This document shows positions 1-64,000 of a stretch of 64,000 bases of DNA, one piece after another (position 1 is the stretch's first letter; each line of letters starts with the position of its first letter). Under the pieces are notes generated by a model that saw nothing but the letters and a program-made list of their open reading frames with translations, was not told where the DNA came from and made no database searches. Origin of the DNA: Mytilus californianus (Eukaryota); NCBI RefSeq assembly GCF_021869535.1, contig NW_026262712.1, positions 115,072,001 through 115,136,000 on the forward strand. Reading direction: 5' to 3'. The translations under genes were made by a program, and so were the position numbers.

Positions 1-1886
1 CTATTGCTTCCGTTAGGTAGTACACAGTTGTACGAGCTACTGTCTAACTTCACATCTGTTGCCTGTAACCATCTTATCAAGTCAACATTATTACATGAAC
101 ATTCAAATGCATTTCCTGCTAAGAACAGTGACAGTGAATGCATGGTTTGATTCTGATCAAGCCATATTTCTAAGTTGATACCTGTTAACACATTATTTCG
201 AACGTCAAGTCTTTTAATTTTTAAATGATTTATCAACTGTATTGGAATACTTTGCAGTAATTTTTTTGATACATTCAATAAAGATAGACTTTTCATTGGG
301 TCTAACAAATTGTCCGAGAAGTACCAAGTGTTGTTTTCTGATATATCAAGGGTTTCCACTGAATTCAAGTTTCTTAAAAGGTCTTTTGGATGCGCTTTTA
401 TGCCCTCATTTAAATTGCGATTCTTCGAGACAACTGTTTTCAGCTTGTTGTGCGGAAATCTACCAAATTCCTGCCAGATAAAGTAACAATCACCTCCACT
501 ATCAATAAATGTTTCCAAATTGGGGGGATGATGCTGATAATCTGATTCGAAAAACATCATCCCTGACGATATTGAATATGACAAGTCAACATACTTCAAA
601 CTACTATTAATAGCAATAAGATATATAATGGGTAAATCGTTTGCCATCATGTAACTAGCATCCAATTTATCTACGGATTTTAAAAAAATAAAAATAAAAA
701 ATAAAATCGGAAGGATTATCGAAACTTGCGCATGCTGAAATGGTGTTTTCTGTAGACACAGGATGGCTTACAACGTTATAGGAAATATCCAAAGTCTCCA
801 AACGACTAGATTGTCGAGTTAAATTGTTTAGATATTGCATCTGTATTTAATTAGATATTATGGCAAATCTATTCGCCCTTACCGACATATTTTGTATACA
901 TTCAGGATAACGAAATGTAAATAAAGATCCAGGTTCATAATCAACAATACCATTTTGTGACAAATCCAAGTTTTCAACACAAATAGTTCGTAAATACTTT
1001 GTCATCTCGGTTGTTAAAATCAAAGAATAAGGAAATTCTTTGTTGTCAATGACAACGTCGCTCACGTGTTGAAAGCTTATAATTGTCATGTTTTTATTTG
1101 TGTATGGACTAAGCAATAACAGTGCCTGATTTAAATGCATAAATGTGTCAGAAAAATCGACGACCTTCAGCTCTGGAAACGGCAGTAGAGTACCTGTTTC
1201 AACACGTACAAAATTCAATCTACAATTTTGCATTATAAGTGTTTCAACACTGGACGAGAAAAACGTAAATGTTTCATTGGTTAGGCTTACAACAAAGCAC
1301 GACAGGAATTCTATCCTACGGAGCATTTTCAATTGTTTACATCCTTGTCCAAATTTTGGTTTTGCATTAAGTCAATCGATAAGTTTGTCAATTGATTTAA
1401 AACACCTAATGCCTTGTCTGGATACGTAAAAATGGTGGAAAAATAAATCGGCTGATCCATGTTCCTCCTGATGTTGAGAATATTTAATTGCCCCAAGGGC
1501 ACGAAGAGATCTATTGTATACACATCAGACAGATTAAGAGGATTATCAGCCATTTCCAACAATTGAAGAGTTCCTAATCCCTTAAATGACAAGTTTGAAA
1601 GATGAATAATTTTGTTTGAATTCAGATTAAGTTTCAATAAGCTTTTGTAATTGACGAATGCATCATTTGTAACACCTGTTATGTCGTTCCTACTAAGATT
1701 CAGTGCATTAATGTTTCGCGGTAAATTTTGAGGAACATGTTCTAGTCCCATGTAACTACAGTCTGCCGTTATTATCGTACGGTTTCCACTATTTGTCTCT
1801 TTTATCTTGCAATCAGATGAACATAAAACCGGTATAAAATGGTAAATAAATGGATAAATGAACAACATTTTAAGATAAAGCTCCAT
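1..1886 (-). pseudogene. Toll-like receptor paralogue 1, disabled, runs off the left window edge
   Basis: ORFs 1329-1886 and 847-1332 and the sequence down to base 1 are colinear with the intact TLR at 6351-8873. Lesions: 1-nt deletion near 1364, in-frame TAA at 847-849, +7-nt A-tract expansion at 682-707. Confidence 0.92.
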
Positions 1887-4800
1887 CGTATGATTGTGTT
1901 AAGAATATATGAAACAGTTTCTTTCGTCAATATTTCGCATAAAACATTATCGGAATTCCTTGTCACGAGTTAACACTGTATTCTAGAACGGTATCATATA
2001 CATTTGTATTGTTGTAGTGGGGTACCTTAAGCTGTATGAATCAGTAAAATATTTACCCTACAAACCTACATGAATTTACGATTGAACCTTCCTTGTTCGA
2101 ATATCTTTTGTTCACACTATATTACAATGTCGTGTATCATAAATTATAGAAAATCTGGTTTTAACTTTTATTTGCAGTTGTTTCTTAAGATATCGACACA
2201 ATATTTTTACTAAACTGATATTTGCGACATGTCGTAACATACATATTTTGGTTTGAAGGGTGAGTTGACATATGATGGGAGTGTCCTGTCCTCTAATACG
2301 CAAAATGAACATTATTGGGATAGAATTCATTTCTCTTACATAGTGGAGACTAAGGGTAATTTGATTTGACGTCCTTGCTTTATGACCTTGAAATCTAGTT
2401 CAAGGTCAAATATAAAATTGACGATCTAGGTTTTGACCTTTGCTGTATATTCATATTTATACATGATAAAGCCTTGGGATCTTTTGCATTAGGTTATTAA
2501 ACATATGACCTTGACAATGTCAACCAGAATTGACTTTTTTTAAACCGGAAGTAGCAATTTATCTCCCTTATTCAAAGCAAAAGTATATAGAAACTATATA
2601 TTGTTTGAATCAAGGCAAATAAAGCTTTTATTTGACACCAGAAGTGACTTTAATTTAACCGGAAGTAGCTTATTATCTACCTTAATTGATGAAAAAAGTG
2701 CCTCAAAAATTGTATTTTCAAATTCAGTGCGTAATAAGCTATCATTTAAGCCCGGACATACTGTTTTTATCAAACTTTTCTCATCTTAAGTGAAATTGAG
2801 TAGAAAGACCTTTAATTATTCTCTAAACAATTTGTTTTTAATTTCATTTTTAAGTTTTTTAACCTTCTCGGTGTTTTTCTTTTACTACGAAATTTATCTC
2901 CTGGTCTTTATGATTATGTATCTCTAAGATGGTGGGATGTAACGAATGTTCATATATAACATTTTTTCCAATTTCCCTATCTACAGTTGAAAACAAGGTA
3001 TTAAATTTTTGTTGTGGAACTTGTTTCGTATCAGTCTGGGAACATTTGCAGTAATTTGAGTGGGCTATCCCATCAATTTCTGAAACCTGTATATCCCAAC
3101 ATACTAACCCTTACAAGTCCTTGACAATGGATCCTTTGATAGAATTAATTATCGCTATTTTACGAAATTTTCCCTTGATCTTACTGACTGATAATTTCCT
3201 TTCTCAGCACAGTAGAGTGAAATGAAAAATTATTGCTAGAAGCTAAGGACGCACGTGCCGTTGTCAACGAAATTAACAACGTAATCATAGGTAGTATAGC
3301 GATAAACAGATTATCATTGGTCATCTCAACTCGATTGTATTTCTCACTTTCGCCGTACCGGCTCAAGCAGGAAAATCAATCTCGTTGAGATGACCACAAT
3401 AATCTATAAGTATATGTGATATTTTCAGTAAAACCATCATATTATATTCTTTCAACATAAATATAATCAAGTTAAGCAGGCGAGACATTTCAGCATTGTT
3501 GTTTAAAGTTTTAACCAATTGTCTGAGTACTTTTTCTTCGCCTATTTTTGTTTTGTACTACAGCTAGCATATTTCCTGTTGTGTTTTGTCGAATGCCAAT
3601 TGCATGTCACTTTTCTTCCTAATCTTGAGCTTGGCAAGGAACTTAAGTTTAATTTTTGTGTTTACATTTCAATAATAATTGGTTCAGCCATTTTAGTATC
3701 AGTCAAGACTATTTTTTGTGTGCCTGAGTTACACTTTTTGAAGAACAAAAATGTTTAATAATGTTTTGTATCAGTCAAGACTATTTTTTGTGGGCCTGAG
3801 CTACACTTTATAGTGGAAAAAAAGGTTTAATAATTTTGCAAAAATCCCATGAATGGTTTTGCACAACTGAAGCATCATTATAGAAATAATTTTTCCTTGA
3901 TCGTTTTTTTAAATATTGTTTTCATTATGTTCCCAAAGTTATTGCATTTCTTTGTTTTGTGTAACATGAATATAACATAATATGTTAACGGTGAATGGTT
4001 TTTCTCAAATCACTATTCGTGCATGGGTGTGGATTTTTCTAGAGTATCTTGTTTTTAAAGCTGCATGTTTATCAAGTATATTTGTATGACATTCTTTTCA
4101 TTATTTTGTATACATTTATCTATAATGACAATCACTCACACCTATTGTAGTGTTGAGTGCATTCACACATTGTCTTTTCATTGGTGAAATGAACATCCAC
4201 TTATAATGATGTATTATCTAGCTTTTTATGAAACATGTTGTTTCTTTCACAATTTGAGAGATGTTAAAAATATCACATACATAATGTGAAGGTTGATACT
4301 TACTATGATTTAAAATATCCAAATTCAGATTATATTTAATACCAGATTAGTCTAAGTTATTTTGATATATTTTGCACAATCATTATCAGCCACAGAAGTG
4401 TGTTTGTTTATACTCATTATAAGCCATTTATTTTAGTTGATATTGACTTCAAGTCAAACGTTTCCAAAATTTGTCAGACTGAAAGTTGTTTTTCTGCTAG
4501 ATGTGTGTGTAAAGTATACCCGTCAAATTCCATATTGAAGGATAAATTCCAGTAAAGTAGTGAAATATGATCACTGAAAATAAACACATCTATTATCACT
4601 GAACTAGTATACATATTTGTTTAGGGGCCAGCTGAAGGACGCCTCCGGGTGCGGGAGTTTCTCGCTGCATTGAAGACCCATTGGTGGCCTTCGGTTGTTG
4701 TCTGCTCTATGGTCGGGTTGTTGTCTCTTTGACACATTCCCCATTTCCATTCTCAATTTTACATGCTATTAAAGAGGGGTTTTCTGTTTGGAGGGATGTA

Positions 4801-6350
4801 TCAATAAGCAACCACGTCTAGTCAGAATGGGAACAAGAGGGGTTTTCGGTTTGGAAGAATGTATAAATACGCAACCACGTCTAGTCAGAATGGGAACAAT
4901 TGCAGTAATTTGAGTGAGTCTGTCACACGACAAAATTCAAAATGTTTACCTTTACAAACCATGTATTTTTCAGTGAAAGTCTAAATTTCCCATCATTCAT
5001 TCCGGTTGACCAACAATACAGCACCTAACTTTATGGGTAAAACGTTCCCGTCATGGTAATTTATTAAAGGATTGTCAATATTCAAAAAGCAGTCGTCGTT
5101 GTCCTCACAAACGTCATCTCTGAACAGCCATCATGGCCTTCACCCGAGCACTTAGGCATGAATATTTTGAAACAAATGACGGGTATTGAATTCGAATGGA
5201 TCTTATGTTATCTGATTTTGGACCCTGAATATTCGCATATCCCATCAATTTCTGAATCCTGTATATCCCAACATACTTATCCTAACAGGTCATTGACAAT
5301 GGATCCTTGATAAAATTAAGTATATGTGATTTTTTCAGTAAAATCTTCATATTATATACTTTCAACATAAATAAAATCGAGTTAAGCAGGCGAGACATTT
5401 CATCATTGTTGTTTAAAATTTTAACCAATTGTCTGAGTACTTTTCTTTACCTGTTTTTGTTTTATACTTTAGCTAGCGTACTTCCTGTTGTGTATTGTCG
5501 AATGCAAATTGCATGTCAAGTCACTTTTCTTCTCAATCGTGAGCTCGGGAAGGAAATAAAGTTTTTTTATTTTTGGTTTACATTTACATTTCAAAACTAT
5601 TATAATTATAGCCATTTTAGTGGAAGTATGGTAACAATAATTAATCAATGTAAAAAGATATCAACGTTTTATGTTCGGCATTAAACTGTTGAATGGTTCG
5701 GGTTTCTAAGCCTGATATAAAAAGGTGGATATTTTTTCTGACCTTGATTTATCTGGATCTGTGACATATCACAAATACCTTGAAGAATGCACATAAATGT
5801 TTGTTCTAGAAAGGTGTGTCAGTCTAGATCTTTGATAGAAATATTATGGACGAGAAGAACATTGGTTTTAGAAGAATAATTCTGAGATTACCATAATAAA
5901 AGTTAAGGAAAGGAATGCTGACATGGATATCATGCATCCTACATTGGGTACATTTGTGTATAAATAATATATCCTATACTGTACGTCTTGAACTTTGCGA
6001 AAAAATAACTGCGATAATTATGAATGTTAAATGAATGTAAATAAAATACAGCCTAAACGTCGGTCAGATTTAATTCATTTTTATATTCAGGACTCAATAG
6101 CCTGTATAGATCATCATATTTTTTGCATATCATTTGGTATTCATTTAATTGTGCAGTAACTAAGATTTCGTGTACAAATCATACAATCAGACTTGATGAA
6201 CTCGGACACTAAACGTATTTCAAATGGAGGTATTAGTTTTTACACGCTTTATTACAACCATACGACTTAATTTTCACTTAGTGAAATAAAACTACTAAAT
6301 AATAATATATTTGTTTCATTTAAACCAATTTGTTTGAGCAAGGTTGTTGT
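1887..6350. repeat. Intergenic part of tandem duplication unit 1
   Basis: Colinear by eye with 8874-9293 + 11924-14780 + 21362-21721 once the later insertions are removed. Confidence 0.85.
4590..4760 (+). mobile_element. 5'-truncated 3' end of the Naiad-type family seen at 9294-11923
   Basis: Matches ~11750-11923. Absent at the paralogous site (~13555-13565). Flanked by an apparent 4-bp duplication, ACAT. Confidence 0.75.
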
Positions 6351-8873
6351 CTAATATAACCTCCTTGGTGTGAGCAACAATTTCAATTTCTCCCAAATAG
6401 CATCCAAATTAAACTGATCATCATCCGTCCATTCTATCAGGTACACATAGTTCCAGATATAAGAAAAATTACGAGGTACATCTGTTATTGTAATGTCCTT
6501 TGTTAGAACTATTACTGTTTCTAAATTGCTCCTAATTCTTTCGTATTGAGCCCTGTTTATCTCGAATGAACGATCAGGGGATATTGTATACCCTGGAGTT
6601 ATTACAAAGATAATGCATCTACTTTCTTTAATGGCTTCTGCTTCATTATCAGCATGAGAAATCCCAGCAAGGAAATCCCTTTCTCGTATACACATGTTTA
6701 ATCCCCATTCTCCTTCCAGTTTTGAGACAAGCGTTTCTTTGATCCAATAAACTGCATTACCTTCGTAAGAAATATACACATCGTAAGTGTACTGCCTTTT
6801 GATCTTTTGTTCAACTACACGATTTATTATTCCCTGCAAGGTAAACATGATTTTCCATTTTTTATTATACAACACTAGTAATATCGTTATTATGAATCCT
6901 GTTGACAGTAACGTTGTTGCTACTGTTAGCCACATAGAACTTTCACAATAAGCAAACAGATCGGGGAAAGAGTTATATGCATCCAATGTATTGCTGTTGC
7001 TTCCGTTAGATAGTACACAGTTATACGAGCGACTGTCTAACATCACCTCTGTTGTCTGCAGCCATCTTATCAAGTCAATATTATTACACGAACATTCAAA
7101 TGCATTTCCTGCTAAGTACAGTGACATTGAATGCATGGTCTGCATCTGATCAAGCCAATTCCTTATTTCGAAATTGATTCCTGTTAATACATTATTTCGA
7201 ACATCAAGTTTTCTGATTTTAAAATGATTTATCAACTGTATTGGAATACTTTGCAGTAAATTTTTTGATACATTTAATACAGATAGATTTTTCATTGGGT
7301 CTAACAAATTGTCCGAAAAGTACCAAATGTTGTTTTCTGATATATCAAGGGTTTCCACTGAATTCAAGTTTCTGAAAAGGTCTTTCGGATGCGCTTTTAT
7401 GCCCTCATTTAAATTGCGATCCTTCCAGACAACTGTTTTCAGATTATTGTGAGTAAATCTACCGAATTCATGCCAGATAAAAGAATAATCACTTCCACTA
7501 TCAATGAATGTTTCCAAATTGGGGGGATGATCCTGATTATCTGATTCGAAAAGCATCATCCCTGACGACAATGTATATGACATGTCAAGATACTTCAAAC
7601 TACTATTAATAGGGATTAGACATATAATAGGTAAATCGTTTGTCATCACGTAACTAGCATCCAATTTTTCTACGGATTTTGAAAAATTAAAAAAAACAGC
7701 GGAAGGATTATCGAAACCTGATGAAATGGTGTTTTCTTTAGACACAGGATAGCTTACAACGTTATAGGAAACATCCAAAGTTTTCAAACGACTAGCTTGC
7801 TGGGTAAAGTTGTTTAGATGTTGCAACTGTATTCTATTAGATATTATGGCAAATCTATTCGCCCTTACCGACATATTTTGTATACATTCAGGATAACGAA
7901 ATGTAAATAAAGATCCAGGTTCATAATCAACAATACCATTTTGTGACAAATCCAAGTTTTCAACACAAATAGTTCGTAAATACTTTGTCATCTCGGTTGT
8001 TAAAATCAAAGAATAAGGAAATTCTTTGTTGTCAATGACAACGTCGCTCACGTGATGAAAATTTATAATTGTCATGTTTTTATTTGTGTATGGATTAAGC
8101 AATAACAGTGCCTGCTTTAAATGCATAAATGTGTCAGAAAAATCGACGACCTTCAGCTCTGGAAATGACAATAAAGTGCCTATTTCAGCACGTACAAAAT
8201 TCAATCTACAATTTTGCATTATAAGTGTTTCAACACTGGACGAGAAAAACTTAAATGTTTCATTGGTTAGGCTTACAACATAGCATGACTGGAATTCTAT
8301 CCTATGGAGCCTTTTTAATAGTTTAAATCCTTGTCCAAATTTTGGTTTTGGCATTAAGTCAATCGATAAGTTTGTCAATTGATTTAAAACACTCAATGCC
8401 TTGTCTGGATACGTAAACATGGTGGAAAAGTTAGTCGGCTGATCCATGTTCCTCCTGATGTTAAGAATATTTAATTTCATCAAGGGCACGAACAGATCTA
8501 TTGTATACACATCAGACAGATCAAGAGAATTTTCAGCCATTTCCAACGATTGAAGATTTCCTAATCCCTTAAATGACGAGTTTGATGTATGATTAATTTT
8601 GTTTGAATTCAGATTAAGTTCCAATAAGCTCTTATAATTGACGAATGCATCATTTGTAACACTTGTTATGTCGTTACAACTAAGATCCAGTGCATTAATG
8701 TTTCGCGGTAAATTTTGAGGAACATGTACTAGTCCCATGTTACTACAGTCTGCCGTTATTATCGTACGGTTTCCACTATTTGTCTCTTTTATCTTGCAAT
8801 TAGATGAACATAAAACCGGTATAAAATGGTAAATGAATAGATAAATGAACAACATTTCAACATGAAGCTCCAT
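6351..8873 (-). CDS. TLR: Intact single-exon Toll-like receptor (signal peptide, LRRNT, LRRs, LRRCT, TM, TIR), 840 aa
   Basis: Hydrophobic N-terminus; LxxLxLxxN repeats; LRRCT NAFECSC...NC...YC; TM WLTVATTLLSTGFIITILLVLY; TIR box1 YDVYISY, box2 GLNMCIRERDFLAG, box3 IWEKL. Minus-strand AATAAA at 6248-6253. Orthologue cannot be assigned from sequence alone. Confidence 0.96.
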   Translation of the reverse strand: MELHVEMLFIYLFIYHFIPVLCSSNCKIKETNSGNRTIITADCSNMGLVHVPQNLPRNINALDLSCNDITSVTNDAFVNYKSLLELNLNSNKINHTSNSSFKGLGNLQSLEMAENSLDLSDVYTIDLFVPLMKLNILNIRRNMDQPTNFSTMFTYPDKALSVLNQLTNLSIDLMPKPKFGQGFKLLKRLHRIEFQSCYVVSLTNETFKFFSSSVETLIMQNCRLNFVRAEIGTLLSFPELKVVDFSDTFMHLKQALLLLNPYTNKNMTIINFHHVSDVVIDNKEFPYSLILTTEMTKYLRTICVENLDLSQNGIVDYEPGSLFTFRYPECIQNMSVRANRFAIISNRIQLQHLNNFTQQASRLKTLDVSYNVVSYPVSKENTISSGFDNPSAVFFNFSKSVEKLDASYVMTNDLPIICLIPINSSLKYLDMSYTLSSGMMLFESDNQDHPPNLETFIDSGSDYSFIWHEFGRFTHNNLKTVVWKDRNLNEGIKAHPKDLFRNLNSVETLDISENNIWYFSDNLLDPMKNLSVLNVSKNLLQSIPIQLINHFKIRKLDVRNNVLTGINFEIRNWLDQMQTMHSMSLYLAGNAFECSCNNIDLIRWLQTTEVMLDSRSYNCVLSNGSNSNTLDAYNSFPDLFAYCESSMWLTVATTLLSTGFIITILLVLYNKKWKIMFTLQGIINRVVEQKIKRQYTYDVYISYEGNAVYWIKETLVSKLEGEWGLNMCIRERDFLAGISHADNEAEAIKESRCIIFVITPGYTISPDRSFEINRAQYERIRSNLETVIVLTKDITITDVPRNFSYIWNYVYLIEWTDDDQFNLDAIWEKLKLLLTPRRLY

Positions 8874-11343
8874 CGTATGATTGTGTTAAGAATATATGAA
8901 ACTGTTTACTGAAAGACAGTTTCGTAACTCAATTTGTCACATAAAACATTATCGGAATTCCTTGTCATGAGTTAACACTGTATTCTAGATTGGTATCATA
9001 TATTGTTGTAGTGGGGTACAATAAGCCGAATGAATCAGTACAAAATTTAAACTACAAACCTACATGTATTTATCGTTGAATCTTCCTTGTTCGAATATCT
9101 TTTTTTACACTTTATTACAATGTCGTGTAACATTAGTTATAGCAGATCTGGTTTAAAATTGCTTTTTGCAGTTTTAATGACACGATAAATATTACACTCT
9201 TGTTAAGATGATTATACTTTATGTAACACTGTCTTAAGATATCGAATATATATTTTTACTAAACTGATATTTGCGACATGTCGTAACATACATGGTCATT
9301 AATGATCATTCTGTTAAAGAACAAATTCCTGGATATTTTGATAATTCTAGTACTGAACTCCCTCTTATTTGTTATGTTTAAAACAATCTACCCGAAAATA
9401 TGTGTTTTATTTTAGCCAAGTGTGTAAAGATGTTACTATCAGTGACAATCCACCAACGTCATGAAGTTGCAGTAATTCGAATACATTTATGACCCCAGTT
9501 ATCATGTAATAACAGGAGACCTTAACATCGTTCGTGACCGAAAGTTGAAATCATTCCTCAGTAAAGAACTTAATATCGTCCCCCGTCAATTATTAATTGG
9601 AATGAGTGTCGTAAAATCTTCCACGTACTTACTGCTGGAAATGGATAAAACAAAAAACAATTGATAAGAAATCCTTAGACTTTTTTTCATTCAGTAATGA
9701 ACATTGTTGATATACGTATGCCACATTTAAAGAACATTTTAATCCTAACAACAACCATAATAACCCTATTTCTCGTATCAAACATAAACTAAAAGAAGTC
9801 GCGATCGTCAAGCAATTTGTTTTTGTCCCGGCTGATAAGGCTGCTAATAATATCATTATTGTGTTTCTGCAAAAGGAAATCACGAATTCACCAGCATTCA
9901 ACTGACTCCATTTTCGGAAAATGACATCTGTAACAAACATAAACTTTTAGTTACTTCTTGACAACAGAACCAAATACAATGAAAGTTCTAACTATGTACT
10001 GGCTTCCCAGGCTGCACAAAACACCTTACAAAATAGATTTATTTCGTCTTCAAGCCATTGTTCTACTTGTACTACTAAACTGTCTATTCTACTTACTAGT
10101 ACGCTTGGTGCAATGAAAAACTGATGATAACTTGTTCAAATAAGGCCCTTGATAATAGTTGAATTGAATACTTTTGGAGTATAAAAAAATTCGTTGGACG
10201 TACTTGATAAATCGCATGCTTATATTGATGATTTTGAAACTGTTCAAAGTTTTGATTTTCTACCTTATATACCACTTTGCCTCATATTTTGATTAAGAAA
10301 ATATTAACACACCTAATTAAATGGTCATTTAAAATGTCAGAATAAGAATATATATGTTCAAACTCTTTTAGGTCATATTTTAGTAACAACAAACAAAAGA
10401 ACTATGTCAATTGGACCTGCTTTGTTACGATAACTAGCCTGAAATTTTTATTAGATAACATTTTTGTTTGCTTTTGAGATTCCGTTTATCGTCAAGTTAT
10501 CGGAATCCCAATGGGAACTAACTGTGCACCACTTATTGCGGACCTGTTTCTGTATTGTAATAAGTTACAATTTATGACTAAAATCAGCAAAGACCCATCG
10601 AAACAACATCTACTAAAAAAATTAATAACACTTTTAGATATTTGGATGATATATTGGCTCTCAATAATAACGACTTAAGTATTTACACTAAAGAGATTTA
10701 TCCTGTTGAAATGACTTTAAATAAAGCTAATACTAACAATGAACACTGCCCTTACCTAGATCTTGATATCTATATCTTGAGCGGAAAGCTTAATACAAAA
10801 AAAATATAATAAAAGACATGATTTTTCATTTCCTATAATTGATTTTACATTTTTAGATGGTAACGTTTCTTGTCACCATCTTATGGTGTTTATAAATCGC
10901 AACTTGTTCGATCGATCGTGTATGTAACAATGTATTTGGTTTTAACGAAAGAAATATCTGTATTACTGAAAAATTACAGCAGGGTTTTTGATATCACAAA
11001 CTAGTAAAAACATTTACTAAATTTTATCATCGGTACAAGGACGTCATTCGTAAATGTAAATCATCATGCAGACATCTTATACGTTCAGGTATTTCACATC
11101 CAATTTTTTATGGTAATATTCTTTACAAAGAACAAAAATGTCGGCATTCACCTCAAAAGCTTACCAAATCTTTAAACAGACTTTTTAAAAAAGGATATAG
11201 TTACGATACTGTCAGGTCATTAAAGATGGCATATTTTGGTTTTAATATTAATTTACTCATATGGTCTTTGGATTGGAAATAAACACATTTGTTCTAAAAC
11301 CAGTTGTTGGCATGATACGGGTTATGTTCTTCTCATATATCTT

Positions 11344-11389
11344 ATGACGGTATAATACTTAACCCCTAATGGGAGGGATTGTACTTGCT
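11344..11389 (+). promoter_or_regulatory. SECIS-like hairpin (form 2), partly decayed
   Basis: ATGAC + 11-nt helix GGTATAATACT/GGGATTGTACT (10 of 11 pairs, incl. G-U) + unpaired AA + apical mini-stem CCC-TAAT-GGG. The 3' core reads TGCT instead of TGAN. Starts 62 nt after the ORF stop. Confidence 0.55.
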
Positions 11390-11596
11390 TTTCATATGAT
11401 GAAGACATAATCTTTGAATCAGTCTAATTGAGGTCAGGAGCTGGCATGTCAGTAACTGCTAGTAGTTCTTTGTTAATTTATGTATCATTGTCATTTTGCT
11501 TAGTTTCTTTTGTTTTCTATTCTGACATCGGACTCGGACTTCTTTTTAACTGAGTTTTACTGTGCATATTGATATGTGTTTGTTTTTTTCTACATT

Positions 11597-11688
11597 GGCT
11601 AGAGGTATAGGGGGAGGGTTGAGATATCACAAAACATGTTTAACCCCGCCGCATTTTTGCGCATGTCCCAAGTCAGGAGCTTCTGGCC
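11597..11688 (+). ncRNA. Twister-ribozyme-like motif, circularly permuted (ends in P5)
   Basis: GGGG-G-A-GGG ... T^AA-CCCC-GCC, P3 GCA/TGC, G-CATG-TCCCAAGT-CAGG, 9-bp closing stem 11597-11605/11680-11688. No canonical P1. Confidence 0.65.
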
Positions 11689-13689
11689 TTTGTTAGTCTT
11701 GTATGTTTTTTAATTTTAGTTCATTTATATGGTTTGGGGTTTAGTTTGACGTCCATTATCACTGAACTAGTACACTTTTTTGTTTAGAGGCCAGCTAAAG
11801 CACGCCTCCGGATGCGGGATTTGCTCGCTGTGTTGAAAACCAATTGATGGCCTTCGGCTGTTTTCTGCTCTTTGGTCGGGTTGTTGTCTCTTTGACACAT
11901 TCCCTATTTCCATTCTTAATTTTATATTTTGGTTAAAAGGGTGCGTTGACATTTGATGAACGTTTTCTTCCCTGTTATACTCAAAATAAGCATTATTGGG
12001 ATAGAACTCATTTCCCTTACATAGTGGAGACTAAGGGTAATTTGAATCTGGGGTCTTTGTTTAATGACCGTAAAATTTAGGTCAAAGGTAAAATTGACGT
12101 TCTAGATTTTGACTTTTGCTGTTGATTCATATTTATACATGATAAAACCATGGGATCTTTTACATTAGGTAAGTAGAAATATGACCTTGAAAATGTCAAC
12201 CAGAAGTGACTTTTTTTTAAATCGGAAGTAGCAATTTATCTCCCTTATTTAAATCAAAAGTACATAGAAACTATATTTTTTGTTTTAATTAGAGCAAAGA
12301 AAGCTATTATTTGACACCGGAAGTGACTTTGAAATAACCGGAAGTGACTTATTATCTTCCTCAATTAATTAAAAAAAGTGCCTCAAACATCGTTTTTTCA
12401 AAATCATTGTGTGATAGGCTATCATTTAAACAAGGACATACTGTTTTTTATCAAAATTTTCTCATCTTAAATGAATTTGAGTGGAAAGACCTTCAGTTGT
12501 TCTCTGAACAATTGGTTTTGAGATTTATCTATATTTTGTTTTACATGAACCTTCTCGGTGTTTTTTTTTAATTCGAAATTTTTCTCCTGGTCTCTATGAT
12601 TTTGTATCTCTAAAATGCTGCGATGTGACGATTGTTTATATATAACATTTTTTCTACAGTTGAAAATAAGGTATTAAATTGTTGTCTAACTTGTTTAGGA
12701 TCAGTTAAGGCAATTTTTTATTGGGCCTGATTTACACTTTTTAAAGAAAAAAGATTTAATAATTTTTCAAAAATCACATGTATGATATTGTACAACTGAA
12801 GCATCTTTTAAAGAAATAAGTTTTCATTGATCGTTTTAAAATATTGTTTTCTATATGTTCCCGAAGATATTGTTTTCTTTGTTCTGTGTAACATGAATAT
12901 AACATATGTTATAACGGTGAATGGTTTTTCCCAAATCACTATTCATGCATGGGAGTGGATTCCTCTAGAACATCTTGTTTTTAAGGTGCATTGTCAAATA
13001 TATTTTTTATGACACATTCTTTTCATTATTTGTATACTTTTATCTTTTATGAAAATCACTCACACCTGTTGTAGTGTTGAGTGCATTGATACATTATCTT
13101 TTCATTGGTGAAAAGAACATCCACTTATAATGATGTTTTAATTATCTTTTCATAAAAAACATGTTGGTTCTTTTACAATTTGAGGTAAGTTAAAAAATAT
13201 CACATATAACATGTCTGGGACTATCAAACTTAGTCAGTATAATAGTCCCAGATCATTAAAGGTTGATATTTACTATGATTTAAAAAATAAAAATTCAGAT
13301 CATATTTTATAATACTGTACATTTGTCTAAGTTATTTAAATATATTTTGCCAAATCATTGAATGTTACAGAAGGTGGTTTGTATATACCCATTATAGTCA
13401 TTTCTTGGTGTAGATATTGGGTTCGAGACAAATGTTTTCAAAATTGTCAGACTCTAAGTTGGTTTTCTGCTAGATGTCTATGTAAAGGATACACGTTACA
13501 TGCCATATTTAAAGATAAACTGCAGTATAGTAGTGAAATATGTGAAAATAAACACATGCAATAAAAGAGGGGTTTTCGGTTTGGAGGGAGATGTAAATAC
13601 GCAACCAAGTCTAGTCAGAATGATAACAATTGCAGTAATTTGAGTGGGCTTTAGGTGGTCTGTCACAAAACAAAATTTAAATAGTTTAT

Positions 13690-13748
13690 CTGCTCTTTGG
13701 TCGGGTTGTTGTCTCTTTGACATATTCCCCATTTCCATTCTCAATTTT
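13690..13748 (+). mobile_element. Very short 3'-end copy of the same Naiad-type family
   Basis: TGCTCTTTGGTCGGGTTG...CCATTCTCAATTTT. Absent at the paralogous site (~4945). Confidence 0.7.
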
Positions 13749-15017
13749 ACCTTTAACAAACCATATCGGTTTCAGTGGAAGTCTAAATTTCCCTACTTTC
13801 ATTCAGGTTGACCTACAATACAGATTCTGCCTTTAGGGTAAAAACGTTCCCGTCATGGTCATTTAATAAAATACAGTCGTCGTTGTGCTCACTTATGCCA
13901 TCTCTGAACAGCCATCATAGTCTTCACCCGAGCTCTTTGGCATGAAAATTTTGAATCAAATAACGGGTATTGAATTCGAAGGGATCTTATGTTATCTGAT
14001 TTTGGACCCTGAATATTCGCATATCCCATCAATTTCTGAATCCTGTATATCCTAACATACTTATCCTAACAGGTCATTGACAATGGATCCTTGATAAAAT
14101 TAAGTATATGTGATTTTTTCAGTAAAATCTTCATATTATATACTTTCCACATAAATATTATCAAGTTAAGCAGGCGAGACATTTCATCATTGTTGTTTAA
14201 AATTTTAACCAATTGTCTGAGTACTTTTTCTTCACCTGTTTTTGTTTTATACTTTAGCTAGCATACTTCCTGTTGTGTATTGTCGAATGCAAATTGCATT
14301 TCAAGTCATTTTCTTCTCAATCGTGAGCTCGGGAAGGAAATAAAGTTTTATTTTTGGTTTACATTTACATTTCAAAACTATTATAATTATAGCCATTTTA
14401 GCGGAAGTAGGGTAACAATAGTTAATCAATGTCAGAAAAATATCAACGTTTTGTGTTCGGCATTAAACTGTTGAATGGTGAGGTTTTCTAAGCCTGATAT
14501 AAAAAGGATGATGTTTTTTCGTACCTTGACTTAACGGGATCTGTGACATATCAAACAAAAGCATATTAAACTTTCTTCAAGAAAGGTGCTTCAGACTAGA
14601 TGTTTGATACAAATATTATGGGCTAAAAGGACATTGGTTTTAGAAGATTAATTCTGGGAATTACCATACTATAGTTTAATAGGGAAAGGAATGCTGACAT
14701 GGATATCATGCATTCTACATTAGGTACGTTTGTGTATGAATCATATATCCTATATGGTACGTCATGAACTTTGCAGAAAAGGTTTTCCGGTTGACAGCCA
14801 TGTTGTGATAAACGTGAGGAAAATTGGTCCTGGTAAATTGATTCTATCTGCTTAATATCTAATATTTCACTTAAACAGAGTAGTACAACAAGCGTCATAT
14901 TCATTTAGTATTACTTTTTTACACTGAACGATGTGACTTTCATTTAATTTTCGCCTAAATTAACCAGTCTTCAATCGGCGATTCCCGCCTGGGTTTACCT
15001 GTTCTTAAACAATAACA

Positions 15018-15380
15018 ATGGCTGACTACAAGTGTAAAGATTTTGCCGACATTGGAAAATGTTGTCAGAAATTACATGTTTATATCAACACTGAAGTAGA
15101 AAAACTAAAAGTAAAGCAAGAACAGATTGATGATCGAGTTAAAATACTTGAAAACCAGGCCGAGTTTGCTAACGGTCAGCTACATGACATTCATAACTGT
15201 CACAAAGCTGCCTAGGGGTGCGGATACAGTGTGGTCCCGGACCTCCCACCTTCACTTGCAGTTCGTCGCGGTTAATTTCTGGCAGAAAGAAACAAGATGT
15301 CCAGTGAGGAGAAAAGAAAATGCAGACTAGTATATTTGAAAGAGCCACCTTTCGTCCAACTCATTAAGAAAAGATTCTAA
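15018..15380 (+). pseudogene. LINE ORF1 remnant (coiled-coil-like N-terminus, short C-terminal part)
   Basis: Heptad-like EVEKLKVKQEQIDDRVKILENQ, then VVPDLPPSLAVRR read through stops; occupies the ORF1 position. Confidence 0.5.
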
Positions 15381-16994
15381 ACATTGTGCGTTTAGTACAG
15401 AGATCGCTTTGAAAATCGAATAATTTTCGCTTTCAAGATTTATTTGAACATTGTAATAAAAATGATCTTACATTTTTTTCTCCTTTTATATTTACTTTTT
15501 TTGTTAGCTTGTTTATATATTTATTTGAATGTATATTTTTTCTTTACTCTATCTCGTATTTCGTCAGGCAAAATTTTATATAACACTATTTGTGTTATTC
15601 GTGAGTTCTCCTCTCAATATCAACTTTTCTAAACGTGAATAGTGGGTGTGGCATAGTTGTACATTTCACATTCCTGTAGGCGGAGTCTTGTGTATTCATA
15701 AGGTAAACATTTGGACACTCGGAATCTCTCTATATTTTTCTTCTGCTACAATCATAACACAATGGAAGCCTCCGTGGAAAAAAACACATGTTATTATTTA
15801 ATCATAAGCCTCGTCACATATGTGCGGTTTACAGGTATAAAAATAAGAACAGGGTTTACCCTAACAACCTTAGTCCTACACATGCATCTGTTGATTTTTA
15901 TCAAATTTCATTCCCCTAATTCGTATAATAAGTGTGTGCTATATTTATATGGTGTGTTTAATAATATATAGAAAAATATATATTCTTTTAGATACAATCA
16001 GAATGCGGTTAAAACTTAATCTAGATAACAAGGTATGGTCTTCATTTATTTACGCGTTATGCCTCCAATTTTGGAGTGAGCTGCCAAACCATTATAGTTA
16101 AGTTATTAGAAACATTTAGAACTTTCTCAAAATTAATTCCTACATTGAATGGCAGCTTAGACCAAAGTTGTGCATGCTGACAGCTTTGGTGCTTAATTGC
16201 ATTATTTATCTTGTGTTATCATGTTGACTAAAATGCTGGTCTGTTTACTGCATTATGTTTTTGCTGCTTTAGTTTAAAAGCTTTATTTTTGTGAAAGCAT
16301 GTTGCTTGATATGTTTATTTGTTTTCTGCATATTATGCTTATGATTTATTTATTTTTTTTTTTTTTTGTTGTTACTCATGCTTGTGAAGAAGTAAAGGTT
16401 TTTATACATGTGTGTATTGTCCATGTTTTTACATGTACTGTTTTGTCTAAAATTCACTGTATAGTTAAAAGTTATTAAATCATGCCCTTTAGTGGCTTGT
16501 AAAATTTGCACATTCACAAAAAATTTTGTACTATGACTTTATGTTACACCCACAATATCTGGGATTCAAGGGAATTGTATACATTAATTTAATTTTGGGT
16601 AGAGTTTTCTACAGTTTATGAGGAGAAAATGATTTATTTGCAGATCTGTTATCAAAATTCTTACTATACCAGGACCATAATAACTCAACAAATTTAAAGA
16701 ACTTATTCACGGTCTGGCAAATTTGGTTACTACTTAAAATGACCCGGAAAGGGGGGATTAAAAAGGGAGGGAATTCAAAAGGGCGGGGAAATATTATTTT
16801 GAAAATCCTGAACTGCTACCAAGCTCAGTGAGATCTTATTTACTTTATATATTTTTTACAGATGTCTAAAGGAATGCTATTATTTATTTGTCAGTATGTT
16901 AAAAAAATCAGGAATGACATACCATCATAGTATACTGAAAACATTTGACTGTTGGATAGAATTACATAATACATCTATTGCACATTTTCGATAA

Positions 16995-19900
16995 ATGACA
17001 AGTCTGAAAATAGGTGCTCTTAACTGTAGGGGTCTGTCAGAGGAGGTGAAGAGAAGAGATTTTTTTTCAAGATATAGGAAAAAATATGATATAATTATAT
17101 TAACAGATACACATTGTACTACAGAAAAAGAAAAACAGTGGGGGTATAAGGCATTCTTTAGCTCTGGATCCAGCCGCTCAAGAGGGGTAGCAATCTTAAT
17201 AAAAAATCGTTTTACATTTATTATTCATCAAGAAAAAAAGGATCAGGAAGGCAATTTTATCATTATAGATATGACCATTCAAGATTATCGACTGTCTCTT
17301 GTTGCAATATATAGTTCCAATGGGGACTCTTCAATTTTTTTTGAAAATATAAAAAGTCTAGTATCGTATAAAAAATAGCTCCATGATTATGGCTGGAGAT
17401 TGGAATGTGGTGCAAGACTTTGATAAGGACACCTCAAACTATAGTGCTAAAAACAATATAAGAGCACATGATAAAATTTTAGATATGATAGAGTCCCTGG
17501 ACCTTGTTGATATATGGCGAGCTTTAAATCCGGATACAAAAAGATTAACATGGCGTGGACCTGGGCCTAAGCAAAGCCGTTTGGATTACTTTTTGATTTC
17601 CTCTAATCTTGAACCATTTGTAAAAAATGTAGACATGGATATTAGTTATAGGTCTGATCGTTCTCCAGTGTACCTGGCCTTAAAGTTTTACAGTCAAATT
17701 AAAGGTTTAGGCACATGGAAATTTAATAATAGCTTACTACATGATATGGTCTATGTAACTGAAGTAAAAAATTGCATTAGGGAAACTATAAATCAATACT
17801 CTCTGCCTGGAAATGATCTTGAAACAGATTTATCAGTAAACCCACACATGTTTTGGGAACTCTTAAAATGTATGATAAGAGGGAAAACAATATCATATGC
17901 CAGTTATATAAAAATGAAAAACACAAAAACCGAAAATGATTTAGAACTTAAGTTAGCTAAATTACTTGAAAATTATGAAAAGATCCCTCAGAATTAATAA
18001 ATACAGAAAATTAAAATTTTAGAAGATGAACTTGTTCAACACAGAAAGAAAATAGTAACAGGTATTATGACAAGAGCAAAGGCAACATGGGTAGCAGAAG
18101 GTGAAAAATGTACTAACTTTTTTTATAATCTAGAAAAAAGAAATTATAATGAGAAAATAATTCCAAAATTAATTAAGGATAATGGAGAGGAAATTCTTAA
18201 TCAAGGTGAAATTTTAGAAGAACTAAAATCATTTTTGAAAAATTGTAGTCGTCAACAAATCCTATTCTTCATCAAGAACATAAAAATCTATTTTTTGATG
18301 AAAATAATCCTTTTATCCGCAAACTTTCTGATGAACAGAGGTTACAGGCAGAGGGTAATTTGAATGCTAATGAATGCTTAAAAACATTGAAAAATATGAA
18401 AATGGTAAATCTCCAGGGATGGATGGATTTACAACTGATTTTTATAAATTCTTTTTTATAGACCTCCATGAATTTATTATAAAATCTTTTAATTATAGCT
18501 TAGAAACTGGAACTTTTTCTGTTAGTCAGAAACAAGGAGTTATAACATGCATTTCAAAAGAGGGTAAATCAATATTTCAATTAAAAAACTGGAGACCAAT
18601 CACTTTATTAAATGTTGATACAAAAATTGCATCAGCTGCTTTAGCAAATAGAATAAAACCTTTTCTTGGGGATATAATTAGTGAAACACAGCAAGGTTTC
18701 ATAAAGGGAAGGTATATTGGAGAATGTACCAGTCTTATTTTTGACATTATGGAAAAGGCAGAAGATGATACTCTTCCAGGTCTTTTACTTTTATTAGACT
18801 TTGAGAAAGCTTTTGATACTCTTGAATGGTCATTTATAGACTTGGCTCTGTCTTTTTTAGGATTTGGTCCTATTTTTTGTAAATGGGTCAATCCCTTATA
18901 TTCAGAATCTCAGAGCTGTATTATAAACAATGGACACTGCTCTCAATTTTTTAATATTTGTCGGGGTGTTAGACAAGGTGATCCTTTATCTCCTTATCTC
19001 TTTATATTATCTTTAGATCTTATGAGCGCTGCACTTAAAAATAACCCGGAGATAAATGGTATGAAAATAAATGATTCAGAATATCTACTAAGCCAGTATG
19101 CAGATGACCCATGTCTTTTATTAGACGAGAATAAGCAATCTTTAGAAAAATGTTTATATACTTTAGAAAAATTCTCTGAGTGTGCGGGACTAAGGGCTCA
19201 TTTTGATAAAACTGAAGCCATATGGATTGGGTCACGGGATAAACTAACAACTACAAGAAATTTGAACTGGAATTATTCAGGAAAATTTAGACTCTTAGGA
19301 ATAAAATTTGATCTGTTCAGTGAAAATAAAACGCTTGTAAATTTTGTGGAAAAAATTAAAAACAATACAGAGCTTACTTAATTCCTGGGTATATAGAGAT
19401 TTAACATATATGGGACAGATCACTGTTATTAATTCATTAGCTCTAGCTATTCTAATTCAGTCATTGACAGTTTTGCCAAACCCACTGGTTAATAAATTAA
19501 AGAAATTCAAAATATTTTTTTTAGGTTCTTGTGGTCAGGAAAACCAGATAAGATTAAAAGAAAAGTTATGATAGGGTTATATGAAAAAGCTTAAGGGGGG
19601 TTGAAAATGCCAGATAAAAGATCTTTTTGTTATTCACTAAAGATGACATGGATAAATAAACTTTTAGACCCCTTGAATATATCCCCATGGAAAACACTGT
19701 TAATAGATCAATACAACAGATTCGGAGCAGACAAAATATGGTTGATGACCCCTGATGGTATCCAAAAGATTTCTACAAATTTTAATAATTTTTGGAAAGA
19801 TATTTTACTAAACTAGAATATCCTAAACACTGTCACTAATGACACTGCTGAAGGGATCATGAAACAATCCATATGGCTAAACAAGAGTTTGACAATAAAT

Positions 19901-20762
19901 AATAAAACTGTCTTTTACCAGAGGTGGGTTGAATCAGGAGTTTTCGTTGTAGGTGATTTACTTAATAAAAACACTGAATTTTTGACTTTAAAGGAATTCT
20001 GCAGAAAATATAATCTTAATATTAATTTCTTGGAATACCATTCTATAATTCATATGATACCAAAAGCCTGGAAAGATCTAATCACTACTTCTGAGAAAAT
20101 TATGCACATATCTAATGATAAATTTGAATTTATTAAAAACAATAAAAAGTCATGTCAATTCTTTTATAAAAAAATCTTGTCCATGTATACAGAACGCCCT
20201 ACAAAACAAGAAGACAAAATGTGTAAAGAACTAAGCACTCATATAGAAAATTGGGATTTCATTTATAGTTTACCCTTTTGTTGCACTAAAAACAACAAAT
20301 TTAGTATGTTCCAGTTTAAGATTTTACATAGAACTCTCGCTACAAATGCATTATTGCAGAAATATGGGTTAAAAGAAACTAACTAATGTAGTTTCTGTAA
20401 TGAAACTAAAGAAACTATAAGTCGCCTTTTCTGGGAATGTACCCAAGTTAGAAATTTAAGGTAAGAAATTGCAGCACTTTTTCAAGTTAAAAATAATCTA
20501 ACTTTAATATTAAATGTGGGAAATATTGTTCTTGGGTCCGAGTCTTGGGATGTTTCCCTATAAATATTCACTATTCTGATTAAGTATTACATTTGTACAT
20601 GTCGCTTTAACACTTCATTACCGACTCTTACAGGGGCGATAGCTATGATTAAAAATTCCTACCAAATATAAAAAAAATTCTACCTCCTTTTACAGATCCC
20701 CTAAAGCAAGAGAAAAATTTGATAGTAAATGGGAATTGATTAAAAACTTAGTTTATATGTGA
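16995..20762 (+). pseudogene. LINE ORF2 (APE endonuclease, reverse transcriptase, CCHC finger) with many stops and frameshifts
   Basis: LNCRGL, GDWN, SRLDY, SDR (for SDH), KSPGMDG, WRPITLLN, LDFEKAFD, GVRQGDPLSP, QYADD, CSFC..ETISRLFWEC. Confidence 0.93.
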
Positions 20763-21721
20763 AGAGTATCTTTTTGTACTCACTTAATGCTTTACAATAA
20801 TTCATGTAGAATTAATAATATGTTGATGTACATCACAACTGGACAGTGATTTGTGTGCATCATAAAAGTGCTATCTATGATGTTTATTGATATTGTTATA
20901 CATGTATATATATATTGATATACTTATTTTTGCTTGATTGTATTTGAATTATCCCCCCTTCACTTAGGTTGTCATTTAATGTGGTTATTTATTCTGTGAT
21001 TCTGTCCTACATGTCCTGTCTGACCCTTATCTGTTAATGATCTCTGGTGGCCTCTCCTGGTACCTGTCATGTTCAACATCATAGTACTGACAGTGATGCA
21101 TGTGGCAAGAGGAGAAGGCTGTTGCCATCATTAACCTTATCAAAATATTCATGTACTCTCATCCAGAGTGATAAATGATGAGTATGATCTAGTAGATAAT
21201 TATCATATAGATAATATAAAATTAGCATTTTTTACTTTTTAACTTTAGACTGTTATTGAAAAATTTAATATTAATACATGTATTATTAATTATCTATGTA
21301 TTTATGTATCACAATACTTGTTGTTTTTTTCAGATAAAATAAAAATAAATTACAAAAAAAAAACTTTGCAGAAAAACAACTACGATAATAATGAATGTTA
21401 AATACACGTAAATTGAATACAGCCTAAACGTCGGTCAGATTTAATACATTTTTATATTCAGGACTCAATAGCCTGTATAGGTCATCATATTTTTGCATAT
21501 CATTTGGTTTTCATTTAATTGTGCAGTAACTAATATTTCGTGTACAAATCATACAATCAGACTTGATGGACTCAGAAAAAAAACGTATTTCAAATTGAGG
21601 TATTGGTTTTCACACGCTTTATTACAAATATAAACGACTTCATTTTCTTTTAATGAAGAAAACTACGAAATAATAACGTCCTTTTTTCATTTAAACCAGT
21701 TCGTTTGAGCAAGACGGCTGT

Positions 21722-24251
21722 CTAAAATAACCTCCTTGGTGTGAGCAGCAATTTTAGTTTCTCCCAAATAGCATCCGTATTAAAATGTTCGTCATCCGCC
21801 CATTCTATCAGGTACACATAGTTCTAGATATAAAAACATTTACGAGGTACATCTGTCATTTTAATGTCCTTTGTAAGAACGATTACTGTTTCTAAATTGC
21901 TTCTTATTTTTTCGTACTGAGCTCTGTTTATCTCGAATGTGCGATCAGGGGATAGTTTATTCCCTGGAGTTATTACAAAGATAATGCATCTACTTTCTTT
22001 AATGGCTTCTGCCTCGTTATCCGCATGAGAAATCCCAGCAAGGAAATCCCTTTCTCTTATACACATGTTTAATACCCATTCCCCTTTAAGTTTTGAGACA
22101 AGCGTTTCTTTGGTCCAATAAACCGCATTACCTTCATAAGAAATATACACATTGTAAGTGTACTGCTTTTTGATTTTTTGTTCAACTACACGATTTATTA
22201 TTCCCTGCAAGGTAAACATGATTTTCCATCTTTTATTATACAACACTAGCAATATCGTTATTATGAATCCTGTTGACAGTAACGTTGTTGCTACTGTTAG
22301 CCACATAGAACTTTCACAATAAGCAAACAGATCGGGGAAAGAGTTATATGCATCCAATGTATTGCTGTTGCTTCCGTTAGGTAGTACACAGTTATACGAG
22401 CGACTGTCTAACTTTACATCCGTTATCTGCAACCATGTTATCAAGTCAATATTATTACACGAACATTCAAATGCATTTCCTGCTAAGAACAGTGACATCG
22501 AATGCATGGTTTGCATCTGATCAAGCCAATTCCTCATTTCGAAATTGATTCCTGTTAAAAGATTATTGCGAACATCAAGTGTTTTGATTTTAAAATGGTG
22601 TATCAACTGTATTGGAACACTTTGCAGTAAATTTTTTTAAACATTTAATCGAGATAGATTTTTCATTGGGTCTAACAAATTGTCCGAGAAGTACCAAATG
22701 TTGTTTTCTGATATATCAAGGATTTCCACTGAATTCAAGTTTCTGAAAAGGTCTTTCGGATGCGCTTTTATGCCTTCATTTAAATTGCGGTCCTTCCAGA
22801 CAACTGTTTTCAGATTGTTGTGAGGAAATCTACCGAATTCTTGCCAGACAAAAGAATAATCACTTCCACTATCAATAAGTGTTTCCAAATTGGGGGGATG
22901 ATGCTGAGAATCTGATTCGAAAAGCATCATCCCTGACACCAATTCATATAAAATGTCAAGATACTTCAAACTACTATTGAGAGAGACTAGATATATAATC
23001 GGTAAATCATTTGTCATCACGTAACTGGCATCCATTATTTCTACAGATTTTGAAAAAAAAGATGAAATCGGAAGGATTATCGAGACCTGCTGAAATGGTG
23101 TTTTCCTTAGACACGGGATAGCTTTCAACATTATAGGATATATCCCAAGTCTTCAAACGACTAGCTTGCCGGGTAAAGTTGTTTAGATATTGCAACTGTA
23201 TTTTATTAGATATTATAGTAAACCTATTCGCCCTCACCGATAGATGTTGTATACATTCAGAATAACGAAATGTAAATAAGGATCCAGGTTCGTAATCAAC
23301 AATACCATTTTGTGACAAATCCAACTTTTCAACACAAATAGTTCGTAAATACTTTGTCATCTCAGTTGTTAAAATCAACGAATAAGGAAATTCTTTGTTG
23401 TCAATGACAACGTCGCTCACGTGATGAAAATTTATAATTGACATGTTTTCATTTGTGTATGGATTAAGCAATAACAGTGCCTGCTTTAAATGCATAAATG
23501 TGTCAGAAAAATCGACGACCTTCAGCTCTGGAAACGGCAATAGAGTACCTGTTTCAACACGTACACAATGCAATCTACAATTTTGCATTATAAATGTTTC
23601 AACACAAGACGAGAAAAACTTAAATGTTTCATTGGTTAGGCTGACAACATAGCACGACTGGAATTCTATCCTATGGAGCCTTTTTAATAGTTTAAATCCT
23701 GGTCCAAATTTTGGTTTTGGCATTAAGTCAATCGATAAGTTTGTCAATTGATTTAAAACACTCAATGCCTTGTCTGGATACGTAAACATGGTGGAGAAGT
23801 TAGTATGCTGATCCATGTTTCTCCTGATGTTTAGAATATTCAATTTCCGTAAGGGCACGAACAGATCCATTGTATACACGTTAGAAAGATCAAGAAAATT
23901 ATCAGCCATTTCCAACGATTGAAGATTTCCTAATCCCTTAAATGACGAGTTTGATATATGATTAATTTTGTTTGAATTCAGATTAAGTTCCAATAAGCTT
24001 TTATAATTGACGAAAGCATCATTTGTAACACTTGTTATGTCGTTCCAACTAAGATTCAGTGCATTAATGTTTCGCGGTAAATTTTGAGGAACATGTACTA
24101 CAGAATGTAGTCCCATGTTACTACAGTCTGCCGTTATTATCGTACGGATTCCACTATTTGTCTCTTTTATCTTGCAATTAGATGAACATAAAACCGGTAT
24201 AAAATGGTAAATAAATGGATAAATGAACAACATTTCAACATAAAGCTCCAT
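21722..24251 (-). pseudogene. Toll-like receptor paralogue 3, full length but disabled
   Basis: Colinear with 6351-8873. Lesions: -2-nt frameshift in the A-tract at 23052-23068, TCA>TAA at 22637-22639, TGG>TAG at 21824-21826. Also an in-frame 9-nt insertion (GLHSVVHV). Confidence 0.93.
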
Positions 24252-24649
24252 CGTATGATTTTGTGAAGAATATATGAAAGTGTTTACTTAAATACAGTTT
24301 CGTTTCTCAATTTGTCACATAAAACATTGTTCGAATTTCCTGTCACGAATCAAAACTGTATTCTAGAGCGGTATCATATATTGTTGTAGCGGGGTTACAA
24401 TAAGCCGAATGAATCGGTAAAAAATTAACCTACAAACCTACATGAATTTATCATTGAACCTTCCTTGTTCGAATATCTTTTTTTTACACTTTATTACAAT
24501 GTTGTGTAACATTAATTATAGCAGATCTGGTTTTAACGTTTATTTGCAGTGAATCGACACGATAAATATTACACTATTGTTATGATATTTATACTTTATG
24601 TAACACTATCTTCCGTATCAAATGATATTAATTTCAGGTTAACACTCAA

Positions 24650-25010
24650 CCTAATCTACATTGATGACGTATCTGACTTTATACGTCATAGTCATACTAG
24701 GCTCTTTGCTGACGACATTATCATATACTGACAGATAAAATCTACATATCCGAGAGATTATTTAAAAGGGGCAAACAAATTGAAACAAGACTGGCCGATG
24801 CAGTTTCAGCCTGACAAATGTAACAAAGAAAAAACCTATTAATTGCTATAATAATATTCATGATCAGTTTCACATTCTTGTTTCAGTTGGAAATTTATAA
24901 TATCTCGGAGTAACAATATCATCAAATTTTAAGTGGACGAAACCCATTCAGAATATTACATCTAAAGCAAACAAGTCCTAATCATTTATCAGAAGAAATT
25001 ACAAAATAAA
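24650..25010 (+). mobile_element. Degenerate CR1/L2-type LINE RT fragment
   Basis: LIYIDD..HTRLFADDIIIY, W.MQFQPDKC, YLGVTISS..KW, SKANKS..FIRRN. Confidence 0.7.
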
Positions 25011-25874
25011 CAAGGTGGCTATTAATGGCAGAGTATACCAAGTCCTTTTCATACCAAAAACTGTATACTTTTGCATTGTAAAGATGTGGAAATCTTATTT
25101 AAGAAATAATTCATGGAAGCCATAGATTTGTTGGACATTTACACATGGCTTGGGCCGTGATTTTCAAATTTTATCCTGACATGTCGCAAATAAGGAGTGA
25201 GCCGCCATGTTAACTTTCTGAAATCCACAAATGTAAAAATAATGCAATAGAATAGAAAATGAAACAACACCTACCACAAAACTACATTTGAATGCGATAT
25301 TATCCAAACTTAGGGCGTATACGTAGCGGAAAACCTCCAGTTTGAGAGTTTTCATTCGTATGACGTCATGTTATGACATGACGTTAATGCGCCAAGATCA
25401 TTCACGAAATTTCGCGGAATTTTATTTTAATTTGATTTTATACATTTTTTAAGCTCTTGTGCATTAATTCTGTTTATAATGCATTAGAATGGGAATAACG
25501 GTTCTGTAGTTCTTTTTCAATTTCAATTTGAACACAACAAAATCGACATATTGTTTGCACATAGGTTACGATACATGTGTATTCAGTGGGAGGTAAATAG
25601 TAACAGCCATCAATATGTTATCTCGGAGTCTGCTCTCTATATATATATATAGAATTTTATCAGGCTGTTGTTTACAAAGCTAAAAAAAGCACGTCATATT
25701 AGAAATACAAATAGAATATCCAGTGTCACAAAAATGCTATACAAACAAAAATCGACAGGTTGTAGGTATGTCCTATGGGCACTAATTGCGCCCCTTTAAT
25801 AGCAGACTTGTATTTGTACTGTTATGAATCACAGTTTATGACCAAACTCAGTAAAGACCCGTCTTAATTGCATT

Positions 25875-26641
25875 TTTAGATGATGTTCTCTCACTAAGTA
25901 ATACAAAATTTGGTGATTATGTTGAACGAATCTATCCCATCGAACTAGAGATAAAGAATACTACAGATACAGTTAAGTCTGCCTCATATCTTGACTTACA
26001 TCTAGAAATTGACAATGAGGGTGGGTTGAAAACAAAACTTTACGACAAAAGAGATGATTTCAGCTTCCCAATTGTGAACTTTCCATTTCTATGCCCATTC
26101 CAGCAGCGCCTGCATACGGAGTATATATCTCCCAATTGATACGATATTCCAGGGCTTGTATTTCCTATCATGATTTCCTTGATAGAGGATTGCTGCTCAC
26201 AAGAAAGCTATTAAACCAAGAGTTCCAAATGGTAAAGTTGAAAACATCCCTTCGTAAATTTTACGGACGCCATCACGAGTTGGTTGACCGTTATGGAATA
26301 ACCGTTTCACAGATGATATCGGATATGTTCCTTATGTCGTAACTACAATACCCTTCCCTTTTCATGAATGTGACCTACCGAATTAGACTATTTACCGGAT
26401 TTGTAATAACATAAGCAACACGACGGGTGCCCCATGTGGAGCAGGATCTGCTTACCCTTCTGGAGCACCTGAGATCATCCCCAGTTTTTGGTGGGGTTCG
26501 TGTTAATAAGACTTTAGTTTTCTATGTTGTGCCATTTGTACTATTATTTGTCTGTTTGTCTTTTTATTTTTGGCCATGGTGTTGTCAGTTCGTTTTCGAT
26601 CTATGAGTTTGACTGTCCCTCTGGTATCTTTCGTCCCTCTT
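25875..26641 (+). mobile_element. Naiad-type element B, 5'-truncated, nested in element A
   Basis: LDDVLSL..KLYDKRDDFSFPIVNFPFL..PAAPAYGVYISQLIRYSRAC. Flanked by a 7-bp duplication, TTGCATT (25868-25874, 26642-26648). Confidence 0.8.
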
Positions 26642-27650
26642 TTGCATTGAATTGATAAATTCAAGAACACTTACCGTTATCTTGATGATATTTTTTCGTT
26701 AAATAATCAAGAATTTTCTAAATATACTGCCGAAATTTACCCAAAGGAACTCACTTTAAATAAATCAAATGTAAACGTTAATAACAGTCCTTTCCTAGAT
26801 TTAGATATTTCAGTTTTACACGGGAAACTCCACACTAAAATTTACGACAAAAGGGACGTTTTTTCGTTCCCTTTTGTTAATTTTTCTTTTTTGGATGGTG
26901 ATGTTCCTTTGGTACCATCTTACGGTATTTATATATCACAACTTGTTCGCTATGCCTGTGTCTGTTGTGACGTTTTTGATTTTAATGAACGTTATCTTTG
27001 TATTACTGGTAAATTATTAAGTCAGGGATTTCGTTACCACAAATTACTTAAAGCCTTTACTAAATTCTTCCATAGATATGAAGATTTGGTTTGAAGTTTG
27101 GTTGTACCTGTAAAAAACTAATTTCAAACGGGATAGCACAGATGTTGTATACCGTGCCCGGAAATTTAGAAACGATCCTGGTAAACTTATTGATTCTTTA
27201 AATAAACTTATTCTAAAAGGTTACCATTTCAACACTGTAATTATATCATTGAATATTGTTTTTATTGGTATTAATATTGATTTTGTTATCAGTAAATTAA
27301 AAGCAAACTAAATATTATTGTTATATACATATGCACATTCATCGATCTACAATATGTCGATACCTGTACCTTGGCATTGTACAAGGACATGTTTTTCTCT
27401 GACTGTTTATGACGTCTTTACACTAACTCCATTGGATGTTGGATGTGTAATGATTGATTATTTAGTCTTAGATGCATAATTGTTTTATTAGTTGACTAGC
27501 TGTCAGTAACTGCGAGTACTCTCAGATCTGTTCTTAGTGTCTTTTTGTTGTTGGGATGTACAACTACCCGGCCACGTCCACTCTGTGTTTTTGTTAGATG
27601 TATTTCTGTTTGTATCCATCTGATGAAGTAAGCCTTTTTCAATTGATTTT

Positions 27651-28818
27651 TGTCGAGCCTGTGACTTATGTCGCAGAAAGCTCGACATAGGGACAGTGAT
27701 CCTGCGGCGGCGGCGTTTGCCAACTTCTTAAAAGCTTTATATTTTCTAAGGTGGAAGACCTGGATGCTTCATACTTTGTATATAGATGCCTTATGTTATA
27801 AAGTTTCCGTCTGTCATATGTCCATTGTCCTTGATCTCATTTTCATGGTTCAGTGACTACTTGAAATAAAGTTAAGATTTTTTGTAATGTTAATTTCTCT
27901 CTTGTTATGAGTAATAGGGTAACTATATTTAATATGTGCGTGCCTTGCAAAATCCTCATGCCCGACAGACAGTTTTCATCTGACCTCGACCTCATTTCAT
28001 GGATCAGTGAACAAGGTTACGTTTTCGTGTTCAAGTCCATATTTCGGATACTATAAGCTATAGGTCTTCTATATTTGGTGTATGGAATGATTGTAAAGTG
28101 TACATGTCCAACTGGCAGGTGTCATCTGACCTTGACTTCATTTTCATGGTTCAGTGGTTAACGTTAAATTTTGTGTTTTGGTTTTTTTTTTAACTATATT
28201 TGGTGTATGGAAATATTTCACAATGTACATGTCAGTCTGGCAGGTTTTATTTGACCGTGACCTCATTTTCACGGTTCATTGCTCAGTGTTTAGTTTTTGT
28301 GTTTTGGTCTGTTTATCTTAAACTATAACCAATAGGTCGACTATATTTGTTGTATAGAACGATTGTAAGGTGTTTATGGCTGTCTGTCAGGTATTATCAT
28401 ACCTTGACCACATTTTCATGGTTCATTGGTCAATATTAAGTTTTCATGGTTAAGTTTGTTTCTTAGATACTATAAGCAATAGGTCAACTATATTTAATGC
28501 ATAGATTGATTGTAAGGTATACATGTCTGTCTGGCATGGTTCATCTGACCTTGACCTTATTATCATATATCATTGGTCAATGTTTGGTTTTCCTGTTTAA
28601 GTCTGCTTCTTAGAAACTATAAGCAATAGGTCACCTATATTTGGTGCATTGAATGATTGTAAAGTGTACATGTATTTCCGGTTTGGTTTATCTGACCTTG
28701 ACCTCATTTTCTTGGGTCATGTTAAGTTTATGTGATACATTTAGTAAAGCTTTATATTTTGGACTATCAACATAAAAATCAATGGTCAGTAAAGAAGGCG
28801 AGACATTCCAGCGTGTGT
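27651..28818 (+). mobile_element. Non-autonomous Helentron-like (HINE-type) element with internal tandem repeats
   Basis: 5' hairpin TGTCGAGC..GCTCGACA, then GGCGGCGGCG; ~6 internal repeats of ~146 bp (TCATCTGACCTTGACCTCATTTTCATGG); GGCGAGACA near the 3' end; inserted in a T-run of element A. The class assignment is inference. Confidence 0.6.
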
Positions 28819-28848
28819 TACAGTTCGTTCTTATGTTGTACTGTTACG

Positions 28849-28955
28849 CCACTGTCCCAGGTTAGGGAAAGGGTTGAGATCCCGCTAACATGTTTAACTT
28901 CGCCACATTCTGTATGTATGTGTCTGTCCCAAGTCAGGAGCCTGTAATTCAGTGG
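28849..28955 (+). ncRNA. Second, decayed twister-like motif in the tail of Naiad element A
   Basis: T^AA-CTTC-GCC, P3 ACAT/ATGT, G-TCTG-TCCCAAGT-CAGG-AG, closing stems CAGG/CCTG and CCACTG/CAGTGG. The GGAGGG segment reads AAAGGG. Confidence 0.5.
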
Positions 28956-29490
28956 TTGCTGTGTTACGTTTTTGTTTTTCTTTCATGTTTTTGTACATAA
29001 ATTAGGCCGTTAGTTTTCTCGTTTGAATTGTTCTACATTTGTCATTTCGGGGCCTTTTATAGCTGACTATGCAGTATGGGCTTTGTTCATTGTTGAAGGC
29101 CGTACGGTGACCTATAGTTGTTTATTTCTGTGTCATTTGGTCTCTTTTCTCATTGGCAATCATACCACATCTTCTTTTTTATATATACACACTGCAATGG
29201 CCACCATTTCAAGACATAAGAGTAAAATGTTGGTCGATCAAACAAGTTGACACTTATCCATGCTTAAATGCATATCAATAACTTGTTTTTGTTTTACACA
29301 AGTATAAAAATAAAAAATGAAAATTGAAAAACTTACTTAAATTGATACAAAAATTGTGCAATTCTTAACTTAATACGGTGAAACCGCAGACCTGGGGCTG
29401 ATCCAGGCTTTTTGAAAGGAGGACGTAATTCCCGATAATTGAAGATTTAGCGCCGAGTGTAGCGTAAATCGTTTTGATGATTTTATACTA

Positions 29491-29528
<38 letters not shown>

Positions 29529-29664
29529 TCAATTTAAGTAAGTTTTTCAATTTTCATTTGTTATTTTTATACTTGTGTACTCCTATTTTTACTCCTCAAA
29601 ATTCAAGAGTCTATCCTAAATTGAGGTAAATTGTATGGCTTTCCAATTACCGTTTCGATTCTTG

Positions 29665-29708
29665 ACATCACTGAAGAGACATTAATTGTCGAAATCCGGA
29701 TATGGTGT
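29665..29708 (+). ncRNA. Type I hammerhead ribozyme motif (solo)
   Basis: Stem I ACATCA/TGGTGT; core CTGAAGA; stem II GAC/GTC; GAAA; palindromic stem III ATCCGGAT; cleavage triplet ATA (after 29702). Confidence 0.8.
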
Positions 29709-29936
29709 ACAAAAACCTTTGCACCTTTTGTTTGCGGTATATCATCTTTTCCGCAAGTTTATTGTTTTCTGTTTAGTATTAAATTTATAATTAAGATCCA
29801 TTTATTACATCGGTGATCCGTTTATTTGGCAATCGTCAATGGCAGTCAGCAGGGTTTAAGAACATTTGTTGTTCGACCTGTTAGTCAAATACGTTTTGTG
29901 AAAATATACTTTTTCACTTTTTTGGTCTTTTGGAAA

Positions 29937-30207
29937 ATGTTGTTTGTGCTGTATTTAGACCCCTCTAACAAGAAATTTGTTTTGCATGCACACGTATAAA
30001 ACTTGCGGTTTGGTTTTTATCTAAGGCAATCATAGGTTTTAACGTTGTTTTCAATTTAGACTTGTTTATATGTATATATATATACAAGTCTAAATTGAAA
30101 ACAACGTTCAAACCTATGATTGCGTTGGATAAAAACCGCAATTTTTATACGTGTGCATGCAAAACAAATTTCTTGTTAGTGGGGTCTAAATACAGCACAA
30201 ACAACAT
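29937..30207. repeat. Long inverted repeat centred on a (TA)n spacer
   Basis: Arms 29937-30065 and 30084-30207 are near-perfect reverse complements with one 5-bp indel; 18-bp TA-rich spacer. Confidence 0.9.
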
Positions 30208-31769
30208 ATATATATATACAATATGTATCTTGAAAAATATGATGTCTTTTATTTTTTGTCGATCAAACACCCTCTACGGTCTTTCCCCCTAGACCCGCCA
30301 CTGAACATTGTATGCGCTAGAAATAGTAGGGTGCCCAGTGTCCAAAAAGTCCTCTAGTAAACGGTAATACACGGCTACCTGTTTTTGCAAATTATCGGGA
30401 AATCATTATATTTTACAATCATGATTGTCGTCGTAAGTTCCTATGGTCAAGATTTTCTAAATTTCGTGTTTTACAGGGTACCTCAATATACCGTATTGTA
30501 CCGGGAATCTTTAACATGAAAATAAATTATTACGCTCTTCGTTGGTGATTAAAATAGTACGTTTAATATAGTTTATACATTAAATATATCATATAACAAG
30601 CGGAAAGTATTAAAGTGATTTTAGTATAATTTTTTCAGCATTTTAGAAAGACTAGATTTTTACCAGAAATTTACCACAGTTTCATCGAAAGCAAAATTAT
30701 TACGTGTATCGTCACGACATTTTTTACTCTGAGAAAAGCAAGAAGACACGGTGCCTGTGTGTGCCAAATTTCATGTGTGAAATAAAAGTAGTTTTAAAGA
30801 AATAAGCAATTAAAAACACAAATCAAGTCAACATTTTGGCATTGATTAAACACGGATTATCCAGTGGCATTAATCATTTTGTTACTTACACTATTAGGTT
30901 ATTAACAAGGACAGTGGTCACTCAATACATTTCTCAAACATGAATGATCTCGACCTTATTGTCATTGTTCATTGATCAATGTTACGTTTTTCTGGTTTTG
31001 TCAGTTTATCAGACACTAAGGTCAATTGTATTTGGTGTAAGGAATGATTGTAAGTATATGCGATACTTGCAGTAAAACCATCCTATTACATACTTTCAAC
31101 ACAAATTCAATCAAGTAAAGCCGGCGAGACATTTCAGCATTGTTGTTTAAAGTTTTACCAATTGTGTGACAACTTTTTCTGCGCCTGTTTTTGTTTTTCG
31201 TCACTTGTCTTCTCAATCTTGAGCTCGGGATGGAAATAAAGTTTACTTTTTGTGTTTACATTTCAATAATACAATTTAAGTCTTGTACTTAAATTCAGTT
31301 ATCACGGTGCGCTGTACCATATATGCTTTGTTTGGTTATTATTGAGTTTAAGTATAGCATAATCTCATTGGTGGTTACTGAACCATAAAATCTGACGTAA
31401 CGAGCCTTTTTTAATTTGGATCCAAGGAGGAAGGCAGAAGACAGTTGAACTAAAATATAAAACAAACAAAAATTGATAATTTTTAATATTATCTGCGAGT
31501 ATTTAGAATTATTTAAACCTTTGAAGTTATATTTGGTGGTTTTACTAACGCAAGTGAGGTGTTTCGTCATAAAAGGACGTTATTTATGAATTATTTTTGA
31601 ACATGTGCTGACTGAAATGAAGAAACACATGGTGACCACATGGAAAGAAGAAAACAAAATCATTTGTCGAAGTTTATTACCAAGTTAATTTTAATAACTA
31701 TTGGGTTTTATTTATAGATTGGACATCCTTTCGATGAACTATAGTTCAACACTTATTCATCAGATGTAT

Positions 31770-32620
31770 TGCGTCCATGCCACCCTCCTTGATGATGCGA
31801 GGAAATAATCTGTTGTTGATGTTAGAAGATTTCTGAATTACATTGGTTGTTGTCCTGTTTTGATGTTCTATGTTATCTGGCATATTTAAGGCTATTTTAT
31901 GATGTAACAGTAGTGCTTTATGAAACAGGCAGAGCTTTTTGTTTTTTCGTCTGGTTTCTAATGACGGTAATTTTAATTCCTAAAGTATGGTAGTGACTGA
32001 TACAGGTTATCTACTGTATTAATGTTTAATGAAACGCACTGATCTTCTTTGCACTATATCTTTCTTTTTCGTGTGATTTTCCTGGTATGGATCCCAAGCA
32101 CTGCTGGCATATACTACATTTGGTCTTACAATAACTTGTTATGCTTTATTTTTCCTTTTTCTTCCGGGAATTTGTTGATATTTCTTCTCAGAAAGCCTAA
32201 TGATTTATTTGTTTTAGCTACGATGTTATTGATGTGTATATCCCATGTCAGGTCGATGGTGAACGGAACTCATAAATATGGGGTTTGGTCTACCGGTATT
32301 TTCATTTTGTAAAGTAAAATAGTTTAAACATTTGATCTTAAATATGTCTAAATTATGTCGTTTCCTAAAAATCTTTGACAAATTATTCCAGGAATGATTT
32401 AGTTAAATATCTAAATACGCCAGGAATTATAACGGTCTAAGTGTAGAACCTTGTGGAACTCCAAAGTTACAGATATATAACCAGATTCAATGGTTCCTAT
32501 TAATATTTTGCATGATCCGAACGAGTTAGAATGAACGATTTTACAGAATAGAAGTAAAATAGCAGTAAAATTTCCATGGTCCAGTACCTTGTACGACTTC
32601 ATCATTTGTGACAGTTTTTA
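31770..32620 (-). mobile_element. Degenerate CR1/L2-type LINE RT 3' fragment
   Basis: Across broken frames: LDHG..AILL.F.K, GVPQGSTLRPL.FL, LTWDIHINNIVAKTNKSLGFLRRNI, VRP..YASSAWDPY, VQRRSVRF, LPSLETRR, LFPRIIKE. Confidence 0.75.
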
Positions 32621-35600
32621 GTGCAAATTAAACATCGTTGTTCATTTAGAATTTACGTAGTTCTGGAATTTCTCAGATTAAAACTTGTATGAGGATTTTG
32701 GATTAGCTTCTCATTTTCTGTGCTTATTGTTAATTTCAGCAGTTTGGAATATCATATTCGTTTGAAAAGACTCCATAAGGCATCAAATTTTACAGTTTTT
32801 ATCATATTTATTGCATCCATAAAATAGTTTGCTTTTGATGAACAAATTAATTTTTCCTATGGTTTGTTGAACCATCTTTTCAGGATTCATTAGTGATCAT
32901 TCAAATATGGGTGTCATTGACTAAGGATAAAGTACAGATTTTTGTATGCATTGCAAGTAACATTGTTCTGAACAAACAATCGGTTACAGCCTAAATAATA
33001 ATTAATTTATCTATCTAATATTCATTATAATTTAATACAGCATATTTTTAAATTTTGCTCTTCGTGTTGTATATTTTGCAATATATTGCATTTTTGTGTC
33101 AGTTTTCAATATTCACTACAGGTTGATCGACCCAGGATTGAAATAACTACTGGGCTTATATCGATTCTTAATAGGCCAATTAAATGTGCATTCTTATGTC
33201 TATTTAAAAGAAAAAAAAACAAAAAATCAATGAGCAACAAGCCTGTGGTTGCACCATTTAACTGTGAAGATGACATACATCATATAGAGATGGTTTTCGT
33301 TTTATAAAATTCATTTTTTACGGATGAGTTGTTTGTTATTATTGATTATTATCAAATTTTACGTTGGTAATTTGTGTCATGATTTCATCATATGTATATT
33401 TGCATTACGGTATTAGCTAGCAACAATTGGTCCGAAAATGTATATCTTTAGAATTTTATAAGTGTTCGCAATTTTTGTTGACAAGCAAAATACATTTTTT
33501 ATAGTTATGAAGCAGTGGACAATCTAGTGAACGAGAACAATAGAGAATGTACCCTTATAAAACGTCGAGAAATCAAAAATAAAACTATGCAGGTGACGAT
33601 ACTGATCAAAAGTTATTTTTAAACAACTATTTTATATTTAAAGAAAGTTTTGTTAAATTGTGTTATGAAAAATATCCACATGCAAACACACGGTGATTAG
33701 GGTTCAGTATAGATCGAGCTAATTGCATTAGAATTTTGTTAAACTGAAGTCTACAAAATGTAAAATTGTTAATCTTTGCTGCATTTTAATACAATAAAAA
33801 ATGGGGGGGGGGGGGGGGGGGGAGGGGTTAATACAAAAAAAATGGGGGGAATAAAAAAAACCATGCACATACGTACGGTGACCTATAGTTGTTAATTTCT
33901 GTGTCATTTGGTCTCTTGTGAAGAGTTATCTCATTGGCAATCATACCACATCTTCTTTTTTATACATATAAAATCTAAAGATCTTTCAGGTCACCCATTT
34001 TCGGAGTGTTCTACAAAGTCGTAAGCACGTTTCAATTTCCCAAAATATACTTGTTTTCACATCTAAGTTTTTTAATACACCGGTCTCTTCTTGTCATGTG
34101 AGCATTCGATATAAACATTGTCTTTTCATGAATAAAACATTTTAAAAGTCTGTCTGTAGGTTCATAAGTTAAATATTTGATAAAGCAGGCATCTTTTTAC
34201 TAATTTTTATACAATTTTAAGAAAAGGTCGTCTTGATTTTTGTACATGTATTTACGGTCTTTTCGGTCTATTAACATTCAATGTTTACATTAGGATAAGG
34301 TCCGTTTGAATTTGCTTAGTAACTTATTTTCAAAGTATTAATCTTTGCTACATATCAATCAATTCCTTTAGATTTTTTTCCCTGAAATTTTCTTATCTAG
34401 CTGCATATATATTCGGATAATTGGCATATTACATAGAGGTATACAGCCATTTGAAAAATAGATTGAAGTTGGTACTCCGGGAATTTATTTGCATAGCAAC
34501 ATTCTTAACCAATTTTAAAGCAAGCTCCTATAGCTTGCCGTACTAGTCGTTTGTTATTTACAGAAGGAAATAACATTAAATGGAAGTTTGTTTTATTTCA
34601 ACTTATTTATAATTGATAGCGTCCTGGCCAAAACGGGACAAACATTGAAAAGATCTAGTTTTCAGTGTTTACAGGGGAGATCATATTTTGTCACTAGATT
34701 TCTAACTTGAAGTATTAAAAGAAAAAAATATATATACAAATTGATATTTATATTGTGTTACTAAATTCTGAGTTTAATTTTAGCAATTATGTCTGCTTAG
34801 CTCATACAGTTAGCAAAAAAAAGCAAACTACACCAATAACTGTCAGTTACAGCTTCTGCAAGAAAGTCAACCAAAGGCTACTAGAATTAAACAGCAACTA
34901 CATCTGTTACAAATCGGAGGTACATAGTCTTGCCATTTATCACATCAGCCTTCTTCAACCGAATTCAACCTTAAATACAACTGCAGGGGTAAACACCACT
35001 ACAAGTACAGATGATACTACATGTACTTTTACTTTTTGACACTGGAACCAGTCGAGATCATTCATTAGGTAATGAAACTTTTTCAGTCTTATCAAAAAAC
35101 CAATGTTAGCATGCACACTGATGTAGCTTTTAATGTTCGACAAAAAGTTGTAAAATGTCAATATATTAATTTTGGTATATTGTTGTCTAACAATTATAAT
35201 TCAAAGCCGGATACACGTAAGCTAGTTTTAGAGGGGTAAATTAGTTACCCAATACATAAAGATAAATTTCGTTCCATTCATTTAGTAATGAACATCTGTT
35301 AAATAAATATTCTCATCCAAATAGATCCAGAAATTACTAAAGTACATGACGACTGTTCGTTTGGGTGCAAACGAAATATTAACATTCTTATATGGAAGTT
35401 GTATGATGACAAATTCAGGTTACGTAAAACATTGATCTAGCAAGTTCATGTGGGAAAGTGGATTTAGAGCTTTGGTTATTCAACATGCAGGATATTATTC
35501 GCATTCCCTATTTAGGAATATTTTCTGCTGTTTTTCGTGCATTGTCAGCCAATGTTAATATGCATAAAAGGTTGAAGAGCTATTCTTTCAATAATGATGG

Positions 35601-36929
35601 TAACTGTTTCAAGCCTTTCTGTCATAATAAAGTCGCAGTTGAGTCAACGTTTGATAATTTTACTCCACAAATAAGAATTAAATTCAAATTAAATGCAACA
35701 AAGAGTTTTGAAAGTTAACCTGTCAAGATTTGGTTGTTGGTGGTTGTGAGACATTTCCAGAAGTGAAAAGATATTAAATAAAGGCAATAGTAGTATACCG
35801 CTGTTCAATAGTCATAAAAACGATTGTGTACATCTGTAATTTGTTAGAAACAATGTAAATATATTTTTTTTAATACATAACTTAATTTCAAAAAGTAAAA
35901 CCTTGCCGGGTTGAAATGCAAACATAATATCCATGTACACAAGAAACATACAATACATGAAAAAAGTTTTAAACAAGTCTAGTTAATATTTATATTATAC
36001 ATTTGTATATATAAGTATATAGATATTTGACCAATGTGGACCTTATTTTCGCAACTCCATGGATTACTTAATTTTATAACATAGCAACACTAGACAAAAT
36101 ATCTTTATTGGAATCTAAAATAGTTTACAGTTTTAGTTAAGTTTTAATTGTATTCATAAGTGGATTTCTAATATTACTGCTGATTTGGCAATGAAGGAAA
36201 AAGTGTTCCTCATCATCTTAAATTTTGCAAACTTTACACACTTATGTTCTCTTGAAATTTCCTCATTGACCTAAGGTGGGTTTGTTGTTCATGCATAGGG
36301 CAATTTGTAAGGATATATTTTCAACTACTGAAACAGAAGATTGATATAAAAATATATGTGTGATTAATTATCTAGCTTGTATAGTTTAAGTTACATACAC
36401 ATGAGTTTTAATTTTTCAGTTATTGGCGTCACTTTATAATGTAAGTTTGAAATGTTTTGATTATTGGTTAATGTATTTGGCTCACAGCTTGGCAGCAAAG
36501 CCCCATTTGATGTTGGTTGACAGTGTAACCAGGATCTGGTTTCAATGCCAATCTGCAAGAATTCGCTGCATCAAAAAACATTTCGTTTTATAAATGGTAT
36601 CATTCACTACAGATGAACAATGTAAGGGTTTTGATCCATCACCTGTGTTCCCACGATGATCCAAATTGTTTTAATCTTATATTCAGTTACCACAATCTGT
36701 GGTAAACATTCATATATATATTTTAAAGTACGGTTGCCATAATCGGCGATATGCCGGTAACCTCATATTTTCAGATATACCAGTAACAGTTAAATTGCCA
36801 GCGATCTGCGGCACATACATACATTTATATTGAGATAACTTATATACCATAGGTATAAATTTAAATAATATTAAAGGCTGTGGCCAAATACTGCCAATTT
36901 GTTGGTGGGTTTTAACAAGCATCTGGGAT

Positions 36930-37519
36930 AACTATTATAATTATAGCCATTTTAGCGGCAGGATGGTAACAATAGTAAATCAATGTCAGAAAATTATCAA
37001 CGTTTTGTGTTCAGCACCAAACTGTTGAAAGGCGACGTTTTCTAAGCCTGATACAATAAGGTTGATATTTTTTCTCACATTGACTTACTTGGATCTGTGA
37101 CATATTGAAAATACTTTGAAAAATGCACATGAAAGTTTGTTCAAAGAAGGTGCTGCAGTCTAGATTTTTAATAGACATATTATGGACGAGAAGAACATTG
37201 GTTTTAGAAGAATAATTCTGAGAATTACCATATCAAGCAATATAAATAGTTAAGGAAAGGAATGCTAACATGGATATCATGCATCCTACATTGAGTACGT
37301 TTGTGTATGAATCACATAGAACTTAAGAGTTATATGCATCCAATGTATTGCTGTTGGTTCCGTTAGGTAGTACACAGTTATACGAGCGACTGTTTAACTT
37401 TACATCTGATGTCTGCAACTTTCTTATCAAGTCAATATTATAACACGAACATTCAAATGCATTTCCTGCTAAGTACAATGACATTGAATGCACGGTCTGC
37501 ATCTGATCAAGCCATTTCC
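36930..37519 (-). pseudogene. Remnant of a fourth TLR unit: LRRCT fragment fused to downstream flank
   Basis: 37313-37519 matches the LRRCT-coding region of the TLRs (~6930-7160). 36930-37312 matches the downstream flank (~5590-5965 and ~14365-14745). Confidence 0.85.
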
Positions 37520-37798
37520 ATATTTTCCTCGGAGTTCGATATTTGTGTTACGTTTTCTTTTTATACTATGATTGAGACATTTGGACGAAGTCCCCTAAAC
37601 GGTTTATGGAATTTTGATGTTAAGAGGGGCAGGCAGAGAAAAGTGGGTACCTAATTAAAGTAATCAACTCCTACTGTTTCAACCCAGGTATATAAAACTT
37701 CACAGAAAGATTGCCTATAGGAAGTTAATCACCTGTCATTATGGAATTTGTTCCAGACTTTTTCTAGTAAATTTTTAGCAACATTTCGTAACAAATAA

Positions 37799-38086
37799 AA
37801 GACCTCTTTCGAGTTATATCATTCACCGGGAAAATTCGTCAATTATGCGCGATAAACTAGAAATAATGTATCTTCCGTAATCGCTCAATCACAATTCCCT
37901 TATAACAGCAGTGCTGGTTAACAATTATAAGAACTTAATTTGCCTAATAATTCTTGCAATATAGCATCATCTTTTTCACACGCTCGCTCAATATGGGAAG
38001 GAATTGGCGATGCTCCTAAACGCACGAATGATGTTCACTTAAAACAAAGTTTTTGACGAAAACGCAACGAACTCGAAAGTGGTCTT
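37799..38086. mobile_element. MITE-like element with 17-bp terminal inverted repeats
   Basis: AAGACCTCTTTCGAGTT (37799-37815) and AACTCGAAAGTGGTCTT (38070-38086), one mismatch; no ORF. Confidence 0.6.
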
Positions 38087-40397
38087 ATGCAGCAAAGCCA
38101 TTTGAGGCTTTAATCTATTTTCGGTTGAGTATAAAATATGGATTTGCTTGTAGATATTTAGAGTAATAAAGATGGATATCGTCATGGAATTTTTTTATTA
38201 CTATAAATTTCAAACATACCAAGTCATGAATATGACGGTTGTTATCCATTCGTTTAATGTGTTTGAGCTTTTGATTTTGCCATTTGATTACGGACTTTCC
38301 GTTTTGATTTTTCCTCGGAGTTCGGTATTTTTATTATTTTACTTTTTTCATAACTCTGACAAAAACAGCTTCAGATTGAAAATTAAATGTATATGAAAAA
38401 ATGTTGATATTTTATTTGTACTACCTAAAGTATTTAGTTAGAACTGTTTAGACTTTTATAAAATATATAACGCATTTAAAAGACATTGGTGCAGTGTACA
38501 TTACAATTTATATTTTTTATATTTTGTTTAATTTTTCTTGTATTGCATTATATTTATTAGTTTGGTATTAGATATGGAATTCGTTAGATATTTGGTATGA
38601 AGGATATTTTTGTGAATATTTAAAGTAAAATATATGTATATTGCAGTATTTTTTTCTGAATTTTGTTATTTACCCACTAAGTTGTATATTAAAGAAAGAA
38701 TTGCTCAGGTGAAAATACCTCCTTTTTTGGGGCGCGGTTATATTTGAACTTGTCCATTGTTTGAATAAGTGTTTTTCCACAATTTGTCCTCAATTGCAAC
38801 TATCGTTTGATGTCGATTTTTCGCCCTCTTAAGAAAATGTGTTACCGTTTAAAATTTCATGGGAAATAGGAACTCAATGTTAAAGAAAACTATATTTGTT
38901 TTTGTTTTGCAAGTGTACATATAAATATATGGTTTGAAAATGAAATAAATTACTGCAAACTCAGAGTGAAATGTGATGTTTATTTTCTATCGTTATGAAA
39001 ATGTGATTATTGTCAATATTAAAACTTGAATTATTATGTTCACTAGCAGTATATTACTTAACCATAAACAGGAAAAGCATTGATATATTTTTAATTATAG
39101 TTAGTTTTGGAAAGTGTGGTATACGCCTATGAGACAGTATTCTAATAACAAAAATAACCAAAACGACATCTTTAGAAAATAATACGGACACTTTTGGGGC
39201 CCTTTATAGCTTGCTGTTCGGTATGAGCCAAGGCTCTGTGTTGAAGGCCGTACTTTGACCTATAATGGTTTACTTTTTACACATTGTGACTTGGATGAAG
39301 AGTTGTGTCATTGGCACCCATACCACCTCTTCTAATTTTTATCTACAAACAATAGACGGGTTTCTATACAATATCATTTAATATGTCCCGCTCTAAACCG
39401 TCAAACTTATATAAACTGTTTGCATAAATTTAACAGAAACAATCGAATAGATGCAATTACCATCCAATTCTCCAAATAACAAAAACAAAAAAATATGACA
39501 AACGACAAACTGGCGAAGTGCCTGACTTTGGGCCGGCTCGTCAAAATATGGGGTGGTGTGTTTTGAATTAATGAACAATTTTGCCAATTACTCTAGGATA
39601 ATAGCGGACAAATTAATGATTATAGGAGGTTTTCATATTTGACAAAATCAGGTGCAAATAATTGTAAACTTTCAGATTCAACTTTTCGGTTAGATATATT
39701 TATCAAGTTCAGTGTATGATACAGATATCAAAGCCTCTTCTTTACATAACCTTTAACGGATATATGTTCAAGACCAAATAGTTTGAACACAACACACTTT
39801 ATATTTGACCACTACATTATGAGTTTTTCTCATTGTTATTGTGACCTGTAATTGCTTACATCCACGTCATTGGGTTCGTGGTAGATAGATGTCTCATCGG
39901 CAATCATACTATTCCTTCAAAACTTATGTATTTTTTTCGAAAGCGTAAACAATATTGTGCCAGCTAGTGAGATAAACTATGTTGCTTATGATGTGGAAAA
40001 TCCGTTGTGAGTCACATTCGATGAACTTTTGTATGTAGTCTTTATTGTGCATTTTCAAACTACAATGTAAATAGTCCAATAAACGATCATGAATAAATGT
40101 TTTATTGCATTTATCTATGTTAATAAAATTACAAACTAGAAGAGTTGCAACTTATCATAGTAATATATTGATACACAAACAGGTTTATATGTTATTTTAC
40201 TGATTCCAAGATTACATTAACTAGTTATGTCCTTTTACAGTTAATGTTGAAAAAAAGAGCTGCTTTAATCGAACATAGGCGTATGGTTATGGACTACAAA
40301 TGAACATGTGTCCAAAAATACCTATTGTTTTTCATTTTTGTCTGTAACAACGATTTATTCTAAATGGTGTCAGACACCTCAAAATGATCCACCTAGT

Positions 40398-40616
40398 TCA
40401 CATCTTCCCAGTAAGTGGTTTGAACGACCCTGGAGATTCCTTCCAGTGGGGCGGCCATGTAGCTTTAATACTAGGACGAGAGCTGAGTCTCTCATAATAC
40501 GACTTAATTTTGGGAAAACTGTTGAGATTCAGTCCCAGGCGAACACCAAATCCAATAAAAGGAAAAAAATATACATCAGCCATCGTGAAGTCAGGACCTG
40601 TGAGATAAGCGCCAGT
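40398..40616 (-). CDS. GST: GST exon 6 (TGAYLTGPDFTMADV...PLTGKM*)
   Basis: Acceptor TTTACAG at 40617-40623; 72 codons plus stop. Confidence 0.92.
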   Translation of the reverse strand, partial: TGAYLTGPDFTMADVYFFPFIGFGVRLGLNLNSFPKIKSYYERLSSRPSIKATWPPHWKESPGSFKPLTGKM

Positions 40617-43600
40617 CTGTAAATAATTAGAATATAATGCGTTAAATCATTATGTAAATTTATGTATATTTGTGTTCTGCTTACTGGAGAAAAAACATTG
40701 TATGTAGGTCGGTAAAATATTCTTATTTTTGGAAATATTTTAAAAAGGCTTAAGAGTGAAATTTTCTGGACTTGTCAATATAACGTTTGTGTGTGAAAAT
40801 GAGTCATTGCTATTTTACAAAACTGACTATAACTTCTCTTAAAATTGTTCTTTCGTGGTCGAAAACCACATGCAGCCCATCCAAATTAGGTGACCTTTGG
40901 TTGGCTTAATGTTTTCATTGTTTCTATATCCGTTAACTACTGGCCAAAATGACGGAAGTGATTAGATTTCCTCTCCAGTTTCAGTATATAAGTTTAAATT
41001 CTCCCTCATAAATTCGTCCGAATTTAAAACATTTCTAGTCTATCTACATGGCTAAATAAGAGGCAAGTCAAAATGTAGGCATGGTTTTCTCGCAACATTT
41101 AATAAAGATAATAAAAACATTACAAATATCTCTAAACAAACACACATCTAGCTATTCTACACTACATCATTATAATATAATGCAAATAATATACTATGCA
41201 GAACGTGTTGTACTTAGAAGTTAATGTGAGCACCTCGATACATACTATACAAGTATCGGACTTATATATGACTATAGAACCCCACCCGTAATACCGCCTT
41301 GGAAATGCCCGTGCGGTACTAACCAAAGACTTATATTTAGATAATAATCAAACTAGCTCTACAAACTAGTTCTACAAACTTGTTCCACAATAACTAAAGA
41401 TAGAAATAGATAAAAGAAAATCCAAATATAACGGAATAGAAATAAACAAATATAATGTGTTGCAATTTCAGAGAAATGCACCAATGTAGTGTTATTGATA
41501 AAACATCTCTTTTCATCCCGGCGCCCTCGGTTACATCTTGAACTTGCAGTGAGATGTCGGTGTTTTCTGTTGAAGGTCTCGCTGTGACTTTCAGATGAAA
41601 AAAAGCAAAATATTAGGATTCCTTCATGAAGTAAATACAGTTTCGAACTATATCCATTCTTTTTCATGATTATTAAAAACAACAAGTTTAATAATTTCAT
41701 GCGTCCGAAGCGCTTTTCTGGATTTATCTTCATCAGGAACGCTCAATGCCAAACATTTGAAATCCGAGGGATGTAGAAGTACCGAAACAGTTGACGAGCT
41801 ATATAACAAAAATACCTAAAATAAGTAGCCAAATTCATCTAAGATCAACTTTGCCTGAGGGAGTTGAAACCTTAGTTTCTTTATAATTTCAAAATTTATA
41901 AACGGACAATTTTAGAAAAGTTTGTTATAAATCATGTCAGTACCGAAGTACTGACTACTGAGCTGATGATACCCTCGGGGACTGATATTCCACCAGCAGA
42001 GGTATCGACCCAGTGATGTAAAAAATTGAAAACAACACGTTTAATAATGTCATGCGTCCGAAGCGCTTTTCTGGATTTACCTTCATCAGGAACGCTCAAT
42101 GCCAAACATTTGAAATCCGAGGGATGTATAAGTACCGAAACAGTTGAAGAGCTATATGACAAAAATACCTAAAACAAATAGCCAAATTCATCTAAGGTCA
42201 ACTTTGCCTGAGAGAGTTGAAACCTTAGTTTCTTTATAATTTCAAAATTTATAAAGGGACAATTTTAGAGACGTTTGTTATAAATCATGTCAGTACCGAA
42301 GTACTGACTACTGAGCTGATGATACCCTCGGGGACTGATAGTCCACCAGCAGAGGCATCGACCAAGGGATTGTAAAAAATTGAAAACAACACGTTTAATA
42401 ATTTCATGCGTCCGAAGCGCTTTTCTGGATTTACCTTCATCAGGAACGCTCAATGCCAAACATTTGAAATCCGAGGGATGTATAAGTACCGAAATAGTTG
42501 AAGAGCTATATGACAAAAATACCTAAAACAAATAGCCAAATTCATCTAAGGTCAACTTTGCCTGAGGGAGTTGAAACCTTAGTTTCTTTATAATTTCAAA
42601 ATTTATAAACGGACAATTTTAGAAAAGTTTGTTATAAATCATGTCAGTACCGAAGTACTGACTACTGAGCTGATGATACCCTCGGGGACTGATAGTCCAC
42701 CAACAGAGGTATCGACCCAGTGATGTAAAAAATTGAAAACAACACGTTTAATAATTTCATGCGTCCGAAGCGCTTTTTATAACAGATAAACGACTGTAAT
42801 ACAAGAGAGAGGTTTAGTGAGCTATCAAACCTGGTTTAATCCACCATTTTCTATATAAGGAAATGCCTGTAACCAGACAGGAATGTGATAGTTGTTTTCC
42901 ATTCGTTTGATGTGTTTGACCTTTTGATTTTGCCACTTGGTTATAAAGGACTTTCCGTTTTGATTTTTTTCTTGGAGTTCGGTATTTTTTTTTTATTTTA
43001 GTTTTTATTACCTGTCCCAAGTAATCATTCCAGCGATTGAGTTCGTCTTTCAGTGTCTGTGTCTTTCTTGCAAGAGTATCCTGTAAACATATTCATCGGT
43101 GATGAGGAACTTTTTTTTGTAATGATTATGTAATTATTATCTTGTGCAGTGTAAATATTGTCATTTATTTTTGGCTGTATTATATCGTGTATCTAATTAT
43201 TTCCATTGTTCAGGCAACGGTGTTTTTCTTTCGAGATAGTGATTGACTTATTAGTATCTTACTTTCTTTATATAATTTTATTCCGGTCCCATCTTTAGTT
43301 TTGTCTCGACTGCAAAAAATGAACGTAGGACGTGAATAAAACGTACGATCTTCGAATCATTTGCAGGAATGTCATTTATACTGTTGACTTTTAAATCCTT
43401 TGCTTGAAAACTTTGTGAACCATGTATTTTATGAATGATTTTATCTTCTTAAACATATGAACTTTGTTTGATAATAAATGTCTGTAAAAGTTTCAGTTGA
43501 ATTTATTATCATCACCTTTTAAATCTGTATAATCACATGCCTATCACCGTATAATGACCTCTTTATGTCTTGCTCACCCTTTTAAATCTCTGTAAGATTT

Positions 43601-46600
43601 ATTCTGTATAGACACATGCCTATCACCGTATAATGACCTCTATATGTCCTGCTCACCCTTTTAAATCTCTGTAAGATTTATTCTGTATAGACACATGCCT
43701 ATCATCGTATAATGACCTCTTTATGTCTTGCTCACCCTTTTAAATCTCTGTAAGATTTATACTGTATAGACACATGCCTATCACCGTATAATGACCTCTA
43801 TATGTCTTGCTCACCCTTTTAAATCTCTGTAAGATTTATTCTGTATAGACACATGGCTATCACCGTATAATGACCTCTATATGTCCTGCTCACCCTTTTA
43901 AATCTCTGTAAGATTTATTCTGTATAGACACATGCCTATCACCGTATAATGACCTCTATATGTCTTGCTCATCCTTTTAAATCTCTGTAAGATTTATTCT
44001 GTATAGACACATGCCTATCACCGTATAATGACCTCTATATGTCCTGCTCACCCTTTTAAATCTCTGTAAGATTTATTCTGTATAGACACATGCCTATCAC
44101 CGTATAATGACCTCTATATGTCCTGCTCACCCTTTTAAATCTCTGTAAGATTTATTCTGTATAGACACATGCCTATCACCTAATGATGACCTCTATATGT
44201 CCTGCTCCCCCTTTTAAATCTCTGTAAGATTTATTCTGTATAGACCCAATTCTTAGTATGACTTACCGGATTCATATCTTCTTCTTTCGTCTCCATAAAT
44301 TCATAGAGATAATCCAACAACATTTTATGCATTAAGTTAGCCACAGCCTAGAATTAAATCAACAATACTCTCGTAAATGAATGACGGGTATAAAAATGAA
44401 ACATTGATCGATGTTACAGATTTAATTGAAATGTTTTGATGATGATTGATCTTACAAAAATAATAATAAAATCATCACAAATAGAGTTTTCTGCATTTTG
44501 AATGTTATTCATGTTTTATTTTCATTATCATTTGCAAATATCCTGACAACTGTTGTTCCAATATTTAGTACACCTTTTTTTTCTAACTGCATGATTTCGA
44601 ACACCCCCTCCAATATAGAATAAGCAGTTGTGCCATTAGTGCACGATACACCTTTTTGTTTTGCTTTTTGAAATTGTGCAATAATCATAAATCCTAGTTC
44701 CAAGTGTACTAGAACTAATCTGATGGTGACAGTCAATAAACCCTGGAGAATAAATCAAAAGATACCTTACTATAACCAATTCCAATAATTGTGTAAAGTT
44801 TTAAATATTAAGTTTATCCAAGAATTTTCAAGTTAGTGTACAACATGTAAAAATTAACTAAAATATGACAATTAAAGTCCAGCAACTCTTGAACGAATAA
44901 CAAGGAAGGTTTCAAAATAAAAAAAGTTTCTTATAGTAAATTTAAATAACAGCTCAAAGTTTTGAGTGAATCAATCTAAGTATGCTAGTTAAGCTCCCTT
45001 TACTTTAGAACGACAAAGTAAAAACAAATTCAAAATCGAAAAGGAGCTTTTTTTAATCATTCCCATTAACAGCGTACAGTTTTAGGTAAATTCATCCAAT
45101 CAAACTTGAGTTAGTGTGCGACATGTGATAAATTGCTCTAAATTTTATAGTTAAGGTCCTGTAACTCTGGAACGTCGAACCAAACAAAAATTCAAATCAA
45201 TAGTGAGCTGTCTTCTATCAATCCTATTGTTGTGTTAAAATTTCCTGAGAACTGTGAGCTGTTGTATGAAGAGTTAACATACGGATGGACAGAGGGACAA
45301 CGGTATACCATATTATCTCCATGACGTGTGTATAAAAAGGAGGTGTTGAATGAGACATCTATCCACCAAAGTTCAATTGATTTGGATTTAAGCATTTATG
45401 GGTAAACATAATTAAACAATGGGCATTGTATTGTCAGCTATAAAATGTTCAGATATGACAAAAATATAAAACAATTCAAACGAATCAGACGAATCAAAAC
45501 TGTTTCCTACCGTTAATTGTCGTTTCAATTACATCATTCTGAATTAAAGGGCTGTACCGCGTTAACAGCCGTGTTTTTTATCTAATATTTACAGATTTAA
45601 CAAGAATTATGCCTAATGTATTGTAAACATACACAATACATTTTATGTTTAACTCGAGAATTGTTATATTTGGTAAATACCGGGCAAACATGTACAAATA
45701 AAATATTTCATTAATAAATATATGTTGATGATCGAGTTGTTATAAACAAATTGTATTGTAGTTACTGACATCGTTTATGAGCAACAATCGTTACTGGTAT
45801 TATAGTAAAAATAAAATACTGACCTCATTCATCCTTTGTAGAACAAGCGCCCTCTGTTTTGTACCAGATGGTATGAGTTGTGTCCCTTTATCTTTATAAG
45901 TACTCTGTAGATATACACATCAAGAATAACCATGGTAATGACTTGAAGAAAAATATATTAATATATGGCATTTTACATATCTATCGGATTATCACTCGAT
46001 TCCTCGACCTATGTCTGACGCTCGACTAGAGCCTCTGTCTGAAATGAGAACCTGTGGTGGATCATGGAAAAATCCATACATTTATCTGTTGATCATGTAC
46101 TTCCAATTCAAGAACGCACCCAGGCTGATAACTCATATCAGTACATCCAGGTGAAGTGAGTCTGTCCTGGGCACGTGGAGTCCGTGTAGTCCGTCTGTGT
46201 GAAGTTCGTCCGTCCACGTAAACCAGACTGAGTCCGTGCGTTTGAACGATACATTAAGTGCGAGGGTTTTATATCGAATCAAGGTCGTTAAAAAAAAACA
46301 TCACCAATAAACATAATTTAAATATTATTTCTTATTGATAAAATGTCCTACTTTGATTGATCGTTGTTTAATTTACGTCCAGTGGCAAATATTTCATGCA
46401 TGTTCAGGACCAGTCCTACTTTGATAATTTCCAACAGTTTACATGCTAATAATTAAAAACATTGTATTGTATTTAAATGTAGGTTATCATTTTTTTTTTA
46501 TTCTAAAAACGTATTTTCATTTCATATAAATAATTGTAGACTAGTGGACAAGTTGAATGCATTAAAATGTTAGACCAATAAGACAAAAATTATTAGACCA

Positions 46601-47367
46601 AACATACCTCAAGATATTCACATATTGCACCAGACTCATTAACGACCACCTCTCCGTCTGTAAACGTCGGTACCTATAATCATGATAATATTACTTACAG
46701 ACTGAAATACTGAAACAAATATAATACATTGAACAACAAACATCTCCATCGGAAAACGTTGGTTTATAACAAAACCGAAGAAATATTTTTCAGAGCCTAT
46801 TCCCTTGAACCTATTCCACATGATTTTTTTTTAATTTTGGTGATTGAAGTCGTTAGATAGACAGGAATGCTGCACTCGCGAAAAAATTCACACATATCTT
46901 ATTTTTTGAATGAATAAAATAACAAATAAAGGCTGAAATTGGAAAATGACTTCAGTAAATTCTCTACACATTTAGATGTATTTTGTCACGTATGGGGGTC
47001 CATACATGATGATGTTAGAACCTCGGTTAGAACTTCCGTAATATAATATTTTATAAGATATTAATGTACGATGTACGGTAATTATAGTTTTAAGTTTAAG
47101 ATAAAGTAGTGCAATTAAATATTGCTTATTGCATAGAACATGTATAAAGTGTCTTCGCAGTGATTATGTGTGTGCTAAATATGAATATAGATCACTTACC
47201 TCTCCTCTGGGGTTAAGTTTTAGGACGTCTCCTCCTTTCATTTCATTGTTGTCAAATGAAATTAATTTATTTTTATATCCACTGAATCCTTTCTCCTCCA
47301 AAGCAATCATTGCTTTCCAACACGGTACACTACCAGAACCCCAGTACAGAAACATATTCTCAGCCAT
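40398..47367 (-). CDS. GST: Rho-class (GST-A-like) glutathione S-transferase, six coding exons, 227 aa, apparently intact
   Basis: Exons 47200-47367, 46608-46673, 45824-45904, 44267-44347, 43012-43080, 40398-40616. All introns are GT..AG and phase 0. Motifs LYWGSGSVPCW, LNPRGEVP, VNESGAICEYLE, FTMADV, RPSIKATWPPHW. AATAAA at 40354-40359 (minus). Confidence 0.93.
41701..41742 (-). ncRNA. Minimal type I hammerhead ribozyme (array copy)
   Basis: GCGTTC-CTGATGA-AGATAAATCCA-GAAA-AGCGCT-TC^-GGACGC; stem II carries one substitution. Confidence 0.7.
42054..42095 (-). ncRNA. Minimal type I hammerhead ribozyme (array copy)
   Basis: GCGTTC-CTGATGA-AGGTAAATCCA-GAAA-AGCGCT-TC^-GGACGC; 6-bp stem I, palindromic stem III AAGCGCTT. 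Confidence 0.78.
42408..42449 (-). ncRNA. Minimal type I hammerhead ribozyme (array copy)
   Basis: Same motif as 42054-42095. Confidence 0.78.
42790..43000 (+). repeat. Interspersed repeat with T-rich end (family also at ~38205-38348 and 57345-57699)
   Basis: Shared GTTGTTTTCCATTCGTTTGATGTGTTTGA...GGACTTTCCGTTTTGA...GGAGTTCGGTATTTT. Confidence 0.75.
43012..43080 (-). CDS. GST: GST exon 5 (DTLARKTQTLKDELNRWNDYLGQ)
   Basis: TTTACAG acceptor, GTAATA donor, 69 nt. Confidence 0.9.
43535..44245. repeat. 79-bp minisatellite, 9 units, in GST intron 4
   Basis: ACATGCC recurs every 79 bp from 43535 to 44167; the array ends ~20 bp from the exon 4 donor. Confidence 0.95.
44267..44347 (-). CDS. GST: GST exon 4 (AVANLMHKMLLDYLYEFMETKEEDMNP)
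   Basis: TTCTAG acceptor, GTAAGT donor, 81 nt. Confidence 0.88.
45824..45904 (-). CDS. GST: GST exon 3 (STYKDKGTQLIPSGTKQRALVLQRMNE)
   Basis: CTACAG acceptor, GTCAGT donor, 81 nt. Confidence 0.9.
46608..46673 (-). CDS. GST: GST exon 2 (VPTFTDGEVVVNESGAICEYLE)
   Basis: TTATAG acceptor, GTATGT donor, 66 nt. Confidence 0.92.
47200..47367 (-). CDS. GST: GST exon 1 (MAENMFLYWGSGSVPCW...LNPRGE)
   Basis: ATG at 47365-47367, GTAAGT donor, 168 nt. Confidence 0.92.
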
Positions 47368-49246
47368 TGTGTGTCTGTTTTTACGTGACAAAACAGAAGT
47401 GTTCAGCGATCGATACGGCAAGATTAGGAAACGTATGGAAATGCGGGACATTGTGTGTGCGGTTAAGATGTAGTACGATTTGATAACAAACGTCTGTTTT
47501 TAAAGATATACTATCAAGTTGTTTCATTTCATACTCGCAACCTTATAAATTCTTGTGATTACGATCATTAGTTTATTAAATAATATAGGTTCAAAAGGAA
47601 TGAGTTAAGTACGAGAGCAAAGGATAAAGAAATTGTGATTTCCAAATTAATCAAATTTCAAATCATTATTCATGATATTCAAATTTGAATTGGACCACGT
47701 GAAAAATTATTATAGTCCTATCAAGCTGGGGCATGTTTTTTTTTTATAATTGCTAGATTCTTAATTTCTTGTAAATTTTAAATTATTCAATCAATATAAT
47801 TTGTTTCAGAAGGGCGGTGAATAAAGTTTAGGAAGAGTGGGTGGTATCAAGAGGCAAAGATTTTTTTTCCACAGGAAAAAAAAATACCAACCCCTCCCCC
47901 ACCACAACCACACAAAGACACATCCACACATTCTCTCAAAAAACACATAAAAAATGAATGTTAAATGGCGGGAGAGTTGTACTGAAGTTAACATTCTAGT
48001 CTGGGATAAAATGGATTATTTATAAGTGGACATTGCACTTTGAACGAGCTTTCCATAACTGCAATTACTCTTAAATCGATAATTTGTGTTTATTGTATTT
48101 TTGTTATTTGCTTTTCGTGCTTAGGACCGATTTAATCAGTCATTTCCAACTGATCAGATGTTGTGTTGTTGCATCACTGTCTCATTTTAGAGGACATATG
48201 AGCGATCAAAAACTTGTTAAACCCCGCCACATTCTGTATGTACTTCTACCAATCGTGTGGTTCAATGGTTGTCGTAGGTCGACGTCTGTCATATTTTTTT
48301 TTTTTTTTTTTTTTTCATTTCTGTTGTTTAATCAGGCCCTGGTCTTCTCTTTGAATTATTTCACATTTTTTCATGCTAGGTCTTTTAAAGTTTGACGGTA
48401 TAAGTTTTGCTGATTGTCACACATCTTTGCCTTTCATCATGAGCAATCGTTGTGTCATAGGCAATCGTACCAAATGTTTTCATTTACATACAATTCCTAA
48501 AACTAACAATTTATAACCTGTATTGCATTCACAACTGACATTTTGAACATTGAAAGAGAGATATACTGATTGATTTATTGTTACTTTACGCACAGTGGCA
48601 AATATATTATACATATTCAGGACGAGAACAAATTAACAATTAATACAATAGGTACATGTAGTGCTTAAGGAAGGTGAACTGAGAAGAAGAGTCAGAAATT
48701 TTTGTCAGGGTTCTTTAACGTGTAGAGAGCATGGTAATCACCCTACACAAAGCATCTGATGGAAAGATCTCGACAGAACGTTGTCGCGTATTTATAAATG
48801 CCGCACAGTCAAACCGATGCCCCACTATAGCAAGGGTTTTTCTATCGCACTAGTGAATTCCACGGATTATGATATCTTGACCCGTGTCAACCCTTAGAGA
48901 TAGAATGCACACAGCATTACTACTCAGTAATTGTCGAAACAAGATTTACAATGAGTGAGTGATTGGATAGGTGTGAAGTTTACATCCTTACATGTATGTT
49001 TTGTCCTGTACATATTGTCTTGTCTTGTGTTAACCATGTTTGTAAAATTGTGAATCTGTATACATCCATATTGAGGAGACCCACACGTAGCCTCTGGCTG
49101 TTGGCAATCCTCTTTAAATAAATAAAGAATTAAATTTAGATCTACAAACAAGTCGACATGACCGAAATCTTAAATTGACTTCCTATAGAAGTTGTTGTCT
49201 TTAGATAATATTTTTTATTGATTTTTGCCTTTTGGAAAACAATAAA

Positions 49247-49435
49247 AGATTGAAAGAACTTTAAACAGTAGAAATGATCAACATGAGAGGATCTTCAGAA
49301 GAATAATAGATTGAAAGAACTTTAAACAGTAGAAATGATCAACATGAGAGGATCTTCAGAAGAATAATAGATTGAAAGAACTTTAAACAGTAGAAATGAT
49401 CAACATGATTGGATCTTCAAGTTCAGAATAATAAT
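49247..49435. repeat. 61-bp tandem repeat, 3 units
   Basis: GATTGAAAGAACTTTAAACAGTAGAAATGATCAACATG recurs with a 61-bp period. Confidence 0.9.
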
Positions 49436-50043
49436 AGAACTGTTCAATGGACTTCGTTGATGAGTTCTCTTTAATGATATTTTTTACTTATTTAATTTGC
49501 AGTGTTATTTATATAGTGAACTCATTTTTGCAACTCTAATAAAAACAAAACAGTAAGTATAAGCATACAAATGATCAGATATAAAACTTCTACAAATAAA
49601 TCAGCATGACTGAATTATTAGAATGTCCTTTTATGGTTAAAAGGCCATATTTACTTTTATATTAGAATTAATTGGAGACGTGAAATGATGCCAATGAAAG
49701 ATAACCACTGATGTTCCGAAAGGTTTTATTGTTGCATATATTTTTTACAAGGATGGTTCAGGCTAAGCTATTTATATACTATAATGTCGTTACTATGCGT
49801 ATGGTATATATGCAAACATAAGTTAGTACGTACGAACTGATCTTTAAAATTAGGAAACGCATATGCTCTTCCATGCTTGTCGAGCCTGCGACATTTATGT
49901 AGCGGGAACGAGACATTGCAATCATGGATTCTGTCATCGGCGTCGTCGTCAACATTTAGGTTCAGTTTGTGGTTAAAGTTCTTTTAGACATCAATAACTT
50001 TGTCAAACCTTAATAGACTTTCTGAAATGCACAGAGGCCTCGA

Positions 50044-50087
50044 GCATCACTGAAGAGACATTCATTGTCGAAATGCGCATCTGGTGC
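50044..50087 (+). ncRNA. Canonical-core type I hammerhead ribozyme
   Basis: GCATCA-CTGAAGA-GAC(ATTCATT)GTC-GAAA-TGCGCA-TC^-TGGTGC; all three stems pair. Confidence 0.85.
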
Positions 50088-50389
50088 AGAAACATTGGTA
50101 CCGTTAATGTTATTACTTCCACTGGGGCGATGCCTCTACTGTTGGACTGTTAGTCCCCGAGGTTATCACCAGCCCAGTAGCCAGAACTTCGGTACTTGCA
50201 TGTAAATACGGATTTTGTGTTATTCAAATTTGCTGTTACAAAATTTTAGCAATTATTCTAAATTAAGGAATATATCTTCCTCATGCAAAGCTCTGATTCC
50301 TTGCGCGGCTTTGGCTATACTTTTTTGTCCTTTTTGGTTTATAGCTCTTCATCTTTTTAATAAGCTTTGGATTTTTAATTTGGCCTCGA

Positions 50390-50433
50390 GCATCACTGAA
50401 GATACATTAATTGTCGAAATGCGCATCTGGTGC
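50390..50433 (+). ncRNA. Type I hammerhead ribozyme, first stem II pair broken
   Basis: As 50044 but stem II reads TAC/GTC. Confidence 0.7.
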
Positions 50434-51400
50434 AGAAAAATTGGTACCGTTAATGCTATTAGTCTTTTGCATTTAACAAATAGATACAGTCTGGAGTAAA
50501 ATTTTGTAGAACACCAATTACTTTGTCAAACCTTGTTAAAATTTTATGAAACATTGTCAGCAGCCATTTTTTATGATTGAGAGATATTGTCTGAAGCACA
50601 ATTTAAAAAAAATATACTTTTTCCAGGAAATTACTGATAGATGTACTTTTTGCAGTTAACATTGACTGACAGTTTGGGATTAAATAATTTTTATGATAAA
50701 TTCATAAACCTTCATGGATTGTTATGTAACTTGGACAGATGCTTATATTCAAGATCAAGAAATAGCATCTAAAGATTTTTTTTTTTTATTTCAATTCCGC
50801 ATTTTATTGATAAATGGGCTCACGCGTTTACCCTGAAAGTATCGCTGCAATCGCAATCGTAGGCGACACACAGGGTTCCGCACAACCCTTTACAAATTTC
50901 ATTGTTATTTTTCAGATTGACAGTTTCTAAACTCTTTTTGGTGGAACTTAGTGATGATGTTGTTGTTTGCACTTCGTTTGAAAACTAAAGAAAGGTATTC
51001 AAGATAATATGAATACGTTTGTGCTTGCCGGATTTTTGTTTTTTATACGAATCATTTTATTCGATTTACATTTGTGTATACTATGAAGTTATTCAATAGT
51101 CTCAAGGTTTATACCTTTAATCGTCGTCGCCGTATATTTCGTTGTTTTTTCAAGAGTGTGTGTGTATTGGGACAGCATATGCATAATTAACAAAGTTCTA
51201 TCTTTAATAAGTATTTGATTTGCAGTGTTATTTATATAGTGAACTCTAATGACGTTCCCTCCATGCATTCAGTTCTTGTTCTCCGAGTCTTGGAAACGAA
51301 TTACATGGCTGTCTGTGTATTCTGAAATAAACATTGTATATATCACTGAATCATTGAGGATTATTTGATAACTACTTTATCGTTACAAAATATCGAAGAA

Positions 51401-52029
51401 AAGCATGTCTCATAATTCAAAGCATGTCTCATAATTCAAAGCATGTCTCATAATACAAAGCATGTCTCATAATACAAAGCATGTCTCATAATTCAAAGCA
51501 TGTCTCATAATACAAAGCATGTCTCATAATTCAAAGCATGTCTCATAATACAAAGCATGTCTCATAATTCAAAGCATGTCTCATAATACAAAGCATGTCT
51601 CATAATTCAAAGCATGTCTCATAATTCAAAGCATGTCTCATAATTCAAAGCATGTCTCATAATTCAAAGCATGTCTCATAATACAAAGCATGTCTCATAA
51701 TACAAAGCATGTCTCATAATTCAAAGCATGTCTCATAATTCAAAGCATGTCTCATAATACAAAGCATGTCTCATAATTCAAAGCATGTCTCATAATACAA
51801 AGCATGTCTCATAATTCAAAGCATGTCTCATAATTCAAAGCATGTCTCATAATTCAAAGCATGTCTCATAATACAAAGCATGTCTCATAATACAAAGCAT
51901 GTCTCATAATTCAAAGCATGTCTCATAATTCAAAGCATGTCTCATAATACAAAGCATGTCTCATAATACAAAGCATGTCTCATAATTCAAAGCATGTCTC
52001 ATAATTCAAATCATGTCTCATAATTCAAA
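51401..52029. repeat. 19-bp minisatellite, ~33 units
   Basis: AAAGCATGTCTCATAAT(T/A)C. Confidence 0.97.
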
Positions 52030-52284
52030 GTCTTAAAATATCAAGCAGGAAGTTGAGCATTATGCATTAGTTACTCTTGTAAATTAGTTTAAACTGAAAC
52101 TACAACTTTCATCTAAACTGATTATAAATGCATGGCTGACTGACGAATTATAAATCCTAACGATTTTAACTCCGTGGCAAAGCTAGCCTGATGTGTGATT
52201 TGCTAAATTGGTTGGTCCCGCCATGAAACTCCTCAAGTTTTCAAATATTTAAACATCCGTAACCTTTATTGTTTTGAGGACTGG

Positions 52285-52326
52285 GCGTTCTTGATGAAGA
52301 TAAATCCAGAAACGTGCTTTTGACGC
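52285..52326 (+). ncRNA. Degenerate solo hammerhead-like motif related to the GST-intron family
   Basis: GCGTTC-TTGATGA-AGATAAATCCA-GAAA-CGTGC-TTT-TGACGC; C3>U and a disrupted stem III. Confidence 0.45.
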
Positions 52327-52399
52327 ACTAAATTTCAATTATTTTGTTTTTTGTTGTGTGAGGTCTCGGATTTTAAAATTGGTCTCAATTATCTTTATA

Positions 52400-53935
52400 G
52401 AAACCGTATGCGTCGCAATGCGCCTCTAAAGCAGTATAATTGGTACGTATCTTTGAAGAAACCGTATGTGTCTCAATGCGCCTCTAAAGCAGTATAATTG
52501 GTACCACGTATCTTTGAAGAAACCGTATGTGTCGACATGCGCCTCTAAAGCAGTATAATTGGTACGTATCTTTGAAGAAACCGTATGTGTCTCAATGCGC
52601 CTCTAAAGCAGTATAATTGGTACCACATATCTTTGAAGAAACCGTATGTGTCGACATGTGCCTCTAAAGCAGTAAAATTGGTCTCAAGTATCTAAAGAAA
52701 CCGTATGTGTCGCAATGCGCCTCTTAAGCAGTATAATTGGTACCACGTATCTTTGAAGAAACCGTATGTGTCTCAATGCACCTCTAAAGCAGTATAATTG
52801 GTACCACGTATATTCGAAGAAACAGTATGTGTCGGCATGCGCCTCTAAAGCAGTATAATTGGTACCACGTATCTCTGAAGAAACCGTATGTGTCTCAATG
52901 CGCCTCTAAAGCAGTATAATTGGAACGTATATTTGAAGAAACCGTATGTGTCTCAATGCGCTGCTAAAGCAGTATAATTGGTACGTATCTTTGAAGAAAC
53001 CGTATGTGTCGCAATGCGCCTCTAAAGCAGTATAATTGGTACCACGTATCTTTGAAGAAACCGTATGTGTCTCAATGCGCCTCTAAAGCAGTATAATTGG
53101 TACCAAGTATCTTTGAAGAAACCGTATGTGTCTCAATGCGCCTCTAAAGCAGTATAATTGGTACCACGTATCTTTGATGAAACCGTATGTGTCGACATGT
53201 GCCTCTAAAGCAGTAAAATTGGCCTCAAGTTTCTTTGAAGAAACCGTATGTGTCTCAATGCGCCTCTAAAGCAGTATAATTGGTACGTATCTTTGAAGAA
53301 ACCGTATGTGTCGCAATGCGCCTCTTAAGCAGTATAATTGGTACCATGTATCTTTGAAGAAACCGTATGTGTCTCAATGCGCCTCTAAAGCAGTATAATT
53401 GGTACGTTTCTTTGAAGAAACCGTATGTGTCGCAATGCGCCTCTAAAGCAGTATAATTGGTACCACGTATCTTTGAAGAAACCGTATGTGTCTCAATGCG
53501 CCTCTAAAGCAGTATAATTGGTACGTATCTTTGAAAAAACCGTATGTGTCGCAATGCGCCTCTAAAGCAGTATAATTGGTACCACGTATCTTTGAAGAAA
53601 CCGTATGTGTCGACATGTGCCTCTTAAGCAGTATAATTGGTTCTATGTATCTTTGAAGAAACAGTATGTGTCGACATGTGCCTGTAAAGCAGTATAATTG
53701 GTACGTATTAATATCTTTGAAGAAACCGTATGTTTCGACATGTGCCTCTTAAGCAGTATAATTGGTACCACGTATCTTTGAAGAAACCGTATGTGTCTCA
53801 ATGCGCCTCTAAAGCAGTATAATTGGTACCATGTATCTTTGAAGAAACAGTATGTGTCGACATGTGCCTCTTAAGCAGTATAATTGGTACCACGTATCTT
53901 TGAAGAAACAGTATGTGTCGACATGTGCCTCTAAA
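52400..53935. repeat. 58/61-bp satellite block
   Basis: GAAACCGTATGTGTCTCAATGCGCCTCTAAAGCAGTATAATTGGTAC(CAC)GTATCTTTGAA, about 26 units. Confidence 0.95.
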
Positions 53936-55037
53936 GCAGTATAATTGGTACCACATATCTTTGTAGTATAATTGGTACCACGTATCTTTGTAGTATAATT
54001 GGTACCACATATCTTTGTAGTATAATTGGTACCACATATCTTTGTAGTATAATTGGTACCACGTATCTTTGTAGTATAATTGGTACCACATATTTTTGTA
54101 GTATAATTGGTACCACATATCTTTGCAGTATAATTGGTACCACATATCTTTGTAGTATAATTGGTACCACGTATCTTTGCAGTATAATTGGTACCACGTA
54201 TCTTTGTAGTATAATTTGTACCACATATCTTTGCAGTATAATTGGTACCACATATCTTTGTATGCAGTATAATTGGTACAACATATCTTTGTAGTATAAT
54301 TGGTACCACATATCTTTGTAGTATAATTGGTACCACATATCTTTGCAGTATAATTGGTACCACATATCTTTGTAGTATAATTGGTACCACATATCTTTGT
54401 AGTATAATTGGTACCACATATCTTTGTAGTATAATTGGTACCACGTATCTTTGTAGTATAATTGGTACCACATATCTTTGTAGTATAATTGGTACCACAT
54501 ATCTTTGTATGCAGTATAATTGGTACCACGTATCTTTGTAGTATAATTGGTACCACATATCTTTGTAGTATAATTGGTACCACATATCTTTGTATGCAGT
54601 ATAATTGGTACCACGTATCTTTGTAGTATTATTGGTACCACATATCTTTGTAGTATAATTGGTACCACATATCTTTGTATGCAGTATAATTGGTACCACG
54701 TATCTTTGCAGTATAATTGGTACCACGTATCTTTGTAGTATAATTGGTACCACGTATCTTTGTAGTATAATTGGTACCACATATCTTTGTAGTATAATTG
54801 GTACCACATATCTTTGTATGCAGTATAATTGGTACCACATATCTTTGTAGTATAATTGGTACCACGTATCTTTGTAGTATAATTGGTACCACATATCTTT
54901 GTAGTATAATTGGTACCACGTATCTTTGCAGTATAATTGGTACCACGTATCTTTGTAGTATAATTGGTACCACGTATCTTTGTAGTATAATTGGTACCAC
55001 ATATCTTTGTAGTATAATTGGTACCACGTATCTTTGA
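53936..55037. repeat. 27/31-bp satellite block derived from the 61-mer
   Basis: GTAGTATAATTGGTACCACATATCTTT, with occasional +4-nt (GTATGCAG) variants; about 40 units. Confidence 0.95.
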
Positions 55038-56686
55038 TGAGTTTTTATCTGTTGTTATTTCAATGTTTTACTGCAGATATTTCCGTACTGCTTTGACAAT
55101 TCACCTACGACCAATTAACATCAGTAAGTCTATTTTCAAAATGTTCAGTGTTTATTATTTACCAATGCAAAACAATATAAACTAAACTCTAAAAAGATCT
55201 GGATTGACTAACAGAAAAACCATGAATAACAACATTCACAGAAACGGATACCATATTACATATTTATGAATAATACGTAAAAATTATTCAGATAATGTAA
55301 GCAACTAAATGACCGCTATATTTCAAGGCAAATAATTCACTTAAAAGATTCTTTTAACACGAATATATTAAGGAAGGTTTTAAAAAAGTACAAAAAAAAC
55401 TTTTCCACAACAAAACATTATACAGAAGGAGATTAAGTAATTCAAAAAGTTATTATAATGATTATATACACATAAGACTAAATAGAGATCATGAGTAAAC
55501 GCCAATCCGAAAAAAAAAATGCATTGCCATCACAAATATCTAGTGGTCATTAATAATAAAAGACCTGAGCCTACACCGTACATTGAACTGTAGCGCCTTC
55601 ACCATACACTAAGCTGTAGCCCTTCACCGTACACTAAACTGTAGATATCCCCATGTCAAGATAAATTGTTAATACTATCATACCTTTCTTTACACCTAAA
55701 AATATATTTTAATATAATTAATGACAAGCACAAAAGAATTGAAGTAAGTACAAATATAAATTAATTCTGCAATAAGCTATAGAAAGATATCTTAAACAAT
55801 TACACAACACTCTACGTATATTCAATGCAATAAGCACGTTATAGAAAAATAAAACAACTCTATGAAAGTATATTTATTTCTTTAAAAAGACAGAAGGAAA
55901 CTGCAAAATTTGACAGATGAGTAAAAAACTAATGAGAGGTAGCTATTTTAAAGTCACAGTTGAAAATGCCCATGGAATAAGTATCGTCCATCTTCATTTA
56001 AGCAATTCATGGACTTCACAGTTTAGAAAAGAATCATAGTGAGATTCAACAGTTTAATAGGTCTCCGGTTTTAGCATTGTCCCAGATCACTACAAACCAA
56101 TGAGCAGTATTTGTACTCGACTGTACTGATTCGTACTCAACCATTCTGAATTAATAAGTATGAATTTTACTGGAAATTACTTGACCCCTATCTTATCTTA
56201 AAGATACTCGACTGTACTTATTTGTACTCGACCCTAATCTGGACCATGATTAAAAGCCTGATCTAGTACTCAATCAATAAATCATTCTCAACTTTGCATT
56301 ACCCGTTTATAACCTGTTTTCAATGTCTGAACCATACTTGAGTAAATGTCTGAACTGTACTCCACCAATTCTAAATCATACTTGACCAATTTATTTCTAA
56401 TTAGTTCATCTTGATTTTGTGATTTTCTATGATTTCAAACTAAACAATACTTCTCTCTGGTTTCCTATAAGTTTTGAACAAATTGCAATTTAGACTTGCA
56501 TTGATTATCTTGATGATGAATAAAAAAAATGTATTATACACAAATAATTTAATTTTGGACGTAACACGTCTGGCTGAAAGTTTTTTGTCTTTCACCTCAT
56601 AGACATAATTTTGTCATATGACCGTGACGTCATCAACATTTTTTCATGATTTACTCCTTAAAAATGGAATTTAGAATTAAATCATA

Positions 56687-56809
56687 AGGAATGACTGTAA
56701 TATTTTTCTGTCTATTCGAAATAAACTCAAAAATGTCGTGCACACTTTTAAATAACCCGCTACGCTATTGTATTTCTTCGTAGACAGAAAAAATATTACA
56801 GTCATTCCT
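56687..56809. mobile_element. Short foldback/MITE-like element
   Basis: AGGAATGACTGTAATATTTTTCTGTCTA and TAGACAGAAAAAATATTACAGTCATTCCT form ~28-bp inverted arms. Confidence 0.6.
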
Positions 56810-57121
56810 CAATTACATTTAGAACTAAATTGTATATGATGTCTCTATATAAATACAAGCATATATCGCTGTGAGATTAAGAAATAATTTACGATTGACC
56901 TTCTTGGAAGGCATGCTTCGAATGATTGCGAAAACAGTAATAGGCATGTCATACATCTTTTTTTTTTAAATACTTCCATGTAGATTAAAGTTTCAGTTGG
57001 ATAGACAACCGCGGAATTGAAATATAACTACAGTTTGCGACCGAGTGTCATTACTCAAAAATGAAAGTTGTGTTATATCAAGGTATACAGGTAATTTTTC
57101 TTCAGAGACATGTGCTTGTGT

Positions 57122-58350
57122 CTGGAAGTTGTGAATTCAATACCGTGAACAGATACATCTACCTACCCTGGAAGTTGTGAATTCAATACAGTGAACAGAT
57201 GACCTACTTATCCTGGAAGTTGTGAATTCAATACCGTGAACAGATGACCTACTTACCCTGGAAGTTGTGACTTTAATACCATGTACAGATACACCTAACT
57301 AGCTGGAATTTGTGAATTCAATACCATGTACAGATACACCTACTCTTCTTTTTTGAAATAGTTATTTGTTTTTATAGTGATTAAGATTATAACACAATGT
57401 TGACTGCTGTACCCTAATTTTTGACATTTTTACCTATTATGTCAGTTTGCTTTGCTCACACATTTTTGTTAGTATAATGGAATTCTATATGACTGTCATA
57501 CAAGTGAGAGCTTTATCTAGCTATAAAACCAGGTTTTATCCACCATTTTGTACTTAAGGAAATGCCTGCACCAAGTCAGGAATATGACAGTTGTTTTCCA
57601 TTCGTTTGATGTGTTTGAGTTTTTGATTTTGTCATTTGATAAGGGACTTTCCGTTTTGAATTTTCCATGGAGCTCGGTATTTTTGTTATTTTACTATTTC
57701 CCGTTGAAGTTGTGAACTCAATATCGTGTACAGATACAACTACTTACTTTGGAAGTAGTGAATTTAATATCGTGTACAGATACACCTACTTACCGTTGAA
57801 GTTGCGAATTCAGCACTATGTATATATATACACCTTTTTGTTCTAGAAGTTTCGAATTCAATATCAAGTACAGATGAACCTACTCACCCTGGAATTTGTG
57901 AATTTAATACCATGTACAGATAAACCTACTTACCCTGAAAGTTGTGAATTAAATGTCATGTACAGATAAACTCGCTTACCATGGAAGTTGTGAATTAACT
58001 GTCATGTACAGATAAACCTGCTTACCTTGGAAGTTGTGAATTAAATGTCATGTACATATAAACCTACTTACCATGGAAGTCGTTATTTAAATACCGTGTA
58101 CAGATAAACAGACTTAACCCTGAAGTTGTGAATTTAATACCATGTAGAGATTTACATAATTACCATAAAAGTTGTGAATTCAATACCCTGTGCAAATAAT
58201 CTACTTACCGTGGAGGTCGTAAATTAAATACCATGTACAGATAAACCTACCTACTCTAGAAGTTGTGAATTAAATACCATGTAAAAACCTCAGACTTACC
58301 CTGGAAGTCGTACATTAAAACAATGTACAGATTAAATAGACTTACCCTGG
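57122..58350. repeat. Diverged 46-bp minisatellite interrupted by an interspersed repeat (57345-57699)
   Basis: GGAAGTTGTGAATTCAATACCATGTACAGATACACCTACTTACCCT-like units on both sides of the insertion. Confidence 0.88.
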
Positions 58351-58760
58351 AAGTGGTGAAACAAAAGCTTTTGGTTGCACGGAATGTATGTCAGTGTTTC
58401 GACATAACAAAGAAGACAATGACTGCTGTTTGATTATATTTAACTGTTCTGTAAAAGTCAGATAAACACGCAATTAATGAAGACAAAAATATGCATGCTA
58501 GACATTTTTAACACAAACAAAAAAAGAAATTACACATAGACAATGCGAATGCTGCGGAAAAAAACAAGATGTGAGTATACTTGATAGCATGTTGGATTTT
58601 TTTCTCTCACTATCTTAAAGGTAACATTCGCTCACATTTTAAATATGTTTTTTTTTTTGTTATGATAGGAATACTTGGCTTTGCCTTGCCCGAAATATTT
58701 TTTTTCTCGTTTTTAACAAAAGATATGTGGATATTTCTGTCCGTTTTTACTTTACAATTG

Positions 58761-59717
58761 AGACAACAGTAGTTTACTAATGGTCGTATAGACAGCAGTA
58801 GTTTACTAATGGTCGTATAGACAGCAGTAGTTTACTAATGGTCGTATAGACAGCAGTAGTTTACTAATGGTCGTATAGACAACAGTAGTTTACTAATGGT
58901 CGTATAGACAACAGTAGTTTACTAATGGTCGTATAGACAACAGTAGTTTACTAATGGTCGTATAGACAACAGTAGTTTACTAATGGTCGTATAGACAGCA
59001 GTAGTTTACTAATGGTCGTATAGACAACAGTAGTTTACTAATGGTCGTATAGACAACAGTAGTTTACTAATGGTCGTATAGACAACAGTAGTTTACTAAT
59101 GGTCGTATAGACAGCAGTAGTTTACTAATGGTCGTATAGACAACAGTAGTTTACTAATGGTCGTATAGACAGCAGTAGTTTACTAATGGTCGTATAGACA
59201 GCAGTAGTTTACTAATGGTCGTATAGACAGCAGTAGTTTACTAATGGTCGTATAGACAGCAGTAGTTTACTAATGGTCGTATAGACAGCAGTAGTTTACT
59301 AATGGTCGTATAGACAGCAGTAGTTTACTAATGGTCGTATAGACAACAGTAGTTTACTAATGGTCGTATAGACAACAGTAGTTTACTAATGGTCGTATAG
59401 ACAGCAGTAGTTTACTAATGGTCGTATAGACAGCAGTAGTTTACTAATGGTCGTATAGACAGCAGTAGTTTACTAATGGTCGTATAGACAGCAGTAGTTT
59501 ACTAATGGTCGTATAGACAGCAGTAGTTTACTAATGGTCGTATAGACAGCAGTAGTTTACTAATGGTCGTATAGACAGCAGTAGTTTACTAATGGTCGTA
59601 TAGACAGCAGTAGTTTACTAATGGTCGTATAGACAGCAGTAGTTTACTAATGGTCGTATAGACAGCAGTAGTTTACTAATGGTCGTATAGACAACAGTAG
59701 TTTACTAATGGTCGTAT
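58761..59717. repeat. 29-bp minisatellite, 33 units
   Basis: AGACA(A/G)CAGTAGTTTACTAATGGTCGTAT. Confidence 0.97.
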
Positions 59718-61282
59718 CTCATAATCCATGAAGAAGATACAAATCAAGGAATCAAAAAATAAAAACATTAAGATTCGTATAAATTCCAAAATATGCGAGA
59801 CCGGGCGTCGTCAGGTGAAGCATGTCCTGCTATAATAGAACAGAAAGGCTATAAGGTATCCATCCGTCACAAAAAAAAATCAGTACAAAGCAAAATACAC
59901 AAAAAAGCAAAGGAACATCGCTTCTATTGTTGTTCTTCATCTTAAAGTCACAGTAAGGCCTTCAACACAGAGCAAAAACTCTCACTTTAAGACGCCCCTA
60001 GCACCGGGTCTCTTTCCATGCATGTATCACCTCCCACACGAATCCACACTTATTCGAAACATCATAATTGGGAATATTACACAATAGGTACATTTATTTT
60101 ACATATGTTTAATCAGCAATTCTAGTATCTAACGATCTAAGACCTCAAAAGCATGTCGTAAGTGAGTTGAGACACAGACAAATCGTATCAGTCAACAAAT
60201 TTAGGATGTGACCGTAAAATATATGTAGTGTCGATTTGAAAGATAATTATGTAACAGTAACCTTTTTGATATTTTTGACAACATTAAAAAAACTGACTGT
60301 CAATAGTGAATAATCATTCAACATTTTATTTGCTAATGTTTGAAAATAGATGAACCATGTTTTTTTTAAATTATGCTTACAAAACCGTAGCTAATGCCCC
60401 ATTAAACTGAATATCTTGATGTTTAAAAAATGTGTAATTCTTTTTTTGTTCTCGTCGATTGTGGATGTCGCTTTTTACTGTTTCGGAGTCATAACCATTT
60501 TGGGAGGGGGTGATGATACATCAATAAGCGGAGTCTACATTAATTGAATGTTATTTACCTTAAAATTCAGGTCCAGTTTAAGTCTGTTTTTGGCTATATC
60601 ACGGGCCAGGTCATTTATTGGTGGAGGAAGATGGAGTGCCTTGATATTTACATGTTGAGTTGATGGTGCTCAATGTTAAGATTTTATTTTGGTTTTTCAT
60701 GGTGTTGTCTATTTGTTGATTTTTGATTTTTTTTTCGACATACGGTTTTCTATTGTCCTTGGTATCTTTTCCCTATTGTTTGATCAAGTGAGACAAACTT
60801 TTTCAAGCAGAGTCGACCAAAGAAGGTTTGTGTTTTTATGTCTTATTTAATTCATGTCATGAGCATGGAAATATGTATCATGTTTTTTTGTCAGTACCAC
60901 TGTGTGTGATCAATCAGTATTGCTTTCATACAAGAAAGTCTCCTTAAATGCAAAATAACAGTATTTACAAATGCATTATCTTTACTTACCAATAGTAAAT
61001 CCGGTATGCGGAAATTCATTTTCATAGTAAAATCTGTCACCTATTTTGTACATTAAGAACTGTAAGCCTATAAGACAACCAAATGTTGGTCCGACTAATG
61101 AACCTTTTAGGCGAGTTTCCGACAGTCCCCCAGAATATAAATCAATGTCATCAGGATGTCTGTATAAGAAGAAAACATCTTAAACGCTGGTTCTTGTCAT
61201 GTAAAATTACTCAATTAGATGACATATATATATAAAGATCGTTGGCTAATATCTAGACGTTATATATATATATATATATATA

Positions 61283-63830
61283 TTCCTAACAATGTAATTT
61301 TAACACTCTATTTAGTATGTAAATATTAAAATGTTAAAAATATTTATAATGCAATAAAAAATAAACGCAATATTTCGCTAGACTAACTAGCTTCATCGAG
61401 CGTGCAACTATCTAGGTGAAATCGGATGCAGATAAGAAACTTTTGCAGCTCATTATACACGAAATTTGCTGCCTTGTAAATAATTCAAAGTTTTTCAGTA
61501 AGCCCATCCGGTTCTAAAGTATTGAGCTGGTGAATCCAAAAGTTTTCTCTTCGCCATGGTGTCCCACTCAGTGTTCACTTCTTTCATTTGGAAAGTAACA
61601 TTATCAAAAGGATGTTTTTTTTTAGCGAAGATGTCTTGTTAGATGACAGTTCTTGTCGGTTTTGTACCATGATCGATGGTTATTTAGCCGAATATTAATT
61701 TTGTCCATTGTTTCTTCCACGTACTGAATGCCACCGGTGTTACATGTTAATACATAAATTGAGTTCTCCGTTTAACAGTTGGAATTTGTGTAGATGGTAT
61801 AACTTTGTTTTGAAAAGGAGCTTATGGAAGAACTGCTAGTATTGGCAGCTTTACAACATAAGCAATTCCTTCTCCCACATGGTTTGTAGCAACCGGGAGT
61901 TGTAGTAGGTTGCTTTGTTAATACAGCTGTCACAAATTTGTCACGGATGTTTTTAAGCCTTCTGAAGGCCATGACTGGTAGTCAGGATAATACTTTTTTT
62001 TCAAATTTGAGTCATTCTGTATAATTTTCGAACAATCGATGACACATTTTTAAAATCAGAATGGTAAGTGAGTACAAAAGGTGTTCTGTTGACTCCTTTA
62101 TTCTCATCCTTTTACATGAATTTTATTGCCCGATAAAGAATTCAAAGTTTGGATGAAATTCAAGATTATTTATTTAATTACAAAATTTGTGGTTGAAGTT
62201 AGCAACATCCATTGGCCAATATTACAGAGATATAAAGGACGATGATGTATAATTAATTATTCTTTATCTTTCCTGTATCTTTCCTCGTCTTTTTCATTAA
62301 GCCCATCAGGTTCTAAAGTATGGAGCTGGTTGATCCAAAAGTTTTCTCTTTTCCTTCTCGCCGTGGTGTCCCACTCAGTGTTCACTTCTATATTGGAAAG
62401 TTACATTATCAAAAGGATTTTGTACCATGATAGATGGTTATTTAGCCGAATATTAAATTTCTCCATTGTTTCTCCCACGTACTGAATGCCACATGTGTTA
62501 CATGTTAATACATAAATTGAGTTCTCCGTTTTACTGATGGAATTTGTGTAGATGGTATAACTTTGTTTTGTAAAGGGGCTGATGAAAGAACTGCTAGTAT
62601 TGGCAGTTTTACAACATAAGCAATTCCTTCTTCCACATTGGAAGGTGGAGTAGGTTGCTTTGTTAATACAGCTGTCACTAATTTGTCACGGATGTTTTTT
62701 GGTCTTCTGAAGGCCATGACTGGTAGTGAGGAAAATACTTTTTTCAAATTGGAGTCATTTTCTATAATTTTCCAATGCTTTTGAACAATGGATGACACAT
62801 CTTTAAAATCAGGATGGTAAGTGAGTACAAAAGGTGTTCTGTTGACTCCTTTATTCTTATCCTTGTACTCCAGAAGTTCTTGGTGGCTAGTTCTGTTTGC
62901 TTTTTTGAAAGCTGTATCAATGCTGTTGTTATTGTATCCTATAAAAACTAGATGTGTACGTAGTAGTCAAAGTCTAGCATTTTGCTTATTTTCAGTTGAG
63001 CATATTCTCTTGATTCGCAATGCCCGACTGAAAGGGATACTGCTAGGATGGGAACTTTTAGGATAGAGAAATTGATGTTTGTCTGTTTTCTTCGTATGGA
63101 GATCCGTTATAATGGTTCCGTTCTGGATGTAACTCGTAGTATCAAGGAAGTTTTTTTTCTCCATTGATGTTTCGTGTGAAAATTTAATTGAATGGTGGAA
63201 AGAGTTACAGTGTTCTAGAAATTCATTCAGATGGTCTAGTGCCGTTTATCTGTAGATAGTGTTTGTCATTGAAAGAGAAGTTGTTGTTCTCCAGCACTAG
63301 TTTCAGAAGTGTAACAAGGCACTCAGTTTGTTTGTCACTACGATTGTTCCATACCTCTTCACACGCTGCTATTCCTTCGTCTTGTGGAATATTGGTTTAT
63401 AAAGAAGACACGTTCATGGATGCGAGTATAGTATTGTTTGGAAAAGGATTAAGGCTTTCCATTTTCTTTAAATAATCAGTCGTATCCTGAATGTAAGAGG
63501 GGAATTCTTTAACATGAGGTCTTTAAAAGTGATGATCTACAAATCCAGATATCTTTTCAGTTGGGTTATTATTTGCTGACACAATAGGCCTACCTGGATT
63601 GCCAGTTTTGTGTAATTTAGGCAACATATAGAATCTTCGAGCCTTGGCCTCGTTCGCAAGAGGTCGAAGATAATCAAAGGTGTCATTATCGATATGCTTT
63701 TGGTCGTACATCTCTTGAAGGGTGCTGTTAATCTTTCGAATGGTATTTTGTGTTGGATCTTTGGTTAGTTGCTTGTAAAAATTGGAGTTTGACAGTTGAC
63801 GATTCCCCTCTTCTATGTTATTATAGGCAC
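61283..63830 (-). mobile_element. 5'-truncated Penelope-like element (RT + C-terminal GIY-YIG, Neptune-like) with duplicated 3' end
   Basis: FYMLPKLHKTGNPGRPIVS, HYLQING, SIKFSHE..NFLD, HP..IPFSRALRIKRICS, PVMAFRRPKNIRDKLV, PCGRRNCLCC, NSIYVLTC..QYVGET. The endonuclease region occurs twice (~62290-62850 and ~61490-62100). Flanked by (TA)n. Confidence 0.85.
61365..61403 (-). ncRNA. Variant hammerhead-like motif at the 3' end of the Penelope element
   Basis: ACGC-TCGATGA-A-GCTAG(TTAGT)CTAGC-GAAA-TA-TT-GCGT; stems pair but the core reads UCGAUGA. Confidence 0.45.
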
Positions 63831-63879
63831 TTATATATATATATATATTTATATATATATTCATAATTACTCTAAATAT

Positions 63880-63970
63880 CAGCACAACAATGTTAAATCT
63901 GAAAATTTTCTTCGTTCTTCCCTCGCCGGGATTCGAAATTATGCTGTTGAGATATCGAGACAACAATTTA
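63880..63970 (-). mobile_element. Possible tRNA-derived SINE head
   Basis: B-box-like TTCGAATCCCGG on the minus strand; no full cloverleaf seen. Confidence 0.3.
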
Positions 63971-64000
63971 TTTAATCCCATGAAAGGTAGACCCGATAAA

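What the first reader, a model, noticed from the sequence alone, without database searches (positions are those of the whole stretch)
41675..42777. Tandem hammerhead (retrozyme-like) array in sense orientation inside an intron of an intact GST gene
Seen: three complete minimal type I hammerheads and a fourth half-site, spaced 353/354/353 nt, on the same strand as the GST pre-mRNA within intron 5 (40617-43011). Predicted cuts fall between 41707/41706, 42060/42059, 42414/42413 and possibly 42767/42766. Established: minimal hammerheads with palindromic stem III cleave as dimers in tandem repeats, and such non-LTR retrozymes yield small circular RNAs in metazoans, including mussels as I recall. 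Inference: GST transcription would both feed ~353-nt circRNA production and expose the pre-mRNA to self-cleavage before the last exon is spliced. That would couple a detoxification gene's output to a ribozyme array. Caveat: an A-A pair sits at the base of stem II.
Basis: partly seen in the sequence, partly recalled or inferred. Interest (0 to 1): 0.9.

Follow-up and report, generated by a model that had tools for sequence, protein, structure and literature searches.

The report
Mussel retrozyme array in GST intron
A three-unit array of a very abundant mussel retrotransposon carrying hammerhead self-cleaving RNA motifs sits, in the sense direction, in the last intron of an expressed glutathione transferase gene; the gene still splices normally, so it looks like an ordinary passenger insertion.

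Summary
A 353-bp repeat (41672-42777, 3.1 units, minus strand) carries three complete type I hammerhead motifs plus a cleavage-site half-motif. It lies in sense in intron 5 (40617-43011) of an intact six-exon rho-class GST gene.

It is not special to this locus. The same hammerhead occurs about 7,900 times in this 1.65-Gb genome. The unit is homologous over its whole length to the published Mytilus non-LTR retrozyme, whose own hammerhead occurs about 10,260 times here.

Arrays of this family share a fixed 3' end about 40 nt past the cut site and variable 5' truncation. That pattern fits target-primed reverse transcription of a circular or multimeric RNA.

This hammerhead is a variant: A.A at 10.1/11.1, a two-pair stem II, and A-U at 15.2/16.2. 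Rfam does not detect it, and its activity is untested.

Stranded RNA reads show 82 clean exon 5-exon 6 junctions and intron depth of 0-4 against about 75 in exons. There is no pile-up of read ends at the predicted cuts and no excess of sense retrozyme RNA.

The proposed coupling of GST output to the ribozymes is therefore unsupported. The scan has noted many intronic hammerhead arrays elsewhere in this genome.

The parts
41672..42777 (-). Retrozyme array: a 5'-truncated start (11 nt before a cut site), three full units (42766-42414, 42413-42060, 42059-41707) and a 35-nt 3' terminal piece (41706-41672)
   Evidence: TRF; BLAST of the unit against the window; sequence
42408..42449 (-). Hammerhead copy 1, identical to the commonest sequence of the family; C17 at 42414
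42054..42095 (-). Hammerhead copy 2, identical to the commonest sequence of the family; C17 at 42060
41701..41742 (-). Hammerhead copy 3 with G to A at 41727 (position 10.3), which leaves one G-C pair in stem II; C17 at 41707
   Evidence: its fold penalty is the highest of the three, 12.6 kcal/mol
42761..42777 (-). Half-site: helix III palindrome, C17 (42767) and the 3' strand of helix I, with no catalytic core. It could be cut only in trans or as part of a double hammerhead with copy 1
   Evidence: dimer topology
40617..43011 (-). GST intron 5 (GT..AG). About 46% of it is the retrozyme array; other repeats fill much of the rest
   Evidence: 82 split reads; splice sites
43012..43080 (-). GST exon 5 (DTLARK...DYLGQ)
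40398..40616 (-). GST exon 6 with the stop codon
44267..44347 (-). GST exon 4
   Evidence: 81 loose read ends at exon 5 continue into 44268-44297
45824..45904 (-). GST exon 3
46608..46673 (-). GST exon 2 (VPTFTDGEVVVNESGAICEYLE)
47200..47367 (-). GST exon 1, coding part from the ATG
42794..42981 (.). A different and even more abundant interspersed repeat, directly upstream of the array in the same intron
   Evidence: word depth up to 1.2 million in DNA-type runs, and RNA reads on both strands

Best explanation
This is one ordinary insertion of a young, very abundant non-LTR retrozyme family of a Mytilus-type mussel. It is a sister family (here called class 2) of the retrozyme described in M. 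galloprovincialis. Inferred origin: a class 2 RNA, circular or multimeric, was reverse-transcribed by target-primed reverse transcription, probably using a Penelope-like element's enzyme. Priming occurred in the U-rich tract about 40 nt downstream of the hammerhead cut site. The enzyme ran around or along the template about three times and stopped 11 nt before a cut site, and the cDNA was joined into GST intron 5. The array now rides along as a passenger in the GST pre-mRNA. Its hammerheads keep all 13 core nucleotides, but stem II is weak (two G-C pairs above an A.A) and stem III is weak (two A-U pairs plus a GCGC loop, or an 8-bp duplex between two copies). Any self-cleavage is therefore expected to be slow and helped by pairing of neighbouring copies. 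It could release up to three monomers of about 353 nt that a host RNA ligase could circularise. Exon 6 lies only 1.1-2.2 kb downstream and the intron is discarded anyway, so the effect on GST mRNA should be small. Shown here: the anatomy, the family membership, the copy numbers, the pattern of array ends, the gene model and normal splicing. Inferred: the insertion mechanism, weak ribozyme activity and the negligible effect on the gene.
For: The unit matches 124 scored places at 94-98% identity, out of 2,012 first-look candidates. The class 2 hammerhead occurs 7,903 times and the published Mytilus hammerhead 10,262 times, with zero hits to either reversed control. Only these two classes appear among 100 listed generic hits. 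Class 1 and class 2 units align over their whole length, and a long shared block covers unit positions 45-130 (clone Mg353 in PMC7229834 Suppl. Table 2). Between the classes the core is unchanged while the helices change compatibly: 1.1-2.1 U-A to G-C, 15.2-16.2 C-G to A-U, 10.2-11.2 U-A to G-C, 10.3-11.3 C-G to G-C, and 1.2-2.2 and 1.3-2.3 by single compatible changes. In 24 independent class 2 arrays the 3' end lies at unit position 35-46 while the 5' start varies across the unit. Class 1 arrays likewise end 45-48 nt after the cut. Junction microhomology or short duplications of at least 6 nt occur in 7 of 18 arrays, against 14% in mismatched controls. GC is about 37%. RNA: 82 exon 5-6 junction reads, 81 exon 4-5 junction reads, exon depth 54-79, and non-repeat intron depth 0-4 on the sense strand only. 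The cost of adopting the monomer hammerhead fold is similar to that of the experimentally active class 1 motif (7.6-12.6 vs 8.2-11.8 kcal/mol). The two-copy fold forms the double hammerhead at -27.9 kcal/mol against 2 x -9.5.
Against: Rfam's Hammerhead_1 model detects class 1 (32.5 bits, E 3e-6) but not class 2 at E<=10. A.A at 10.1/11.1 replaces the usual G-C, and no cleavage data exist for this variant. The RNA run laid was probably not suited to small circles, so neither circRNA nor cleavage of this family was observed. The window's 3' end (unit position about 35) is a few nucleotides shorter than usual, and its target-site duplication is ambiguous. A modest loss of GST transcripts by co-transcriptional cleavage cannot be excluded from steady-state reads.
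Confidence: 0.82

Rival explanations
1. One reading: the sense array acts on its host gene. GST transcription feeds production of circles of about 353 nt, and self-cleavage of the pre-mRNA before exon 6 is joined lowers GST output, coupling a detoxification gene to a ribozyme array.
For: The array is in sense orientation, and three or four cut sites lie upstream of the last exon. There is a precedent: the intronic CPEB3 ribozyme limits maturation of its host mRNA (PMC10919898). Xenopus retrozymes are mildly depleted from introns, which the authors read as selection against genic insertion. Exon 6 SNPs in the RNA run sit at about 30:70 (40409 and 40483), but this could not be linked to the array.
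Against: Exon 5-6 junction reads (82) equal exon 4-5 junction reads (81), and exon 6 depth equals exon 5 depth. No read ends pile up at the predicted sites, and array reads are not enriched for the sense strand. The locus holds 3 of about 7,900 motifs. The related class 1 motif cleaves at only about 0.1 per min (PMC7229834), whereas exon 6 is 1.1-2.2 kb away. At typical Pol II speeds (my own knowledge) that is about a minute or less.
Confidence: 0.06
2. The class 2 hammerhead is catalytically dead. The A.A at 10.1/11.1 and the two-pair stem II abolish cleavage, so the array is inert repeat DNA. The family then spreads as read-through or multimeric transcripts without a self-cleaved circular intermediate.
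For: There is no Rfam hit, whereas class 1 is found. Energy models prefer an alternative pairing of CUGAU with the 3' side of stem II. No cleavage ends and no sense-strand excess appear in the reads. Per-site variation among 36 units is not clearly lower in the motif (0.8% vs 1.2-1.3%).
Against: All 13 core nucleotides and the three-helix layout survive alongside four compensatory pair changes relative to class 1, which would be unexpected without constraint. The family is young and as successful as class 1. The fixed 3' end lies about 40 nt past the cut site and insertions are multimeric, which fits a circular template. The axolotl retrozyme hammerhead with a U.U at the base of helix II still cleaves, and cleaves better as a dimer (PMC7229834).
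Confidence: 0.25

Closest known systems
Non-LTR retrozymes of Mytilus galloprovincialis (Cervera and de la Pena 2020, NAR 48:5054; PMC7229834)
   Same: Tandem repeats of about 350 bp with low GC, each carrying a type I hammerhead with a 2-bp helix III capped by GCGC. They occur as thousands of dispersed copies. The unit is homologous over its whole length, including the CACTGGGTCGAT...CAGTAGTCAG block. The published hammerhead sequence itself occurs 10,262 times in this genome.
   Different: The hammerhead is a distinct class: stem II is A.A + G-C + G-C with loop UAAAU instead of GUC/GAC with a 7-nt loop; 15.2-16.2 is A-U instead of C-G; 1.1-2.1 is G-C instead of U-A. It does not fit the GAAAY/RUH descriptor quoted in that paper's supplement, and Rfam does not find it. 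No circRNA or cleavage data exist for it.
Newt/axolotl satellite 2 hammerheads and small Penelope-like-element hammerheads that cleave as dimers
   Same: Helix III is weak and has a palindromic sequence, so two neighbouring copies can form a double hammerhead. The axolotl HHR_Amex2 also has a mismatch (U.U) at the base of helix II and cleaves weakly as a monomer and better as a dimer.
   Different: The unit sequence is different and so are the host and the mismatch (A.A). Dependence on dimer formation has not been tested here.
Intronic self-cleaving ribozymes with a proposed role in host mRNA biogenesis (CPEB3 HDV-like ribozyme, PMC10919898; conserved amniote intronic hammerheads, de la Pena and Garcia-Robles 2010)
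   Same: A self-cleaving motif lies in sense orientation in an intron upstream of a coding exon.
   Different: Those are single, deeply conserved motifs at orthologous positions. This is a recent multi-copy transposon insertion with no sign of conservation or of an effect on splicing.

Membership tests
Hammerhead ribozyme, type I | Conserved core: C3 U4 G5 A6 N7 G8 A9, G12 A13 A14, A15.1-U16.1, and H17 that is not G | tested here: met
   CUGAUGA ... GAAA ... UC is present in all three copies
Hammerhead ribozyme, type I | Helix I open-ended and base-paired on both sides of the core | tested here: met
   GCGUUC pairs with GGACGC over 6 pairs; it covaries with class 1
Hammerhead ribozyme, type I | Closed helix II starting with a 10.1-11.1 pair (usually G-C) | tested here: not met
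   A.A sits at 10.1/11.1 and only two G-C pairs lie above it, one in copy 3. A mismatch at this place is tolerated in axolotl HHR_Amex2
Hammerhead ribozyme, type I | Helix III closing the core | tested here: met
   Two A-U pairs plus a GCGC loop in cis, or the 8-bp palindrome AAGCGCUU between two copies
Hammerhead ribozyme, type I | Match to the Rfam covariance model RF00163 | tested here: not met
   No hit at E<=10; the class 1 motif scores 32.5 bits against a gathering score of 34
Hammerhead ribozyme, type I | Site-specific self-cleavage after C17 | not testable with these tools
   No pile-up of read ends in one RNA run of low depth over the array, which is not decisive
Metazoan non-LTR retrozyme | Head-to-tail repeats of 150-450 bp, each with a type I hammerhead, with low GC and without LTR, PBS or PPT | tested here: met
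   353-bp units, GC 37%, no terminal repeats
Metazoan non-LTR retrozyme | Many dispersed genomic copies | tested here: met
   7,903 motif matches on many contigs
Metazoan non-LTR retrozyme | Homology to a described retrozyme of the same host group | tested here: met
   Full-length alignment with a class 1 unit of this genome, and shared blocks with clone Mg353
Metazoan non-LTR retrozyme | Expressed as monomer-length circular RNA | tested here: inconclusive
   RNA reads of both orientations at depth up to 17 and no listed back-joints in X21. About a fifth of the query's words is held by many runs guessed to be RNA and by one run recorded as RNA

The most novel reading that the evidence does not exclude
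The class 2 motif (A.A at 10.1/11.1, A-U at 15.2/16.2) is an active, largely dimer-dependent hammerhead variant that standard descriptors and Rfam miss. Sense-oriented intronic arrays such as this one would then act as insertion-polymorphic brakes on host genes, here giving heritable variation in rho-GST expression among mussels.
Probability: 0.06. Interest if true: 0.6.

Novelty: new member of a known kind. Interest (0 to 1): 0.25.

Why it matters
As a locus it matters little: it is one of thousands of retrozyme insertions, and the host gene is expressed and spliced normally.

Two by-products are of modest value to specialists. First, this mussel genome holds a second retrozyme family about as large as the published one. 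Its hammerhead departs from the consensus at 10.1/11.1 and 15.2/16.2 and escapes Rfam, so hammerhead censuses based on strict descriptors undercount. The variant is also a natural test of how much of stem II the ribozyme needs.

Second, both families show a fixed 3' end 40-48 nt downstream of the cut site, variable 5' truncation and junction microhomology. This is direct sequence evidence that insertions are made by target-primed reverse transcription. The template cannot be a linear monomer ending at the cleavage site, which favours a circular or multimeric RNA.

Tried and rejected
- Rfam gave no hammerhead hit for this array at E<=1 over 4.5 kb or at E<=10 over 1.2 kb; only chance mt-tmRNA and tsr31 matches appeared.
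- ARAGORN found no tRNA-like gene, so the B-box-like GGGTCGATGCC in the conserved block remains an untested idea.
- The predicted circular monomer is no more stable than shuffled sequence (z = -0.5, 54% paired), so there is no rod-like fold.
- Per-site variation among 36 units did not separate the motif from the rest; the copies are too young, about 1.2% from the majority sequence.
- Read laying showed no empty-site joint among the listed joints, no contig spanning the array, no back-joints in RNA and no pile-up of ends.
- The target-site duplication of this insertion is ambiguous: AT.AAAAAG on both sides overlaps element sequence.
- A candidate exon 2 (PTFSDGDV..., 46762-46694) was rejected. 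It has no AG acceptor, the frame breaks, and the true exon 2 is at 46673-46608.
- A literal search of the paper library for the class 2 motif found nothing.
- A second retrozyme noted by the scan at 50036-50461 gave no Rfam hit and was not pursued.

Full report
**1. What is there**

Tandem Repeats Finder reports a 353-bp repeat at 41672-42777 with 3.1 copies and 96% matches. Read on the minus strand, each full unit ends in GAGCGUUC-CUGAUGA-AGGUAAAUCCA-GAAA-AGCGCU-UC and the next unit starts with GGACGC.

This is the layout of a type I hammerhead:
- Helix I is GCGUUC paired with GGACGC (6 pairs).
- The core is CUGAUGA / GAAA, with A15.1-U16.1 and C17.
- Stem II is two G-C pairs over an A.A, with loop UAAAU.
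- Helix III is two A-U pairs with a GCGC loop.

The 42-nt motif occurs at 42408-42449 and 42054-42095 exactly, and at 41701-41742 with one change, G to A at 41727, which weakens stem II. A generic hammerhead pattern finds just these three sites in the 64-kb window, against 0.04 expected.

The "fourth half-site" (42777-42761) is the truncated 5' start of the array. It has the helix III palindrome, C17 and the 3' strand of helix I, but no core.

Rfam does not report a hammerhead here, even at E<=10.

**2. The host gene**

Exons 1 and 6 match the rho-class GST of the clam Laternula (PDB 3qav) at E 1e-13 and 3e-15.

I reconstructed six coding exons on the minus strand: 47367-47200, 46673-46608, 45904-45824, 44347-44267, 43080-43012 and 40616-40398. 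All have AG/GT splice sites, all are in phase 0, and together they give an uninterrupted 227-aa protein.

A stranded RNA run of the same species label (X21) gives 82 split reads from 49 start positions joining 43012 to 40616. A further 81 reads run from exon 5 into 44268-44297, which is exon 4. All lie in the orientation expected for a minus-strand mRNA. The gene is therefore intact and expressed, intron 5 is 40617-43011, and the hammerheads are in sense.

**3. The array is one copy of a very large family**

The unit finds 2,012 first-look candidates in the window's own 1.65-Gb genome, and the 124 places scored are 94-98% identical. The 30-nt hammerhead with up to 2 mismatches occurs 7,903 times, with 0 hits to the reversed control.

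The hammerhead of the published M. galloprovincialis retrozyme clone (PMC7229834 Suppl. Table 2) occurs 10,262 times. In a position-ordered sample of 100 generic hits, only these two classes appear. I call the published type class 1 and the type in this window class 2.

A class 1 unit from this genome aligns with the window's units along the whole length. A long shared block covers positions 45-130, and the core is shared.

Between the classes the 13 core nucleotides are unchanged, while the helices change compatibly:
- 1.1-2.1: U-A becomes G-C.
- 15.2-16.2: C-G becomes A-U.
- 10.2-11.2: U-A becomes G-C.
- 10.3-11.3: C-G becomes G-C.
- 1.2-2.2 and 1.3-2.3 differ by single compatible changes.

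The exception is 10.1-11.1, where G-C becomes A.A.

Rfam's Hammerhead_1 model scores class 1 at 32.5 bits (E 3e-6) but misses class 2. The supplement of the 2020 paper says that only motifs with perfect helices and a CUGANGA / GAAAY / RUH centre were aligned, and it describes two near-identical motifs, HHR A and HHR B. Class 2 (GAAAA / UUC, with the A.A) would not pass that filter. I found no paper containing the class 2 sequence. It is probably an undescribed sister family, though I could not inspect the paper's figures.

**4. How the array got there**

In 24 independent class 2 arrays the 3' end always lies at unit position 35-46, in the tract GUUGUUUUCAAUUUUUUAC. The 5' start falls anywhere in the unit, at positions 1, 29, 44, 52, 145, 151, 193, 245, 267-284, 299-332 and about 343. 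Class 1 arrays also end 45-48 nt after their cut site.

Junctions show microhomology or short duplications of at least 6 nt in 7 of 18 arrays, against 14% in mismatched flank pairs.

A fixed 3' end, 5' truncation and multimeric inserts are the signature of target-primed reverse transcription. The 3' end is not at the ribozyme cut, so the template was not a linear self-cleaved monomer. It was a circle or a multimer, as the retrozyme model proposes (PMC7229834 discussion). Penelope-like elements are the suspected helpers.

The window's array fits this pattern. It starts 11 nt before a cut site, runs three units and ends at about unit position 35. Its three units differ from the family majority sequence at 2, 8 and 9 private positions, so the insertion is fairly young. 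GC is 37%.

**5. Is the ribozyme likely to work?**

This was not testable here. Several points argue for activity:
- The core is intact and the helices covary with class 1.
- The family is successful, and its multimeric inserts with an internal start fit a circular template.
- The axolotl HHR_Amex2 has a U.U at the base of helix II and still cleaves: 22% per hour as a monomer, and much better as a dimer.
- Nearest-neighbour cost of the monomer hammerhead fold in 261-nt context is 7.6-12.6 kcal/mol for class 2. For class 1 it is 8.2-11.8 kcal/mol, and class 1 cleaves at about 0.1 per min.
- Two copies co-fold into the double hammerhead through the AAGCGCUU palindrome at -27.9 kcal/mol, against 2 x -9.5.

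Other points argue against:
- The A.A replaces the normally G-C 10.1-11.1 pair.
- Stem II has only two pairs, and one in copy 3.
- Energy models prefer an alternative pairing of the core.
- Rfam is silent.

I put activity, at least as dimers, at roughly 0.6-0.7.

**6. Does it affect GST?**

In X21 the exon depth is 54-79. Intron depth outside repeats is 0-4 and sense-only. Exon 5-6 junction reads (82) match exon 4-5 junction reads (81). No position shows a pile-up of read starts or ends.

Reads over the array (depth 0.1-17) come about equally from both orientations. That is expected for family-wide background from thousands of copies, not for a sense-strand product of this gene.

A DNA-type contig of the same study bridges the downstream flank into the array (41417-41705) and carries variants at 41523 and 41580. 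The intronic RNA reads carry the same variants, so an allele with the array is transcribed through.

Exon 6 SNPs sit near 30:70, but I could not link them to presence of the array.

On kinetics, exon 6 begins 1.1-2.2 kb after the cut sites, whereas the faster class 1 motif has a half-life of about 7 min (from kobs of about 0.1 per min). From general knowledge of Pol II speeds, little cleavage is expected before the acceptor is made. The CPEB3 ribozyme, the best precedent for an intronic brake, has a half-life of 2-3 min and about 9.9 kb to run.

In Xenopus, 42-44% of retrozyme copies are intronic, with only mild depletion. The scan's own unchecked notes list 48 intronic hammerhead findings in this genome, in both orientations. 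The coupling idea is possible in principle but has no support here.

**7. Verdict**

The retrozyme identification is right. The regulatory inference is not supported. This is a new copy of a known kind of element, and it belongs to a hammerhead variant family that seems not to have been described.

The genome's identity was not given. Exact copies of the M. galloprovincialis hammerhead in the thousands point to a Mytilus-type mussel.

Noticed in passing
window 42794-42981 (also flanks in L018, L036, L037): An interspersed repeat more abundant than the retrozyme (word depth up to 1.2 million in DNA-type runs, RNA on both strands) abuts the array. The same repeat flanks or is interrupted by retrozyme insertions at three other loci, which suggests either a preferred target or mere abundance.
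   Followed up: partly
window 43524-44245: A 79-bp tandem repeat (9.1 copies, 96% matches) fills much of GST intron 4 (43081-44266).
   Followed up: no
window 46694-46762 (minus strand): A decayed partial duplicate of GST exon 2 (PTFSDGDV...) lies about 90 nt upstream of the real exon 2. It is about 75% identical over 43 nt, has frame-breaking indels and lacks an AG acceptor.
   Followed up: partly
window 40409 and 40483: Two exon 6 SNPs in the RNA run sit at about 72% and 32% alternative allele, so two GST haplotypes are expressed near 70:30. Linkage to the array is unknown.
   Followed up: no
class 1 and class 2 units, positions about 45-130 (window 42284-42369 in the middle unit): The best-conserved block outside the ribozyme includes GGGTCGATGCC, which resembles a Pol III B box. 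It might be an internal promoter or a recognition site for the reverse transcriptase. ARAGORN finds no tRNA.
   Followed up: partly
window 50036-50461: The scan notes another retrozyme monomer here. Rfam gives no hit at E<=1 and my generic hammerhead pattern does not match it.
   Followed up: partly
L031-L042 (G000 contig C1): Most class 1 hits sampled are short 5'-truncated tails (about 45 nt of hammerhead plus the 45-48-nt 3' piece) rather than arrays, so the motif counts overstate the number of units able to release a monomer.
   Followed up: partly
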